Of a DNA stretch of 64,000 nucleotides, positions 1 through 64,000 are shown one piece after another. Position 1 is the stretch's first letter, and each line of letters opens with the position of its first letter. Below the pieces are notes generated by a model. The model was given only the letters and a program-made list of their open reading frames with translations. It ran no database searches and was not told the origin of the DNA. The stretch lies in contig OZ245046.1 in NCBI GenBank assembly GCA_965224245.1, positions 192,001 to 256,000 on the forward strand. The letters run 5' to 3'. The stretch is from Candidatus Eiseniibacteriota bacterium. Its GTDB lineage: Bacteria; Eisenbacteria; RBG-16-71-46; CAZAMP01. The position numbers were made by a program, and so were the translations under genes.

Positions 1-1
1 G

Positions 2-841
2 GTGCACTACCTGGCCGCCGAGCGTGACCTCGTCGAGCCGCCGACGGAGGCCGAGGGTCGCGGGATGCTCGCGCTCGGGGGCCCCGACTTCGATGCGACC
101 GACGACACGGTGACGCCGGTCACCGAGGCGGGTCCGGCGAGCCGTAACGGGGCGGTCCGATTCAGTCCGCTTCCGGGAACCCGTGCGGAGGTGAAGGCGG
201 TAGCCGGCTTCTGGACGGGCGGTGATGCCGTCGTCCTGACCGGCCCCGACGCGTCGGAGGCCGCGTTCAAAGCGCGCGCACCGGGATGCCGCGTGGTCCA
301 CGTGGCCACGCACGGCTTCTTTCGTGAGGCGACGCTCCGCTCGGGACGGGCCAGGACCCGCTCGATCGGTGGGCTGTCGGCCCGGCCGCCCGTGGCCCCA
401 CACGAGCGGATGCCCGTGTTGTCCGGACTCGCGCTTGCGGGCGCGAACCACGGGATGGACCGGAGCTCGTCCGGTGAGGACGGGATCCTGACCGCCGAGG
501 AAGTCGCCGCTCTCGATTTCTCGGGGACGGAGTGGGTCGTGCTCTCGGCATGTGACACCGGACTCGGTGACATCGAGTCCGGGGAGGGCGTGGTCGGGCT
601 CCGGCGGGCGTTCGAGGTGTCGGGCGTCGGAACCGTCATCATGAGTCTGTGGGACGTGGATGACGAGGCCACCCGGCGGTGGATGCAGCAGCTGTACCTC
701 GGTCGGTTCGAGCGAAAGGAGACCACGGTAGACTCGATGTGGGAGGCCTCGCGAGAGGTCCTCGAGTGGTGTCGCGAGAGCCTCGGCACCGATCATCCGT
801 TCTTCTGGGGAGCGTTCGTCGCCGCCGGTGACTGGCGCTGA
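2..841 (+). CDS. CHAT-domain (caspase-like) protease, 5'-partial
   Basis: HVATHGF and VVLSACDTGLG catalytic motifs, SLWDVDD, C-terminal HPFFWGAF; the ORF runs off the window start. Confidence 0.92.
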   Translation: MHYLAAERDLVEPPTEAEGRGMLALGGPDFDATDDTVTPVTEAGPASRNGAVRFSPLPGTRAEVKAVAGFWTGGDAVVLTGPDASEAAFKARAPGCRVVHVATHGFFREATLRSGRARTRSIGGLSARPPVAPHERMPVLSGLALAGANHGMDRSSSGEDGILTAEEVAALDFSGTEWVVLSACDTGLGDIESGEGVVGLRRAFEVSGVGTVIMSLWDVDDEATRRWMQQLYLGRFERKETTVDSMWEASREVLEWCRESLGTDHPFFWGAFVAAGDWR

Positions 842-866
842 ATGCACCCCGGCAAGGAGCCGTGTC

Positions 867-1607
867 ATGAAGATCGTATGGTACATCGTCGTGATCGTCG
901 TCGTGGTGATCGGGATCGTGCTCCTGAGACCCCTGTGGTGTGGTGACGACGACCCGGTCACGCATCTCGTCATCGAGCACACGAACGCGGGCCCGTGGAT
1001 GGACATGAACAACACGTTCAGTGACGTGTTCGACGAGGACGACGCCAAGACGTTCCGCCCCGGTGTGCTCTTCCAGCTCGGCGACTACGCCGGCATGGCG
1101 TTCTACAACTACCTCGAGGTCCGGATCTTCGAGGGCTCCACGCCCACCGTCTTCAAAGACGGGGTCTGGGTCAACATCATCTCCGAGTTCGACGAGCACC
1201 CCGGCGAGCCGATGCTGCCGGACGAGGCCTTCATCCTGTACCCCAACTCGAATCCGGCCAGCGGCTGCGTTGCCGACGATATCAACTGTCTGCGCAACCG
1301 TTCGCTGCACGGCGGGATGAACGAGAACGACGAGATCAAGAGTCTGATGACCTACTGGCAGGGTCCGAACGGGTACCGGATCTCCGCGCAGGAGGAGAAG
1401 CAGCCCAACTCGGGTAACGCCTTCCGGTTCACGTTCGAGGATCCGTTCCGGGTCGACGTCTACGAGCCGGCCGACTGGAACACCGGACCCACGATGGGAT
1501 CTCCGATCCGCTTCAAGGTGGGCGACGTCGACTCCATCGTGGTCGCCGTCAGCGCAGGACCGCCGGAGAAGGGACAGCTCGTGCAGCCACCGTGGCCGGT
1601 GCCGTGA
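867..1607 (+). CDS. Hypothetical protein with N-terminal membrane anchor or signal
   Basis: AAGGAG RBS at 854-859 and ATG at 867; hydrophobic N-terminus; typical codon usage; lies between the CHAT and S8 genes. Confidence 0.8.
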   Translation: MKIVWYIVVIVVVVIGIVLLRPLWCGDDDPVTHLVIEHTNAGPWMDMNNTFSDVFDEDDAKTFRPGVLFQLGDYAGMAFYNYLEVRIFEGSTPTVFKDGVWVNIISEFDEHPGEPMLPDEAFILYPNSNPASGCVADDINCLRNRSLHGGMNENDEIKSLMTYWQGPNGYRISAQEEKQPNSGNAFRFTFEDPFRVDVYEPADWNTGPTMGSPIRFKVGDVDSIVVAVSAGPPEKGQLVQPPWPVP

Positions 1608-1633
1608 TCACGCGACGATGAGGGGATGACAAC

Positions 1634-3982
1634 ATGCCGACACGAGACTCCGACTCTCGCGATGCGAGGACGACACAGGCTCGACAGCTTCTCGTGAGGC
1701 TCGACGCCGACGTGCCGTCCGACGAGCTCGGGGCGGACGGTGCCGATCTCGCCATCTTCAGCGAGCTTCTCGCGCGGTATCCCGATCTGACCATCCGGCA
1801 GAGCTTTCCGAAGTTCGTGCACCGGCTCCGCGTCCGCCACCAGGGCGAGGTGCCGGTGCCGAAGGGTCAGCCGCAGCGGAGGCTCGATCTCTTCTTCCGG
1901 GTGACGGTGCCCGATCCGAACTCGGACCTGCGCCGACTGCTCAAGGAGATCCGTGAGACGGACGGAGTGTCGGACGCGCGCCTCGTCATCCCCGCGTCGT
2001 CGATTCCGCCTGCGACCGACTGTGGCGTGAGCGGCCTCCAGGGGTATCACGCACGGAGCAGCGATGACGGCGTCGACACGTGCTACGCCTGGAACGTCAC
2101 GTCGGTTCCGCCGGGCAAGCCCGACGGTGGAGGCGCCGGCGAGGGCGTCGTCGTCTGCGTCGTCGACCGGGACTTCGGAGCGGACCACGTCAACGGTGCG
2201 ACGGTTACCACCGAGCTGGGCACTCCACCGGGCGACAACGACGCCTACAAGCAGCACGGCTCGAAGGTGCTCGGAATCCTCGGATCGCCGGGCAGCAAGG
2301 GCCGAAAGCTCCGTGGCATCTGCCCGGGGGCGACCTTCTGCTTCTCGTACGTGACCGACGAGACCTACGGGATACCGCTGTCGACGCGCTTCAACGAGGC
2401 GATCGACGACGCGATGGTGCACCTCGAGCACGCGATCGAGCTGGAGCAGGGCGCGGTGCTCGTCCTGCAAGCTCAGCTGGACGCGGGCAGCGAGGGGATT
2501 CCGGTGTCGGCGGGACCGGTCACGCTGCCGATCGAGGCCAACGAGGACGTGTATGCCGCACTGGGAACGGCCGCCTCCGAGGGGATCACCGTCGTCGAGG
2601 CGGCGGCCAACGGCGACGCGGAGCTCGTGAAGATCTTCGACGAGACGACGGTGTACTGGGACCCCGAGCCTGGGGACGGGACGTCGTCGGGTGCCATCAT
2701 GGTCGGCGGTGGGGACTCCGCCAGTCACGACTGGCTCTCCGACAGCAACTGGGGCTCTCGCGTGGATTGTCAGGGCTGGGGACACAACGTGTTTGCCCCC
2801 AGCAGTCCCGACGAGGAGCCCGGCACGATGTCCTTCGGCACGAACGAGGCCTACGACCCCGACTTTGGTGGGACCTCGGCCGCGACCGCGATGGTGGGTG
2901 GGATCGTGGCGGCGCTCCAGGGCGCGTACCACGCGGTCGAAGGCGAGTTCCTGGAGCCCGCGACGGTTCGCGAGATGCTCGGGAACGCCGATCTGGGGAA
3001 CGCGGATCCGCTCGGTCGGATCGGCCCCTTTCCCGATCTCTACCGGCTTCTCTGCTCGCGGAACATCTGCCCCGATCTCTTCATCCGCGACGATGATGCG
3101 GATACGGGTGTCCGGCCGCTCGATCTGTTGCTGGGGTTCGCCGCACCGATCTTCTCCTTCACCAGTCCCGACGTCTTCGTTCAGCCGGAGAAGGCGATCC
3201 CCACGACGTTCGACGCCGCGGCCGCAGTCGCTGCACTCGGCTACCCGCGGGTCGACGGCGGCGCGAATCACGTCCACGCCCGCGTGAGGAACCGAGGGCG
3301 AGGCACCGATGGCGGCCGGGTGTCGATCTTCTGGTCGAGGCCCAGCTCGTTTCTGCATCCTCATTGGTGGGAGCCCGCCGGATTGCCCGGGTCGTTGCCT
3401 TCCACTCGACCCGCGGGCGAGTCGGTCGCGCACATACCCTGGGATGCGCCCTTCGAGGGTGCCCCGGAGCACTGTGCGCTCATCGCCGTCGTTTCACCTA
3501 GTCGCGGCAGCGTCGTCGAGTTCGACGCGTCGATGTCCATGATGGAGTTCCGTGACCTCATCCGCACCCGGAACGACATCGCGGTTCGAAACGTGCACGT
3601 GGGGTTCGTCGAGGCGGGCGGAGTCGTCTGGTTTCGGTATCACCTCAGAGGCCGCCCCGAAGCGGCCAGTACCTTCCGGCTCAAACTCGGGACCGATGTT
3701 CCAGCGGGAGGCACGCTGGAGCTGAGTCCGGATACGAGCGTGACGTTCAAGGGAGCCGGGGGCGCGTTCCCGGTGCCGTCGGGCGCCGTCACGGCGCTGG
3801 CCCTGGGAAACATCGTCGCGGAGGTCGATCTCGGCAAGGGCACCGAGATCATCTTCGACATGGGGGTGAAGGTGCCCGCGAGCACGTCTCCGGGCACCTA
3901 CACCCTGACGATCGATCAGAACTTCGGCATCCTGCACCTCGGACGCTGCACGTACGTCATCGTCGTCCCGCCGCCGACCTGA
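1634..3982 (+). CDS. S8 subtilase with C-terminal Ig/CARDB-like domains
   Basis: Triad motifs VVDRD, HGSKVLG and GGTSAA; oxyanion-hole motif AAANG; beta-rich C-terminus; no clear signal peptide. Confidence 0.88.
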   Translation: MPTRDSDSRDARTTQARQLLVRLDADVPSDELGADGADLAIFSELLARYPDLTIRQSFPKFVHRLRVRHQGEVPVPKGQPQRRLDLFFRVTVPDPNSDLRRLLKEIRETDGVSDARLVIPASSIPPATDCGVSGLQGYHARSSDDGVDTCYAWNVTSVPPGKPDGGGAGEGVVVCVVDRDFGADHVNGATVTTELGTPPGDNDAYKQHGSKVLGILGSPGSKGRKLRGICPGATFCFSYVTDETYGIPLSTRFNEAIDDAMVHLEHAIELEQGAVLVLQAQLDAGSEGIPVSAGPVTLPIEANEDVYAALGTAASEGITVVEAAANGDAELVKIFDETTVYWDPEPGDGTSSGAIMVGGGDSASHDWLSDSNWGSRVDCQGWGHNVFAPSSPDEEPGTMSFGTNEAYDPDFGGTSAATAMVGGIVAALQGAYHAVEGEFLEPATVREMLGNADLGNADPLGRIGPFPDLYRLLCSRNICPDLFIRDDDADTGVRPLDLLLGFAAPIFSFTSPDVFVQPEKAIPTTFDAAAAVAALGYPRVDGGANHVHARVRNRGRGTDGGRVSIFWSRPSSFLHPHWWEPAGLPGSLPSTRPAGESVAHIPWDAPFEGAPEHCALIAVVSPSRGSVVEFDASMSMMEFRDLIRTRNDIAVRNVHVGFVEAGGVVWFRYHLRGRPEAASTFRLKLGTDVPAGGTLELSPDTSVTFKGAGGAFPVPSGAVTALALGNIVAEVDLGKGTEIIFDMGVKVPASTSPGTYTLTIDQNFGILHLGRCTYVIVVPPPT

Positions 3983-4100
3983 TGGCGGCACGGACTCTGC
4001 CGGAGCGTGTCGCCCATCCCCCAAAATTCACGCGTGACGCAGGTCGGTGTAATTGCTAAACTGAGTCCATAAGTGATACATATGCTGTGTGGCGGGATAT

Positions 4101-4109
4101 TGCTATAAT
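4101..4109 (+). promoter_or_regulatory. Extended -10 promoter (TGcTATAAT) in an AT-rich patch
   Basis: Perfect TGnTATAAT upstream of the 4421 gene. Confidence 0.55.
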
Positions 4110-4420
4110 CGAAAACACCTGCATGCTATCAGCTTCACCCGACCCCTGATGCGCCCCCCGCCACGCACCGCCACACCTCGATCCTCTGGACACACCACGG
4201 CCGCGGACGTCGGCGGTCGTGTATCCCGTTCCGGCACGATGCGAAGGGAGGTCTTCGACACGGCACAGGGACATGAAGGAGCGCCGGGAGCGGAGTCTCG
4301 CGTCAGCGACTGGACGTCACTCCGCGGATTCGCCGAGGAGAGCTCACGCACCCTTCGCCCGGACCCTCGAGCAGGGTGCGAGGATCACGCGTACGCCGAG
4401 CAATCACGAGGAGCCATGTC

Positions 4421-5362
4421 ATGCGAGCCATCCGCGATACGGTGGGTACTTCACTCTCGATCCTGGCCGTGAGCCTGCTGCTCAACGCGAGCGTGTCGGC
4501 GCAGCCGGAGCCTTACCAGATCTTCGACGCGCCGGTCGGTGGCGAGATCGTGGGCTGTCCACCCTACCTGACGGCCATGCACACGATCACCAACACACAC
4601 GACGAGCTGAACGTCACCACGATCTTCCAAGGTGGTAGCGCCGTGGGATCTCTTCTCTCCGGTTGCCACAATCACAAGGAAGGGTACGAAGGCGACCCTG
4701 AGCCGACGGTCGAGCGTTGCTTCGAGGCAGGGGTCGATTCGCTTCCGGGCACGACGATGGTGCTCGTAGCCGAGATCGCGGGCGTCACGCACATCGTCGC
4801 CGTGGAGGGGCCCATCAAGATCCGGCGTTACGGCGATGTCGCCGATCCCGGCCCCGCGACGATCGAGCTGGATGAGATGGTCATGACGGGACAGACGGAC
4901 ACCGGTTACGCGGTGACGCTTCGCATCGGTGCCAGCCTGGGCCTCCCGCCGTCCATGGGTACCGTGGAGCGTGCCACGTCCAGTCAGGATCCCTCGATCG
5001 ACATCGGACGCGTTCAAGCCCTGGTCAATGCCGAGATCCTGCTCGAGGGAACCGTCGGCGTGTCGGACGTCATCAGGCCGGGCATGTTTCTCGCGCAGAA
5101 TCGCCCGAATCCGTTTCGCCAGGCCACGGAGATTCTGTTCGCCCTCGCCGACCGGAGTGGACCCGTTTCGCTGGACATCTACGGCGCCAGCGGCGGAGTC
5201 GTGCGGACGCTGATCACCGAGCCGTCGCTCGAGGCCGGAGAGCATCGCGTCTCGTGGGACGGCCGGAACGCAGACGGCGAGCCGGTCGCGTCGGGGAGCT
5301 ACTACTACAAGCTTCGGGTCGGCGACAGGGAAGTGAGGAGGAAGCTGAGCATTCTCAGATGA
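4421..5362 (+). CDS. Secreted protein with FlgD-Ig/T9SS-like CTD
   Basis: GAGGAG RBS; signal peptide; CTD motifs QNRPNPF, WDGRN, VASGSYYYKL, RKLSILR. Confidence 0.88.
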   Translation: MRAIRDTVGTSLSILAVSLLLNASVSAQPEPYQIFDAPVGGEIVGCPPYLTAMHTITNTHDELNVTTIFQGGSAVGSLLSGCHNHKEGYEGDPEPTVERCFEAGVDSLPGTTMVLVAEIAGVTHIVAVEGPIKIRRYGDVADPGPATIELDEMVMTGQTDTGYAVTLRIGASLGLPPSMGTVERATSSQDPSIDIGRVQALVNAEILLEGTVGVSDVIRPGMFLAQNRPNPFRQATEILFALADRSGPVSLDIYGASGGVVRTLITEPSLEAGEHRVSWDGRNADGEPVASGSYYYKLRVGDREVRRKLSILR

Positions 5363-5578
5363 CGGAATGCGCGCCAAGCGCGCGGACCCCGCACGCCGGC
5401 CCGAACACACGTTTGGTTTCGGTCCCGATTGCGAGCCTCGGCAATGGAGCCGTCTCGAATCCCATCGGTCCATGGGGCTCCAGTGCCATACCATCAAGGC
5501 TGACCCAGCCTGAGCATGTCGCCGAAGCATGGCGGAACGTCGGGAATGCACGGCTTCCCTCGGGTGAGAGGATTCGCA

Positions 5579-7423
5579 ATGGGCCATTCGACAGCACGCC
5601 TGTGCCACATCGCACGTCGTTGGTGGAGCTCCATTCCGGCGGTGTGGGCCGTCTGTGCCACGCTCGTCCCCGGGCCGACGACGGCCGCCGGGACCGCGGC
5701 CCGAGACGTCGACCTCGCGCCGGCGTTCCAGGTGCGATCGCAGAATCTCGACGCGTCCCGGCGAACCCTCGAAGCGGTGTCGACCGGGGAGTTCAGCGCG
5801 GTCTGGGTCTACCTGACCGACAAGGCGATCTTCGACTCGGAGTCGTGTCGCGCTCGTCTGAGCGAGGTTCGCAATGTACTCGACGAACGTGCGATCCGCC
5901 GGCGGCGCCGCAGTCTCGGTCCGGAACTCGTCGACTTCTTCGATGTTCCGGTCCACGCGCCGTACCGCGCGGCGCTCGAACGCATGGGGGCGGTCGTCCG
6001 CCGCGAGAGCCGCTGGCTCAATGCCGTCAGCATCGAGGCGAGCCGCGACGTGCTGGAACAGGTGATCACCCTCGAGTTCGTTCAGCGCATCGAGCCGGTT
6101 CGCGCGTACCGGACGACCCCGGGCGGCGGCACCTTCGGATCGGGATCGGCCGGACGAAGCGCGGTGCCGAGATCGGTGCAGCGCGGCACGATCGACTACG
6201 GCCCATCGTTCGACCAGCTCGACGAGATCGGCGTCATCGACGCGCATTCGGCGGGGTTCACCGGGGCCGGCGTGCTGATCACGCTGCTCGACACCGGGTT
6301 CAAGCGCGACCATCCCGCCTTCCAGCACATCCTCGACGACGGCCGTCTGGTCGCACAGTGGGATTTAGTGAACGACGACGGCGAGACGATGGACGGACCC
6401 GAAGACGTTCCGGGTGGGCAAGACCACGGCAGCAGCGTGTGGTCGGTGTGCGCGGGCTTCACCGAGGGCGAGCTCATCGGTCCGGCCTACGGCGCCAGCT
6501 ACGCGCTGGCGAAGACGGAGGACGTCACCAGCGAGACGCCGCTGGAGGAAGACAACTGGATCGCCGCCGCGGAGTGGGCCGACGCGCTCGGCACCGACAT
6601 CATCTCCTCGTCGTTGACGTACACCGACTGGTACACCGTCGACGACATGGACGGGGACACGGCCGTGATCTCCGTCGGCGCCGATGTGGCGGCCAGTCGC
6701 GGAATCCTGGTCAGCGTGGCCGCCGGCAACATGGGTGACCAGGACTGGTACATCGTCACCCCGGCCGCCGACGCCGACAGCGTCATCGCCGTCGGAGCGG
6801 TGGACGCCGACAATCAGCTGACCGGGTTCTCCAGCCATGGTCCCACGGCCGACGGGCGCACCAAGCCGGAGGTCGTCGCACGAGGGTTGGCCGTCGTGTG
6901 TGCGTGCAACTTCACGCATGACCCGCTCGGCGACGAGTTCGCCACGAACAACGGGACGTCCCTGGCGGCGCCTCTGGTCTCGGGGGCGGCCGCGCTCGTG
7001 ATCGAAGCCCACCCCGGGTGGTCGGCGATGGAGGTGCGCACGGCCCTCATGGCGACGGCCGACAACGCCGAGACCCCGGACAACGATCGTGGATGGGGGC
7101 GAATCGACGCATGGAGCGCGATCACGGGCACGGTCGCCGTTCCCGAGATAGTCCCCGCGGTCCCGGTGCTCCTCGCGACGCCCAATCCATCCGGCGCGAC
7201 CATTCGTCTGATCGTGCCGTACACGAGCCAGGCGGGGCACGTGGAGGTGCACGATGTCCAGGGACGTCTCGTGTGGTCGGCGCCGATGCCGGCCGGAGGC
7301 ACCGAGGTCACGTGGGACGGTCGCGATCGCTCCGGTCGAGTCGTCGGTCAGGGCGTCTACGTCGCGAGCCTTCGCGCCGGCGACTGGCGCGCGACCGCGA
7401 AGCTGGTCCGCGGGGGGCCGTGA
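5579..7423 (+). CDS. Secreted S8 serine protease with CTD
   Basis: LLDTG, HGSSV, AAGN and GTSLAAP motifs; propeptide; CTD PNPS..WDGRD..GVY; start uncertain (5516 or 5579). Confidence 0.92.
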   Translation: MGHSTARLCHIARRWWSSIPAVWAVCATLVPGPTTAAGTAARDVDLAPAFQVRSQNLDASRRTLEAVSTGEFSAVWVYLTDKAIFDSESCRARLSEVRNVLDERAIRRRRRSLGPELVDFFDVPVHAPYRAALERMGAVVRRESRWLNAVSIEASRDVLEQVITLEFVQRIEPVRAYRTTPGGGTFGSGSAGRSAVPRSVQRGTIDYGPSFDQLDEIGVIDAHSAGFTGAGVLITLLDTGFKRDHPAFQHILDDGRLVAQWDLVNDDGETMDGPEDVPGGQDHGSSVWSVCAGFTEGELIGPAYGASYALAKTEDVTSETPLEEDNWIAAAEWADALGTDIISSSLTYTDWYTVDDMDGDTAVISVGADVAASRGILVSVAAGNMGDQDWYIVTPAADADSVIAVGAVDADNQLTGFSSHGPTADGRTKPEVVARGLAVVCACNFTHDPLGDEFATNNGTSLAAPLVSGAAALVIEAHPGWSAMEVRTALMATADNAETPDNDRGWGRIDAWSAITGTVAVPEIVPAVPVLLATPNPSGATIRLIVPYTSQAGHVEVHDVQGRLVWSAPMPAGGTEVTWDGRDRSGRVVGQGVYVASLRAGDWRATAKLVRGGP

Positions 7424-7502
7424 GAACGGGACGGTCGGGTGAGGGAGTCAGCGGGATCGCTCGCGCCGCTCGAGGCACGAGCGATCCGGAGCCGACCCGC
7501 AC

Positions 7503-8138
7503 TCAGCGATAGTCGGCCTTGATCGCGCCCCAGCTGGCCTCGTCGACCGGAGTGCCCGCAACGTCCGAGATCGTCATCGACTCGAAGTCGATCGCCAGGA
7601 CGACGTTGTCGGGGAATGCCTCCCAGATCCCGAACCCGAACCGTGTGAGGCCCTCGAACCCGTACATCCCCAGCGCGTCGAGGATGTCGAGCGTGTCGAG
7701 TGTGCTTCCGTCATACCCGAGATCGACGTTGAGGAACAGCCCCTCCTGCTCCAGCGGAACGCCGCCGGGCGAGACCGAGCTGGCCGAGACGAAGAACCCA
7801 TCGGAGACCGGAAACCCCTCGACCAGGGTGAAGAACGGCGTCCGACCGTCGGGAAACGGATCCTGCAAGCCGACGCTCACTCCGCCGGAGAAGCCGAGCG
7901 AGAAGGTCGGCTGATCGATCTCGTATCCACGGGTGTCGCCCGGCACGCCGTCCTCGAAGAGATCCGAGTCCACCATCAGCGAAACGAGGGCGGTCTCACC
8001 CGACATGACGCCACTGAGTGGTGGCTCGCCGATCCCGTTGAAGACGACCGTTCCCCGGATCTCCACCTCGACGATCGCGGCATGGCTCACGTTCGCCACG
8101 AACGCGAGCACGACGAACGCAATCGACGCTCTCCTCAT
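7503..8138 (-). CDS. Secreted acidic protein with SWGxIK C-terminal tail
   Basis: GAGGAGG RBS; signal peptide MRRASIAFVVLAFVANVSHA; ends TPVDEASWGAIKADYR. Confidence 0.88.
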   Translation of the reverse strand: MRRASIAFVVLAFVANVSHAAIVEVEIRGTVVFNGIGEPPLSGVMSGETALVSLMVDSDLFEDGVPGDTRGYEIDQPTFSLGFSGGVSVGLQDPFPDGRTPFFTLVEGFPVSDGFFVSASSVSPGGVPLEQEGLFLNVDLGYDGSTLDTLDILDALGMYGFEGLTRFGFGIWEAFPDNVVLAIDFESMTISDVAGTPVDEASWGAIKADYR

Positions 8139-8644
8139 GATGTCCTCCTCACCGATGGCCGTGCATCCTCTGCCACGAGTGGCTCTCGTGGTGCTTCCCG
8201 GCACCAACCGGTCGGGCAAGTCGACTCACGGGCAGTCTCGGGTCGAGTGGTCGATCCCGGGTGGCTCGTTGCAGGAGCACCGTTCCGGGATTCTCGCACG
8301 AAAGGGCTCGCGAGAGAAGCCGGACGGATCGTGCCCGGGAGACGTCGGCTCTCGATGATCGAACGGCGCGAGTCCTCGAGCCCGACGCACACGCGCCCGC
8401 CCTCCATTCGACGACCAGGAGACGTCGTTGCGCGCCGCGGGTGCCCGCTCGTCCGTCGACGAGTCCCGGCGGGCTGAAGGGAGGCTGGCCCCGTGCTAGA
8501 CTGCGGCCGCGACGTGCTTCCTCTCCGGGTCGGCGGTGCGGACGAGCTCTCGATCGGAGGCCGCGTGACGGCGATCGAAGCACGGCGCGGCGAATGGTCC
8601 ACCCGTCTGGACGTCGGCCTTCACTCGACGCGAAAGGTCCCGGA

Positions 8645-9385
8645 ATGCGAACCCTGGTGCTCGCGATCGCCCTCCTTCTACCTCACGACTCCTCTGCCCA
8701 GGAGGTCGTCGTCCTCGATGCCGACTTCAACGCGGATACCCCCGGCGAACCTCCGGATACGTCGCTGCCAGGCGACCCCGAGGGCGACAGCATCTCCCTG
8801 TCGGGTGTCTCGGCGAACGGTACGTTTCTCGTGGAAGCGACGGCGGCCACGCTGATCGACAAGCCGCTCGTCGCGACGAGGACCGGGAACACCGTGGGCT
8901 TCGCCTGTGCGTTCAACCTCCCCGAGTACGCGTACGGCTGCGGGAACCTGATCGTCCGCTGGTGCAGCGTGGCCGTGAGTGCCATCCCGCCGAGCTTCTT
9001 CCAGGTGCTGGGCCCGGGCGGTCAGTCGGACTTCTTCGGGCTCCTGAACTTCCGAACCGACAACTCGATCACCATCAGTCCGATGATCGGCGTTCCCGAG
9101 GAGGTCACGATCGGGTCGTGGACCCAGGGCGAGTCACAGTGCTTCGAGTGGCACCTCGACAAGAAGACGGGTCTTCAATCGCTCTTCATCGACGGCGTCG
9201 CGGCGGTCGAGGACTTCCAGACGTTCTGGGAGCCGTCGAGCGGCGACGCGATCCTGTTCAAGTACTCGATGGCGCTGCAGGATCCATTCACCTACGCGAT
9301 GGACGACGTCGAGATCTCGGTCGTGGACTGCGAGACGCCCGTCGAGGAGCGGAGCTGGGGATCGGTCAAGTCCACGTATCGCTGA
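8645..9385 (+). CDS. Secreted beta-sandwich-like protein with SWGxVK C-terminal tail
   Basis: Signal peptide MRTLVLAIALLLPHDSSA; ends TPVEERSWGSVKSTYR. Confidence 0.85.
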   Translation: MRTLVLAIALLLPHDSSAQEVVVLDADFNADTPGEPPDTSLPGDPEGDSISLSGVSANGTFLVEATAATLIDKPLVATRTGNTVGFACAFNLPEYAYGCGNLIVRWCSVAVSAIPPSFFQVLGPGGQSDFFGLLNFRTDNSITISPMIGVPEEVTIGSWTQGESQCFEWHLDKKTGLQSLFIDGVAAVEDFQTFWEPSSGDAILFKYSMALQDPFTYAMDDVEISVVDCETPVEERSWGSVKSTYR

Positions 9386-9565
9386 GCCCGCCCCTTGCAG
9401 CATCTGCCTGACGCGGTCGAGGCGCAGCCGTCGATCCGCACGGACGGTGTCCAGCCGGCGCATTTCAGCCGCACAGCCTCCTTTGGGCGCCTCGCGACGG
9501 TCACGAGTGCCGATATTGGTCGTGGGATGGTTACACCCCTATTACTCGTGATCGGAGGTGACCGG

Positions 9566-10261
9566 ATGGTCAGGAACACGGGACGACTGGTCGCGGTGGC
9601 GGTGCTGGGACTGGCGTTCGTCATGGTGCCCGCGAGCGCCGACGCGCAGAACAAGTACCTGGGCCGGGGAACGAGCGGCTTCGGCATCGGTGCCGGCTTC
9701 GGAACGGGCAACGACGTGAACGACCTCGGTGCGGCCGCCGGCTACTCGTTCAACGGGATGGTCAGCGTGGGGCTCGGCTTCGATCGTCTGACGGTCGACG
9801 GCGTGGACGACATGAGCGCGCTGCAATTCTCGCCCTTCGTCGGCGTGGTCGCGCTGAAGCAGTCCGAGGAGATGCCGATCTCGCTCGAGTTCGGTGGCTC
9901 CTACCTCAACATGCGCTTCTCGGGTGACGCGCTCGATGCGCTCGACTGGGAGATGTCGCAGACCGGCTTCGGCTTCGGTGGGTCGGTGTACGGCGCGATG
10001 GAGATGTCCGAGACGACCAGCCTGATTCCCGACTTCGGCATCTCGCACACGATGCTCGACCTGAAGATCGAGGACGAGTTCGGCAACTCCATCACCGAGG
10101 ACGCCAACGTCACGTCGTTCTCCTTCGGCGCCGCGATCGCGTTCGAGACCGCGTCGCAGAACGTGTTCAACATGCACGCGGGCGTCTCGATTCCCGACGA
10201 GGGTGACGCGATGTTCGGGCTCTCGCTGGGCATGGTGTTTCCCGCGAAGTCGACACCGTAG
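9566..10261 (+). CDS. Outer-membrane beta-barrel protein (small)
   Basis: GGAGG RBS; signal peptide; alternating G/aromatic strands; late aromatic residue (GLSLGMVF). Confidence 0.8.
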   Translation: MVRNTGRLVAVAVLGLAFVMVPASADAQNKYLGRGTSGFGIGAGFGTGNDVNDLGAAAGYSFNGMVSVGLGFDRLTVDGVDDMSALQFSPFVGVVALKQSEEMPISLEFGGSYLNMRFSGDALDALDWEMSQTGFGFGGSVYGAMEMSETTSLIPDFGISHTMLDLKIEDEFGNSITEDANVTSFSFGAAIAFETASQNVFNMHAGVSIPDEGDAMFGLSLGMVFPAKSTP

Positions 10262-10381
10262 CCTCGTACGTCGGAGGCCTGCTCCAGTTCGGTGCCTCGT
10301 GAGCCAGGATCGCCGCATGGCCCCGGCCGGGGACGTCGCTCCCGGGCCGGGGCTTCCCATGTGTCGGCCGAGCGGTACGTT

Positions 10382-11086
10382 CTAGATCTGTGCCGTCACC
10401 GCGCCGTAGTAGCTCACCTCGAACGTCTTCTTCGACACCGAGACGCGCCATCTCTGCGAGCGTCGTGAGTCCCGGCAGGTCCTCGGACAGTGTGCCTTCG
10501 AAGTCCAGCGCCGCGTTCTCGGAGTCGCGAAGCGCACGCATGGATCCACACCGAAGCCGACGCCTCCACCGAGCCCACCGGTCACCGCGGGTCCGACACC
10601 CACGGTCACGCCCAGCTGATCGAAGAGAACGAGCGCCCACTACGCGCTGGTACCGAGCGGTGCGGCAGGATCGACAGGAGGATCATCGCTTGCCCGTGAT
10701 CGAGGGCCGGTCTCGCTGACCTCCGCCTGGAACTTCGGCAGAACGCGGCACGAGCGCAGCACGGCCGAGGAGGCATCCCCCGCGACCTTGCTCTTCCTGT
10801 TCGATCCCGGGGGCACAAGGTTGCCGTTGAGGATCGCCACGACGACCAGGTCGCCGTGCACGCTCACGTCGACGACCGCATCCCCCAGAGGTTGAAAGGA
10901 CAGAGTGGCGCCCGAGATCTTCGCCAGCCTGCGTGCCCAGGCGTCCGCCACGAGCCTGGCCGATCCCTGAAATCGACCCGGCTGGGATCGACCGTTCTCG
11001 TGCCGACGGTGGTCGTCGTCGACACGGAGCTTTCGAGGGCCCCCCTCCCGCGCCCGGTCCGGTGCTATACTCCGCTCTCGTTTCAT
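10382..11086 (-). pseudogene. Possible degraded gene
   Basis: ORFs 10640-11086 and 10382-10609 share a frame, separated by one TAG; protein-like segments also appear in another frame. Confidence 0.3.
11063..11071 (+). promoter_or_regulatory. Extended -10 promoter (TGcTATACT)
   Basis: About 130 bp upstream of the 11203 gene. Confidence 0.45.
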
Positions 11087-11202
11087 CGATAATCCACGGT
11101 CCCGTGTGACTGCCGCGGCTCGCCGGCTGAAGGGTCCTCGCCGTCCTCACCGGGCACGATCGGTCACGCTGAGAACTGCTCCTGTCACTGGAGGAAACCA
11201 CC

Positions 11203-12087
11203 GTGCAACGGAACATCATGCGAACCGCACTGCTCCTGGGCGTGCTCGCGGCGCCCGTGACCGCGCAGCCCATCGTCGACGGCTCGATCGCCGGGGACGG
11301 CTACGGCGCGGCGGCCGCCGTGCAGGCCGTCGAGACCGGATTTGGTGACAATCTGAGTGAGCTGAACGCCGCGTACTGCACGACGCAGTCCGGTCGCCTG
11401 TACCTGGCGCTGACCGGTAACATCGAGGACAACTTCAACAAGCTCGAGATCTTCATCGATTCGAGGGCCGGTGGCGAGAACGCCTTGAGCGGGCTCCCCG
11501 GCAACGACGGCACGAGCGTCATGACCGGACTTCGCTTCGACACCGGCTTCGAAGCCGACTACCACGTCATCGTGCGTCGTGGCAGCTTTGGTGGCGACCG
11601 CTTCGACCTGGACTTCTCCGAGCTGGGCACGGCGAACTTCTCGTCCTACACGGACGTCTTCGGCGGTTCTCAGGAAGGGTCCGGCGTTACCGGAACCGGA
11701 CTCAACGGCGAGCCGATCGGCATCGCCTACGACAACAGCAACCTCGCCGGTGTGGCGGGCGGATCCGGCGCGGCGGATCAGGGCGCGGCGCTCGCGGTCG
11801 AGACCGGTGTCGAGCTCAGTATCGCACTCAGCGATCTCGGCTACGCCGGAGGAGACATCCAGATCTGTGCGTTCGTGAACAACGCCGATCACAACTTCGC
11901 TTCGAACCAGTTCCTCGGCCCCCTGGCGCCACCGCAGGAGAACCTGGGAGGCGACGGCATGGGCACGTTCACCGGTGTTCTGAACTTCGACCTCGGGACC
12001 TTCGCCGGTGATCAGTACTTCATCTGCGGCGGTGACTCGGTTCCGATCAGACGGTCCACCTGGAGCCGACTCAAGGGAATGTGGTAG
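11203..12087 (+). CDS. Secreted Gly/Asn-rich protein with TWSxLK tail
   Basis: GGAGGA RBS and GTG start; signal peptide; ends VPIRRSTWSRLKGMW. Confidence 0.88.
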   Translation: MQRNIMRTALLLGVLAAPVTAQPIVDGSIAGDGYGAAAAVQAVETGFGDNLSELNAAYCTTQSGRLYLALTGNIEDNFNKLEIFIDSRAGGENALSGLPGNDGTSVMTGLRFDTGFEADYHVIVRRGSFGGDRFDLDFSELGTANFSSYTDVFGGSQEGSGVTGTGLNGEPIGIAYDNSNLAGVAGGSGAADQGAALAVETGVELSIALSDLGYAGGDIQICAFVNNADHNFASNQFLGPLAPPQENLGGDGMGTFTGVLNFDLGTFAGDQYFICGGDSVPIRRSTWSRLKGMW

Positions 12088-12271
12088 ACCCCTCACGCCT
12101 CGCCCTCGCATCACGCGAAGACGAGGTGCTCATCGACTCATCTCCACGGCCGGAGACCCCCGGGCCCGGCTGTTTCGGTGATCGACGGCGCCCGACGGCG
12201 CGCTTCCGGCAGGGTGCGCGCGCGACGGCCCGCGCGCGCGTGTGTGTTCGGAGCACCAGGCTCGCACACGA

Positions 12272-13969
12272 CTACTCGACGAGCACGACTCGTTCTAACT
12301 GGCGGACGCCGGGCGCCTCCAGGCGAACGTAGTAGACACCCATGGCGACGGGCTCGCCACGCATGTCCGTGGCGTCCCACGTGACGACGTGTGGACCGGC
12401 GCCTCGCCGTTCTCCGTCGAGGACCGCGTCGACGTGCCGTCCGGAGGCGTCGAACACGTGCAATCGAACCGCGGCGTCCACCCGGAGATCGAACGCGATC
12501 GACGTGGTGCGCACGAATGGGTTCGGCCTCGGGGCGTGAAGATCGGCGATCGCATCCAGGCCCGTTCCGGGTACGCCGACCGGCTCGGTGGCGTCGACGG
12601 CCCATAGCTCGGCTCCGTTGACTCCGTCGTCGGCGCGGAAGAAGAGCGTGCCTCCCACGTTCGTGAGCTCCGCCGGCCACGAGAACGAGAGGGGGCCGCC
12701 GGGGTTGATGTCGGCGGCGAGCACCGTACCCTCGGTCGTCCCGTCGCTCTTCCAGAGCTCGACGCCGTGCACGCCGTCGTTGGCCGCGAAGTAGAGCGTG
12801 CCCTCGACGTCGGTGAGGTGCTCGACGATCGCGTGGTAGGTTTCCGGCGCGAAGGTCTTGACGAGCAGTGTGCCCTCCGCCGTGCCGTCGCTCTTCCAGA
12901 GCTCCATGGTCTCGACCGTCGTGAAGCCCGGCCGGACGAAGAAGAGCGTGTCGCCGACCCTCGTGAGCTCCTGCAGGTACGAGCTGCCGGCGGGCTCGAG
13001 GTCCACGACGAGCTCGGTGCCCCCCGGTGTCCCGTCACTCTTCCAGAGTTCGGCGCCGTTGACTCCGTCGTCGGCGACGAAGTAGAAGGCGTCGCCGACG
13101 ACGCGGATCTGGCCGGGGTTGGAGCTTCCGGTCGGGTTGATGTTCGCCAGCATGAAGGTGCCCCCGGGAGTGCCGTCGGTTACCCAGAGCTCCTCACCGT
13201 TCGTCCCGTCATCGGCCGCGAAGTAGACGGCGTTCCCGAATCGCACGAGCCCGGTCGGATTGGACTCCTCGGGGCCGGGATAGATGTCCACCAGCATCGT
13301 CGTGCCCGGCGCGGTTCCGTCGCTCACCCAGAGCTCACGGTGGTTCCTGGATGGAAGCCCATCGTCGGCGCGGAAGACCACGAGACCATCGAGCGCGACG
13401 AGGTGCATCGGGTAGGACCCGGCGCCGCCGTCGATGATGTCCTTCAGCATGAGAGTTCCCGTCTCCGTCCCGTCGCTGATCCACAGCTCGTTGCCTTCGG
13501 TGCTCGTGTACGCGTTGAAGAGCACCGTCCCATCGCTCCGCGTCAGGAACGCGGGATCTGAGCTGCCGAGCCCGGGGTTCGCATCGCGGACGAGCTCGGT
13601 GCCCTCCTCGGATCCGTCGGTGGACCAGAGCTCGCCCCCCTCGGTGCCGCCGTTGGCGCGGAAGAGCACGCGGCCGTTCAGCTCCCGGAACTCCCGTGGG
13701 TATGACCCCGACGTGCCCGGCGCGATGTCGGCGACCCGAACGGTGCCGGCGGCGGTGCCGTCGCTCACCCAGAGCTCGGCGCCGCCGGCGGGCTCGCCGG
13801 CGCTGAAGTAGAGGAGATCCCCGATCCCGCGGAGCCAGGTCGGGCTCGACGATCCGTCGGGATGGATGTCCTCGACCAGATACGCGGTGCCTGCGCTGAG
13901 CGAGGGCGACATCGCGAGCAGGATCGCGCCGAGGGCGATCCGGCGACCGGGCTCGGTGTGACGGGTCAT
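12272..13969 (-). CDS. ELWxxDGT-repeat beta-propeller protein with CTD
   Basis: Eight ELWx(S/T)DG(T/S) repeats plus one partial; signal peptide; CTD PRPNPF..WDATD..GVYY. Confidence 0.93.
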   Translation of the reverse strand: MTRHTEPGRRIALGAILLAMSPSLSAGTAYLVEDIHPDGSSSPTWLRGIGDLLYFSAGEPAGGAELWVSDGTAAGTVRVADIAPGTSGSYPREFRELNGRVLFRANGGTEGGELWSTDGSEEGTELVRDANPGLGSSDPAFLTRSDGTVLFNAYTSTEGNELWISDGTETGTLMLKDIIDGGAGSYPMHLVALDGLVVFRADDGLPSRNHRELWVSDGTAPGTTMLVDIYPGPEESNPTGLVRFGNAVYFAADDGTNGEELWVTDGTPGGTFMLANINPTGSSNPGQIRVVGDAFYFVADDGVNGAELWKSDGTPGGTELVVDLEPAGSSYLQELTRVGDTLFFVRPGFTTVETMELWKSDGTAEGTLLVKTFAPETYHAIVEHLTDVEGTLYFAANDGVHGVELWKSDGTTEGTVLAADINPGGPLSFSWPAELTNVGGTLFFRADDGVNGAELWAVDATEPVGVPGTGLDAIADLHAPRPNPFVRTTSIAFDLRVDAAVRLHVFDASGRHVDAVLDGERRGAGPHVVTWDATDMRGEPVAMGVYYVRLEAPGVRQLERVVLVE

Positions 13970-14278
13970 TCTTCACCTCCGCTTGGTTGTCGTGGCAGCG
14001 CATCTCTCTGGGCGCGAGGCGGCGCGGTCGAGCGGGGTGCGCCGCGGTAGAGGGCAGGATGTGAGGCACACGCGCGGAAGCCTGTCTGGGAACTGGACGC
14101 AGTCCAGCCCCCGTTTGATACCGGTCGGGGGATCCGGGACCTGACCTGGACACTACTCCGAAGCCGTCGGAGATCCAGCGGGCCAGCGCCGGGGACGTGC
14201 TTGAACCGAGCATCGGTACCTGGTGCCGGCGAGCCGACGGTGACCCGAGGCGCAGGGCGGCCCTGCATCCCGTGACGC

Positions 14279-15031
14279 TCACTGCGTCCGCAACCTCGAC
14301 GCGCGAAGGTAGAGCGGCCAGCGCACGACGTGTCGTGATCTCGCCTCCCCGCAGATCCTGTCGATCTCGGGGGCGAGTCGCGCCACGGGATCCTCGCCGT
14401 GCACGCGGATGTACGACTGAACGCCACTCCACGTCCGGACGAAGCCGAGAATCTCCGCCGCCGTCCAGTCGACCGACAGCACGGACGATGGAGCCGCGAG
14501 CATGCGGCCCGGCAGCACGATGCCCTCGTAGCGCTGGTCGACGAGTCGCGCACCGGGCGAGAAGTACGGCTGTACGACATCCCGGTAGAAGGACCACAGA
14601 ACCTCATCGAAGGGCGCGGTGACGTGGGCCACGTGGTAGCTCCATGCCGCCAGCACGCAGTCGCGACGTGCGACTCGCTCCGCCTCGCGATAGAACGACG
14701 GCAGATCGAACCAGTGCATCGCCGACGCAGCGACGACCAGATCCACCGAGTCTGAAGGAAGGCCTGATTCCTCCGCACGGGCGACCCGATACGCGATGCG
14801 GGGATGGGGTCTGGCGTTGGCGATCTGAGCCGCGCTCGTGTCCGTTCCGATGACCCGATCGAAGTGAGCCGCCAGGCCCGACGCCGCCTGACCACTCCCC
14901 GTCGCGGTATCCCACGCCGTCTCGCATCCCCGGGCGACGGAGGCGAGCCATTCGAACAGCTCGTCCGGATACCCGGGACGTGACGCCGCGTAGGACTCCG
15001 CGTACGCGGAGTAGTCGGGAGGGTCGGTCAT
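14279..15031 (-). CDS. Class I SAM-dependent methyltransferase
   Basis: YAASRPGYP, WDTATGSGQA and AMHWFD motifs; ATGA overlap with the upstream gene. Confidence 0.9.
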   Translation of the reverse strand: MTDPPDYSAYAESYAASRPGYPDELFEWLASVARGCETAWDTATGSGQAASGLAAHFDRVIGTDTSAAQIANARPHPRIAYRVARAEESGLPSDSVDLVVAASAMHWFDLPSFYREAERVARRDCVLAAWSYHVAHVTAPFDEVLWSFYRDVVQPYFSPGARLVDQRYEGIVLPGRMLAAPSSVLSVDWTAAEILGFVRTWSGVQSYIRVHGEDPVARLAPEIDRICGEARSRHVVRWPLYLRASRLRTQ

Positions 15032-16731
15032 GCCTCGAGCCCTCCGCCTCGCCGGTCCGGTTGCAGAACCGGCCGCGGTCCCCTCTGCACGACGATGTCG
15101 ACCATCGCCACGATCGCGGCCGTGATCACGAGACCGTCGGTCACCACGGTGTAGCGATCGTAGATCTCGGCCACGGCGCACGTGCCGAGCGAGACCGAGG
15201 TCGCGATCGCGCCGAGACCGAGGATCGAGCGACCCACGTCGTGCGATCGGTGACGTCGCCGCAGGGTGACCCCGAACCAGGCGACGATGGGCACCAGGAA
15301 AAGCACGCGCGCGTCGTAGGCTGCGTATCGCGCGCTGAGCAGGAGGCCGGAGCCGGTTGCCGGAAGGTCGGTGCCGAAGCCGTCACGGAGCACGTTCCGG
15401 AGAATCGGTACACGCCGATCGTTCTCGGTGCCCTGTAGTGCCTGGAAGTGCTTGGTATACCGCTCGTGCCCGAGCCAGTACCCGGTGAGACGCGACAGCA
15501 CCCCGCGTACGTAGGCGCCGGGGTGATCCCGGATCGTCCCGACCGCAATCCGCCGCAGCTCACGGTTGGTGCGAATCTCGGGGTTCTCGCCGTGCGTCCA
15601 CGTCCGGGCCAGCGCCTGTCGCAGGCCGTCACGAGAGATCATCTCGCGGAGTCGCGGGTTCTCGTAGTCGGCGCGGTTCCGGAGATCCAGCTGCACCGCG
15701 GGGCTGAGTGCGCTCCAGCGGAGCACGCTCGGGGAGAGCGAGGTGAGTGCGTCGGCGTACCCCTCGAAGATCTCGCGCGTCTCCGGATCCTGGATGCGCG
15801 ACACGTCCACGTGCTCGCCGACGGTCCCGAAGAGCGTCCAGCCATCGAAGGCCGTGATCGTGAAGCCCCCATGGACGACCCGGTTCATCGCCGCGTAGGG
15901 GACGAGCAGACATCCCGCGCCGCAGGCCACGAGGACCAGGTCCGCGATTCGACGTCGGAACGTGCGCTGGGCGTGCGGCCACAGGACGAGTACCAGCACG
16001 GCCGGCCAGAGCGCGATCGATGCGGAGCGGGTGATTGTGGACATCGCGACCGTCACCCCGATGGCCAGCGGTGTCCACCGTCGCCAGCGTCCACCGAACA
16101 GGAGCGCGGACATGCACGTGATCCAGAGCACCGCCAGGCACTCAGAGAGGATCGTGTGTGCGTAGTAGACGTGGCGCGGCCAGAGGCCGACGAGAATGAA
16201 CGTGACCAGCGGCGCACCCGCGCGCACGCGTGAGGACCACGTCGAACCCGCGTGAGCGGCCGACGACTCTCCATCGGTCTGGCCACCGCCGGTCGCGACG
16301 CCAACGATGGATGCGGCAAGGGCGCCGGTCGCGAGGGTAGAGAGAACCTGGACGAGTACGATCATCCAGAGCTCTCTCACGATCAGCAGCGGAGCGAACA
16401 GCATGAGCGCGTAGCCGAGCGGCGACTTGAGCGACGGCACCGGCTCCAGCATCGTGCGGAGGTAGCCGATCGAGTCACCCAGCATGTAAAAGGGGTGCGG
16501 ATCCGCCAGCCAGAGGAGCGCGTGGGCCAGCACGAGGAAGCTCGCCGCCATCACCCACGCACGGCGCGAGGCGGAGCAGCGGATGGGGGACACGTGACGG
16601 GGTGCGGGTAGAGAGCGGGCCGGGTGCTCCGGGAGCGATCGTGAACCCGTTGTGTCCGAGGACGCGAACGACCTCACGACACCTCCCATCGTCGAAGACG
16701 AGCGAGCCGCCGAGCCGTGTCGGGTGTTCAC
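15028..16731 (-). CDS. Polytopic membrane protein, GT-C/ArnT-like glycosyltransferase
   Basis: Multiple TM segments; GDSIGY, PLGY, ILSE and late DRY motifs typical of the GT-C fold. Confidence 0.65.
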   Translation of the reverse strand: MNTRHGSAARSSSTMGGVVRSFASSDTTGSRSLPEHPARSLPAPRHVSPIRCSASRRAWVMAASFLVLAHALLWLADPHPFYMLGDSIGYLRTMLEPVPSLKSPLGYALMLFAPLLIVRELWMIVLVQVLSTLATGALAASIVGVATGGGQTDGESSAAHAGSTWSSRVRAGAPLVTFILVGLWPRHVYYAHTILSECLAVLWITCMSALLFGGRWRRWTPLAIGVTVAMSTITRSASIALWPAVLVLVLWPHAQRTFRRRIADLVLVACGAGCLLVPYAAMNRVVHGGFTITAFDGWTLFGTVGEHVDVSRIQDPETREIFEGYADALTSLSPSVLRWSALSPAVQLDLRNRADYENPRLREMISRDGLRQALARTWTHGENPEIRTNRELRRIAVGTIRDHPGAYVRGVLSRLTGYWLGHERYTKHFQALQGTENDRRVPILRNVLRDGFGTDLPATGSGLLLSARYAAYDARVLFLVPIVAWFGVTLRRRHRSHDVGRSILGLGAIATSVSLGTCAVAEIYDRYTVVTDGLVITAAIVAMVDIVVQRGPRPVLQPDRRGGGLEA

Positions 16732-17010
16732 TGCTCCCGTACGGACGACGGGGCGCGTGGGGCGGGCGTCGTGATCCGCGCTCCCCGCCTCGCCCCTCCT
16801 ACGAGCTTCGCTGCCCGGCGGTCCTCGGTCAACGATTCAAGCCGCGGGTGGCCGCGGCGACCCCCTCGGCCCGAGACGGCGTCATCCGTGCGGCACCTCC
16901 ACCTCGGTTTGCGGGTGCCGTAGGGGGGTCGATCGCGTCATGTGCGGGGGACTCTCGACCTCGGCCCGGGAGGAAGGCCGAGCACGCCAGGGTCCGAGGA
17001 TGACCGCCGA

Positions 17011-18363
17011 TCACCTCAGCTTCAGCACGCGGATGGTCGCTCCGGCGCCGATCGCCCTCGCAAAGTAGACACCCGGTGCCACCTCGACGCCGCTGGCATC
17101 GCGACCATCCCAGTGCACGGCGGCGTCGCGACCGGTCGCGTCCAGGGAACGAACGACGCGTCCGGCTGCGTCGAAGACCTCCAGCCGCCGCGTATCCGAG
17201 GCGATCCGGAACGACGTCGTCCGCCGGAACGGGTTGGGCGCCGCCTGGATCGGCGTGGACAGGGTCGCGCTCGCGATCGACGGGGTATCCACGATCTCGA
17301 CCGGATCCAGGAGAAGGGCCCGCTGGCCCGTCACGCCGGGAATGAACCCGCTCACGGCGATCTGACTCGCATCGTTGATCCCGCCCGATCCGACGAAGAC
17401 GAACTGCCAGCCGTCGGGGACCAGCTGGTCGAGCTGCTGCAGCTCGCCATCGCGGTAGACGAATGGAACGAGGTTCCGATCCGCGTTCACGCTCATTCCA
17501 ACCACGACGCCGTCGGCGTTGACTCCACTGGCCCAGCTCGTCGCCTCCTCTTCGGTCGGCGTTCCGTCGGCGAGCGTTCCGAGGTCGAGATACAGCTCCG
17601 CATCTCGCCAGATGGCGGCGCGAACGGCCGGGCCCAGACCACCCCCCCTCGGGAGGCGGATCGAGCCGGCGATGTCGCCGTTGTCGTGGATGTAGTTGGC
17701 GATGTTGTTCAGGCCGGGGTGAAACGGGGGAAGCCGCGTGACGGTGCCCTCGTTCCAGAGCACGGCGAACTGCTGGAGGCCATCGACGTCGGTGGTCGAT
17801 CCGCCGACGATCTGGCCGGCGTTGTTGATCCAGGTAGCCTGCCCCAGCGTCCCTCCCAGGAGCGGCAAGGGTGTCATGACGCCGCTCTCCCACAGGAACG
17901 GGCGGGACTCGAGGTCACCGGCGAGCTTGGTCCATCCCACGATCTGGTCGAGATCGTTGATCGCGTACGCCGCGGATCGGCTGCCACCGAGCGTGCCGAG
18001 GCGTTCGATGTGTCCACGTGAACCGCCAGGCGTCCAGAGGAACGCGTCGCCGTTCTCGTGTACGGTACCCAGCTTGCCGACGGCATGCCCCAGCGCATTC
18101 ACGCCGAGAAGATCACTGCGCGACAGTCCACCTGGGGTCCCGATGAAGACGGTGGACGTTCCGTCGAAGACGAACCCCTCGTCGTGATCACCCACCTCCG
18201 AGTACCCGACCGCGAAACCGCCACTCTGGCTCAGGGACCACGTCTGGTTGATGGTGCCGTCGGCTCCCATGTCGGTGACCGTGTACGCGTGCTCCTGGGC
18301 CGAGACGGCCAAGACTGGCAGAAGCGCGATGACTGCGGTACGGATGAGAGAAGTTGTGGACAT
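17011..18363 (-). CDS. HAF-type extracellular repeat protein with CTD
   Basis: LGTLGG..AYAIND..QIVG..FLW repeats; signal peptide; CTD AAPNPF..WDGRD..GVYF. Confidence 0.9.
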   Translation of the reverse strand: MSTTSLIRTAVIALLPVLAVSAQEHAYTVTDMGADGTINQTWSLSQSGGFAVGYSEVGDHDEGFVFDGTSTVFIGTPGGLSRSDLLGVNALGHAVGKLGTVHENGDAFLWTPGGSRGHIERLGTLGGSRSAAYAINDLDQIVGWTKLAGDLESRPFLWESGVMTPLPLLGGTLGQATWINNAGQIVGGSTTDVDGLQQFAVLWNEGTVTRLPPFHPGLNNIANYIHDNGDIAGSIRLPRGGGLGPAVRAAIWRDAELYLDLGTLADGTPTEEEATSWASGVNADGVVVGMSVNADRNLVPFVYRDGELQQLDQLVPDGWQFVFVGSGGINDASQIAVSGFIPGVTGQRALLLDPVEIVDTPSIASATLSTPIQAAPNPFRRTTSFRIASDTRRLEVFDAAGRVVRSLDATGRDAAVHWDGRDASGVEVAPGVYFARAIGAGATIRVLKLR

Positions 18364-18755
18364 GATACTGATCCTTTCACTCACCACCGACTGTACAGGA
18401 ACACGCGACGATGAGCACCGGGTTGCGCGAATCTCGGGAACTGCGTCGCCTCGAGACGCAGACTATGACCGAAGCGAGCCCGAGTCATCACGGGAGCATC
18501 ACCTTTGTCTTCGCCGAGTATCACTCTCGAGTGGGGCATGGTCCGCGGTGTCTCTGGCATGGTCCGACGGGACGAGATACAGGTCGGGCATGACGTTCGC
18601 CGCAGGGCTCGGAGCTGGCCGGCGTGCGACCCTCCGCGGAGTCGGCTCACGTGTCGGATCGGCCACGCGTCGACGGCCGAGGAGGTGGCGCGATGTGGAG
18701 CCGTGGCCTCCGGAATGGGGTAGAGTGGGCGACGGGCGTTGCGAAGGAGGGACCG

Positions 18756-19736
18756 ATGGCGAGATCGCCCAGGTTGACCCGCAGAGTTCCGGACGTCGAT
18801 CGCGACGACCGATCCACGGCCCGCACGGCCTCCCGCTGGGTCGCGATCGTCGCTCTCGGATCCAGCGTGGCCTGCAACCCGGCCCCGCCTGCCTTCGATG
18901 TCGAGGTCTGCGTCAACCCGGATGGCACCGCAACCCCGACCTGGTCCGAGGGGATCGCGGTCGCCATCGGCACCGAGCGCGCGAAGGAGCTGGAAGCGGA
19001 GCGGCAGCCCCTGACACCCGAGGAGCTCGCGTGGCTCCAGGTGGTGAGGGAGTCGCTGCCGGGGCTCGCGGCTCGCGCGCGCGAGATGGCGACGTGGTTC
19101 GACCTCGAGCCGTTCGACGCCACCGTTGCCGTGGGCAACCGCGGGTCATCCGACGCATTCGGCTGGGTCCCCGATCACATCGGCATCAACCTCACGGCGG
19201 TGCGCGGGACGTACGGCCCGGTGGATGACGGCTCCGTCGATCGGATCACGCGCATCCTCGCGCACGAGTACATCCACCTCCTGACCTATGCCTTCTACCC
19301 CGATCACCGGGATCGACGGGACACCCCCTTGAACCGGATGCTGTGGACGATGTTCTTCGAGGGGATCGGGGATTACATCTCCGTCTCACCGAGGTGGTAC
19401 GCCGACGAGGGTGGAGCGTACTCGCCGGTGACCGCCCGGACGCTTCGACGCCTGGAGCCGTTCTTCGTCGAGCGGCTCGAGGCCGCCGTCGACGCGAGTC
19501 CGGCGGAGGAGCCGGAGATTCGGCGCGGCATCTCCATGGGCAGGTTCGACGAGAAGTGGGGATCGCTTCCGGTGGCGCTCTGGCTTCACAGCGAGGCCAG
19601 GATCCGTGGAGAGCGCGACGCCCTGGAGGAGATGATCCGCGCGGAACGCGAGGGCGTACTGCCCCTGGCGTTGCGCCACGTCTCCGAGGAGCTGAGGCCG
19701 AGGCTCGACGCTGTGGCCGCCTCGACCGCTCGCTGA
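18756..19736 (+). CDS. Putative Zn-dependent protease lipoprotein (DUF5700/DUF2268-like)
   Basis: AAGGAGG RBS; lipobox-like SVAC; HEYIH plus downstream EGIGD. Confidence 0.75.
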   Translation: MARSPRLTRRVPDVDRDDRSTARTASRWVAIVALGSSVACNPAPPAFDVEVCVNPDGTATPTWSEGIAVAIGTERAKELEAERQPLTPEELAWLQVVRESLPGLAARAREMATWFDLEPFDATVAVGNRGSSDAFGWVPDHIGINLTAVRGTYGPVDDGSVDRITRILAHEYIHLLTYAFYPDHRDRRDTPLNRMLWTMFFEGIGDYISVSPRWYADEGGAYSPVTARTLRRLEPFFVERLEAAVDASPAEEPEIRRGISMGRFDEKWGSLPVALWLHSEARIRGERDALEEMIRAEREGVLPLALRHVSEELRPRLDAVAASTAR

Positions 19737-19817
19737 GGCCCCCGGCATTCGCCACTTTGACGCTCGCCGGGAGCTGTGCCAGACTACCCCGTTCCGGATC
19801 AAACCCGAGGTTGAGCC

Positions 19818-21617
19818 GTGTACGAGAGCGAGGTCGACGGCCACACGGTCGACGCGTCCGAGATCCCGAGCGAGGTGCGGGACCGGTTTCGGGATGCCGT
19901 CGACGCCGTCGCCACCCGTACCATCCTGCCGTGGGGCGAGCACTGCACGGAATGTGCGATGCCGTCGTGCTTCGAGACGTGCGCGCTCTACGCGGCACGA
20001 CCCGACGGCAAGTGCCGCCGCTTCACGAACGGTGTGGAGCGCGTCGTCGGCACGGGAGGGATCGGGCCGTACGTCCTGAAGATCTCGTTCCGACGCTGGG
20101 GACAGCTCCACGCGATCGGCAACACGCACCTCTTTCCGGCCCCCGAGGCGGCGCGGATCGAGCGCCGCGACGTCCGGACGGCGGGGATCCTCCACGCGCT
20201 GCCCCTGCCCGCCACCCTCAGGCGACGCGTGACCCGATGGCGGAGCCGGAGCAAGAGCGACGCGGCTCGCGAGCTCGCCCGCGGTCCGGGTAGCCCCGAC
20301 TCCTTCCTCCTCGAGGTGTACAACCCGAACGAACAGACGATACACCTCACGTTCACGGTGCGCCCCAAGACGGACAGCCCGGTCCCCTTTCAGGAGCGGC
20401 TCGCCCTGGAGCCCGGCTTCACCCGCCACCGCATCGCGGTGGCCCGGATCTCGGCGCGCGTGGACCTGTCGCGGAGCTTCGTGATCGACCTCCTGCCCAA
20501 CGAGGTACCGGAAGGGACGACGCTCTACTTCGGGGCGATGGACTTCGTCACCGAGCCCTCGCGGACGACGTCGACGGGCAAGCCCTGCAAGTGCGTGGTG
20601 TGGGACCTGGACAACACCGTCTGGGAGGGGATCCTGGTCGAGGACGGCATCGACGGGCTCGTGCTGCGACCCGGGATCGAGGACGTGTTCCGTCGTCTCG
20701 ACGAGCGGGGGATCCTGCACTCGGTCGTCAGCAAGAACGATCCCGAGCCCGCGATGGCGGCGCTGGAGCGATTCGGGCTCGCCGAGTACGTGCTCGTCCC
20801 CCAGATCTCGTGGGATCCGAAGGGCGCGATGGTGGCCCGGGTCGCCGACGCGTTGAACATCGGACGCGACACGCTGCTCTTCATCGACGATTCCCCGTTC
20901 GAGCGAGCGGAGGTCGCGTCGGTGTGTCCCGAGGTGCGTATTCTCGACGCGACCGAGTACGCCACGCTGCCCGATCGACCGGAGTGCCGGGTCCCGGTCA
21001 CTGAGGACTCGCGCCGACGGCGCCAGCTCTACCGCGAGCAGGCGGTGCGCGCGGAAGCCGCCGTCGGATTTGGCGACGACTACTTCGAGTTCCTGCGCGA
21101 GTGCAACCTGGAGCTCACGCTCTCGCCGCTGGGGCCCGAGAACATCGCACGCGTTCACGAGCTCACGCAGCGCACGAACCAGATGAACTTCTCCGGGCGT
21201 CGCTATACCGTCGACGAGCTGCGCGAACTCGGTGAGAGCCCCGACCACGATACCTACGTCATGCGGTGTCGAGACCGCTTCGGCGACTACGGCACGGTGG
21301 GCTTCGCCTGCATCGACGTCCGCGAACCGCGTCTTCTCGATCTCACGTTCAGCTGTCGCGTGCAGAGCAAGCGTGTCGAGCACGCGTTCCTCACCGAGGT
21401 GCTGCGCCGATACCTTCCGGATGCGAACCCGGGGCTGCTCGTCTCGTACAAGCGAACCGACCGCAATGCTCCGTCGGGGCGCGTGTTCGACGACTTCGGG
21501 ATGGAGCGCATCCGGTTCGATGCCGACGGGACGGAGACGCTCCTGTTCGAGCGTTCGCGTGAGATACCGGACGACGCGTTCGTCCGGATCTCGGAGACGA
21601 ACGTGATCAGGACATGA
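19818..21617 (+). CDS. FkbH-like HAD-IIIC phosphatase/glyceryl transferase with Cys-rich N-terminal extension
   Basis: WDLDNTVW, SKND, FIDDSPFE, RTNQMN, DRFGDYG and FSCRV motifs. Confidence 0.9.
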   Translation: MYESEVDGHTVDASEIPSEVRDRFRDAVDAVATRTILPWGEHCTECAMPSCFETCALYAARPDGKCRRFTNGVERVVGTGGIGPYVLKISFRRWGQLHAIGNTHLFPAPEAARIERRDVRTAGILHALPLPATLRRRVTRWRSRSKSDAARELARGPGSPDSFLLEVYNPNEQTIHLTFTVRPKTDSPVPFQERLALEPGFTRHRIAVARISARVDLSRSFVIDLLPNEVPEGTTLYFGAMDFVTEPSRTTSTGKPCKCVVWDLDNTVWEGILVEDGIDGLVLRPGIEDVFRRLDERGILHSVVSKNDPEPAMAALERFGLAEYVLVPQISWDPKGAMVARVADALNIGRDTLLFIDDSPFERAEVASVCPEVRILDATEYATLPDRPECRVPVTEDSRRRRQLYREQAVRAEAAVGFGDDYFEFLRECNLELTLSPLGPENIARVHELTQRTNQMNFSGRRYTVDELRELGESPDHDTYVMRCRDRFGDYGTVGFACIDVREPRLLDLTFSCRVQSKRVEHAFLTEVLRRYLPDANPGLLVSYKRTDRNAPSGRVFDDFGMERIRFDADGTETLLFERSREIPDDAFVRISETNVIRT

Positions 21618-22372
21618 TCCGCCGGGTCGTTGCGGGTTCGCGCACGCGCATGCGGGGTGCCGTCCACCGACGGCTTGCGCGGCGACCAGCCGACGTCGAT
21701 CTCGACACGCCGGTCGTCTCGTTCACGTTCGATGACGCGCCCCTGTCCGCATACACCGTGGGGGCTCGGGCGCTCGATCGTCACGGCTGGCGCGGCACGT
21801 TCTACGTCGCGGGAAGCCTGCTCGGGAAGGAGTACGGCGACGAGATCGCGCTCGACGTGGAGGACGTCGCTGCCCTTCACGCCTCGGGCCACGAGGTCGG
21901 CTGTCACACGTTTTCTCACACGCCTCCCGCGGGCCTCGCTCGCGCCGAGGTGGCGAGCGATCTGGCTCGCAACGCGGTGCGGCTCGGCGAGCTGGTGCCG
22001 GGCCTGACTCTGGCGAGCTTCGCCTATCCGTTCGGCGAGGTCACCGTGGCCCTGAAACGGGAGGTCCGTGCGCGATTCTTCAGCGCCCGCGGCATCCGAT
22101 CGGGAGTCAACGCGGGTACGGTCGATCTGATGCTGCTTCGGGCCAACCGCCTCTACGGCGCCGATCCGGACCTCGAGCTCGTCGACCGGCTTCTCGACGA
22201 CGCCCACCGCCAGAGAGGCTGGATCATCTTCTACACGCACGACGTCGCCGAGCGACCCGGCCGATACGGCTGCACGGCCCGTCATCTCGAAGCCGTGATC
22301 GAGCGCGTACGCACGTCCGGCGCCACCGTCCTTCCGGTCCGGGACGCCGTGACGTCCGCGACGACGACGTAG
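21614..22372 (+). CDS. Polysaccharide deacetylase (CE4/NodB-like)
   Basis: TFDD, HEVGCHTFSH, FAYPFG and YTH motifs; ATGA coupling to the FkbH-like gene. Confidence 0.9.
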   Translation: MIRRVVAGSRTRMRGAVHRRLARRPADVDLDTPVVSFTFDDAPLSAYTVGARALDRHGWRGTFYVAGSLLGKEYGDEIALDVEDVAALHASGHEVGCHTFSHTPPAGLARAEVASDLARNAVRLGELVPGLTLASFAYPFGEVTVALKREVRARFFSARGIRSGVNAGTVDLMLLRANRLYGADPDLELVDRLLDDAHRQRGWIIFYTHDVAERPGRYGCTARHLEAVIERVRTSGATVLPVRDAVTSATTT

Positions 22373-22392
22373 TCACCGCGCGACGACGCCCG

Positions 22393-23865
22393 TCATCCGC
22401 GCCATCGATCTCGAATGGAGTCGAGACCGCGGCGCTCCTCGGGTCTCAGAAAGGCGGGTGAAAGGGCCAGCGCGGCGGCCCCCACGAGAAGGACCACGCG
22501 CCCGGGTAGGTGCACGGCGGCGGGTAGGTGCAGCGAGAGCCAGTCGCCCGCGAGCACCACCAGCCCCGACACGACGAGGATGAGTCCCACGCGTCGCCAC
22601 TCGTACGGAATCGGATGCAGCCGGTGCCCGAACGCGGCCACGAGCCCGGCGAGGACGAGGTGGGCGGCCACGGTGCTGAGGGCGGCGGCTTGCATGCCGT
22701 GCGTCGGGATGAAGAGCACGTTGAGCGTCAGGTTCACGGCCAGCCCCGCGAGAGCGGCCACGGTGATGCGGCTCGTCCGCCCGGCCAGGCTCACGCCCGA
22801 GTTCAGCACATAGGTGGAGAGCTGAATCACGCCCGCCAGCGCCACCCACGGCATGATGGTCTCGGCGGCGGCGTAGCTGTCGGTGGCGAGGACGCCGAGC
22901 AGCTCGCGACGAAACAGGGCGATCCCGCACCCGACGAAGGCCCCGGTGGCCACCGCGGCGACGAGAACCCGGGCGATGACGCGATCGGCGCCGACCCGTT
23001 GAGACAGCGGCCACATGACCGTGGGCCAAGCCAGGAGGAAGGGCTGGGTGATGAACACGTTCAGGAGCCGGCTGATGCGATAGCCCGCCCCGTAGACACC
23101 CACCTCGTCCAGCCCCCGGAAGTGGCGCAGGAGCCAGATGTCCGACCACTCGATGAGGAACCCGGCCACCGCGGAGAAGGCGATCGGCGTGCCGAAGGTC
23201 ACGAGGTCGCGGATCACCCGGTTCGAGACATGCCGGACGCGCGACACCAGGAACCACACCGCCACCGCGTAGACGAGCCCGTTGGCCAGCGCCTGGGCCG
23301 CGAGCACGCCCTCCACTCCGCGTCCCAGTCCAGCCACGAAGTAGATCGCCAGCGAGAGCACCAGGACGAAGCGCGTGAGCGAGATGCCGACGAAGAGACC
23401 GGCCTTGCTCTCGGTCCGGGCCCACGAGAGCACCGTGAGCATGCCGATCTCGAACCACATCGAGGCCAGCACCAGGCTGATCAGGGGCGCCAGGGAGGGG
23501 TCTCCGACGAGGATCCCCGCCAGTGGACGCCGGCACAGGTATCCGATCGCGAAGAACGCCGTCGCCGAGATCGAGAGCACGGCGAACGAGGATCCGATCA
23601 CGGCGTTCCGCCGCTCCGGCGCCACCCGGTTGTAGGTGCGGACGAACGCGCTGTTGAAGCCGAGGCCGCCGATCGTGGTCAGGAGGCCGGCCAGTGCCTG
23701 GAGAGCGAAGATGCTACCCAGCTCGTCGGTGCTGAGGACGCGGGTGTAGAGCGGGATGAGAACGAACCCCGCAAGCCGTCCCGCGAGGGCGCCGGTGGCG
23801 TAGACCGCCGATCGACGGACGACCGCGGACAGGTTCTCCAGCGTGCTGGCCGGGGAGTCCGTCAC
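22393..23865 (-). CDS. Wzx-like oligosaccharide flippase
   Basis: Many TM helices; IPLYTRVLS..G and VGVYGAGY motifs. Confidence 0.88.
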   Translation of the reverse strand: MTDSPASTLENLSAVVRRSAVYATGALAGRLAGFVLIPLYTRVLSTDELGSIFALQALAGLLTTIGGLGFNSAFVRTYNRVAPERRNAVIGSSFAVLSISATAFFAIGYLCRRPLAGILVGDPSLAPLISLVLASMWFEIGMLTVLSWARTESKAGLFVGISLTRFVLVLSLAIYFVAGLGRGVEGVLAAQALANGLVYAVAVWFLVSRVRHVSNRVIRDLVTFGTPIAFSAVAGFLIEWSDIWLLRHFRGLDEVGVYGAGYRISRLLNVFITQPFLLAWPTVMWPLSQRVGADRVIARVLVAAVATGAFVGCGIALFRRELLGVLATDSYAAAETIMPWVALAGVIQLSTYVLNSGVSLAGRTSRITVAALAGLAVNLTLNVLFIPTHGMQAAALSTVAAHLVLAGLVAAFGHRLHPIPYEWRRVGLILVVSGLVVLAGDWLSLHLPAAVHLPGRVVLLVGAAALALSPAFLRPEERRGLDSIRDRWRG

Positions 23866-24036
23866 GGCGTCGTCACCATGGCGTCGAGGGTTCCGGCCTC
23901 GTCGGCCCGCGTCTCGGAAAGGCCGGCGCCTCCGGCCGACGTTTCATCCAGCGATTGCCGACGCACGACGCTCTCCTTCATGGCGGTTGGATCGAGCTGG
24001 CAAGGCGCGCATGATACAGCACGCCGTGGCGGCACC

Positions 24037-26685
24037 TCAGCGATCGAGCGCGTCGTTCGCGGGCTCTCGATCGAGCGCGTCGAGCTGCGCCCGGGCCTCG
24101 ACCACGGAATCCGCATCGGGGCCATGCGCCGCCTCGAGCAAGGCGACCGCCCGCCCGTACAGCGATCGGGCCGACTCCAGGTCGCCGGCGAGCACGTGGT
24201 TCTCGGCGAGCTGCCTCAAGCCGGAGGCCAGCCTCGGCGAATCCGGACCGAAAGCCGCCTCCTGGACCTCCAGAACGTGTTCGCGAAGAGGCCGCGCGAG
24301 CGAGACCTCTCCCTGTTTCTCGAGGAGCCACGCCTTGTTCGATTCGAGGATGGCATAGTCGACGTGTTCCCGACCCACGGCATGGTCGGCGATGTCCAAC
24401 GCCTCCTCGAAGAGCGGCGCGGCTTCATCGAGCCGATCGGAGGCGACGTACACCGTCGCGAGGTTGTCGAGCGTCCACGCCAGGAGCTGGTGATCCGAAG
24501 GCAGAGTCTTGCGCCGGATGTCGAGCGCCTTGCGCAGGTGTTCCTCCGCGCTCGCGTACCGCTCCATCCGCTTGTAGAGGAGCCCGAGGTTGTTGTGGGT
24601 GTAGGCGAGGTCGGGATGCTCGGGGCCCAGGGTCTCGACCTTGATCGCGAGCGATTCGAGGTAGGTCGTCTCGGCTTCCTCGTCCCGACCCTGGCGGCGG
24701 TACACCTCGGCGAGGTTGTTCTTGCTGCTGCCGATGGAGGGGTGATCGTCACCCAGCGTACGCGTGCGGATGTCGATCGCCCTCCGGAGCAACGTCTCCG
24801 CCTCGGCGTACTGCAGACGTGCCATCTTGACGTTGCCGAGGTTGTTGCATGCCTGGGCGACGCGTTCGTCGTCCGGACCGAACGCTTGCTCGAACTCCAT
24901 GAGTGCGAGCGTCAGGGCCGAGTCCGCGGCCGCCTGCCGCCTCTGGTGCCAGTACAGCGTCCCGAGCGCGTCGAGACCTTCCGCGACCTGGAGGTGCCTG
25001 CCCGGCGAACGTTCGGCCCGCTCCAGAGCGCGATTCAGCGTCGATTCCGCCTCGGCGAAGTGACCCTGCTGAATCTGGACCCACCCCACCTTCACCATGA
25101 TGGAGGGGACCTCGACGTGCTCCTCGCCGTGAACGTCGATGTGTGTCGCCAGCGCGCTCGTCAAAAGGCGCTCGGCCGGCTCGAGAAGGCCGAGCTCGAG
25201 GTACGTGATGCCCATGGTCTCCTGTAGCTCGGCGCGGATCTCCGGCTCGCTCGCGAGCTCGCGGTCGATCCGCTCGCTTCCGGCGTCGAGGAGCTCACGC
25301 GCGGTTAGCTCCTCTCCCCGGGCGACCGCGGGGTGCGACGCCTCGAAGAGCTCCTTCAGGAAGTCCGATACCCGCTCGGAGGTCTCCGCGCGCCGCGTCG
25401 CGTCCTGCTCGGCGATCAGCGCGCGGGAGAGGTTCGCGTCGGCCCGTCCGTAGAGAACGCTCATCCACACCGCGAATCCGATCAGCGCCACGAGAAGCGT
25501 CGTGGCCAGTGCCGCCTCCGCCCGATGACGTCGGACGAGCTGTCGGAGCTGGTACATCGTGCTCTGAGGGCGGGCCAGAATCGGCAACGCGGCGAGGTAG
25601 CGTCCGACGTCGTCGGCGAGCGCGAGCGCGCTCTGGTACCGCTGGTCTGCCTCCTTGGCCAGGGCCTTGACGGTGATGACCTCGAGGTCCGCGTCGACGC
25701 GTCCGCGAAGCGGCGCCGGGGGGGTATCACACACCACCCGCATGGCTTCCATCAGCGACAGTGACTGGACGTCGTACGGGTGCTTCCCGGTGAGCAGGAG
25801 ATAGAGAACCACCCCGAGCGCGTAGACGTCGGTGCGCACGTCGACACCGTCCCGATCACCGCGTACCTGCTCGGGGCTCATGTACTGAAGCGTCCCTCGC
25901 ACGTGTCCCGGCTGCGTCACGAGCGATGCCTCGTCTCCCTCGTCGAGCACGCGAGCGAGGCCGAAGTCCATGACCTTGACTCCGGCGACCATCGGCTCGG
26001 ACGTGCCGGAGCCGGAAGCCGGTGGCGTCACGAAGATGTTCGCGGGCTTGAGGTCTCGGTGAACGATGGCATGCTGGTGCGCACAGTGAACGGCGAGACA
26101 GATGCGACGAAAGAGCCGGAGGTCGCTCTCCAGTCGCGCCCGCGAGGACTCACCCGGAGAGCGCTCACGGGCCAGGTGATCGTCGAGAGGCACGCCCCTC
26201 ACGAGCTCCATGGCAAAGTAGAGCTGACCGTCCGCGGCCCGCCCCGACTCGTGAATCGTCGCGATGTCGGGGTGATCCAGCCGTGCCAGGGCCTCGATCT
26301 CGCGGCGGAAGAGGCGCACGCGGATCTCGTCCTGCGAGCCGCCGCGAATCACCTTGAGCGCCACCCGGCGGCGGGGGTGCTCCTGCTCGGCCTCGTAGAC
26401 GACGCCCATCCCTCCCGCGCCGAGCCTCCGGATGATGCGGTACCTCCCGATTCGCTCGGGGAGGGGCCCGTCGATGTCGTCGTCGTGTCTCGGGCCGTCG
26501 TCGTGTGCCGGAGGCGCCACACGCAGCTCCGACGTCGCCGGGCTTCTCGAGAGCAGATCGACGATCTCTTCCCGGAGCGCCTCGTCGTCGCCGCACTCCC
26601 GCTCGAGCAGCTCTCGCCGCTGGGTATCGCCGAGAGGCAGGGCCCGAGCAAAGAGCTCACGGACCCGACGATGGCGCTCGTTCAC
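24037..26685 (-). CDS. Membrane Ser/Thr protein kinase with TPR repeats
   Basis: LGAGGMG, VALK, HRDLKPAN, DFGLA and YMSPEQ motifs; TM segment; NNLG/LGxxHP TPRs; GTGA coupling to the ECF gene. Confidence 0.95.
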   Translation of the reverse strand: MNERHRRVRELFARALPLGDTQRRELLERECGDDEALREEIVDLLSRSPATSELRVAPPAHDDGPRHDDDIDGPLPERIGRYRIIRRLGAGGMGVVYEAEQEHPRRRVALKVIRGGSQDEIRVRLFRREIEALARLDHPDIATIHESGRAADGQLYFAMELVRGVPLDDHLARERSPGESSRARLESDLRLFRRICLAVHCAHQHAIVHRDLKPANIFVTPPASGSGTSEPMVAGVKVMDFGLARVLDEGDEASLVTQPGHVRGTLQYMSPEQVRGDRDGVDVRTDVYALGVVLYLLLTGKHPYDVQSLSLMEAMRVVCDTPPAPLRGRVDADLEVITVKALAKEADQRYQSALALADDVGRYLAALPILARPQSTMYQLRQLVRRHRAEAALATTLLVALIGFAVWMSVLYGRADANLSRALIAEQDATRRAETSERVSDFLKELFEASHPAVARGEELTARELLDAGSERIDRELASEPEIRAELQETMGITYLELGLLEPAERLLTSALATHIDVHGEEHVEVPSIMVKVGWVQIQQGHFAEAESTLNRALERAERSPGRHLQVAEGLDALGTLYWHQRRQAAADSALTLALMEFEQAFGPDDERVAQACNNLGNVKMARLQYAEAETLLRRAIDIRTRTLGDDHPSIGSSKNNLAEVYRRQGRDEEAETTYLESLAIKVETLGPEHPDLAYTHNNLGLLYKRMERYASAEEHLRKALDIRRKTLPSDHQLLAWTLDNLATVYVASDRLDEAAPLFEEALDIADHAVGREHVDYAILESNKAWLLEKQGEVSLARPLREHVLEVQEAAFGPDSPRLASGLRQLAENHVLAGDLESARSLYGRAVALLEAAHGPDADSVVEARAQLDALDREPANDALDR

Positions 26686-27257
26686 CCGACGTCCCCGGGG
26701 TGTCCGAGCTCACGCGCGAGCCACGAGCGACAGAACTGCCAGCGGCGCTCCACGCTGCGGCGGGACGCGCCGAGCACGTCCGCCGTCTCTCCCACGGTGA
26801 GGCCCGCGAAGTACCGCAGCATCACGACCTGGTAGTCGTCGGCGTCCTCCTCTTCGAGCTTCGACAGCGCCTGATCGAGGGCCAGGAGATCCTCGGGGGA
26901 GGCCTCGTCGACGCGGACGACGTCATCGAGAGGCACCGACCGGAGACCGGCCCCCCGCTTCGCCGTGCCCTTTCGTCGCGCCTCGTCGATGAGGAGGTTC
27001 CGCATGGAGCGCGCTGCGGCGCAGAAGAAGTGATGGCGGCCGTTCCAGGAGACCTGCTGCTGTTCGACGAGGCGAAGATAGGCCTCGTGCACGACCGCCG
27101 TGGTGTCGAGCGTGTCCCCGACGGGCAGGCGCGCGCGCTGGGCGGCGGCCAGCCGCCGAAGCTCCGAGTAGACCGTGGAGAAGACCCTCTCCTCGGCCTG
27201 CGCATCGCCCCCCGCCGCGAGGTTGAGGAGCTGTGAGATGGGTATCGAATCCCCCAT
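26682..27257 (-). CDS. ECF sigma factor, kinase-associated (ECF43/TIGR02999-like)
   Basis: VYSELRRLA, TLDTTAVVHEAYLRL, AKRG and LRYFAGL motifs. Confidence 0.92.
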   Translation of the reverse strand: MGDSIPISQLLNLAAGGDAQAEERVFSTVYSELRRLAAAQRARLPVGDTLDTTAVVHEAYLRLVEQQQVSWNGRHHFFCAAARSMRNLLIDEARRKGTAKRGAGLRSVPLDDVVRVDEASPEDLLALDQALSKLEEEDADDYQVVMLRYFAGLTVGETADVLGASRRSVERRWQFCRSWLARELGHPGDVG

Positions 27258-27475
27258 GGTGCCGGGAGGATAACACGTGCCCCCGGAGGGCCATAGACGC
27301 GCCGCGAGCCACGATCCGGAGAATCTTCTCGAGAATCTTGGCGGGGTCTGGCCCGGATCTCGATTCCCCACTTGAGCAATGGCACGCCCGCCACCGCGAG
27401 GGTGCACCTCGCATCTCACGACAGGAGCAGTCCCGAGTGGGGGATACAGGCTCCAGGACCATCGGAGGCAGTCTC

Positions 27476-29059
27476 ATGATCCGGAATCGTCCAAATGCGG
27501 TGCTCGACCGCTTCGCGCTCACGGTCACCTGTCTGGCGGCCGCGTCGGCCGTCGGGGTGTCCGCCGTCTCGGCGCACGTCATCGACAACTTCGAGCAGGG
27601 AACGTTCGACGTGCTCGCTCCGGCGGGGGCATCGGCGTCGGGCTCGCAGTTCGCGCTCAACCCGTTCAACTGCATCGCCGGCAAGAGAGAGGTGACCGTC
27701 ACCTCGCACAGCGCCTCGCAGCCGGCGAGCGCCGGCCTCAGCCTGTCGCCGCAGGATGACGAGGTCGCCTCGGTCATGCCGGACGAGGGGGGCATCGTCT
27801 CCCTGGTCTACGACATCGGCGCGGACACGGACATCACCGTGGGGGGGACCCGGGATCGCATCCGACTGTCCCTGAGCGTCGCTCCCGACGGCGGCGGCGC
27901 CGACGTCGGTGAGGTCCGGCTGTCGCTCAGCGACGACACCGGGGCGCACCAGTCGGTCTCGCTCCCGTTCGGCGGCCCGGGGAACGTCGACTTCTGGCTC
28001 TCGGACTACCCGAGCGTGAACCTCGTGAACGTCCAGCGCGTGGATGTCGACCTGATCGCGTACCGTGCCGGCGACTACCACGTTCGCGACATCCGTACCG
28101 TCAAGCTGGGAACGCCGCTCGTCTACATCCCGGTGGGATCCACCGAGGTGTCCGGTCCCGGCTATCCCACCGAGCCGCTCCTGTGGGAAGGCATCGCCGA
28201 TCCCGAGGGGGAGACGGCGCCGGGCGGCGCGCTGGCGCTGAAGATCTCGGACGCACAGGTCGATCCGTCGATCCCCTGCGACGACTTCTGCGACGGCGTG
28301 CCCTACGGCCTCTTCACGCTGCCCGCCGAGGTTCCCGGACACTCCGAGGCGTGGGTGCGCTTCGAGGGCGGCTTCAACGACGTGTTCCCCGCCGAGCAGA
28401 CGCTCAGCTTCCAGCTCTCGTTCGAGCCTCCGGCCGATCACACCTACGGAGAGCCGATCTGGAACTCCGTGTGGGTCAACGGCGGGTTCATGGTGGAGAT
28501 GTCGATGGAGCTCTTCGACGGATCCGGAACGTCGCTCGGCATGACGGAGCACCACGTCATGGGCGATCTGATGAACGACCTGTCGCCGGTGCTGTCGGAC
28601 TTCGTCCCGAGCGTCGTCTCCGGGAACGACCTGCATCTGGTGCTCGGTCTGACGCAGGTCACCGGGAGAGTCCGCGGCACGGGCGATTCGACCTCCCGGT
28701 CGTCCGAGGACGCCGGGACGGCCGTCCTGGCCCTGCGCGTCGAGAGCACGGCATCCGCGGAGGTCGTCCTGGACGTGCCCGGCGCGGCGGCCGTCATGCC
28801 GCAGCTCACGGCTCGCCCCACGGTGATGCGGACGCAGACCACATTCGACCTCGCGGGTACGGCGGATGTCGCGCGGAGCCTCGACATCTACGACGTGGCC
28901 GGACGCTCGGTGCGCTCGCTCTCGGTGCCGGCCGGCTCGACGCTGGCCCGGTGGGACGGACGAACCACGGGCGGCATTCGCGTGAGTCCCGGCGTCTACA
29001 TCGCGCGCGTCGCCGGAGCTCGGGGCGGCGCGGGCGCACGGCTCGTGGTCGTTCGTTGA
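27476..29059 (+). CDS. Secreted multidomain protein with CTD; its stop codon is partly supplied by the IS110 end
   Basis: GGAGG RBS; signal peptide; CTD IYDVAGR..WDGRT..SPGVY..RLVVVR. Confidence 0.88.
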   Translation: MIRNRPNAVLDRFALTVTCLAAASAVGVSAVSAHVIDNFEQGTFDVLAPAGASASGSQFALNPFNCIAGKREVTVTSHSASQPASAGLSLSPQDDEVASVMPDEGGIVSLVYDIGADTDITVGGTRDRIRLSLSVAPDGGGADVGEVRLSLSDDTGAHQSVSLPFGGPGNVDFWLSDYPSVNLVNVQRVDVDLIAYRAGDYHVRDIRTVKLGTPLVYIPVGSTEVSGPGYPTEPLLWEGIADPEGETAPGGALALKISDAQVDPSIPCDDFCDGVPYGLFTLPAEVPGHSEAWVRFEGGFNDVFPAEQTLSFQLSFEPPADHTYGEPIWNSVWVNGGFMVEMSMELFDGSGTSLGMTEHHVMGDLMNDLSPVLSDFVPSVVSGNDLHLVLGLTQVTGRVRGTGDSTSRSSEDAGTAVLALRVESTASAEVVLDVPGAAAVMPQLTARPTVMRTQTTFDLAGTADVARSLDIYDVAGRSVRSLSVPAGSTLARWDGRTTGGIRVSPGVYIARVAGARGGAGARLVVVR

Positions 29060-29100
29060 TATGGAACGACCCTGTCAAGGGCACTGATTCGTGATCCCAG

Positions 29101-29131
29101 GGGGCGGCGGAGGCCGCCCCGTTCTTGTTTT
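29101..29131 (+). terminator. IS-borne intrinsic terminator facing host read-through
   Basis: GGGGCGGC-GGAG-GCCGCCCC hairpin followed by GTTCTTGTTTT. Confidence 0.65.
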
Positions 29132-29149
29132 GTACCGGTTTGTTGGAAG

Positions 29150-29365
29150 AGCTCGAGACACCGCGGGGTGATGGCGGCTTCGACGACGAGTCACGCTGAT
29201 GTTCGCGGGTTGAGCCGGCGTCCCGGCCAGAGCCGCATGACTGTGATCCGTCGGGAGGTTGCGCCCTCTAGCATCGTGGGTTCGGGAACGACATTCCGTA
29301 CCACATATCGAAGTCGCGCGCTGTCTCCAGATCGTGCCATCGGTCCGACGGTGCCTCGAGCCAGT
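29150..29365 (-). ncRNA. Candidate bridge RNA/seekRNA
   Basis: Two tandem stem-internal-loop modules (AUGUGG..AACCCACGA and AUGCGG..AACCCGCGA) downstream of the recombinase; loop strands show short matches to target and donor junctions. Confidence 0.7.
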
Positions 29366-30050
29366 GGTCATGTTCGGTTTGTCCCTACGCTGCGGGCCGG
29401 ACGCTCGGATGGAGCACGGCCCAGAGGTATCCCACCAGTTCACGTGCCATGGCCACGATGGTCTTGGGGTGTGGCTTCCCGCGTATCATCATCCGTTTGT
29501 AGTGAGCATGGAGCCGCTCTTGTGAGCGATTGGCAATGGCAATGACCCAGGCGGGTTGATCCTCTCGTCGACGAGCAAGCGGCCCCGAGATCGACGGACG
29601 ATGACGATGGTGCCAGGCCGCTTCGACCAGAAGCCGGCGAACGTGTCCGTTGCCGGTCTTGGTGACGGGTCCACGATCGGTCCGCTCGCCACTGGAGTGT
29701 TCACTGGGAACCAGCCCGAGGTAGGCCGCCAGGGCCCGTGCGGAGCGGAAGCGACGGAAGTCGTGGAGCTCGGCCACCAGGCTAACCGCGGTCACCGTGT
29801 CGATCCCCCGGAAGCACCGGAGCCAGGACACCGGATCTCGATACGGCTCCTGCTGACCACAGCGCTCCATCTCGCGCTCGAGCTGGGCTCGACGCTCGGT
29901 GAGCTGATCGACGGCGAGGAGGTAGGAGTCGAGCGTGGCTTGAGCGGCCGGATCCTCGAACCGAAGCGTGCGCAGCCACGCCATGTGCCGAGAGCCCCAG
30001 TGAACCACGCCGGGTTTGCCGGAGGGTGTATTCCTTGAGAGGATACCTCC

Positions 30051-31384
<1,334 letters not shown>

Positions 31385-31914
31385 CCAGCTCTCCGGAGAA
31401 CCCGGTACGGTTCACAGTGGTGCTTGCTTCCGCGGAAGATGCACTGACGACGAAGCAGGAACTTGCCCAGCCGATGCCGGGTCCGGCACAGATCCTCCCG
31501 GACGTCCGCCCGACAGCGGCACAGATCGCGGAGCGCCTCGTCCTGCTCGTTCGGCGGATGCACCTCGGTCGAGAGCCCGGCGCGGAACAGCTCCGCCAGC
31601 TTGCGAGCATCCCGACGATCGGTCTTGATCCGGCCTCCCGGACGCCGCGGGATCAGCGACGGGACCACCACTGTGCATGAGATGCCCCACTCGGTCAGCC
31701 GGCGCTGGGTCCCGTAGCCGGTGGGACCAGCCTCGTAACACACCGCCAGATCCCCCGGAGCCTCGCGCTCGAGCCGACGCGCCAGTCGGCGCACCGCCTC
31801 CACCGTGTGCGGCTCCTGCCACTGCAGAACCCGATCCGACCCCGGCACCAGGACGGCCACCTGGACCGTCCGTTTGTGTGTGTCCAGACCGACGAAGGTG
31901 GTATCGTTGGACAC

Positions 31915-32040
31915 GACCGGCTCCTTTCGTATGCGGCTCTGGTGCCGCAAGGCGCTAACCCGCGATCTACCGGGGCTTCGACCCCCGTATGTCGGCTGCT
32001 TGCAGCACGACCTTACGATCGCGAGCCGGTCGTTCCATAC
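31915..32040. ncRNA. Structured left non-coding end of the IS110 element
   Basis: Closing stem CGACCGGCTC/GAGCCGGTCG overlaps the RBS; three internal hairpins; contains an antisense copy of the bridge-loop motif. Confidence 0.5.
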
Positions 32041-32080
32041 TGTCTAGCCGACTGCTCGCAACTCGAGAGAAGCTCGGATC

Positions 32081-32110
32081 GGGGGGCGCCGCTCGGCGCC
32101 CCTCTTTTTT
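32081..32110 (+). terminator. Intrinsic terminator, probably the original one for the 27476 gene
   Basis: GGGGGGCGCC-GCTC-GGCGCCCCTC followed by T6. Confidence 0.85.
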
Positions 32111-32284
32111 GGGATCGAGGCGGCTCGGGCTCGACCCCTGTCCTGGGTCGACCGGCCGCCACCCGGACGCGCCGCTCGCCGCGCGTCCGACGGGTGCCGT
32201 TCCGGTCACACCGCCCCGGCGGTCTGCTACCATCTACGAACCGACATCCCCGCGCCCATGACGAGCGAAACCCGAGGTATCCCC

Positions 32285-34828
32285 ATGATCCGGCACGCCT
32301 TTCGTGCGGTGACGGCCGTCGCCGTGCTGACCACCGCCGTCCTCCCGCCGTCGTTCGCGGACGAGCCCGTCGGGCTCGATCGGATGGCGCAATGGTTCCA
32401 GGAGCATCCGGAGCAACGGTCCCGGCCGAGCAGCGGCTGGAAGCCCTTTCAGCGCGCGGTCTGGTTTGCGGAGACGCACGGCGCCGTCAACGGCGCCGAC
32501 GCGGCGCGCCTCCGTCGCGATGCGTTCGCCGCGGCGCGCGCGCGCATCGACGCCGCACCTCGGGGCGCGGGGTGGTTCGCCGCCGGACCCGCGGAGTTCT
32601 CGGGGCGGGCGCTCGCCATCGATTTCCATCCGCTGGATCCGAGCACGGTCTTCGTCGGCACCGCGTCGGGCGGGCTGTGGAAGACCACCGACGGCGGAGC
32701 GACGTGGATACCCACCACCGACGATCTCCCTACGCTCGCGGTGGGTGGGGTGTGCGTTCTCGCGTCGGACCCCGACGTGGTGCTGATCGGCACCGGCGAG
32801 GGAACGGGCGTCGGCTTCGTCACGGCAGGGCTGGGCATCTTCGGCATCGGCCTCCTGAAGTCGACCGACGGCGGGCTCACCTGGGGCCCGACGTCGCTCA
32901 CCTATCCCCGGAGCGGACCTCACGGCTTCAACATCATCGTGGACAACCCGACCACCGGGACCGTCCTCGCCGCGGCCAACGACGGTCTGTGGCGATCCAG
33001 CGACGAGGGAGACACGTGGACGCGCGTCCTCGACGACGGCAACTTCTTCGATGTGAAGTGGAAGCCCGGCGACCCGAGCACGGTGTACGTGTCCAAGGGA
33101 CGGGACCCGTTCCTGCACTCCCAGAACGACAACGGCGTCTTCGTGTCGACCGACGACGGACTCACGTTCACGCTCGCGGGCTTCGGGCAGCCCGACGGCA
33201 GCCTCATCGGCAACACGCGCATCGCGGTGACCGTGGCCGATCCCGAGGTCATCTACGCGCACTACGTCAGCCGGACGTCTCAGCGCACGCTCGGCATCTA
33301 TCGCAGCACCGACGGCGGAGCAAGCTGGCTGCTCCGTCACGACGCCACGAACATGACCGGCGGGCAGGGCTGGTACAACTGCGTGATCGCGGCCGATCCG
33401 AACGACGCGGACCGCGTGATCACCGGGGGAGTGGCGCTGTACGTATCCGACGACGGGGGTCGCAGCTACACGGACCTCAACGGTGACGTGCCGTTCGGGG
33501 ACGACACCGCGCCGCACTGGGACAATCACGCCATCGCCTACGAGCCGGGCTCGACGAGCACGCTGTGGATCGCCACCGACGGGGGGACCTGGCGATCCAC
33601 GGACGACGGCGCGACGTGGTCGGAGGCGCGCGACGGGATCATGTCGTACCAGTTCTACGACATCTGCGTGGCGCAGTCCGATCCATTCTTCGCCATGGGC
33701 GGCACGCAGGACAACGGCATTCCCGGCCGGACCGGGCTCGACACCTGGTTCCACTCCACGCTCGTCGCCGACGGCATGGTCTGCAACGTGCACCCGACGA
33801 TCGGCACCACCGTGTACGCGGAGTGGCAGAATGGAAACCACGTCGTCTCGCACGACGGTGGGCAGACCTGGGCGCCGAACCGGAACGGCATCACCGGCGC
33901 CGGCAGCTGGATCACGCCGGTGGACATCGATCTGTCGGACGGCTCCCGGCTGTTCACGTCGACCTCCGACGGCATCTTCCGCACGACGAACGGGGGTGGA
34001 GTGTGGTCCCGCGTGGCGTCGCATCTCGCGAAGTGGATCTCGATCTCCGCGGCCGACGGCGACGTGGTGTGGACCGTACATCCCGAGAGCGGGCTCTACG
34101 TGACCACCGACGGCGGCACCACCTGGACCCCGCGCGGGTCGGTGCCCGAACCGCTCGGGCTCGTGACCAAGGTCGCCGGCCACCCCACCGAGCCCGGCAC
34201 GGCCTTCGTGACCTACAGCGGCTACGGCACCGGCGGTCCCCACGTCGTCACGACGTCGAACTTCGGCGTCACGTGGACGGACGTCACCGGCGATCTTCCC
34301 GACCAGCCGGCGAACACGTTCATCGTCGATCCCGCGCGCCCCGGCGACTGGTACGTGGGAACGGACACCGGAGTGTGGACCTCCAGCGACGCCGGAAGCT
34401 CCTGGATCCCCTACGGGGTGGGTCTGACCATGGCCGTGGTCACCGACCTCGAGGTCCGGCGTCCTGACCGCAAGCTCGTGGCCGGGACGTACGGCCGGGC
34501 CATGTGGGAGACGACGTTGCCCGAGGTCGTCGGCGTGGCCGACGCGCCGACGCTCGCAGAGCGGGTCCTTCTCCTCGACCGCCCTCATCCGCTGCCCGCA
34601 CGCGAGGGTGTGACGCTGAGGTTCGCCGCGCGGGCCGACGGCGCGGCCACGCTGGCCATCTACGACGTCCAGGGTCGGGTGGTGGACCGGGTGGTCGTGA
34701 ACGCGCGTGCCGACGGGGTGATCCGCATGACACGGTGGGATGCGTCGGCGGTGGCGCCGGGGGTCTACTTCGCCGTGCTGGAGGCGGGCGGCCATCGAAT
34801 CACCCGGCGCGTCGTCATCGATCGCTGA
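32285..34828 (+). CDS. BNR/Asp-box (sortilin/GH74-like) beta-propeller protein with CTD
   Basis: Many S/TxDGGxTW repeats; GQGWY and GGTQDNG motifs; CTD; alternative start at 32258. Confidence 0.92.
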   Translation: MIRHAFRAVTAVAVLTTAVLPPSFADEPVGLDRMAQWFQEHPEQRSRPSSGWKPFQRAVWFAETHGAVNGADAARLRRDAFAAARARIDAAPRGAGWFAAGPAEFSGRALAIDFHPLDPSTVFVGTASGGLWKTTDGGATWIPTTDDLPTLAVGGVCVLASDPDVVLIGTGEGTGVGFVTAGLGIFGIGLLKSTDGGLTWGPTSLTYPRSGPHGFNIIVDNPTTGTVLAAANDGLWRSSDEGDTWTRVLDDGNFFDVKWKPGDPSTVYVSKGRDPFLHSQNDNGVFVSTDDGLTFTLAGFGQPDGSLIGNTRIAVTVADPEVIYAHYVSRTSQRTLGIYRSTDGGASWLLRHDATNMTGGQGWYNCVIAADPNDADRVITGGVALYVSDDGGRSYTDLNGDVPFGDDTAPHWDNHAIAYEPGSTSTLWIATDGGTWRSTDDGATWSEARDGIMSYQFYDICVAQSDPFFAMGGTQDNGIPGRTGLDTWFHSTLVADGMVCNVHPTIGTTVYAEWQNGNHVVSHDGGQTWAPNRNGITGAGSWITPVDIDLSDGSRLFTSTSDGIFRTTNGGGVWSRVASHLAKWISISAADGDVVWTVHPESGLYVTTDGGTTWTPRGSVPEPLGLVTKVAGHPTEPGTAFVTYSGYGTGGPHVVTTSNFGVTWTDVTGDLPDQPANTFIVDPARPGDWYVGTDTGVWTSSDAGSSWIPYGVGLTMAVVTDLEVRRPDRKLVAGTYGRAMWETTLPEVVGVADAPTLAERVLLLDRPHPLPAREGVTLRFAARADGAATLAIYDVQGRVVDRVVVNARADGVIRMTRWDASAVAPGVYFAVLEAGGHRITRRVVIDR

Positions 34829-35080
34829 TGGGACGACTCTGGTCGAGGCCTCACCCGCCGTCTTCCCGGCGCGTGGTGCCTCCAGTTCGAACGTACGGTC
34901 GGATCATGGTGGGCAAGGCGTCTGGTCTCGCGGCCGCGTCCCCCTGGCCCGGCGTGATGGTCCTGTTCGCCCGGCGCCCCCCGGTCCGCTTCAGTTCTGT
35001 TCCGGCGTGTCGATAGCCGAATGCGAGGCCAGGATGCTGGCTGGTCGCGCCGTCCACACGCACGGGGAGGCAGGAGAACC

Positions 35081-35266
35081 ATGGGACTGAAGAAGTGCCG
35101 AGACTGCGGGAGGGACGTGAGCACGCAGGCGAAGTCGTGTCCGAACTGCGGTGCACCGCCGCCGAGCAGCCGAGGCACGTTGCGCGCGTTTGGACTGATC
35201 GTCATGGCGTTCCTCGGCGTGGCGTTGGTGGTGGCGTTCGTCGCCTGGCGTCAGGTCCCTCAGTAG
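35081..35266 (+). CDS. Small zinc-ribbon membrane protein (61 aa)
   Basis: AGGAG RBS; CRDC..CPNC followed by a TM helix. Confidence 0.8.
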   Translation: MGLKKCRDCGRDVSTQAKSCPNCGAPPPSSRGTLRAFGLIVMAFLGVALVVAFVAWRQVPQ

Positions 35267-36010
35267 TCGCAGCCCGCGACCGCGAGGCCCGGGATCCGGG
35301 AGACGTCCCAAGAGCCCACCGTCCCGCCGGGAGGAGTCCACGCGGCCACAGCGGCTTCCATCCATCATGTCGGGACACGCGGACCCGCTCGACGTGAGAA
35401 GCTGGTCCGACCCCACCGGATCAGCCGAGTCGCTCACCAACCCGCAAGCCCCCTCGTCACCACGCAACGCATGAGCCATCCCGATTCCCGTTTCCGAGGG
35501 TATGGCCCGGATCCACACTGTCCTATACTGATCGACCAATTCGGTTCATCGTATTCATAGTAGAGTAGAGATGTTCAGTGAATATCGACTCGCCGGACCT
35601 CGCGTGGTTCGCGATGGGCTGGCCGGCGCATCTCCATTGGATCGGCTTCCTCTCGGAGGCGGCGCGCTCGGCGCACCTCGCATCGACACCGTGCCCCCGG
35701 CAGCTCCTCAGCGAAGCTCACTCTCTCTCCGCTCTCGTTCGTCCGGGCTGCGGGGAGCGTGCGCGTCGCCATCGCGAGCGTCGTGGGATCTCGCGCCCGC
35801 CACCGATCGGTATCGCCGGCACCGTCCAGCGTGCGTCATGACGTGACCTGCCTCGGTGGTCGAGTCACGGACCTCGTTCAGCGGACGATCGGATCGTCCG
35901 CATCATCACTTCGATCGGGGGAGCGACAGATGACGACGGCACATCGTTCGACGCCCGCTCGACGGGAACGATCGCGTTTCGGCCGGCCGAGTCCGGGAGC
36001 CGGACGGAAG

Positions 36011-36586
36011 GTGAACCGGGTGTTACTCCTTCTGCTCGTGTGTGCGGGCGGGGAGCGTGCGCTCGCCGCCGACGGACCGGACATCCTCTCCCAGCGGGTC
36101 TATTCGCCCATCGAGCTGACGCACGGACAGTCATACGGAGTGGGAGAGCCCCGGCCCGCGACGGCCTCGGCCAGCGTGATGCCATCGATCGGCCTGGGGC
36201 CGGTCGGTCGAGTCCGGCTCGGCGTGGCCGGCAACTACTCGTGGGTCAACCCCGGGTGGCGCATCGCAGGCGGGCCCCGCCTGGCCCTTCGGATCTGGTC
36301 GCTGAGCGCTGGCTCGCTGAGCCTGGGCGAGGTGGGGCTCTACCTGGACGGCCGGATGCTGTTCGAGGAGCGAGGGGAGCAGATCATCCAGATCGGCTCC
36401 GCGTTCAGCCTCGACGATCTGCTCCATCTGGGCATTCGCTACTCGCACGTCGCCGATCGCGCTGTCGATCGATACGAGCTCACACTCGGTTTCGGCCTGC
36501 TCCGGTGGATCCACGTCCTCGATACCGAGGAGCGGGATCCGTTCGGGGACGAGGACGACACCGAGGTAATCGACCCGGTCGGATAG
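36011..36586 (+). CDS. Hypothetical secreted, probable beta-barrel protein
   Basis: Signal-like VNRVLLLLLVC; amphipathic strands; 11 bp upstream of the patatin gene; start uncertain (35930 or 36011). Confidence 0.6.
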   Translation: MNRVLLLLLVCAGGERALAADGPDILSQRVYSPIELTHGQSYGVGEPRPATASASVMPSIGLGPVGRVRLGVAGNYSWVNPGWRIAGGPRLALRIWSLSAGSLSLGEVGLYLDGRMLFEERGEQIIQIGSAFSLDDLLHLGIRYSHVADRAVDRYELTLGFGLLRWIHVLDTEERDPFGDEDDTEVIDPVG

Positions 36587-36597
36587 GGGAGGTGGCG

Positions 36598-37605
36598 ATG
36601 AGCAAGACCGCACTCGTCGTGAGCGGCGGAGGATCGAAGGGGGCGTTTGCCGTCGGCGCGATCAAGCACCTCTTGAGCACCGGACTCGACTTCGACATCG
36701 TGGTCGGAACGAGCACCGGCGCACTGATCGCCCCGCTCGTCGTGAGCGGCGACATCGTGTTGCTCGAGGAGGTCTACACCTCGGTACGCACGAAGAACGT
36801 CGTGGCCAGAAAGCGCGTCGCGGACGCGCTGGCCACGACGTCGGTGTTCGACGTGGAGCCGTTGGCGACGCTCATCAGCACCCACATCGACGACGACCGC
36901 GCCAGGCGACTCGTACGTAGCGACAAGCAGCTCCTCGTGTGTACGGTCGAGCTGCAGAGCGGCGCGACCGTCTATCATCACACGCGGGAAGCGCCAGAGC
37001 CCGACGAGAACGTCCGGTATCGTCGCATGCGTTCGCGCAGCGACATCATGCGCGCCGTGCTCGCGTCGGCGTGCATCCCGGTGTTCATGCCGCCGATCTC
37101 GATCCCCAAGGACTCCGACCACCAGTTCGTGGACGGTGGGGTCCGTGAGATCGCACCGATCAAGGCGGCCATCAATGCCGGTGCAACCGACATCTACGCG
37201 ATCATCCTGAGTCCCAAGAAGCGCGAGCCGAAGCCCGGCTCATTCGAGAAGTCGACCGGCGTGTTGCTGCGCGTGATCGACCTCTTCACCCAGGAGGTCG
37301 TGCTGAACGACCTCCGTCACGCCCGCCGGTACGCCGAGACCAATCGCTACCACGACGCCGTTCGCGCTGCGTTGAAGGCCGAGGGCGTTGCCGACGACAC
37401 CATCGCGCGTGCGTTTGCGAGTGCGGCGAGTCCCGTCGAGGATACGGACGTTCGCAGCCTGCACGTCATCCGGCCGGCCAGCGAGATCGAGCTGGATACG
37501 CTCACGTTCGACCCGGTCGCCATGTCCGCGATACTCCGAGAGGGGGAGACACGTGCGGGCGCCGCCTTGCGTGACCCGGTCGAGTGGCTGGGCGACTTCG
37601 CGTGA
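36598..37605 (+). CDS. Patatin-like phospholipase
   Basis: GGGSKG, GTSTG and DGG motifs; GGAGG RBS. Confidence 0.93.
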   Translation: MSKTALVVSGGGSKGAFAVGAIKHLLSTGLDFDIVVGTSTGALIAPLVVSGDIVLLEEVYTSVRTKNVVARKRVADALATTSVFDVEPLATLISTHIDDDRARRLVRSDKQLLVCTVELQSGATVYHHTREAPEPDENVRYRRMRSRSDIMRAVLASACIPVFMPPISIPKDSDHQFVDGGVREIAPIKAAINAGATDIYAIILSPKKREPKPGSFEKSTGVLLRVIDLFTQEVVLNDLRHARRYAETNRYHDAVRAALKAEGVADDTIARAFASAASPVEDTDVRSLHVIRPASEIELDTLTFDPVAMSAILREGETRAGAALRDPVEWLGDFA

Positions 37606-37810
37606 GAGCGGACGGCAGGTGACACGGGACGGCGCGTGTGCCATCTCGGCACGGCTCCGTGGTACGATAACCCGGTATCGTGGAGGTCCCGCCGCTGGAT
37701 GTCGGGATCGGGGTCGGTGGCATGAGCGCGGTCCCACGTCGCTCCTTCATGGGCTCGTCCCCGAGGTCGCCGGTCGCACGGCGGACCCCACATCGGTCGA
37801 GGAGCAGCCG

Positions 37811-38932
37811 GTGCAACGCTTGACACGATGCGTCGCCGCCTACACGTTTGCCGCCCTCGGGGCGATTCTGCCGTCCACGACATCGGCGGAGACCCTCTTC
37901 GCGCTGGTCGACACCGGCGAGGTCTTCGGCTCGGTGGACGGCGGTGTCACATGGAGCGTGTTCGGGACGTTACCGGTGAGCGACGCCGTCGCGCTCACCG
38001 CGGCCGAGTCGCAGAGCGATCTCCTGGTGCTGACCGAGTCCGGCTCGGTGTACCGATCCGACGACGGCGGGATCAGCTGGAGCCTCATCGGTGCGGTCAC
38101 GGCATCGGATTGTATCGGCCTCACGTTCGTGTCGAGCGGACCCGTCGCGCTCACCACATCCGGGGGCTGCTTCACGTCGTCCGATGGAGGGATGACGTTC
38201 TCGCTGGTCGGTGGATCCGTGGCCTCCGATCACGTGGCGCTGACCCGATCGGCCTCCGGATCCTCTCTCCATGCCCTCACCCGAACCGGACTCTGCATCG
38301 AGAGCCTCGACGGCGGGGTGTCCTGGAGCGTGATCGGGACCATCACCGCGCCCGATCTCGTGTCGCTGGTCGAGGACGATGCGGGCGATCTGCACGCGCT
38401 CACCCACACGGGCATGATCCACCGGAGCACGGACGGAGGGGCCACGTGGGTAGCCGTGGGCACGGTGTCACAGGTGGGCATGACCGATCTCGTGATCGAC
38501 GACGAGGGGGCATTCGTCGCGAGCGCAACGACCGGAGAGATGTACGTGTCCAGCGATGCCGCCGTCTCGTGGAGCGTCGTCGGGGCGACGGGACAGCTCC
38601 ACACCGTGGCGCTCGGGACCGACCAGCTATTGCTGGGTGTCGGGGATTCCTCCGAGCCCACTCCGGCGGTTCCCCGCGTCTGGCCGAACCCGGGTCGCCT
38701 GAGTACCCCCGTCCTTCATGTCCTGACTCCGGGGGCGGATCCGGGCAGCGTCGCGGTGGTGACCATGTACGACGTCGTCGGACGACGCGTCGGATCCGAT
38801 CGGGTGCCGGTCGATGATGGGGGGCTCCTCCGGTGGGAGCCGACCGACCGCGTGCCGCCGGGGGTGTACGTCGTCTCCATCTCGACCGACTCGGGGAGGC
38901 CGACGTCCGTGCCCTGGGTCCTCCTGCCCTGA
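37811..38932 (+). CDS. Asp-box repeat protein with divergent CTD
   Basis: Six SxDGGxT/SW-like repeats; VWPNPG..YDVVGR..PGVY. Confidence 0.85.
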   Translation: MQRLTRCVAAYTFAALGAILPSTTSAETLFALVDTGEVFGSVDGGVTWSVFGTLPVSDAVALTAAESQSDLLVLTESGSVYRSDDGGISWSLIGAVTASDCIGLTFVSSGPVALTTSGGCFTSSDGGMTFSLVGGSVASDHVALTRSASGSSLHALTRTGLCIESLDGGVSWSVIGTITAPDLVSLVEDDAGDLHALTHTGMIHRSTDGGATWVAVGTVSQVGMTDLVIDDEGAFVASATTGEMYVSSDAAVSWSVVGATGQLHTVALGTDQLLLGVGDSSEPTPAVPRVWPNPGRLSTPVLHVLTPGADPGSVAVVTMYDVVGRRVGSDRVPVDDGGLLRWEPTDRVPPGVYVVSISTDSGRPTSVPWVLLP

Positions 38933-38975
38933 TCGACGACGCACGATCGCCGGCGAAACCGGCAATCGCCGGACA

Positions 38976-40370
38976 TCACGGGGAAGTCGCCCGGAGCGCC
39001 ACCTTGAACTCCGTCCGGCCCGGCCGCGAATCCACGGTGATGTCACCGTGGTGACGGCGGACCAGTCGCCGCGCGATGTCCAGCCCCAGACCGGTTCCAT
39101 GACCGGGCGGCTTCGTGGTGTAGAAGGGGTCGAAGATCCAGGGTAGGACGTCGGCCGCGATTCCCGGTCCGTCGTCGATCACGCTCACCTCGACACGGTC
39201 ATGCGTGGTGCGCGCGGTGATGTCGACCCGGCCTTCCTCGGAGACGGCATCGATGGCGTTGTCGAGAAGGTTCGACCAGACCTGGTTCAGCTCGGCCCCC
39301 GACGCATGCGCCCGGGGGAGATCAGGCTCGACGTCGATGGCCAGGGTCACGTGCTTGTCCTTGGCCTTCGAGGCATAGACCCGCGCCGTATCCCTCAGAC
39401 CGACCGCCACGTCCACCGAGTCCGGGGCGGACAGGTTATCCATGTACGTGAAGCGCTTGACGGACGAGACCAGCTCGTGGATCTGGGTGGCCGCCTTCTC
39501 GATGTCCCGCGCCAGCCACTGGGTCTGACACCCGGACGCGATCCAGCGAACCGCCGCGCGCAGGGCATCGCCTTCGGTCGCCTGGGCCAGCGCGTCGAGG
39601 GATCCGGGATCGACCGCCGTCTCGGCGAGCGGATCCGCCAGCGCGGCGTCGCAGCCGTGGCGCGACAGCCAGTCCGAGAGCGCGTCCTCACGATCGGCCT
39701 GCTCGAAGGGGGAGAGCGACCGCTCCGCCGGATCCACGCGGCACGTGTTGCGTACCGACTCGATGACGCTGAGAAGATCCGTGTCCACCGAGGCCGCCAC
39801 CAGCGCCTCGACGATGGCGTCCGTCTCGGAGAGCCCGTCCAGGAGCAGCTTGGCCCCCCGCAACGTCGCCGAGGCCGGGTTGTTCAGCTCGTGGGCCAGT
39901 CCCGCCGCGAGCTTCCCGAGGGACACCATCTTCTCGTCCTGTAGATCGCTGGCCCGGAAGCCGCGTGCGCGGTCGACCATCACGTGTACGCAGTGGGTGG
40001 TCAGCTCGGGACACCGCTGGATCATCTCGGGGAAGACGCTGGAGGGGACCTGGAGGGCCTCGACGGGTTCCTCGACGTACGTCTCGCCCTGATTGATGTT
40101 CATGCGGGAGTACGGGAGCTTCCCCGTCACGCTGCCGGCGCGCCATCCCATGACCCGTCGCGGACCGGCCCCGCGATCGATCCGGATCGAGAGGACCCCG
40201 CTCAGGATGATCCAGAGATGGTGAACGCTCCCGCCCGTGCGGGTGGGCTTGTCTCCGACCGGGAAGGTGACGACCTCGCCGTGGTCGACCAGCCACTCCA
40301 GCTCGTGGCGCGGGATGTCCTGGAGTGTCGGCAGAGCGGCCAGGCGATCCACCAGAGAGGCGTCCATCAT
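38976..40370 (-). CDS. Cytoplasmic histidine kinase with N-terminal cNMP-binding-like domain
   Basis: AHELNNP H-box, NLLDNA N-box, DDGPGI and GTGLGL; no TM segment. Confidence 0.92.
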   Translation of the reverse strand: MMDASLVDRLAALPTLQDIPRHELEWLVDHGEVVTFPVGDKPTRTGGSVHHLWIILSGVLSIRIDRGAGPRRVMGWRAGSVTGKLPYSRMNINQGETYVEEPVEALQVPSSVFPEMIQRCPELTTHCVHVMVDRARGFRASDLQDEKMVSLGKLAAGLAHELNNPASATLRGAKLLLDGLSETDAIVEALVAASVDTDLLSVIESVRNTCRVDPAERSLSPFEQADREDALSDWLSRHGCDAALADPLAETAVDPGSLDALAQATEGDALRAAVRWIASGCQTQWLARDIEKAATQIHELVSSVKRFTYMDNLSAPDSVDVAVGLRDTARVYASKAKDKHVTLAIDVEPDLPRAHASGAELNQVWSNLLDNAIDAVSEEGRVDITARTTHDRVEVSVIDDGPGIAADVLPWIFDPFYTTKPPGHGTGLGLDIARRLVRRHHGDITVDSRPGRTEFKVALRATSP

Positions 40371-40647
40371 GCAGGTCTCCCGGGAAAAGAGGGGGTCAGA
40401 GTATCCGAGACCTCGACTCGGCAGGCAATCCTCGCGGGTTCCGCAAGAGCGTCCGCGTGCTGGGCGTCGTCGTGGAGCCGCTTCGGGATTCACCGGCACG
40501 ATCGGGGTACCCGTCTCGGGGGCGTGAGATTGCAACCGCAAATCATTTTGAACCATTGGGTTATGGGCCAGGTCGTCTCGGCGATCGGGGGCGGCCCGAT
40601 CGACTCTGCCCCATCGAGTCGCACCACATCCTTCTCGGCCCAAAAAG

Positions 40648-40688
40648 ACTTTGCAGGTTTCCCCGGAGGAATTCGAACTGACGACCAG
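40648..40688 (+). promoter_or_regulatory. Conserved bipartite upstream element, copy 1
   Basis: ACTTTGCAGGTTTC-N10-TTCGAACTGACGACCAG; both blocks are identical at 42287-42327. Confidence 0.65.
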
Positions 40689-40729
40689 CCCAGTCGAACA
40701 CCTTTCATTCATTCGCCGAGGAGACGACG

Positions 40730-42070
40730 ATGCGATCCAAGAGCTTGCTGATGGCCATCGTGCTGCTACTGCCCCTGGCCGCGTGTACGCAGAACGAGAC
40801 CGTTGCCCCGGCGGCAACGGCGCCCCCGCCGCACCAGTCGGACCAGCCGGACCCGCCGGACTCGTCCGACGGTCCGCTCACGTTGCGCGAGATCTCGGGC
40901 CTGTGGCTCCTGGAGAGCGGCAGCATGATGTCGGACTTCGTGGCCGGCCTGGCCACGTTCACCATCACCGCCGACGTGACCGCGATCCGGATCGGCACCG
41001 ACGGCACCGGCAACGTCTGGCTGCGTGATCGGCTCACCGGGACCAAGGACTGCGTGCAGGCGTACGTGATCTTCGACGACACCGACGGCTCGCTCGTGTT
41101 CGACTTCGCGGCGGAGAAGACCTCCGACGTGATCTTCAACATTGCTTTGGATCGCTACACGTACGTGTACCCGATCGTCACGTCGGAGAACGGCTGGCTC
41201 GGTATCGGCGACCCGAACGGGCAGATCGCCATCTTCTCGAGTCAGCTGTCTCTACCGGCCGACGTGGTCTGCGACGAGTTCGACGTCACCGCACAATACA
41301 CCGTACCTGCGCCTCAGTACTTCGGCGACATCGCGTACTACCTCGGCGTGCTGGTATTCAACAGCGGACAGGGCGGCCAGATCGAGACGTTCGACCCGTT
41401 CACGGGCTTGCTCGGGACGCCGCTCGGACCCACCAGCAGCCGGCTCGTGCAGACCGCGCAGGGCCTGTACTTCTGGACCCACTGCGGCTGCGGCGGAAGC
41501 CGCGACGCCTTCAAGCGCACGATGACCTCGGTCTACGACACCGTCAGCAGCGAGGATGAGATGGGCGGTCCGATCACGTTCCGGGCCATGGCCTACGTAC
41601 CGTCGACCGATCGGCTGTGGCTGCACGGGCGTCCGTTCGACTCCCAGTACGGTCAGTTCTTCATCATGAACACCAACGGCGAGCCGGATGTCATCGAGGA
41701 CACGATCTCCTTCAACCGTGACCTCCGGGGCCTCGCGTTCGACGGAACCGATCTCTGGGGAATCGTGACCGTGGCCAGCCAGTCGGTCGTTCGCATCGAC
41801 CCGACGACCGGCGATGTGCTCCAGAGCTTCGAGGTGCCCGACGTCGACGTGTCCTGGTCCGGGATCGAGGTGGTCGGCGACACCCTCTTCATGCTGGGCA
41901 CCGACCTCGGCGGAAACGGCGTGATCTACGAGATGGGCATGACGCCGCTGCGGGTTCCGGCAACCCCCGACGCGGACGATGCGGAGCTGATCGCGGAGAT
42001 GCCGGCCGGCTTCGAGGCTCGGCTGCAGTCGCTCGTGTCCGACCTGGCGATGGTCCAGCCCGCCCCGTGA
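40730..42070 (+). CDS. Lipoprotein with HCGCGG motif and C-terminal beta-propeller, paralog 1
   Basis: Lipobox LAAC; GLAFDGTDLW and RIDPTTG propeller blades; 446 aa. Confidence 0.9.
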   Translation: MRSKSLLMAIVLLLPLAACTQNETVAPAATAPPPHQSDQPDPPDSSDGPLTLREISGLWLLESGSMMSDFVAGLATFTITADVTAIRIGTDGTGNVWLRDRLTGTKDCVQAYVIFDDTDGSLVFDFAAEKTSDVIFNIALDRYTYVYPIVTSENGWLGIGDPNGQIAIFSSQLSLPADVVCDEFDVTAQYTVPAPQYFGDIAYYLGVLVFNSGQGGQIETFDPFTGLLGTPLGPTSSRLVQTAQGLYFWTHCGCGGSRDAFKRTMTSVYDTVSSEDEMGGPITFRAMAYVPSTDRLWLHGRPFDSQYGQFFIMNTNGEPDVIEDTISFNRDLRGLAFDGTDLWGIVTVASQSVVRIDPTTGDVLQSFEVPDVDVSWSGIEVVGDTLFMLGTDLGGNGVIYEMGMTPLRVPATPDADDAELIAEMPAGFEARLQSLVSDLAMVQPAP

Positions 42071-42286
42071 GCGGAGCTCATCGCAAGCCTCTCGATCGCG
42101 CATCCCTCATCGGGGCGTCCAGGACTGGACGCCCGTCTTCTCGACGCGCCTCGGCCCCGATGGGGGCGAGGCGTTATTCGTCATGAGTCGTATATATTAT
42201 TGATGTTGAATGATTTACGGCGTTGCATGAGTGCGTCGGGGCAGCGCCCGGGGGCCGCGTTCGCGAGGACCCGCAGCCCCCGAGAA

Positions 42287-42327
42287 ACTTTGCAGGTTTC
42301 GCCGCCGGATTTCGAACTGACGACCAG
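42287..42327 (+). promoter_or_regulatory. Conserved bipartite upstream element, copy 2
   Basis: Same two blocks as 40648-40688 with a diverged 10-bp spacer. Confidence 0.65.
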
Positions 42328-42369
42328 TTGCGCTGAACACTCTGTCGATGAACCGCCAGGAGATGACCG

Positions 42370-43710
42370 ATGCGACTCAAGAACCTCGTGACGACCCTCG
42401 TGCTGCTGCTGCCCTTGGCGGCGTGTACGCAGAACGAGACCGTTGCCCCGCCGGCCGCGGCCGTCCCGGACGCGCCCGATCAGCTCGACCAGCCGGATCC
42501 GCCGCACAGCGGGACCACGTTGCGTGAGCTCTCGGGCCTGTGGCTTCTGGAGAGCGGCAGCATGATGTCGGACTTCGTGGCCGGTCTGGCCACGTTTACC
42601 ATCACCGCCGACGTGACCGCGATCCGGATCGGCAACGACGGCACCGGCAACGTCTGGCTGCGTGATCGACTCACCGGAACGAAGGACTGCGTGCAGGCGT
42701 ACGTCATCTTCGACGACACCGACGGCTCGCTCGCGTTCGACTTCGCGGCCGAGAAGACGACCGACGTGATCTTCAACGTGGCCCTCGAGCGCTACACGTA
42801 CGTGTACCCCTTCGTCACGGTGGAGAACGGCTGGCTCGGCATCGCCGACGCGGAGGGGCAGATCGCGATCTTCTCGAACCAGGTGTCGCTGCCGGGCGAC
42901 GTGACGTGTGACCAGTTCGACATCGCGGCGACGTACGACGTGCCGTCGCCACAGTACTTCGGCGACCTCGTGTACTACGTCGACCAGCTGATCTTCAACA
43001 GCAACCAGGGACAGATCGAGGCGTTCGACCTCCTCACCGATACGCTCGGATCGCCGCTCGGACCCACCAGCAGCCGCCTCGTGCAGACCGCACAGAGCTG
43101 GTTCTTCTGGACCCACTGTGGCTGCGGGGGCAGCCGTGACGCGTTCATGCGAAACCTGGCGTCCGTCTTCGACACCGTCAGCAGCGAGGACGAGATGGGG
43201 GGTCCCATCACGTTCCGGGCCATGGCCTACCTGCCGACGACCGATCGGCTCTGGCTGCACGGGCGTCCCTTCGAGGGCCAGTACGGTCAGTTCTTCATCA
43301 TGGACACCAGCGGGGAGCCGGACGTCATCGACGACACGATCGCCTTCAACCGTGACCTCCGCGGCCTCGCGTTCGACGGAACCGATCTGTGGGGAATCGT
43401 GACGGTGGCGAGCCAGTCGGTGGTCCGCATCGATCCGCTGACGGGCGACGTCCTGCAGAGCTTCGAGGTGCCCGACGTCGACGTGTCCTGGTCGGGGATC
43501 GAGTCGGTAGGTGGCGAGCACCTCTACATGCTCGGTACGGACCTCGAGGGGAACGGCGTGCTGTACAAGCTGACGACCGACATCGCGCTGGGCGTTCCCG
43601 ATGCCCGCACCGCCGGCACCGAGGAGCAGTCGACGGAGATGCTGGCCGCGTTCGAGGCACGCTTCCAGGCCCAGGTGGCCGGGATGGCGATGGTCCAGCC
43701 CGCCGAGTGA
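42370..43710 (+). CDS. Lipoprotein with HCGCGG motif, tandem paralog 2
   Basis: 446 aa; long stretches identical to paralog 1. Confidence 0.9.
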   Translation: MRLKNLVTTLVLLLPLAACTQNETVAPPAAAVPDAPDQLDQPDPPHSGTTLRELSGLWLLESGSMMSDFVAGLATFTITADVTAIRIGNDGTGNVWLRDRLTGTKDCVQAYVIFDDTDGSLAFDFAAEKTTDVIFNVALERYTYVYPFVTVENGWLGIADAEGQIAIFSNQVSLPGDVTCDQFDIAATYDVPSPQYFGDLVYYVDQLIFNSNQGQIEAFDLLTDTLGSPLGPTSSRLVQTAQSWFFWTHCGCGGSRDAFMRNLASVFDTVSSEDEMGGPITFRAMAYLPTTDRLWLHGRPFEGQYGQFFIMDTSGEPDVIDDTIAFNRDLRGLAFDGTDLWGIVTVASQSVVRIDPLTGDVLQSFEVPDVDVSWSGIESVGGEHLYMLGTDLEGNGVLYKLTTDIALGVPDARTAGTEEQSTEMLAAFEARFQAQVAGMAMVQPAE

Positions 43711-43792
43711 TGATGGTCCCTGGTGTGGTGGATCGGGCGTCCGGTCGGCGGGACACCGACCACCCGCCTCCAGGCGGAACGACGTAGACACC

Positions 43793-43836
43793 GGCCGCCG
43801 GCGGCGATCGATCTCGGTCGCCGCCGGTGGCCTTTT
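43793..43836 (+). terminator. Intrinsic terminator
   Basis: 18-bp GC-rich stem (43793-43810/43815-43832) followed by TTTT. Confidence 0.75.
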
Positions 43837-43895
43837 CTCGTCTCCGCGCGACCCACCACGACGATCAGCTCGATCGAACCGGTCGGGTCGTCGGT

Positions 43896-45386
43896 TCACC
43901 GGCGGGAACCGTCGTCGAGCGCCTCGAGCGCCTCGCGGAACGTCGGTGGCGGGGTCGTCAGCCGCATGATCCACCGAGTGGACTCGAACGGAGAGCGGAA
44001 CACCTCGGCGAGATTGACGCCGGGGTCGATGAGCGGCTGGTACGGCCGGCCGTTGAGGGTGGCGATCGCATCCACGCGAACGTCGATTCGTGTGCATCCC
44101 TGGGCCCTCAGTCGTGCGGCCTGCCAGTGACAGAGCTGCAGGATCATGTCCGGTGTCTGGGCCACCTTCCGATACTGCCAGTGGTGAACCCAGAATGATC
44201 GGTCGCTCGGCAGTGGAAGATCTCGAGACTCGTATCGCCCCTGGGGATCGAGGTACGAGACACGTACCCGACGCACATGGCCGCTCTTGGCCCGGAGCAT
44301 CATGCGCCACGCGAAGTCGTGCCCGTGATCCGTCCAGTTCGTCACGCCGGGGTACAGATGGTGGCGAAGGGGCACGAGGATCTGAACGATGACGTAGGCA
44401 CCGACGAGCGTGGCGGTGAGTCGGTGTCGGCTCGCATGTCGCGACGGCGATGGCTCGACGGGCCGTACCGGAGCACCCGGATCCGGATCCGGCGACGAGT
44501 CGTACGTCGACTCGGAGTTCGATTCTCGTGCCGCCGTCGGACCCCGGGCGGGATCATGAACCACACGCCTCGCAAACGGGAGCCGATCGGGGAAGAACAG
44601 CACGTACGTCGCCCCGATCATGAACCAGGGGAAGATGTCGATCCGGAACAGCGTCGCGTTGGTGAGGTGGAACGCGGTGGCGAACGTGAACGCGAGCACC
44701 CGGGTGCGTCTCCAGAGCAGCAGCGGCACGACCAGGAGATCCAGTAAAAGCCCCCCCCAGCTCATGAACGGTGCGATCCAGTCCGTCGCGAAGAGCGGTC
44801 CCACGATCGGACGATCGACGTTGGTCCGGAGCTCGCTCAAGAGTGCGAGACCTCGCAGCCACTCCCGGTCGATCTTGGCGATCCCGCCGAACACATAGGG
44901 CAGTGATACCTGGAAACGCAGAAGCCACAACGTCCACGTCGGTGCCGTTCCGGCCCTCGTGGTCGGACGCCGGAGGGCATCCAGCGAGCCCGCCCGGTGC
45001 GCCGGGACGAGGATCAGGAGGAACGCGATCAGCACGTTCAGGTAGTAGTGGTTGAGATAGCGGGCCTGCTCGATCAGAAACAGGTGCGCCAGTCCGACGC
45101 ACAGGAGCACGATCGCGGCCCGATGGAAGAGCCCGACGGTGACGAGCGCGGACAGGACCGCCAGTGCCGCATAGTGCCAGTACATGCCGTCTCCCGGCCA
45201 CGGGTGAACCCACCCGAAGCCCGGATACGTGAAGTGCTGGGCCGGCGAGACGTAGTAGCGCTCGATCAACCCGTGCCGGTAGTACAGCCAGATCAGTACG
45301 AGATTGAGGGCCCCAAAGATCACGCGCAGGTAGACGAGAAAGACGATGCTCGTGGGCTCCAACGCGCGGCGGACGAGACGGCTCAC
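43896..45386 (-). CDS. HTTM-domain vitamin K-dependent gamma-carboxylase-like protein
   Basis: YLNHYY, GGIAK, FHLTNATLFRIDIFPW and FAWRMML motifs; many TM segments; start approximate. Confidence 0.9.
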   Translation of the reverse strand: MSRLVRRALEPTSIVFLVYLRVIFGALNLVLIWLYYRHGLIERYYVSPAQHFTYPGFGWVHPWPGDGMYWHYAALAVLSALVTVGLFHRAAIVLLCVGLAHLFLIEQARYLNHYYLNVLIAFLLILVPAHRAGSLDALRRPTTRAGTAPTWTLWLLRFQVSLPYVFGGIAKIDREWLRGLALLSELRTNVDRPIVGPLFATDWIAPFMSWGGLLLDLLVVPLLLWRRTRVLAFTFATAFHLTNATLFRIDIFPWFMIGATYVLFFPDRLPFARRVVHDPARGPTAARESNSESTYDSSPDPDPGAPVRPVEPSPSRHASRHRLTATLVGAYVIVQILVPLRHHLYPGVTNWTDHGHDFAWRMMLRAKSGHVRRVRVSYLDPQGRYESRDLPLPSDRSFWVHHWQYRKVAQTPDMILQLCHWQAARLRAQGCTRIDVRVDAIATLNGRPYQPLIDPGVNLAEVFRSPFESTRWIMRLTTPPPTFREALEALDDGSRR

Positions 45387-45694
45387 GAGCCGTGCCTCAC
45401 CGAGGTGCGCGCAGGCGCCGCGACGCATGCGGAGGTCTCGTGGCGACCGAGCCTCGGTCGACGGGCTCTCGGAGGTCGTGACATCGGCGGCACACCTTCT
45501 CGCTCCGATCGTGCGACCGACCGCACGACGCGCGAGTCTATCATCTCGAGATGACGATGGGTGCCACGCCGGACGGTGTCGCAATCCGGCGCGCCGACCA
45601 CCCGGGACTCGGGGACGAAGGTCGCCGGCTGTTCGGAGTCCCACGCGAGAACGAGGATACCGAGCAACAGCCCGAAGCTGAGCTGCAGACGCAT
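45383..45694 (-). CDS. Small hypothetical protein with signal-like N-terminus
   Basis: GGGAGG RBS; MRLQLSFGLLLGILVLAW; its stop overlaps the HTTM gene start (GTGA). Confidence 0.45.
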   Translation of the reverse strand: MRLQLSFGLLLGILVLAWDSEQPATFVPESRVVGAPDCDTVRRGTHRHLEMIDSRVVRSVARSEREGVPPMSRPPRARRPRLGRHETSACVAAPARTSVRHGS

Positions 45695-46548
45695 GTTTGC
45701 CTCCCGGAGATGCGAGGATGCGAGGATGTGGCGGTGCACGGCTGGCGGGGGAACTCCAGCGTCCGTCACCGGCTCGGACGCCCTGGCCGGGACAGGCGAC
45801 GGCGGTCGGCTCGCAACGAGGATGCATCCTCATCCAGTACGCCGCCGGGCATCGCGTCGGCGCAGTCCCCCCAGGGTCGTCGGGGGATGGACCCGTGTGG
45901 GTTCGCTCCGGTCGTGTCGAGATTCTCGCGCTGCGGCGATGGATGCCGCGGCAGGCCGATCGAAGTGGAGAGACCCCCGGCGCCACCGCTGCAGACCGGA
46001 CGCCGGGGGCGAGTGGCGTGCTCCCCGCCGCGCGATCGATCTGCGGCTCCAGGCGCAGCTTGGGCACAGGGGAGGCACGTACCTGATATCGGGTGCGTGC
46101 GGCGACACCATGAGAAGACGCGGGGACGAACTCGTGTTGGGCGTTCCGGGTCCAGCGGGTCGTTCTCGCCGCCTCGGCGACATCCAAACGCACCACGTCC
46201 GCGTCGTGACGTCGACTCGCTGGGTGCCTTACGCACTCGACCGACGATGAGGACAGGGGATCCGGCCAATTCGGGGACCGGCCCGCCGCGGATCTTTCGC
46301 GAATCGTGTGTGCAGCCCAGGATCTGCCCGCGTCCCGACCGCCGACTCAAAATGGCGAGATCGAATCCAATGTCACGGCATTCGAGGAAGATGATGCCAT
46401 TGCATCATGGTGCCCCTCCGCCGAGCCGTCCGACGATGACACGTCACTCCGCGAGGATCGAGCCGCGCGGACCGCCAGGACGGGATCCTCATCAGGGATC
46501 GCTCCTCGACGCCGATCGAGAGCCACGTGGTCACCAAAGGAGCAGGCG

Positions 46549-48215
46549 ATGCGGGATGGCGTTGGTTACTCGCTCGACCGGGCGCTCGTCGGGATGCTGG
46601 CAGCGATAGCCGTCCTCGCGGCCGCGGAGGCCGCTGCCAGCCCGGGGGAGGTGCTCACGCACCAGAAGATCAGCTCCACCGCGGGCGACTTCGTCGGTCC
46701 TCTGGACGCCGGTGACCGGTTCGGGATCTCGACCGCATCGCCGGGAGATCTCGACGGCGACGGCATCGGGGATCTGGTGGTTGGCTCCTGCGGTGACGAC
46801 GACGGCGGCAGCATGTGTGGCGGACTCTGGATCCTGTTCCTGGACGGGCGCGGCGTCGTCAGGGCCGAACAGAAGATCAGCAACACACAGGGGGGGGCTC
46901 GGCGACGTCCTGGACAGCGGGGACCAGTTCGGCTACTCGGTCTCTTCGCTCGGCGACCACGACGGTCCCGGCCCGAGCGCGTGCACGCTGGCCGTCGGGG
47001 CACCTGGCGACGACGGAACCGGTGCGGTCTGGATCCTCTTCCTGAACCGCGACGGAACGGTGATGTCTCGACAGGTCATCGGTGGCACCGAGGGGGGGCT
47101 CGCCGGTGAGCTCGAGATCGACGACCACTTCGGAGCGGACGTCACGTCGATCGGCGATCTCGACGGCGACGGCGTGCGGGACCTGGCCGTGGGCGCGTCG
47201 TCCGACGACGACGGCGGGGTCGACCGTGGCGCCGTGTGGATCCTCTTTCTCGACTCGGATGGAACGGCCAAGGCGAGCCAGAAGATCGCCAGCGACGCCG
47301 GGGGCTTTTCCGGCACGCTCGACGACGGCGATCGGTTCGGAGCGTCGGTCTGCTCGCTCGGCGACTTCGACGCCCGGTTCGGCACCGGACTCACGCTGGC
47401 GGTCGGCGCGCCGGGCGACGACGACGGTGACCTCGACGCGGGTGCCGTGTGGTTGCTCTTCGTCGATGCCGACGGAACCGTGAAGCGTCACCAGAAGATC
47501 AGCGAGACCGAGGGCGGGTTCTCGGGTGATCTGAACGTCTCCGACGCGTTCGGCGGGCGCGGCTCGATCGCGTCACTCGGCGATCTGGACGAGGACGGCA
47601 CCGGCGACATGGCGGTGGGCGCCTGGCTCGACGACGACGGCGGACTTCGGAGCGCTGTGGATCCTCTTCCTCGAGCCCGACGGCAAGGTCGAATCTCATC
47701 AGCTGATCAGCGACACCGAGGGCAGCTTCTTCACCGCGCTGGACATCGAGGACCACTTCGGAGCGTCCGTGGCCTCGCTGGGCGATCTCGACGGCGATGG
47801 ACGCAGTACGGTGGCCCTCGCCGTGGGAGCGGACGCGGACGACGATGGCGGTGAGGATCACGGCGCGATCTACATCGTGTTCCTCTGCGGCTTCGGCGAC
47901 CCGTGCGTGGTCGCCGTGGATCCCGCGAGCGTGCCACCGCCGGCGATGCACCTCATGAGCCGACCCAATCCGTTCGGGGTCTCCACGACGCTCCGGTACA
48001 CGCTCCTCGAGGCGGGCCAGCCGCGTCTCGACATCTACGATACGGGCGGGCACCGTGTCGCCACCGTGGCGAGCGAGAAGCAGTCCGCCGGCTCACGCTT
48101 CCTGACCTGGGACGGTCGGAACGGAACGGGTGAACCAGTCGTCGCAGGTGTCTACTTCGCCAGGTTGACCACCGGCACGGCGACGATCTCGTGCAAGATC
48201 GTCCGGAGTCGCTGA
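46549..48215 (+). pseudogene. FG-GAP (integrin alpha) repeat protein with CTD, two frameshifts
   Basis: GDLDGDG..LAVGA..DDDGG..GAVWIL repeats spread over three frames; shifts at the G8 run 46890-46897 and at about 47642. Confidence 0.85.
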
Positions 48216-48263
48216 CGTCGACGGACATCCGCGGGCCTCTGCCGTCCGGGGAATGCCGGAGGA

Positions 48264-48530
48264 TCACGCGAGCACGACGAGCTTCCGCGTCTCGGAGTAT
48301 CCTCCGATCTCCACGCGAAGCGGGTAGATCCCGGACGGAACGCGGTCTCCGTCCGTCGTGCGACACCGAAACCCCTCGACGTGCGGCCCCGTACGCCTTC
48401 GACCGGCGTTGAACGGGTCGGCGACCAACGGCCATTCCGCCTTCGTCGTCACCCGCCGATTGCTCGATCTCCGCTCGCGTACAGAGTCCATCGTGGCGAC
48501 CTCCTGACTCCCGCGCGTCAGCTCCATGCA
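48264..48530 (-). pseudogene. Orphan degraded CTD remnant
   Basis: DGDRVPSGIYPLRVEIGGYSETRKLVVLA with no intact upstream domain. Confidence 0.5.
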
Positions 48531-48755
48531 CGTCGACCGAGGCCCGATGATCAGGGTCCGCGAGGCTGGCTCCCGAGAGCCCTCGTGTGCCCGGCTCGGA
48601 TCCGCCGGCCACGACCCATCTGAGCCGCCGGTCGTCTTCGCCGGACCCAGGATGCAGTCCGGTTCCGCTGAACCCCGCTCGGTGGTCACGACCTCCAGCG
48701 TCTTGCCGGGAGTGCCGAAGTATGAGTGGTGGAAAACCGTCTAGCCAGGGAGCCG

Positions 48756-50489
48756 ATGATGAACGCCCTTCCATCACATCTCGTGTCGCACATGTACCGC
48801 GCGACCCCGTCGCTCGTGCTCGGCGCCGTGGTCGCCGTCTTCAGTCTCGCCGGATGCAGCAAGTCGACCGATCCGGAGCCGGTGGACCCGCATCCCTCGG
48901 GAATCGCGCCCGAGCGCGGTGGCATCGGGACCGAGGTCCAGATCTCCGGGTCGGACTTCGAGTCCGGCATCCGGGTCTGGTTCGGTGACGTCCAGACCCC
49001 CGTCGAGCGACTCTCGTCGTCCACGTTGCGGGTACACGCGCCCGAGGGGCTCGAGGCGGAGACGACCTATGACGTGACGGTCGTGAATCCCGGAGACGGC
49101 ACGGCCACGCTGGAGGCCGCGTACACGGTCGTCACCCCCGAGCTCCGGGTCGTGAACGGGGTGACGCGTCCCAGCGGTCAGGCCGGCAGCCTCGTCATCC
49201 TCGAGGGGTACGCGTTCGGTGATCTCGTCGAGCTCGGAGCGGTGTTCTTCACCGACGCCGGCGGCATGCCGATCGAGGCGAGCGTCGAGCTCGCGGAGAA
49301 CTGGACCGACGGTCTCGTTGTGGCCACCGTGCCGGGGTCGGCCGAGTCGGGGCCGGTCTGGATCGAGACGCCGTCGGGAACCTCGAACAGCGTCGAGTTC
49401 ACGATCAGCCAGTCGGCGACCTTCTCGCCGTCCGAGATCAACTGGACGGCGACCTCGGCTCTCCCCTTCTCGGTGCAGGGGCACGCCGCTGTGTTCGCGA
49501 CCCTCAGCAGCGAGACGGTCGAGGCCAACCGCATCTACGTCACCGGTGGCGCGGACGGTACCGCCGCTCCCACCACCGGCGTCGCGTTCGCGGACGTCGG
49601 TGCGACCGGCGAGGTCACGGCATGGACGACCGCCCCCGATCTCCCGGGTGGGCGAGCGTTTCACAAGTCGACCATGGCCACGCCGTTCAACGCGTTCATC
49701 AACGACACCACGTCGGCCGGGCACCTCTACGTGGTCGGTGGGCTCGACGATGCCGGGATGCCGACGACCTCGGTGCTCCACGCCACCCTCTCGACCGACG
49801 GTGAGCTCTCGGGCTGGCTCGAGGACACGCCGCTGCCGGAGCCGCTGCATTCGATGGGCGTGACGCTGTTCCGCTCGTGGGTCTACGTCGCGGGAGGAGC
49901 CGGCCCCGAGAACCTGCCGGTCTCCTCGGTGTACCGCGCGCACGTCGAGTTCGATGGTGCCCTCGGCCCGTGGGAGCCCCAGACCGCGCTCCCGACCGCT
50001 CGGGCCTACGCGCCCCTCGTCCAGTTCGCCGGCGCTCTGTATCTCGTGGGAGGTGACACCGAGGCCGTCGAGCCGAGCTCGAACGACACCGGCACTCGCC
50101 TCTCGTCCATCGTTTACTCGCGGCTCGACCTTCGCACGGCGGTTCTGTCCAGCTCGTGGACGGCGAACGCGTCGGAGCTCATCAAGCCCGTCTCGAAGCA
50201 CTCGGTCATCGTTGCGGGCTCGGCGATGCTCTCGAGCGGTGGCATCTACAACGGTGCCGGTAGCTCGGCCACGGAACATCAGTACAGCGAGTTCCGCGCC
50301 GACTACACCCTGGGCTCGTTCAGCGGTGCCACCGGCTCCCAGACCATCGCCGCAACCGGGGCGCCTCCGTTCTACAACCACTCGGCCATCACGTACGTGG
50401 ACGGCTCCGGAGCTGCACACGTGGTGATCCTCGGCGGTGCCGACGTCGACGACGCCTCCACGGTGCTCTCGGGAACGTACTACTACTGA
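48756..50489 (+). CDS. Lipoprotein with IPT/TIG domains and Kelch repeats
   Basis: Lipobox LAGC; ISGSDF..VWFG and YDVTVVNP motifs; Y(V/L)xGG Kelch blades. Confidence 0.88.
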   Translation: MMNALPSHLVSHMYRATPSLVLGAVVAVFSLAGCSKSTDPEPVDPHPSGIAPERGGIGTEVQISGSDFESGIRVWFGDVQTPVERLSSSTLRVHAPEGLEAETTYDVTVVNPGDGTATLEAAYTVVTPELRVVNGVTRPSGQAGSLVILEGYAFGDLVELGAVFFTDAGGMPIEASVELAENWTDGLVVATVPGSAESGPVWIETPSGTSNSVEFTISQSATFSPSEINWTATSALPFSVQGHAAVFATLSSETVEANRIYVTGGADGTAAPTTGVAFADVGATGEVTAWTTAPDLPGGRAFHKSTMATPFNAFINDTTSAGHLYVVGGLDDAGMPTTSVLHATLSTDGELSGWLEDTPLPEPLHSMGVTLFRSWVYVAGGAGPENLPVSSVYRAHVEFDGALGPWEPQTALPTARAYAPLVQFAGALYLVGGDTEAVEPSSNDTGTRLSSIVYSRLDLRTAVLSSSWTANASELIKPVSKHSVIVAGSAMLSSGGIYNGAGSSATEHQYSEFRADYTLGSFSGATGSQTIAATGAPPFYNHSAITYVDGSGAAHVVILGGADVDDASTVLSGTYYY

Positions 50490-50547
50490 TCGGATCGAGC
50501 CGGGTCACACCGCGGTCATCGACCGCGGTCGGCTCGCGGGGGGCTCG

Positions 50548-52350
50548 TCACATGCGCAGCATGCGTTGCGTCTCGACGACGCCCCCGGTGACCAGCCGGT
50601 AGAAGTAGACGCCGGGCGCGACGCGCCGCCCGGCCATGTCCCGGCCGTCCCAGGAGACTCGATGGTGTCCGGCCGCCTGGGGCCGCCCGACCAGCGCGCG
50701 CACCCGGCGTCCCGTGGCGTCGAGTACGTCCAGCTGCACGATGCCGTCTCGCGGCACCGTGTACGCGATCGTCGTGGCCGGGCCGAACGGGTTGGGTGCG
50801 TTCCTCCCCAGGAGACCGTCCTCCATCGCCGGGACGCCATCCGCCACGTCGGTGGTCGGAAGCGCGGCGAGGGCGGCATCGGGGATCCCGTAGCCGCGCA
50901 CGTAGAGCGGGTCGAAGGTCCCGTGCGCCAGGAAGTAGCTGGCCGTCTCGAAGAGACGCGCCCGCATCGTGGACGGCGTCCAGGTGGGCTGGACCTGGAG
51001 CACGCAGGCCACCATGGACGCCATCAGAGAGGTCGCGACGGACGTCCCTCCGGTATCGGTGGTGCAGTCCGTGTCCTCGTGGGCGCAGATCGTGTAGACC
51101 TCCTGGCCGCGAGCGAGGAGCTCGGGCTTGACGCGTTCATCCGCCGTGGGCCCGTCGGAGGAGAAGTCGACGATTTCGCCGGCGGGATCCACACCGCCGC
51201 AGGTGATCACCTCGAATGCGTCGCCGGGTGCCATCAGCGAGGACGTGGTCGGGTCGAGATCGTTCCCGTTGTTGCCGGCGGCGGTGATGCAGATCAGTCC
51301 GTTGGACGTGGCGGCGTTCACCGCGATCGTGGTCACGGCGGTCAGCCCGTCGAGCTGGGACTGCTCGTACCAGTCGATGTACCCGAGGGAGGACGTGGCC
51401 AGGTCGGCTCCGTTCGCCTCGATGAGCTCCAGCCCGGCGACGTAGAAGTCCTCCTCCTGCATGTACTCGTCCGTCGCGTCTTCCGTCTTGCACAGGATGA
51501 ACGATGCGTCGAACGCACCGCCGATGAGCACGCCCGGGAGGTAGGACGCGATCGTGCCCAGGACCATGGTCCCGTGGTTGTGCTGGGCCGCGGGATCGCT
51601 CGGCTCGATTCCCGTGAAGTCGTCGTCGTCGATGAAGTCGTGCTCCAGGAGCACGTCGATCACGTGGCCGGGCTGGTTGAACGCCTCGTGGCCGCGGTGA
51701 AAGCCCGTGTCCAGCATGCCGATCACGATGCCGGCGCCGGTGAACCCGAGATCGTGCAGGGCGACCAGGTTCATCTGCTCGAGCTGGCCCAGCGTGAGTC
51801 CGTAGTCGAGCGCGCCCGACGATGCCCCGGCGGACGAGCGCTCGGATCCGTGCGCGCCGGATGCCGGGTCGTCCGGTGCGCCGACCAGAACGCCACGGCG
51901 TACCGGCTCGATCCGGTCGACGTACGGGAGCTGCGCGATCGCCCGGAACTGATCGGGGGTCCCGTGAACGCTCACGGCGTTGAGCCACGAGCTCTCGATG
52001 GAGAGCGAGCAGCCCGTGGCGAGCACGGCCTGAACGTAAGGCGCGTACACGGAGACGTCCCGCTCGTCGACCAGGCCGGGGGTACGGCCGCGGAGGCTGC
52101 GACGCTCGAGGGCGCGCGGATGTAGCTCGTCACGCGCGCGTTCGAGGGCCGCGCTACGGGCTTCGGGGCTGGTGAGTCCCTTGTCGGTGAAGAACACCCA
52201 GCCCTTCGACGGGCCACGCGACTCCAGGAGACGGGTCATGTGCGGATGGAGCGTGGCCGGAGGGTCCGTGGTTACCCGTCGCGCATGCGCGGGATGGCAG
52301 AGTGCGCCCAAGAGGACGCTCCCGACGAGCCAGCATTCCAGCGCTCTCAT
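50548..52350 (-). CDS. Secreted S8 serine protease with CTD (paralog of 5579-7423)
   Basis: MLDTG, HGTMV, AAGN and GTSVAT motifs; CTD NAPNPF..WDGRD..GVYF. Confidence 0.93.
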   Translation of the reverse strand: MRALECWLVGSVLLGALCHPAHARRVTTDPPATLHPHMTRLLESRGPSKGWVFFTDKGLTSPEARSAALERARDELHPRALERRSLRGRTPGLVDERDVSVYAPYVQAVLATGCSLSIESSWLNAVSVHGTPDQFRAIAQLPYVDRIEPVRRGVLVGAPDDPASGAHGSERSSAGASSGALDYGLTLGQLEQMNLVALHDLGFTGAGIVIGMLDTGFHRGHEAFNQPGHVIDVLLEHDFIDDDDFTGIEPSDPAAQHNHGTMVLGTIASYLPGVLIGGAFDASFILCKTEDATDEYMQEEDFYVAGLELIEANGADLATSSLGYIDWYEQSQLDGLTAVTTIAVNAATSNGLICITAAGNNGNDLDPTTSSLMAPGDAFEVITCGGVDPAGEIVDFSSDGPTADERVKPELLARGQEVYTICAHEDTDCTTDTGGTSVATSLMASMVACVLQVQPTWTPSTMRARLFETASYFLAHGTFDPLYVRGYGIPDAALAALPTTDVADGVPAMEDGLLGRNAPNPFGPATTIAYTVPRDGIVQLDVLDATGRRVRALVGRPQAAGHHRVSWDGRDMAGRRVAPGVYFYRLVTGGVVETQRMLRM

Positions 52351-52983
52351 CGCCCCTCCTGCCGATCAGGGTATCGGAACCGCTCTTCGTCCACCAAACC
52401 TTAGCAGCCACTCGTCAGCTGAGGAATGAGATGTTCGGGCGTCTCGACACGGCACGTGGGTGTGCCTCGTGTGCCCACCGCGCTCGGTTCAGCCGAGGGT
52501 CGATGCGCCCGGGTACGTGGAAACCACTATGGCCCTCGTGAACCGTAGCTGGTTCGATTCCTCGTTGAGTGGGCACGACGACACTGCACGCGTGCCGTCC
52601 CACTCGAGCCAGGGAGCCACGTATTGAGGGCTCGCTGCCCACGCCGGGCGCATGAACGTGTCTCTCTGAACGGGATCCTCTCCTAGGCCGCTCTGCGCAC
52701 GACGTCCGTGCGCGAGGATCCAAGGCTCGGACTCTCGACCCGATGTCAGGCGTCGAGCGTTGGAGCGATCTGGATCGATGGAGCGACCTCCCAGAGCTGT
52801 ACATGACGGTCTCCTCCCTTCGGCCACCCTCGAGCGCTCCGACGTCTGCGCGTCGCTGCCGTTCACTGGAGCCGGCAGCGTCGAACGACGGTCGAAGCGC
52901 GCCCCGCACGACGCGAGGCGTCACGTATGGCCTTCGTCGGTGATGGGTCACGTCACCGGCGTCCGAGCGACGGAGGTTGAGCG

Positions 52984-54468
52984 ATGGAGTCGCGCAGATT
53001 CACCGCGGTGCTCGTCATGCTGCTGGGCGGACTCGTTCCAGCGGCGGCCGCCGAGCTGCTCCCGATCGAGCAGCTCGGGAAGGAGCTCTTCTTCGACCAA
53101 CTCTCGAGTCCCGATCGCCAATCATGTGCATCCTGCCACGCACCACAGGTCGGCTTCACGGGACCCAACCCGGGCATCAACGGTCACGGCGGCGTGTATC
53201 GCGGCGCCGTACCGACGCGCTTCGGCGGCCGGAAGCCACCCAGCTCGGCCTACGCGACACTGAGCCCGATCTTCCAGTACGACGACGTGGAGGAGCTCTT
53301 CCTGGGGGGCAACTTCTGGGACGGTCGCGCCACGGGATGGACGCTCGGGAGCCCGGCCGCCGAACAGGCGCTCGGTCCGTTCCTGAACCCCGTCGAGCAG
53401 AACAACCCCAGCAAGCTCGCCGTGCTGGAGCAGGTGGCCGGGGAGAGCTACGCCGACCTCTGGGAGATCGTCTGGGGTGCCCCGCTCGTCTTCGGCACCG
53501 ACGACGAGGTCGACACGAACTACGTTCGTATCGGACTCGCGATCGCCGCGTACGAGGGCTCGCCCGAGGTGAACGCCTTCTCGTCGAAGTTCGATTACTT
53601 CCTGGCCGGGGAGGCCGAGCTGACCCCCGAGGAGGCGTGGGGAATGGAGCTGTTCAACGGCGAAGCGAACTGCGCCGCATGCCATCCCGCGCCGCTCTTC
53701 ACGGACTTCACCTATGACAACGTCGGCATCCCGCGCAACCCGGCGAACCCGTTCTACCGCATGAATCGCGTCTACCTCGACGATGGAACGCCCATCAATC
53801 CGCTGGGATTCGACTGGGTCGATCCGGGTCTCGGGGGCTTCCTGGAGTCGTTGCCCGAGGACTTCTTCACCGACCTGGGTCTCGTCAAGGACGCCGCGGT
53901 GGCGGAGAACCTCGGCAAGCACCGCGTGCCGACGCTTCGCAACGTGGGGCTCCGACCGGGCCTGGGCTTCCCGAAGGCGTACATGCACAACGCCGCGCTG
54001 AAGTCGCTGAAGGAAGTCGTCCACTTCTACAACACGCGAGACGTCGAGGAGTGGGCGCCGCCCGAGGTCCTCGAGAACCTGAACGACGAGGAGCTCGGTG
54101 ACCTCGGTCTCACGGACGCCGAAGAGGATGCGCTCGTCGCGTTCATGAACACGCTCTCCGATGGATACGTGCCCGGAGCTGTGGAGCGACCGCTTGCCGG
54201 ACTCGTGTCCAGTGGGGATCTTCGCGTGGTCGGGCGGCATCCCGCGCCGGCGATTCAACTGGCCTACGACGTCCCGCGCGACGGCGCGGTCCGGCTCGAC
54301 GTCTTCGACGCGTCAGGACGCCACGTCGCGACGCTGTCCGATGGATGGCAGAGCCAGGGACAGCATCGCGCATGGTGGTCGACACCGTCGTCGTCGGCCG
54401 GCGTGTACGTGGTTCGTCTCGCCCAGGCCGGCTCGACCACGACCCGGAAGGTCGTCGTGACTCGCTGA
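52984..54468 (+). CDS. Di-heme cytochrome c peroxidase (CCP/MauG family) with CTD
   Basis: CASCH, CAACH, FWDGRA, VPTLRNV and YMHN motifs; CTD FDASGR..AGVY..RKVVVTR. Confidence 0.93.
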   Translation: MESRRFTAVLVMLLGGLVPAAAAELLPIEQLGKELFFDQLSSPDRQSCASCHAPQVGFTGPNPGINGHGGVYRGAVPTRFGGRKPPSSAYATLSPIFQYDDVEELFLGGNFWDGRATGWTLGSPAAEQALGPFLNPVEQNNPSKLAVLEQVAGESYADLWEIVWGAPLVFGTDDEVDTNYVRIGLAIAAYEGSPEVNAFSSKFDYFLAGEAELTPEEAWGMELFNGEANCAACHPAPLFTDFTYDNVGIPRNPANPFYRMNRVYLDDGTPINPLGFDWVDPGLGGFLESLPEDFFTDLGLVKDAAVAENLGKHRVPTLRNVGLRPGLGFPKAYMHNAALKSLKEVVHFYNTRDVEEWAPPEVLENLNDEELGDLGLTDAEEDALVAFMNTLSDGYVPGAVERPLAGLVSSGDLRVVGRHPAPAIQLAYDVPRDGAVRLDVFDASGRHVATLSDGWQSQGQHRAWWSTPSSSAGVYVVRLAQAGSTTTRKVVVTR

Positions 54469-54562
54469 TTCTCCACACTGAGCGCGGGGCGTGATCGGGG
54501 TGACCGGTCACTCCCGCGCGACCGATCTCGAGCGTTCATCGGTGATCCCGCTCGGATCCCGC

Positions 54563-57500
54563 TCAGGGCATACGGACGATCTTCAGCGTGTCGGTACCGT
54601 ACGGCGTGGCCAGCCGGATGAAGTAGATACCGCTCTGCACGCGCGCGCCGGCCGCGTCGCGACCGTCCCAGGTCGTCTCGTGATACCCCTCGGCGATGGG
54701 CTCGTCGATCAACGTGGCGACGCGACGTCCGGCCACGTCGTACACGGCGACCTCGGTCGGGGCGCCGCCGGGCGCTCCGAACGATCGGTACGTCACCACG
54801 AGCGCGTCGCCCCGCATCGGGCGAGGCCGTGCCGAGAGCACGGCGGAGGTCGGCGACCGGATCTCCGCCACGAGCAGCCGGCGTCCGAGTCCATCGACGG
54901 CGATCAGTCGATAGCGATCCGCATCCGCGTCCGGCGCCAGGACCAGCTCGACGGCACGGAGCTCCTCGGCCAGCGGGGACCACGTCCCGTGGGTCAGACG
55001 CTCGACGTCGTACCCGCGAAGGTCCTCGAGCCCGGGCTCCGTGGCCCAGCGCAACACGGGCCGTCCCGTTCCGTTCGCCAGGTCGAGCCGGAAGAACATC
55101 GCGGTGATGTCGGCCTCGATCGTGAACGTCCCCTCGGTACGCGTGATCGACCCGGTGAGCCAGGGGTCACCCGATCCCGGTGCGGGATCGAGTCGCCGCG
55201 CTTCCACCCGAGCGTAACGCGTGGGCACGTTCGGCACCGTGAACTCGACGAGGCCGGGCCCGACGCCGGCGGCCAGCGGCTGCCAGGTCGCACCGCCATC
55301 CACCGACAGCACGAGATCGACCCGCCCGGTGCCGGACACATCGAGGCTTCTCACGGCACCGACCGGCCACGCGTCACCCGGCTCGGTCGGCGCTCCGAGC
55401 TCCACCGCCGTGGTTCGATAGCGAAGTCGATCGGCCGTGTTGTCGAAGTGAACGACTCTGGGGTTGTCCTGGCCGTCGAGCGCGAGCGACGGAGCGAACC
55501 CGGCGGACTCGGGGCCGTCGTCGAGATCGAGCAGCATCCAGCCGTCCCCGGCGTTGCGGTACACCGCGAGGTCGGCGACACCCGGTAGCTGGAGCGCGAG
55601 ATACTCGGCGCCGTCGCCGGCGATCGCGAACGACATGGGCTGTATCACGTCGGCGCCGACGTTCAGGACCGTATCGAGCGACCACGAGCCATCGGGATTC
55701 TGCCGTGCGATCCGGACCTCGTCGGACGTGCGCTCCTGGTAGGTGATCCGGGGAAGTCGATCCGGACCGAGCTCGAGCTCGACCCGCCCCACGTTGCCGA
55801 CGTCCACCACCTCGGGCACCGACCAGCTCCCGTCCCAGCGTAGGTACACGAGCTCGGACGAGATCGACCGCACCCCGGCCGCGTGTGCGGTACCGGCCGG
55901 ATCCACCGCCAGTCCATTGTCGCGCGATCCGCTGAACCCCGTGCCGAGCGGAGAGACGATCCAGCCACCACCGGTGTCCAGGGCGTGGATCAGCTCGGTG
56001 TCGTCGTCGGAGAACGCGATGATGTGCGTCGTGCCCGACTCGTCCACGCCCACCGAGGGCTGGTAGTAGATGCTGGGCGCGATCGGCTCGACCGTCCAGG
56101 CGCTTCCGTCGTGGACGGCGTACCGAAGCTCCACCTCCTCCTCGGCGTACGCGGCGTGGAGCCGCCCGTCCGGTCCTCGGGTGAGGTCGGGCTCGGTGAT
56201 GGTGCCGGTGTCGATCAGCTCGGCGTCCCAGCCGGTCCGTCCGCGCCGGAGGACCTGCGCTCCGGGGGGACCGCCCGTCAGGATCACCGTGCTTCCCGCC
56301 TCGGTCACGATCAGGGCCGACTGGAGGAACGTCGCACCCACGAGGGTCTCGTCGGTCCACGCGAGCGTGCGCGTGCGCCCGATCGAGAACGGGGCGAGCT
56401 GAACCTCGCTCGTGCCCGCGGTGACGGGAACGCCGGTCGTGCTCACGCGGACGAACGCCTCGTCGGTCTCGACGTCCGGGGCATGGACGACGAGCGGGTT
56501 CTCGTCCTCTCCGCCCACGCCCGAGGCGAGCACGTCCCACGTGAGTCCGCCGTCGATCGAGAGCGCGACGTCGGCGAGATCCCGGCCCCGCCAGCGAATG
56601 GTGGCGGTCTCTCCCGCGTTCCACCGGTCGCCGGCCCCGGGAGCGAGCAGGCGATAGGGATAGGTGCGAACCAGGGTGACCGTGCCTCGTGTGCTACCGC
56701 CCGCCTGGTTGTCGCCGGCGAGTACGACGGGATCTCCGTCGTCGTGGTACGTCGGTGTGAAGCCGACCTGGAGCCCGAAGAAGTCGTCGCCGTCCCGTCC
56801 GGGGATCGCGAGATCCGCCGTTCCGTCGAGCGCGGCACCACCCCGGTACACGTAGACCAGCGCGTCGAGCGTTCCCGCGATGATGTCGGCGATGCCGTCC
56901 CCATCGGCATCTCCACACGCCAGATCGGTTCCCAGGCGTCGAGAGGGCTCGTTTCCGTCGATGGCGAGGTCCCAGGATTCGTCGAAGAGAGGACCGCCCG
57001 CGTAGACGTAGATCCGACCGGCCGAGCTGAACGCCGTGTCGTCCTCGGACGCGGCCACGACGACGTCCTGGAGTCCGTCTCCGTCGACGTCGGCCACCTC
57101 GACGCGCCATCCGAACGCCGAGGTCAGTGGCCCGACCAGTGTCCGGTCCTGGAAGCTGTCGAGCGCGGCGCCCCCGAAGAACACCTTGACCTCGTTGACC
57201 GCCTCCGCGCCGATGACCACGTCCACCCTGCCGTCGAAGTTGACGTCACCGCCCGCGAGGGAGGAGCCGAGATGCTCGTGGACGCCGGGATCCCCCGTGA
57301 ACGTCAGGTCGGGGATGCCGTCGGGCGTGCTTCCGCCGAGCACGAGCTGAACCCGTCCCCGGAAGTACACACCGTCGGTATAGTCGGGCATCGCCACGAG
57401 CACGTCGTCGTATCCGTCGCCGTTCACGTCGCCCGCTCCGCCGACGACGTCTCCGAGCGAGAAGCCCGATCCGTTCACGATCACGTCCGCGACGACGTCC

Positions 57501-57916
57501 CCGTCGGTTCCCCCGAAGAAGATGTACGCACGCCCGTCGCCGGAGGCGTACTCGGGTGCGCCCACCACGACGTCGTCATATCCGTCGCCGTTCACGTCTC
57601 CGGCCCCGTCGACGCTCGCGCCGAAGTCCTCGTTCGGATCGGAGCCGGTGAAGGTCAGGTCCGGCGTGTCGTCCGCGTCCGGTCCTCCGAAGAAGACGTG
57701 CACGTAGCCCGGCGCCGAGAGCGGGAGCGCACTGGCCACCACGTCTCCGTAGCCGTCGCCGTTGACGTCACCCGCGCCCTCGACGATCCAGCCGAAGCGG
57801 TCCAGGGCGGCGTCACCGACGAGAACGTCTCCGCGTTCCCAGGATTGGGAGAGCGCGGGCGTCGTGATCGCGGTGAGAGTGATGAGGAGCGTCGTCGGTG
57901 TGGGGTGCGGGCGCAT
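54563..57916 (-). CDS. Large FG-GAP repeat protein with a second propeller and CTD
   Basis: AGDVNGDGYDD repeats; CTD YDVAGR..WDGRD..SGIYF. Confidence 0.92.
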   Translation of the reverse strand: MRPHPTPTTLLITLTAITTPALSQSWERGDVLVGDAALDRFGWIVEGAGDVNGDGYGDVVASALPLSAPGYVHVFFGGPDADDTPDLTFTGSDPNEDFGASVDGAGDVNGDGYDDVVVGAPEYASGDGRAYIFFGGTDGDVVADVIVNGSGFSLGDVVGGAGDVNGDGYDDVLVAMPDYTDGVYFRGRVQLVLGGSTPDGIPDLTFTGDPGVHEHLGSSLAGGDVNFDGRVDVVIGAEAVNEVKVFFGGAALDSFQDRTLVGPLTSAFGWRVEVADVDGDGLQDVVVAASEDDTAFSSAGRIYVYAGGPLFDESWDLAIDGNEPSRRLGTDLACGDADGDGIADIIAGTLDALVYVYRGGAALDGTADLAIPGRDGDDFFGLQVGFTPTYHDDGDPVVLAGDNQAGGSTRGTVTLVRTYPYRLLAPGAGDRWNAGETATIRWRGRDLADVALSIDGGLTWDVLASGVGGEDENPLVVHAPDVETDEAFVRVSTTGVPVTAGTSEVQLAPFSIGRTRTLAWTDETLVGATFLQSALIVTEAGSTVILTGGPPGAQVLRRGRTGWDAELIDTGTITEPDLTRGPDGRLHAAYAEEEVELRYAVHDGSAWTVEPIAPSIYYQPSVGVDESGTTHIIAFSDDDTELIHALDTGGGWIVSPLGTGFSGSRDNGLAVDPAGTAHAAGVRSISSELVYLRWDGSWSVPEVVDVGNVGRVELELGPDRLPRITYQERTSDEVRIARQNPDGSWSLDTVLNVGADVIQPMSFAIAGDGAEYLALQLPGVADLAVYRNAGDGWMLLDLDDGPESAGFAPSLALDGQDNPRVVHFDNTADRLRYRTTAVELGAPTEPGDAWPVGAVRSLDVSGTGRVDLVLSVDGGATWQPLAAGVGPGLVEFTVPNVPTRYARVEARRLDPAPGSGDPWLTGSITRTEGTFTIEADITAMFFRLDLANGTGRPVLRWATEPGLEDLRGYDVERLTHGTWSPLAEELRAVELVLAPDADADRYRLIAVDGLGRRLLVAEIRSPTSAVLSARPRPMRGDALVVTYRSFGAPGGAPTEVAVYDVAGRRVATLIDEPIAEGYHETTWDGRDAAGARVQSGIYFIRLATPYGTDTLKIVRMP

Positions 57917-58123
57917 GGGCTGTCCTTCCGGATCGGGCTAGATCGGCTTCCGGGAAAGAGAATGCGCGCACACGCGCGACATGGCCCCCGGTTCGCCCGG
58001 ACCTGCGGTCGTCGTCGCGAGATGAACGATCATAGCACGCGCGGACGTCAGAGAATGACGGGCGGGCTCGTGCGGTCGTCGTCCTGCCGAGATTCCGCGC
58101 GCAGGCCACGACGCGTGTCGCCT

Positions 58124-59479
58124 CTACCGTGTGACCGGCGGCTCCCCGCCGGCGGTGACCGAGGTGGCCGCGTCGTCGAACGCCGCGAGATGGGTCCTCA
58201 GCTCGGCCAGCGACTCAGGTCGATCGCGGGAGAGATCGCGTGTCTCCAGCGGGTCGGCGACGACGTCGAAGAGCTGTTCCCATCCCCGGTCGTCACGGAT
58301 CAGCTTCTCCGAGCCGATCCGCACGCTCCATAGCGCGTGATCGAAGCGCTCCACCTGCTCTCGTGGCGGTGGGGGACTCCAGTGCCGTTCCACCAGCGTC
58401 CTCGGACGCGCGTACTCCGCGAACACGGGGTCCGAGAGCGGTGTCACCTGGCGCCCGGAGAGGCGGCGTGCACGGCTGACCCCGGAGAGCTCCCGTGCGT
58501 CGAAGTCCAGGTGGAGCAGATCCAGGAGCGAGGGCATCAGGTCGACCAGGCCGAAGGGCTCGGAGATGCGCGTGTTCGGCGGGCATGCCGATGGAAACCG
58601 GATCGCCATCGGAATCCGCAGCACCGGTTCGTACAGGGAGAACTCGTGTCCCACCAGGGCGTGCTCCCCGAGATGCTCACCGTGATCCGAGACGAGCACG
58701 ATCATGACGTCGTCGAGCGGCGTGATCTCGGACAGCCCGTCGACGAGCCGTCCGACGAGCTCGTCCACGTACGCCACCTCCGCCAGATAGAGGCGCCGGG
58801 CCTCATCGAGATCCAGCGCGGATCCGTCGGGATCGAGGTTGAAGCGCTTCGCGTCGTCCACGGAGACGGACGAGCCGTCGGTCGCCACCTCGAAGCGCTC
58901 CATGACGTCGAGCGGCGGCTCGTACGGCAGGTGCGCCTCGAGGTAGTTCACGAAGAGGAAGAACGGCCGATCGGAGTCGACGACCGTCTCGACCCACGTC
59001 AGCGCCTGACGGGTGGCTTCCGCGCCACCCTTCTCGCGCTCGTGGACGCCCCACTTGTAGACCTCCTTGAAGACCTGGAAGCCCTGCGAGAACCCGGTCT
59101 GCGCGTTGATCCACGGATTGCAGCTGAACCCACCGGTCGCGTGCCCGGTCTCGGCGAGCCGCTCGGCCAGCGTCGTGAACCCGAGCTCGAGCGCGAACCG
59201 CTCGTGCTGGGCTCGGTGCTCGTGAGGGTGAAGCCCCGTGAACAACGTTGCGTGGGACGGCACCGTCCACGGCGCGGGCGCGTAGGCCTGCTCGACGGAC
59301 ACGCTCTCGCTCCACAGCCGGTCGAGCTCGGGGGTGACGGGGCGCCCGTTCAGCTCGGCTCCGAGGGCGTCGGCGCGCACGGTGTCCAGCACGATGACGA
59401 CGAGGCTCGGAGGGGGCGGCTCGCTGCAGCCCGCGATGAGTAACGTCAGGCTCAGGGCAGGGGTCAGTGTCCGCCGCAC
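58124..59479 (-). CDS. Sulfatase-like hydrolase/transferase lipoprotein (Thr at the nucleophile position)
   Basis: LDTVRAD, WTVPSHATLFTG, HLPY and SDHGE motifs; lipobox IAGC. Confidence 0.88.
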   Translation of the reverse strand: MRRTLTPALSLTLLIAGCSEPPPPSLVVIVLDTVRADALGAELNGRPVTPELDRLWSESVSVEQAYAPAPWTVPSHATLFTGLHPHEHRAQHERFALELGFTTLAERLAETGHATGGFSCNPWINAQTGFSQGFQVFKEVYKWGVHEREKGGAEATRQALTWVETVVDSDRPFFLFVNYLEAHLPYEPPLDVMERFEVATDGSSVSVDDAKRFNLDPDGSALDLDEARRLYLAEVAYVDELVGRLVDGLSEITPLDDVMIVLVSDHGEHLGEHALVGHEFSLYEPVLRIPMAIRFPSACPPNTRISEPFGLVDLMPSLLDLLHLDFDARELSGVSRARRLSGRQVTPLSDPVFAEYARPRTLVERHWSPPPPREQVERFDHALWSVRIGSEKLIRDDRGWEQLFDVVADPLETRDLSRDRPESLAELRTHLAAFDDAATSVTAGGEPPVTR

Positions 59480-59495
59480 GTGCCGGCCTCCATCT

Positions 59496-60155
59496 TCAGT
59501 CGGATCCGGGAGCGCCGAGGCTCGCGACCATTCGCGCCTGGAGGGCGGCCGCCTCCTCGTCGCCGAGCCCTTCATCGGTGAGTGTGCGCCAGGTCCAGAA
59601 GTCCACCGCGAGGCGGAGTGCCGCGCGGACCTCGCTCATCACCGGGGCCGGTCCACGCGTGCCCGCGGAGCCGCCTTCGCCCGTCGAGGACGCTCCTCGT
59701 CCCACCATCAGCGAGTCCACGACGCGCTCGATCACCGGCCACCACTTGCGATCCAGGATCTCGTCCAGCGCGGGTACGAGCGCACCGTCCCTCAGCGTGT
59801 GCTCCAGCATCTCGCCCGAGCGCCGGTAGTACGCGTACATCTCCGCGATCGCCCGGTAGGTCCGGACGTCGGGATCCTCGATCCCGGCCCACGACGCGGG
59901 ATCGGGCGGCAGGTTCCGCGACACCCAGTGGGAGCTGCACGCATCGAGCAGCTCGGCGTCGGTGGGGAAGTGGTTGTACACGGTCATGCGGCGCACGCCG
60001 GCCCGCTTGGCGATCTCGCTCACCGTGGTCCGGGCCGGCCCCACCGAGCCGTGTAGCTCGACCGCCGCCTCGGTGATGCGGCGGCGGGTGTCCTCGAGGC
60101 GGCGGGCTCGCTCTTTGAGCTCGTAGCGCCGTGTCTTTTTTTCGTTTGACGTCAT
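59496..60155 (-). CDS. TetR/AcrR family regulator
   Basis: TTVSEIAKRAGVRRMTVYNHF HTH. Confidence 0.93.
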   Translation of the reverse strand: MTSNEKKTRRYELKERARRLEDTRRRITEAAVELHGSVGPARTTVSEIAKRAGVRRMTVYNHFPTDAELLDACSSHWVSRNLPPDPASWAGIEDPDVRTYRAIAEMYAYYRRSGEMLEHTLRDGALVPALDEILDRKWWPVIERVVDSLMVGRGASSTGEGGSAGTRGPAPVMSEVRAALRLAVDFWTWRTLTDEGLGDEEAAALQARMVASLGAPGSD

Positions 60156-60230
60156 GTCAAATCAATCTTGACAGATCTCTGCAACCTCGTCTACTCTCCG
60201 CTCGTCAATTCGATTGACAGATAGTATAAT
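60146..60230. promoter_or_regulatory. Divergent promoter and candidate TetR operators
   Basis: GTCAA/TTGAC inverted repeats at 60146-60160, 60155-60173 and 60204-60218; TTGACA(60168)-N18-TACTCT. Confidence 0.65.
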
Positions 60231-60244
60231 GAAAGGAGTCACCG

Positions 60245-60787
60245 ATGTCACCCCAGACGCTCACGGACCACGGGCCGGCCACCCGCGCCGGTAATGTCCA
60301 GTCATCAAACGGATTGGAGGATCACGAGCTACTCTACCGGTTCGAGGGTCGCCTCCTGGATCAGCGTCCGCTGGGGCACTTCTCCGAGGGGCTGCGCTTC
60401 GAGAACCCGTTCGAGGGGGCCATCACCGGCGGCCTCCTCTCCGGCGCCAGGATGTCGGGTCTGGACTACCTCCTGGTTCGCCCCGACGGGGTGGCCGTCA
60501 TCGACGCACCGGAGACGATCCAGCACCCCGACGGTCCCGTGATCGCCCACGCCCGCGGCTACGTCATGCCGTCGGTGGGTCTGGCGGTCCCGCCGCTGGA
60601 GACGATCGCGTCGCCGGAGTTCGCCTGGCCCTCGGTCCCGTTCGCGATCACCGGCTTCGTGCTCTACCGCACGGCCGTCACCCGCTTCGAGGAGCTGAAC
60701 CGGGTCGCGGGCGCGCTCGTGGGCGAGGTGGACATGTCGAACGGACGACTCGTCGTGGAGGCTCGCGTGAGCTCGCGACGCCCGTGA
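60245..60787 (+). CDS. DUF3237-like beta-barrel protein
   Basis: AAAGGAG RBS; G.DYLLVRPDG..ID and FEELNR pattern. Confidence 0.7.
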   Translation: MSPQTLTDHGPATRAGNVQSSNGLEDHELLYRFEGRLLDQRPLGHFSEGLRFENPFEGAITGGLLSGARMSGLDYLLVRPDGVAVIDAPETIQHPDGPVIAHARGYVMPSVGLAVPPLETIASPEFAWPSVPFAITGFVLYRTAVTRFEELNRVAGALVGEVDMSNGRLVVEARVSSRRP

Positions 60788-60870
60788 AACCGGTCGCGAA
60801 CCGCTGCCCGCCGATCGCACCGGGAGCTACCGATGAACAGATGTCGTTTGCACGAAACGAGGAGGACGCC

Positions 60871-61335
60871 ATGTTGACCGTACAGACGCAAGAGCTCGAG
60901 CTCGCCCGCTTCGCGAGATCGAAGGACCCGGCCCGGACCATCGACGCGACCTGGCCGATCTACCGTGACCTCGGCACCGCCAGCACCGCGGTCGTCTACT
61001 TCGAGCTCGAGCCCGGCATGCACCTCGGCATGCACACCGACAGCGCCGAGGAGCTCCTGGTTGTGCTCGAGGGCGAGGTGGAGGCGGTGGTCGGCGACGA
61101 GCGCGGCCGGATCCGGGCCGGAGGGATGGCCGTGGTTCCGGCTCGGGTCCCGCACGACGTGATCAGCGTGGGCTCGACACGCGCGCGCGTGGTCGGCGTG
61201 TTCCCGAGCAACTCCATCGTGAGCGTGTTCGAGGAGGGCTTCGCGCCGAGCGGAAGCCGTGTGGTGGGCACGCCGATGCCGCCCGAGGCGAGCGAGGCCG
61301 AGGGGGCTCCGGGTCGCGCGCACGCGGTCGGTTGA
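60871..61335 (+). CDS. Cupin domain protein
   Basis: HTDSAEE..VLEG and VPARVPH motifs; GAGGAGG RBS. Confidence 0.9.
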   Translation: MLTVQTQELELARFARSKDPARTIDATWPIYRDLGTASTAVVYFELEPGMHLGMHTDSAEELLVVLEGEVEAVVGDERGRIRAGGMAVVPARVPHDVISVGSTRARVVGVFPSNSIVSVFEEGFAPSGSRVVGTPMPPEASEAEGAPGRAHAVG

Positions 61336-61338
61336 GGG

Positions 61339-63999
61339 TCAGTCCGTTCGCTCGCGGTCGTCGCGCCACTCGGCCGCGAGCGCCGGCTTCCCCCAGCGCT
61401 CGTAGAGATCCTCGAGCGCCTGTGAGATCTCGCCGACGTAGAACGACCTCGGGCCGCCCCACTCCAGGGCGCGGGCGTACCCGGCGAGCAGGTGCTTCTC
61501 GGCTTCCTCGTACTTGCCGTTCCGCGCCAGGCACCGGCCGTAGTAGGCCTCACTTCGGGCGAGGAGAGCCGGCCACTCCCGGTGGCCTCCCGCGCGAACG
61601 TCGGCGTCGTGTTGGCGGCGGTACTCCTCCTCCGCCGCGGTCGGGTCTCCGCGACGCCACAGGATCCGGGCCATCGTCCCGTGGCTGGCGTCGGGACGCG
61701 AGCAGCGAATCTGTCGGACGAGCTCCTCCGCCTCGTCCAGTCGCCCAGCGTGCGCGAGGGCGTTCGCGTGCTTCCGCTTCGCGAGCACACCGGCTCGCGA
61801 GCGTTCGCCCTCCTCGGCGAAACCCATGTCCGGCCGCCAGTCGACGGCGTCCGAGACGTAGAGGTCTGCATAGAGTGCCGACGCCTCGTCGAGAAGTGCA
61901 TGGGCTTCCTCCAACGCACCCGCCTCGGCGCACAACGAGGCGAGACGATCCAGCACGTCGAGGAGTTGGGGCTCATCCCCGGCTTGGCGGGCCAGGGCGA
62001 GTGCTCGACGCCGTGCGCGTTCGGCGACATCGAAGAGGCCGCGTTCACGGAGTTCTCCTGCGAGTTCGTTGATGGCGCGGGAAGCCGCGGCCGGTGACAG
62101 GAGTCGCTCCATCTCCGCAACGGTCCGGTCGATCAGCTCGTGTGCCTTCTCGTCCTCACGGAGCTCGCTCGCGTACCGGATGGCCTGAATGGTCCAGTAG
62201 CGGAGGTTCCGGACCTCGGATCTCTTCGCGCCGTCGGAGAGCGCGAACCAGAGCTCCAGCGCTTCGAGCTCCGCGTCGAACGCATCCCCGACACGTCCTG
62301 TCAGCTCGAGCGCCTTGGCCTTCGTGTCGAGGTGGCCCGCCACGCTGGAGTGATCGGCTGACTCGCGCGCGGCTTTCACTGCACGCGTCGCGTACCGAAG
62401 CGCGGCCGGCGGATCGCGGAGATCCTCCGGCTCGGCGGTGACCAGGAGCCAGGCGCAGGCCTCGAGATGCGCGGGGTCGGCGTCCGGCGCATCGGCGTGG
62501 AGTCGAAGGCGCCGTATCCAGGACGCCGTGAGACGGTCCGCGTCCTCGGCTCTGCCCGCACGTTTCAGACACCGATGGTAGTTCCGGTAGGCCTGTGTCT
62601 GGACCTGCGACAGGCGGGCCTGGTCGATCTCCTCGCTGTGGTCGAGCGGGCTCCAGTACTCGTACTGCTCGGCGAAGACCTCGAGGGCATCGTCGACCCG
62701 GCCGTTCAGGAGGAAGAAGTTCCCGAAGTCCCGCCGGGCGACCCAGTTGATCGACCCCAGGGTCTCGGCGCGGAAGAGGGCCTCGACCTCGTCGGCATCT
62801 GTGGTCCAGTCGAGAGCTCGGATCAGCGCGAACCGGAGGTTTTGTGCCATCGGATGATCGTCGCCGTACGTCTCCACGACCTTGGCGAGCAGGGGGCGCG
62901 AGAGGGCCTCCGCCTCCTCGTCCTTCCCCTGGAACGTCAGGCTCAGCGCGTACTGGGTGCCGGCGGCAATGGTCTGGGCGTCGTCCGCACCGTAGGTAGC
63001 GAGCGACCGTTCGTAGGCCTCCGATGACAGCTTGGCGGCCTCGAAGCCGTTGCCGCGCCAGCACCAGAGCCCGGACCACGAGATGAGCGACTGGATCGTG
63101 TCGCGGTGGTCCGATCCGAGAACGCGTCGCTGCCGCTCCAGGACGTCGGCGAACAGGGAGTCGCCCTGGGACGCCCGACCCTGGTTACCGACCGCGGCGG
63201 CGTAGAGCGCGGCGGTGCCCAGCGTCATCGGATCATCGGGGCCGAGTTCCCGCTGCATGTCCTCGAGCAGCGGTTGGCTGATCCTCTCCGCGAGAGCCGG
63301 GACGCGAGCCACCGCCGCCCCGACCCCGACCAGGAGCCGCGCACGCAGCACGTCTCGACTCATCGCCGGCTGCACCTCCCGGCGCAGTGCGAGTGCGGCC
63401 TCGAGCTGCTCGATCGCCACGCGGTTCGCGCCGAGCCCGAGCAGCGTCGTGCCGATCGTCTCCCTCGCCTCCGCTTCCAGCAGTGGCTTGCCGGGGAATG
63501 CGTCGTCGATTCGCTCGAGGCCGTTGAGCAGCATCTGCTGCACCGAGATGTCGTCCGACGCGCTCGCGGCGTCGGGCACCGAGCCGGTCGGCGAGAGGCT
63601 CGAGCGGAGGCGGATCTGAAAGGGATCCACCGACGCGAGCATTTCGGCGAAGAACGTGTTGATCTGCTCGGCCGACTCGGCCTCCTGGCGGGCGATCGCG
63701 CGTTCACGGTCGGCCTGGATGAAGCCGTACGTCGCGAGACCGAGTCCGGCCAGGAGTGCGACGGCGACGACTACCGCCACCGACACGGCCGTCCGGTTCC
63801 GGCTCACGAACTTCCGGAACCGGTAGGCGGGCGTGGGTGGGCTGGCCAGCACGGGCTCGTCGTCGAGATGGCGCCGGATGTCGAGCATGAACCCGTTCGC
63901 CGTCTCGTATCGGCGCGTCCGATCCTTCTCGAGCGCCTTCATGACGATCCAGTCCAGATCACCGGAGAGGGAGCGGCGCAGGGTCCGCGCGTCGGTCGA
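61339..63999 (-). CDS. Ser/Thr kinase-TPR protein, 5'-partial
   Basis: GDLDWIVMKALEKDRTRRYETANG kinase tail, TM segment and TPRs; the frame stays open to the window end. Confidence 0.9.
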   Translation of the reverse strand, partial: STDARTLRRSLSGDLDWIVMKALEKDRTRRYETANGFMLDIRRHLDDEPVLASPPTPAYRFRKFVSRNRTAVSVAVVVAVALLAGLGLATYGFIQADRERAIARQEAESAEQINTFFAEMLASVDPFQIRLRSSLSPTGSVPDAASASDDISVQQMLLNGLERIDDAFPGKPLLEAEARETIGTTLLGLGANRVAIEQLEAALALRREVQPAMSRDVLRARLLVGVGAAVARVPALAERISQPLLEDMQRELGPDDPMTLGTAALYAAAVGNQGRASQGDSLFADVLERQRRVLGSDHRDTIQSLISWSGLWCWRGNGFEAAKLSSEAYERSLATYGADDAQTIAAGTQYALSLTFQGKDEEAEALSRPLLAKVVETYGDDHPMAQNLRFALIRALDWTTDADEVEALFRAETLGSINWVARRDFGNFFLLNGRVDDALEVFAEQYEYWSPLDHSEEIDQARLSQVQTQAYRNYHRCLKRAGRAEDADRLTASWIRRLRLHADAPDADPAHLEACAWLLVTAEPEDLRDPPAALRYATRAVKAARESADHSSVAGHLDTKAKALELTGRVGDAFDAELEALELWFALSDGAKRSEVRNLRYWTIQAIRYASELREDEKAHELIDRTVAEMERLLSPAAASRAINELAGELRERGLFDVAERARRRALALARQAGDEPQLLDVLDRLASLCAEAGALEEAHALLDEASALYADLYVSDAVDWRPDMGFAEEGERSRAGVLAKRKHANALAHAGRLDEAEELVRQIRCSRPDASHGTMARILWRRGDPTAAEEEYRRQHDADVRAGGHREWPALLARSEAYYGRCLARNGKYEEAEKHLLAGYARALEWGGPRSFYVGEISQALEDLYERWGKPALAAEWRDDRERTD

Positions 64000-64000
64000 A

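Follow-up and report, generated by a model that had tools for sequence, protein, structure and literature searches.

A conserved stem-loop module, inverted relative to the bridge-RNA modules, in the recombinase leader of IS1111-group insertion sequences

The insertion sequence and its right-end RNA

The window, by which we mean the whole 64-kb stretch of DNA that was analysed, contains an insertion sequence of the IS1111 group, the recombinase gene of which has been split by an IS3-family element (Table 1). The two pieces of the gene match the Pfam families DEDD_Tnp_IS110 and Transposase_20. The inserted element is bordered on both sides by a 3-bp duplication, CAG (29998-30000 and 31415-31417), it contains an ALIL frameshift pseudoknot (114 bits), and its 34-nt ends have identical copies elsewhere in the same genome.

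The IS1111-group element has non-coding ends of about 132 nt (left end, LE) and about 328 nt (right end, RE), a short LE and a longer RE being what is expected in this group (PMC11208160, PMC11187229). Each end carries one copy of a subterminal inverted repeat (sTIR). Terminal extensions of 7 nt on the left and 3 nt on the right lie outside the sTIRs, as has been described for the IS1111 group (PMC11187229), and they agree with the consensus termini of 50 relatives, which are CTAGACN-ATATGGAA... and ...TTCCATAT-CAG. The ends of the element are also the point at which similarity to two relics in the same genome (L002 and L009) stops; no empty site was recovered. The DEDD and Transposase_20 domains, the sTIRs with their asymmetric extensions, and the long guide-RNA end downstream of the gene place the element in the IS1111 group.

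A −35-like sequence, TTGACA, adjoins the right sTIR (29073-29078, − strand), and it recurs in relatives. The circular intermediates of IS1111 elements are reported to form a promoter at their junction (PMC11187229). The recurrent TTGACA fits this published junction promoter, which implies that the sense leader of the recombinase gene is a real RNA.

Table 1. Positions in the window of the insertion sequence, its parts and the features of its two ends
Feature	Position	Strand	Basis or remark
IS1111-group insertion sequence, whole element	~29057..32046	−	inactivated by the inserted IS3-family element
Right sTIR	29060..29071	.	12-bp perfect pair; 3-nt extension 29057-29059
Module B 3' flank: ACATCAG and start of the conserved GTGACTCGTCGTCG tail	29190..29202	−	family consensus ATATCAG, the right terminus
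RE module B, inner stem-loop of a bridge/seek RNA loop; 3' flank reads the right terminus	29203..29238	−	LE-trained covariance model, 38.1 bits
RE module A, first stem-loop module (ATGTGG...CCCACGA)	29274..29306	−	aligns with module A of L027 and others
Recombinase gene, C-terminal piece, Transposase_20 domain; stop codon TAG 29385-29387	29385..30000	−	PF02371, E 3.4e-22
Inserted IS3-family element, splits the recombinase gene	30001..31414	+	Pfam HTH_Tnp_1 and rve
Recombinase gene, N-terminal piece, DEDD/RuvC-like domain	31415..31914	−	PF01548, E 1.2e-17
Shine-Dalgarno AAGGAG (31921-31926) and start codon GTG (31912-31914)	31912..31926	−	31912-31923 is the predicted P0 3' strand
LE module: stem P1, internal loop, hairpin P2; antisense to the recombinase gene	31931..31965	+	covariance model, 51.3 bits, E 5.6e-12
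Two extra predicted leader hairpins (31991-32012, 31971-31987) between P0 and the module	31971..32012	−	absent in short-leader relatives
Predicted leader helix P0, 5' strand (GAACGACCGGCTC), overlaps the inner left sTIR	32023..32035	−	RNAalifold and compensatory changes
Left sTIR	32028..32039	.	12-bp perfect pair; 7-nt terminal extension 32040-32046

In aligned relatives the RE contains, in order, a segment complementary to the right flank, a first stem-loop module (module A, AUGCGR...RAC-YCGCG), a copy of the left terminus (CUAGAC), a second module (module B), a copy of the right terminus (AUAUCAG) and a conserved tail. The terminus-like segments change along with the termini in two of the relatives (L023 and L025). 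In the window a left-terminus-like sequence, GCTAGAGG, comes after module A. Among 31 relatives, 26 have a module B whose 3' flank matches the right junction of the same element; in the window the match is imperfect, with fewer than 6 exact nucleotides (flank ACATCAG, terminus ...CATATCA). Given this plan and these junction matches, the RE copy in the window is identified as the inner stem-loop in one of the binding loops of a seek/bridge RNA such as has been published. The window's clade has the long form of module B, with CUCUG and a further hairpin, P2; the form seen in many clades is a plain hairpin, AUGCGG-UAUCCAAC-CCGCG.

The element has the family architecture of the seekRNAs or bridge RNAs described for ISEc11, ISPa11 and ISKpn4 (PMC11187229) and of the RE bridge RNAs predicted in PMC11208160, that is, an RE RNA with two stem-loop modules whose flanks match the target flank and the element's own termini.

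The left-end module and its conservation

The motif that forms module B has an inverted copy in the LE, as had been noticed in a preliminary description of this DNA. The pattern ATGCGGCTCTGG-N(10-20)-AACCCGCGA matches exactly twice in the 64-kb window, once at the LE module on the + strand and once at module B on the − strand, and it was found in none of 100 dinucleotide-preserving shuffles of the window. The 12-nt arm was recovered as a perfect inverted repeat by a repeat search, and the 9-nt arm was also found, by a script. The same description was right that the inner hairpins of the two copies differ, and that the LE copy is antisense to the recombinase gene and abuts its RBS: the edge of the motif is 4 nt from the Shine-Dalgarno sequence. 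It was also fair to speak of a third copy, module A being a second and more diverged RE module.

A chance repeat is ruled out by the shuffles and by the conservation in relatives set out below. Nor is the motif the classical subterminal repeat of IS1111 elements. It resembles the sTIRs (PMC11187229, PMC11208160) in being an inverted repeat common to both ends of the element, and differs from them in lying further in, as a second inverted pair, and in covarying as a hairpin; the distances to the respective sTIRs are 62 nt for the LE copy and 131 nt for the RE copy. A search of Rfam gave no family for the LE or the RE at E ≤ 5, the sole significant match being the ALIL of the inserted IS3 element.

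A protein-based scan of genome contigs yielded 486 relatives among 553 candidate stretches. The best 80 of the 486 were kept, these being 42-59% identical over the N-terminal piece and drawn from many phyla. To count as an LE module, a sequence had to have a 4-nt stem whose two strands are perfect complements, with [GA][TC]T following the 5' strand and a CAGAG-like pentamer preceding the 3' strand. Under this strict rule a module with a perfect stem P1 lies just upstream of the RBS in 73 of 81 elements (the window and the best 80 of the 486), in the form of 63 distinct sequences. A covariance model later recovered an LE copy in two of the eight elements missed (L018 and L083) and a weak one in a third (L080), the others being L041, L065, L078, L079 and L087. 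Among the 63 sequences P1 is GCGG/CCGC in 36, GTGG/CCAC in 17, GTAG/CTAC in 8 and GAGG/CCTC in 2, but complementarity of P1 is part of the detection rule, and these counts are not independent support for pairing.

Evidence for pairing that is independent of the rule comes from the 32 short-form modules (at most 40 nt) among the 63, aligned with MAFFT. The structure in the antisense orientation pairs 95.2% of the cells, with changes on both sides in 6 of the 12 pairs (64 cells). None of 500 shuffles reached the observed pairing, and slid controls gave 32-48%. Residues outside the helices hardly vary (C...A at the flanks in 62 of 63, GTT in 54 of 63, CAGAG in 56 of 63), and P2 varies freely.

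The covariance model was trained on LE copies alone. It also detects RE copies (E ≤ 0.003) in 19 homologous loci as well as in the window, in each case on the recombinase-sense strand, and every one of its LE matches is inverted relative to the recombinase gene. It recognises a module in ISSso6, a named element of E. coli and Shigella (34.1 bits), and in an element on a Paraburkholderia plasmid (30.6 bits); two ISEc45-type elements have none at their left ends. The GCGG form of the module is matched by at least 119 metagenome stretches, and 37 of 82 matches in 80 metagenome loci precede an IS110-type N-terminus. Within the window's phylum there is a match in 34 of 151 sampled genomes, often as convergent pairs about 1.3 kb apart. 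The genome of the window itself has the module at five places, one of them the left end of a 365-aa paralogue.

These comparisons establish the LE motif as a conserved module that, to judge from its pairing pattern, folds on itself, with a P1 of 4-5 bp, a small conserved internal loop and a variable P2. It is spread over a large and phylogenetically wide subgroup of IS1111 elements. Its covariance score and its pair counts also give it the predicted stem-loop shape of a binding loop of a bridge/seek RNA. A survey of abstracts and main-text passages from the IS110/IS1111 literature, among them PMC11187229, PMC11208160, PMC12288879 and a 2026 language-model preprint, found no description of an antisense copy at the left end. 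The results point to a widespread conserved element that lies outside the published two-loop picture.

The recombinase leader and its two strands

Leader structure was predicted with RNAalifold from two alignments, of 13 long-leader and 17 short-leader elements. In both, a helix (P0) pairs the segment just inside the left sTIR with the Shine-Dalgarno sequence and the start codon. There are 9 pairs per alignment that have changed on both sides, with compensatory changes such as GC in 9 and AU in 7, or CG in 13 and UA in 3, of 17. The 141-nt leader of the window has a folding energy of −71.9 kcal/mol (z = −5.79), and its complement −69.9 kcal/mol (z = −6.13). The LE module sits at the apex of the leader hairpin, where it caps P0. 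In ISEc45-type elements P0 is kept without the module. The leader hairpin is thus predicted to sequester both the RBS and the start codon.

Leaders that sequester the Shine-Dalgarno sequence are common in insertion sequences, IS10 and IS50 among them, and with IS10 and its RNA-OUT the present locus has in common a leader hairpin over the translation start and, possibly, a cis-antisense RNA opposite. The same likeness holds for IS200, whose leader sequesters the Shine-Dalgarno sequence and which has the antisense RNA art200 (PMC4513863). The two systems differ from the present one in that their antisense RNAs are experimentally defined and have no link to a guide RNA, whereas an antisense RNA is here only putative. 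In its position opposite the 5' UTR and translation start, and in its predicted stable stem-loop, the LE module does resemble known cis-antisense regulators.

A further parallel is offered by ISPpu9, with Asr9 and Ssr9, and ISPpu10, with Asr10, both of the IS110 group. They are described as having an RNA antisense to a structured recombinase leader that hides the RBS, together with a related sequence downstream of the gene (PMC8450116, PMC12288879). In ISPpu9 the downstream Ssr9 and the antisense RNA are complementary, which makes Ssr9 a direct copy of leader sequence. Here, the downstream module is inverted, so that an antisense LE RNA would resemble the module rather than pair with it. Moreover, Asr9 has a mapped promoter and transcript, whereas the antisense LE RNA is putative.

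The preliminary description held that the + strand, antisense to the recombinase, is the one favoured by folding. This is correct for the copy in the window: the 37-nt module has −17.7 kcal/mol on the + strand versus −14.7 kcal/mol on the − strand, and the canonical fold, with two G-U pairs and a GCAA loop, forms on the + strand only, the − strand preferring another fold. Across relatives, however, the preference is weak and inconsistent. In the 32 short-form modules the structure described above pairs 82.5% of cells when read in the sense orientation, against 95.2% antisense. Of the extra unpaired cells in the sense orientation, 32 are at the invariant C/A position, and in 13 sequences one P2 pair is G-U antisense but A-C sense. 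The P2 core is more stable antisense in 39 of 59 distinct cores (mean −0.63 kcal/mol, p = 0.02, with kinship ignored), and the RE copies, used as a positive control, gave 13 versus 6 of 22 (mean −1.3). In an independent metagenome set P2 is more stable antisense in 22 versus 13 of 35, with a mean of −0.09 kcal/mol (p = 0.83), and the G-U pairs in that set lean to the sense strand (18/171 versus 11/164 antisense). A sign test on the pooled data (61 of 94, p = 0.005) takes no account of kinship or of the mean effect in the metagenome set, which is close to zero. The folding energy of the whole module favours the sense strand in 37 of 63, GNRA or UNCG loops are found in 8 of 22 antisense versus 4 of 26 sense, and the sense fold also has an invariant U-G of its own. 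As guides to the functional strand, folding energy, G-U counts and tetraloops, all of them uncorrected for relatedness, therefore give inconsistent results.

Scanning with one sigma-70 consensus, which leaves room for promoters of other kinds, covered the antisense strand downstream of the module in three elements (ISSso6, one from Paenibacillus and that of the window) and found no sigma-70-like promoter; a sigma-70-type scan of 13 AT-richer elements found none that is conserved in position. Among sequencing runs recorded as RNA, none was found that contains the region. It is worth adding that the sense strand is certainly transcribed, as the leader, and that a function on the sense strand is the simpler assumption as far as expression is concerned.

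Possible functions of the left-end module

The comparisons support well the view that the LE motif is a paralogue of the bridge-RNA stem-loop, inverted and without guides, and that it caps a leader hairpin predicted to hide the RBS and start codon. It is probably an accessory regulatory hairpin, which aids the control of recombinase production rather than the choice of insertion site. As to how it may act, our tentative preference is for a recombinase-binding mimic without guides, read from the antisense strand and serving as a decoy or antisense regulator. A decoy, or second recombinase-binding RNA, was among the possibilities raised in the preliminary description, and it may still be called the leading one. 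In such a mechanism, the LE hairpin would work on the antisense strand, where it would mimic the stem-loop that binds the recombinase. A putative RNA antisense to the leader would carry the hairpin. By binding the recombinase as a decoy, by pairing with the leader, or in both ways, this RNA would gate the translation and the activity of the recombinase.

The hallmarks that the LE module has in common with the RE modules are seen on the antisense strand. Read there, the LE's invariant C...A corresponds to the U-G that closes modules A and B, and its GUU to their AAC, which stands before the 3' strand of the same stem. The differences from the RE modules are that the LE module lies at the opposite end and on the opposite strand, that it has no guide flanks, and that it is embedded in the recombinase leader. 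The bridge RNA of IS621 likewise consists of repeated units of stem, internal loop and stem-loop, each of which is thought to hold a recombinase dimer; its two loops are both in the left end, on the sense strand, and have programmable guides, whereas the LE unit described here is antisense and guide-less. The CAGAG/CTCTG loop of the LE is nearly invariant even in clades whose RE module has no CTCTG, and module mimicry leaves this loop unexplained.

The LE module is probably not essential for the chemistry of transposition. A mini-element of ISEc11 with 50 bp of LE and 46 bp of RE is reported to move when the recombinase and seekRNA are supplied (PMC11187229). In ISSso6, taken as a named stand-in for ISEc11 whatever the relation between the two, the module lies at about bp 53-85. 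A MITE-like derivative in the window's genome has kept the right-end RNA and the left terminus and has no LE module. Taken together with the ISEc45-type elements, which also have none, these observations fit a dispensable, regulatory part. In the ISEc11 work the construct was a T7-driven one for the sense strand, and the RNA that co-purified came from the 3' non-coding region (PMC11187229); such a design does not bear on an antisense LE RNA.

RNA-guided recombinases of the IS110/IS1111 type are in development as tools for genome editing, and their natural regulation is poorly known. If the LE module is bound by the recombinase or by the bridge RNA, these elements have a built-in control, a decoy or a feedback operator, which would be relevant to their expression and activity in other hosts.

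A different proposal places the function on the sense strand. The apex of the leader (UCGCGGGUU...CAGAGCCGCAU) would act as an operator that pairs with module B, in cis (5' and 3' UTR of one RNA) or in trans, and translation or RNA processing would be set by whether module B is free or bound to the recombinase. We regard this as rather unlikely, although it has several attractions. Both RNAs are on the strand that is transcribed from the junction promoter described in PMC11187229, and no further promoter would be needed. The unpaired loops are complementary (GUU with AAC, CAGAG with CUCUG) and could nucleate pairing, and the C...A of the LE would be Watson-Crick partners of the G and U that are likewise invariant in the RE. 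In the window, 20 of 21 positions are complementary between LE and RE, and in one relative (L025) all 21.

The comparison of the two ends across the family weakens the proposal. Sixty elements combine an LE module with an RE that can be read, and in 42 of them the pattern of module B was found, these copies not being dereplicated. The variable stem pair of the LE is not that of the RE in 23 of the 42, and each copy stays self-complementary, so that the change is compensated inside the copy and leaves central mismatches between the two (for example, LE GTGG and RE GAGG in three elements, LE GAGG and RE GCGG in one). Over the 21 Watson-Crick positions, cognate ends have a complementarity of 14.5 versus 14.3 for non-cognate ends (permutation p = 0.066, for 35 distinct LE/RE combinations, 5 of which were scored with the 11-nt string out of register), and cognate ends are thus no better matched. 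The perfect 12+9 match seen in the window is the upper extreme of the family and not its norm. The consensus common to LE and RE nevertheless keeps the copies largely complementary, so that pairing may still occur. The same minor variants arise independently in LE and RE (AAC/AAU, CUCUG/CUCGG/CGCUG, and the second stem pair), and there are many clades in which the LE module is complete and module B, lacking CUCUG, is no more than a plain hairpin. The independent variants and the differences in 23 of 42 elements suggest two sites under the same constraint rather than partners selected to pair, and the lack of co-variation between the copies argues against pairing of leader and bridge RNA as the main constraint. 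The suggestion in the preliminary description that the bridge RNA pairs with the mRNA leader is in keeping with the complementarity within the window and weakened by the family as a whole.

A plainer explanation, and in our view an improbable one, is that the module is purely a structural cap. The leader hairpin would hide the RBS and guard the recombinase gene from read-through expression, and the likeness to module B would be the relic of an old inverted duplication. The compensatory changes in P0, with the module capping the hairpin, the retention of P0 without the module in ISEc45-type elements, and the general occurrence of leaders of this kind in insertion sequences, as in IS200 (PMC4513863), all agree with it. 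It leaves unexplained why the C...A, GTT and CAGAG residues are nearly invariant across phyla, and why these invariants are the exact complement of those of the RE modules (U-G and AAC). Even so, this ordinary reading would still account for silence of the element when integrated: the sTIR pairs with the RBS and the module caps the hairpin.

It is very unlikely that the motif acts at the level of DNA, either as a second subterminal repeat bound by the recombinase or a host factor, or as a single-stranded hairpin in copy-out transposition. An inverted repeat at both ends is like the transposase-binding sites of other elements, the lack of a clear strand asymmetry would fit a DNA hairpin, and a copy-out pathway with top-strand transfer has been proposed for an IS110 element (bioRxiv 10.1101/2025.10.25.684509). 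On the other hand, the spacing between the LE half-sites ranges from about 8 to about 50 nt, which is unfit for a dimer on duplex DNA; P2 shows the covariation of a hairpin; the two copies of the motif are at unequal distances from their sTIRs; and 50 bp of the ISEc11 LE are reported to suffice in cis (PMC11187229).

More speculative still, and to be given little credence, is an outward antisense transcript that would start near the start codon, carry the hairpin at its 5' end, and run through the left terminus into host DNA, which would give the recombinase a self-programmed RNA complementary to the left junction wherever the element is inserted. Such a transcript would be a third, location-aware partner of the bridge RNA, serving excision or the sensing of the integrated state and not target choice. 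The ISEc11 mini-element data (PMC11187229) bear on this reading only in showing that it would not be required for movement.

Least credible is the suggestion in the preliminary description of an extra guide, that is, a third programmable loop that would carry a target or donor guide on an antisense RNA; it shares the architecture of the two RE modules and lies next to TTTCGT, which resembles the window junction GTTCGT, and it is largely refuted by the flanks of the module. Flanks of 12 nt, read antisense, were compared with the element's own junctions, a match being at least 6 nt: the 5' flank matches in 2 of 41 and the 3' flank in 2 of 41, versus the 26 of 31 given above for module B. To judge by these comparisons the LE flanks are not guide-like. 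The module is not on the recombinase-sense strand either. The TTTCGT is indeed present (31925-31930, +), but the 5' flank is the complement of the spacer and Shine-Dalgarno sequence (ACGAAAGGAG). Since ACGAAAGG(AG) is kept in relatives with unrelated insertion sites, the likeness to GTTCGT is a coincidence. The 3' flank of the module pairs within the leader hairpin.

Leader helix and paired stem-loops

The coordinates of the features discussed here are collected in the table. The leader hairpin of the recombinase gene is closed by a basal helix, P0. In this helix the Shine-Dalgarno sequence and the start codon pair with the inner portion of the left subterminal repeat, and the pairing shows covariation across relatives. 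The left subterminal repeat thus has a second role, as an anti-SD sequence.

In many elements the left-end (LE) and right-end (RE) stem-loop copies point towards each other as a convergent pair, with about 1.3 kb between them. Examples lie in the metagenome contigs L152 and L173 and in G106, G130, G013 and G032, among others. The covariance model trained on left-end copies usually scores the LE copy of such a pair higher than the RE copy. Two relics lie in the window's own genome. L002 has retained the LE module, with an inner hairpin (P2) that is different and fully compensated. In L009, the right-end RNA region is fused to a left-terminus segment of about 30 nt, with neither the recombinase gene nor an LE module.

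Features of the element, its surroundings and its relics
Feature	Position	Strand	Basis or remark
TTGACA, perfect	29073-29078	minus	immediately inside right subterminal repeat
GC-rich hairpin, then T-run	29097-29135	plus	by eye; within right end of element
Right-end RNA region	29176-29330	minus	compared with loci L019-L093
IS3-family element	30001-31414		orfA/orfB and ALIL frameshift pseudoknot, 114 bits
Leader helix P0	32023-32035 with 31912-31923	minus	covariation in relatives
Second terminator	32081-32104	plus	terminator scan; just beyond left end of element
L009, MITE-like derivative	C1:910932-911116		own genome
L002, degraded left end	C1:4318877-4319001		own genome

Right-end RNA and candidate junction promoter

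The right-end RNA of the clade has a common order. A right-flank guide comes first and is followed by module A, with a left-terminus copy (CTAGAC) behind it; then come module B, a right-terminus copy (ATATCAG) and a conserved tail. In loci L023 and L025 the terminus copies vary in step with the termini themselves. The window's own right-flank guide (..CTTCGAT) shows only a partial match to the flank now present (reverse complement ..GTTCGTT).

The right-end TTGACA is found at the same position in relatives, including ISSso6. This is consistent with the -35 half of a promoter that would be made at the junction on circularisation; no convincing -10 could be assigned in the left terminus of the element.

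Insertion site, candidate terminators and the IS3-family insertion

The upstream ORF (27233-29059) ends in a TGA stop codon (29057-29059) that occupies the same three positions as the right terminal extension predicted for the element, and therefore the IS1111-type element is inserted exactly at the end of this gene. L011, a right-end relic elsewhere in the genome, follows the end of another gene whose C-terminal tail is similar.

The hairpin and T-run at the right end would block transcription that enters the element from the host in the direction antisense to the recombinase gene. The terminator beyond the left end may have belonged to the upstream host gene and been displaced from it.

The IS3-family element interrupts the IS1111-type recombinase gene, with a 3-bp duplication (CAG). 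Identical copies of the 34-nt ends of this element are present at five other places in the genome, so that it is multicopy and has probably been active recently.
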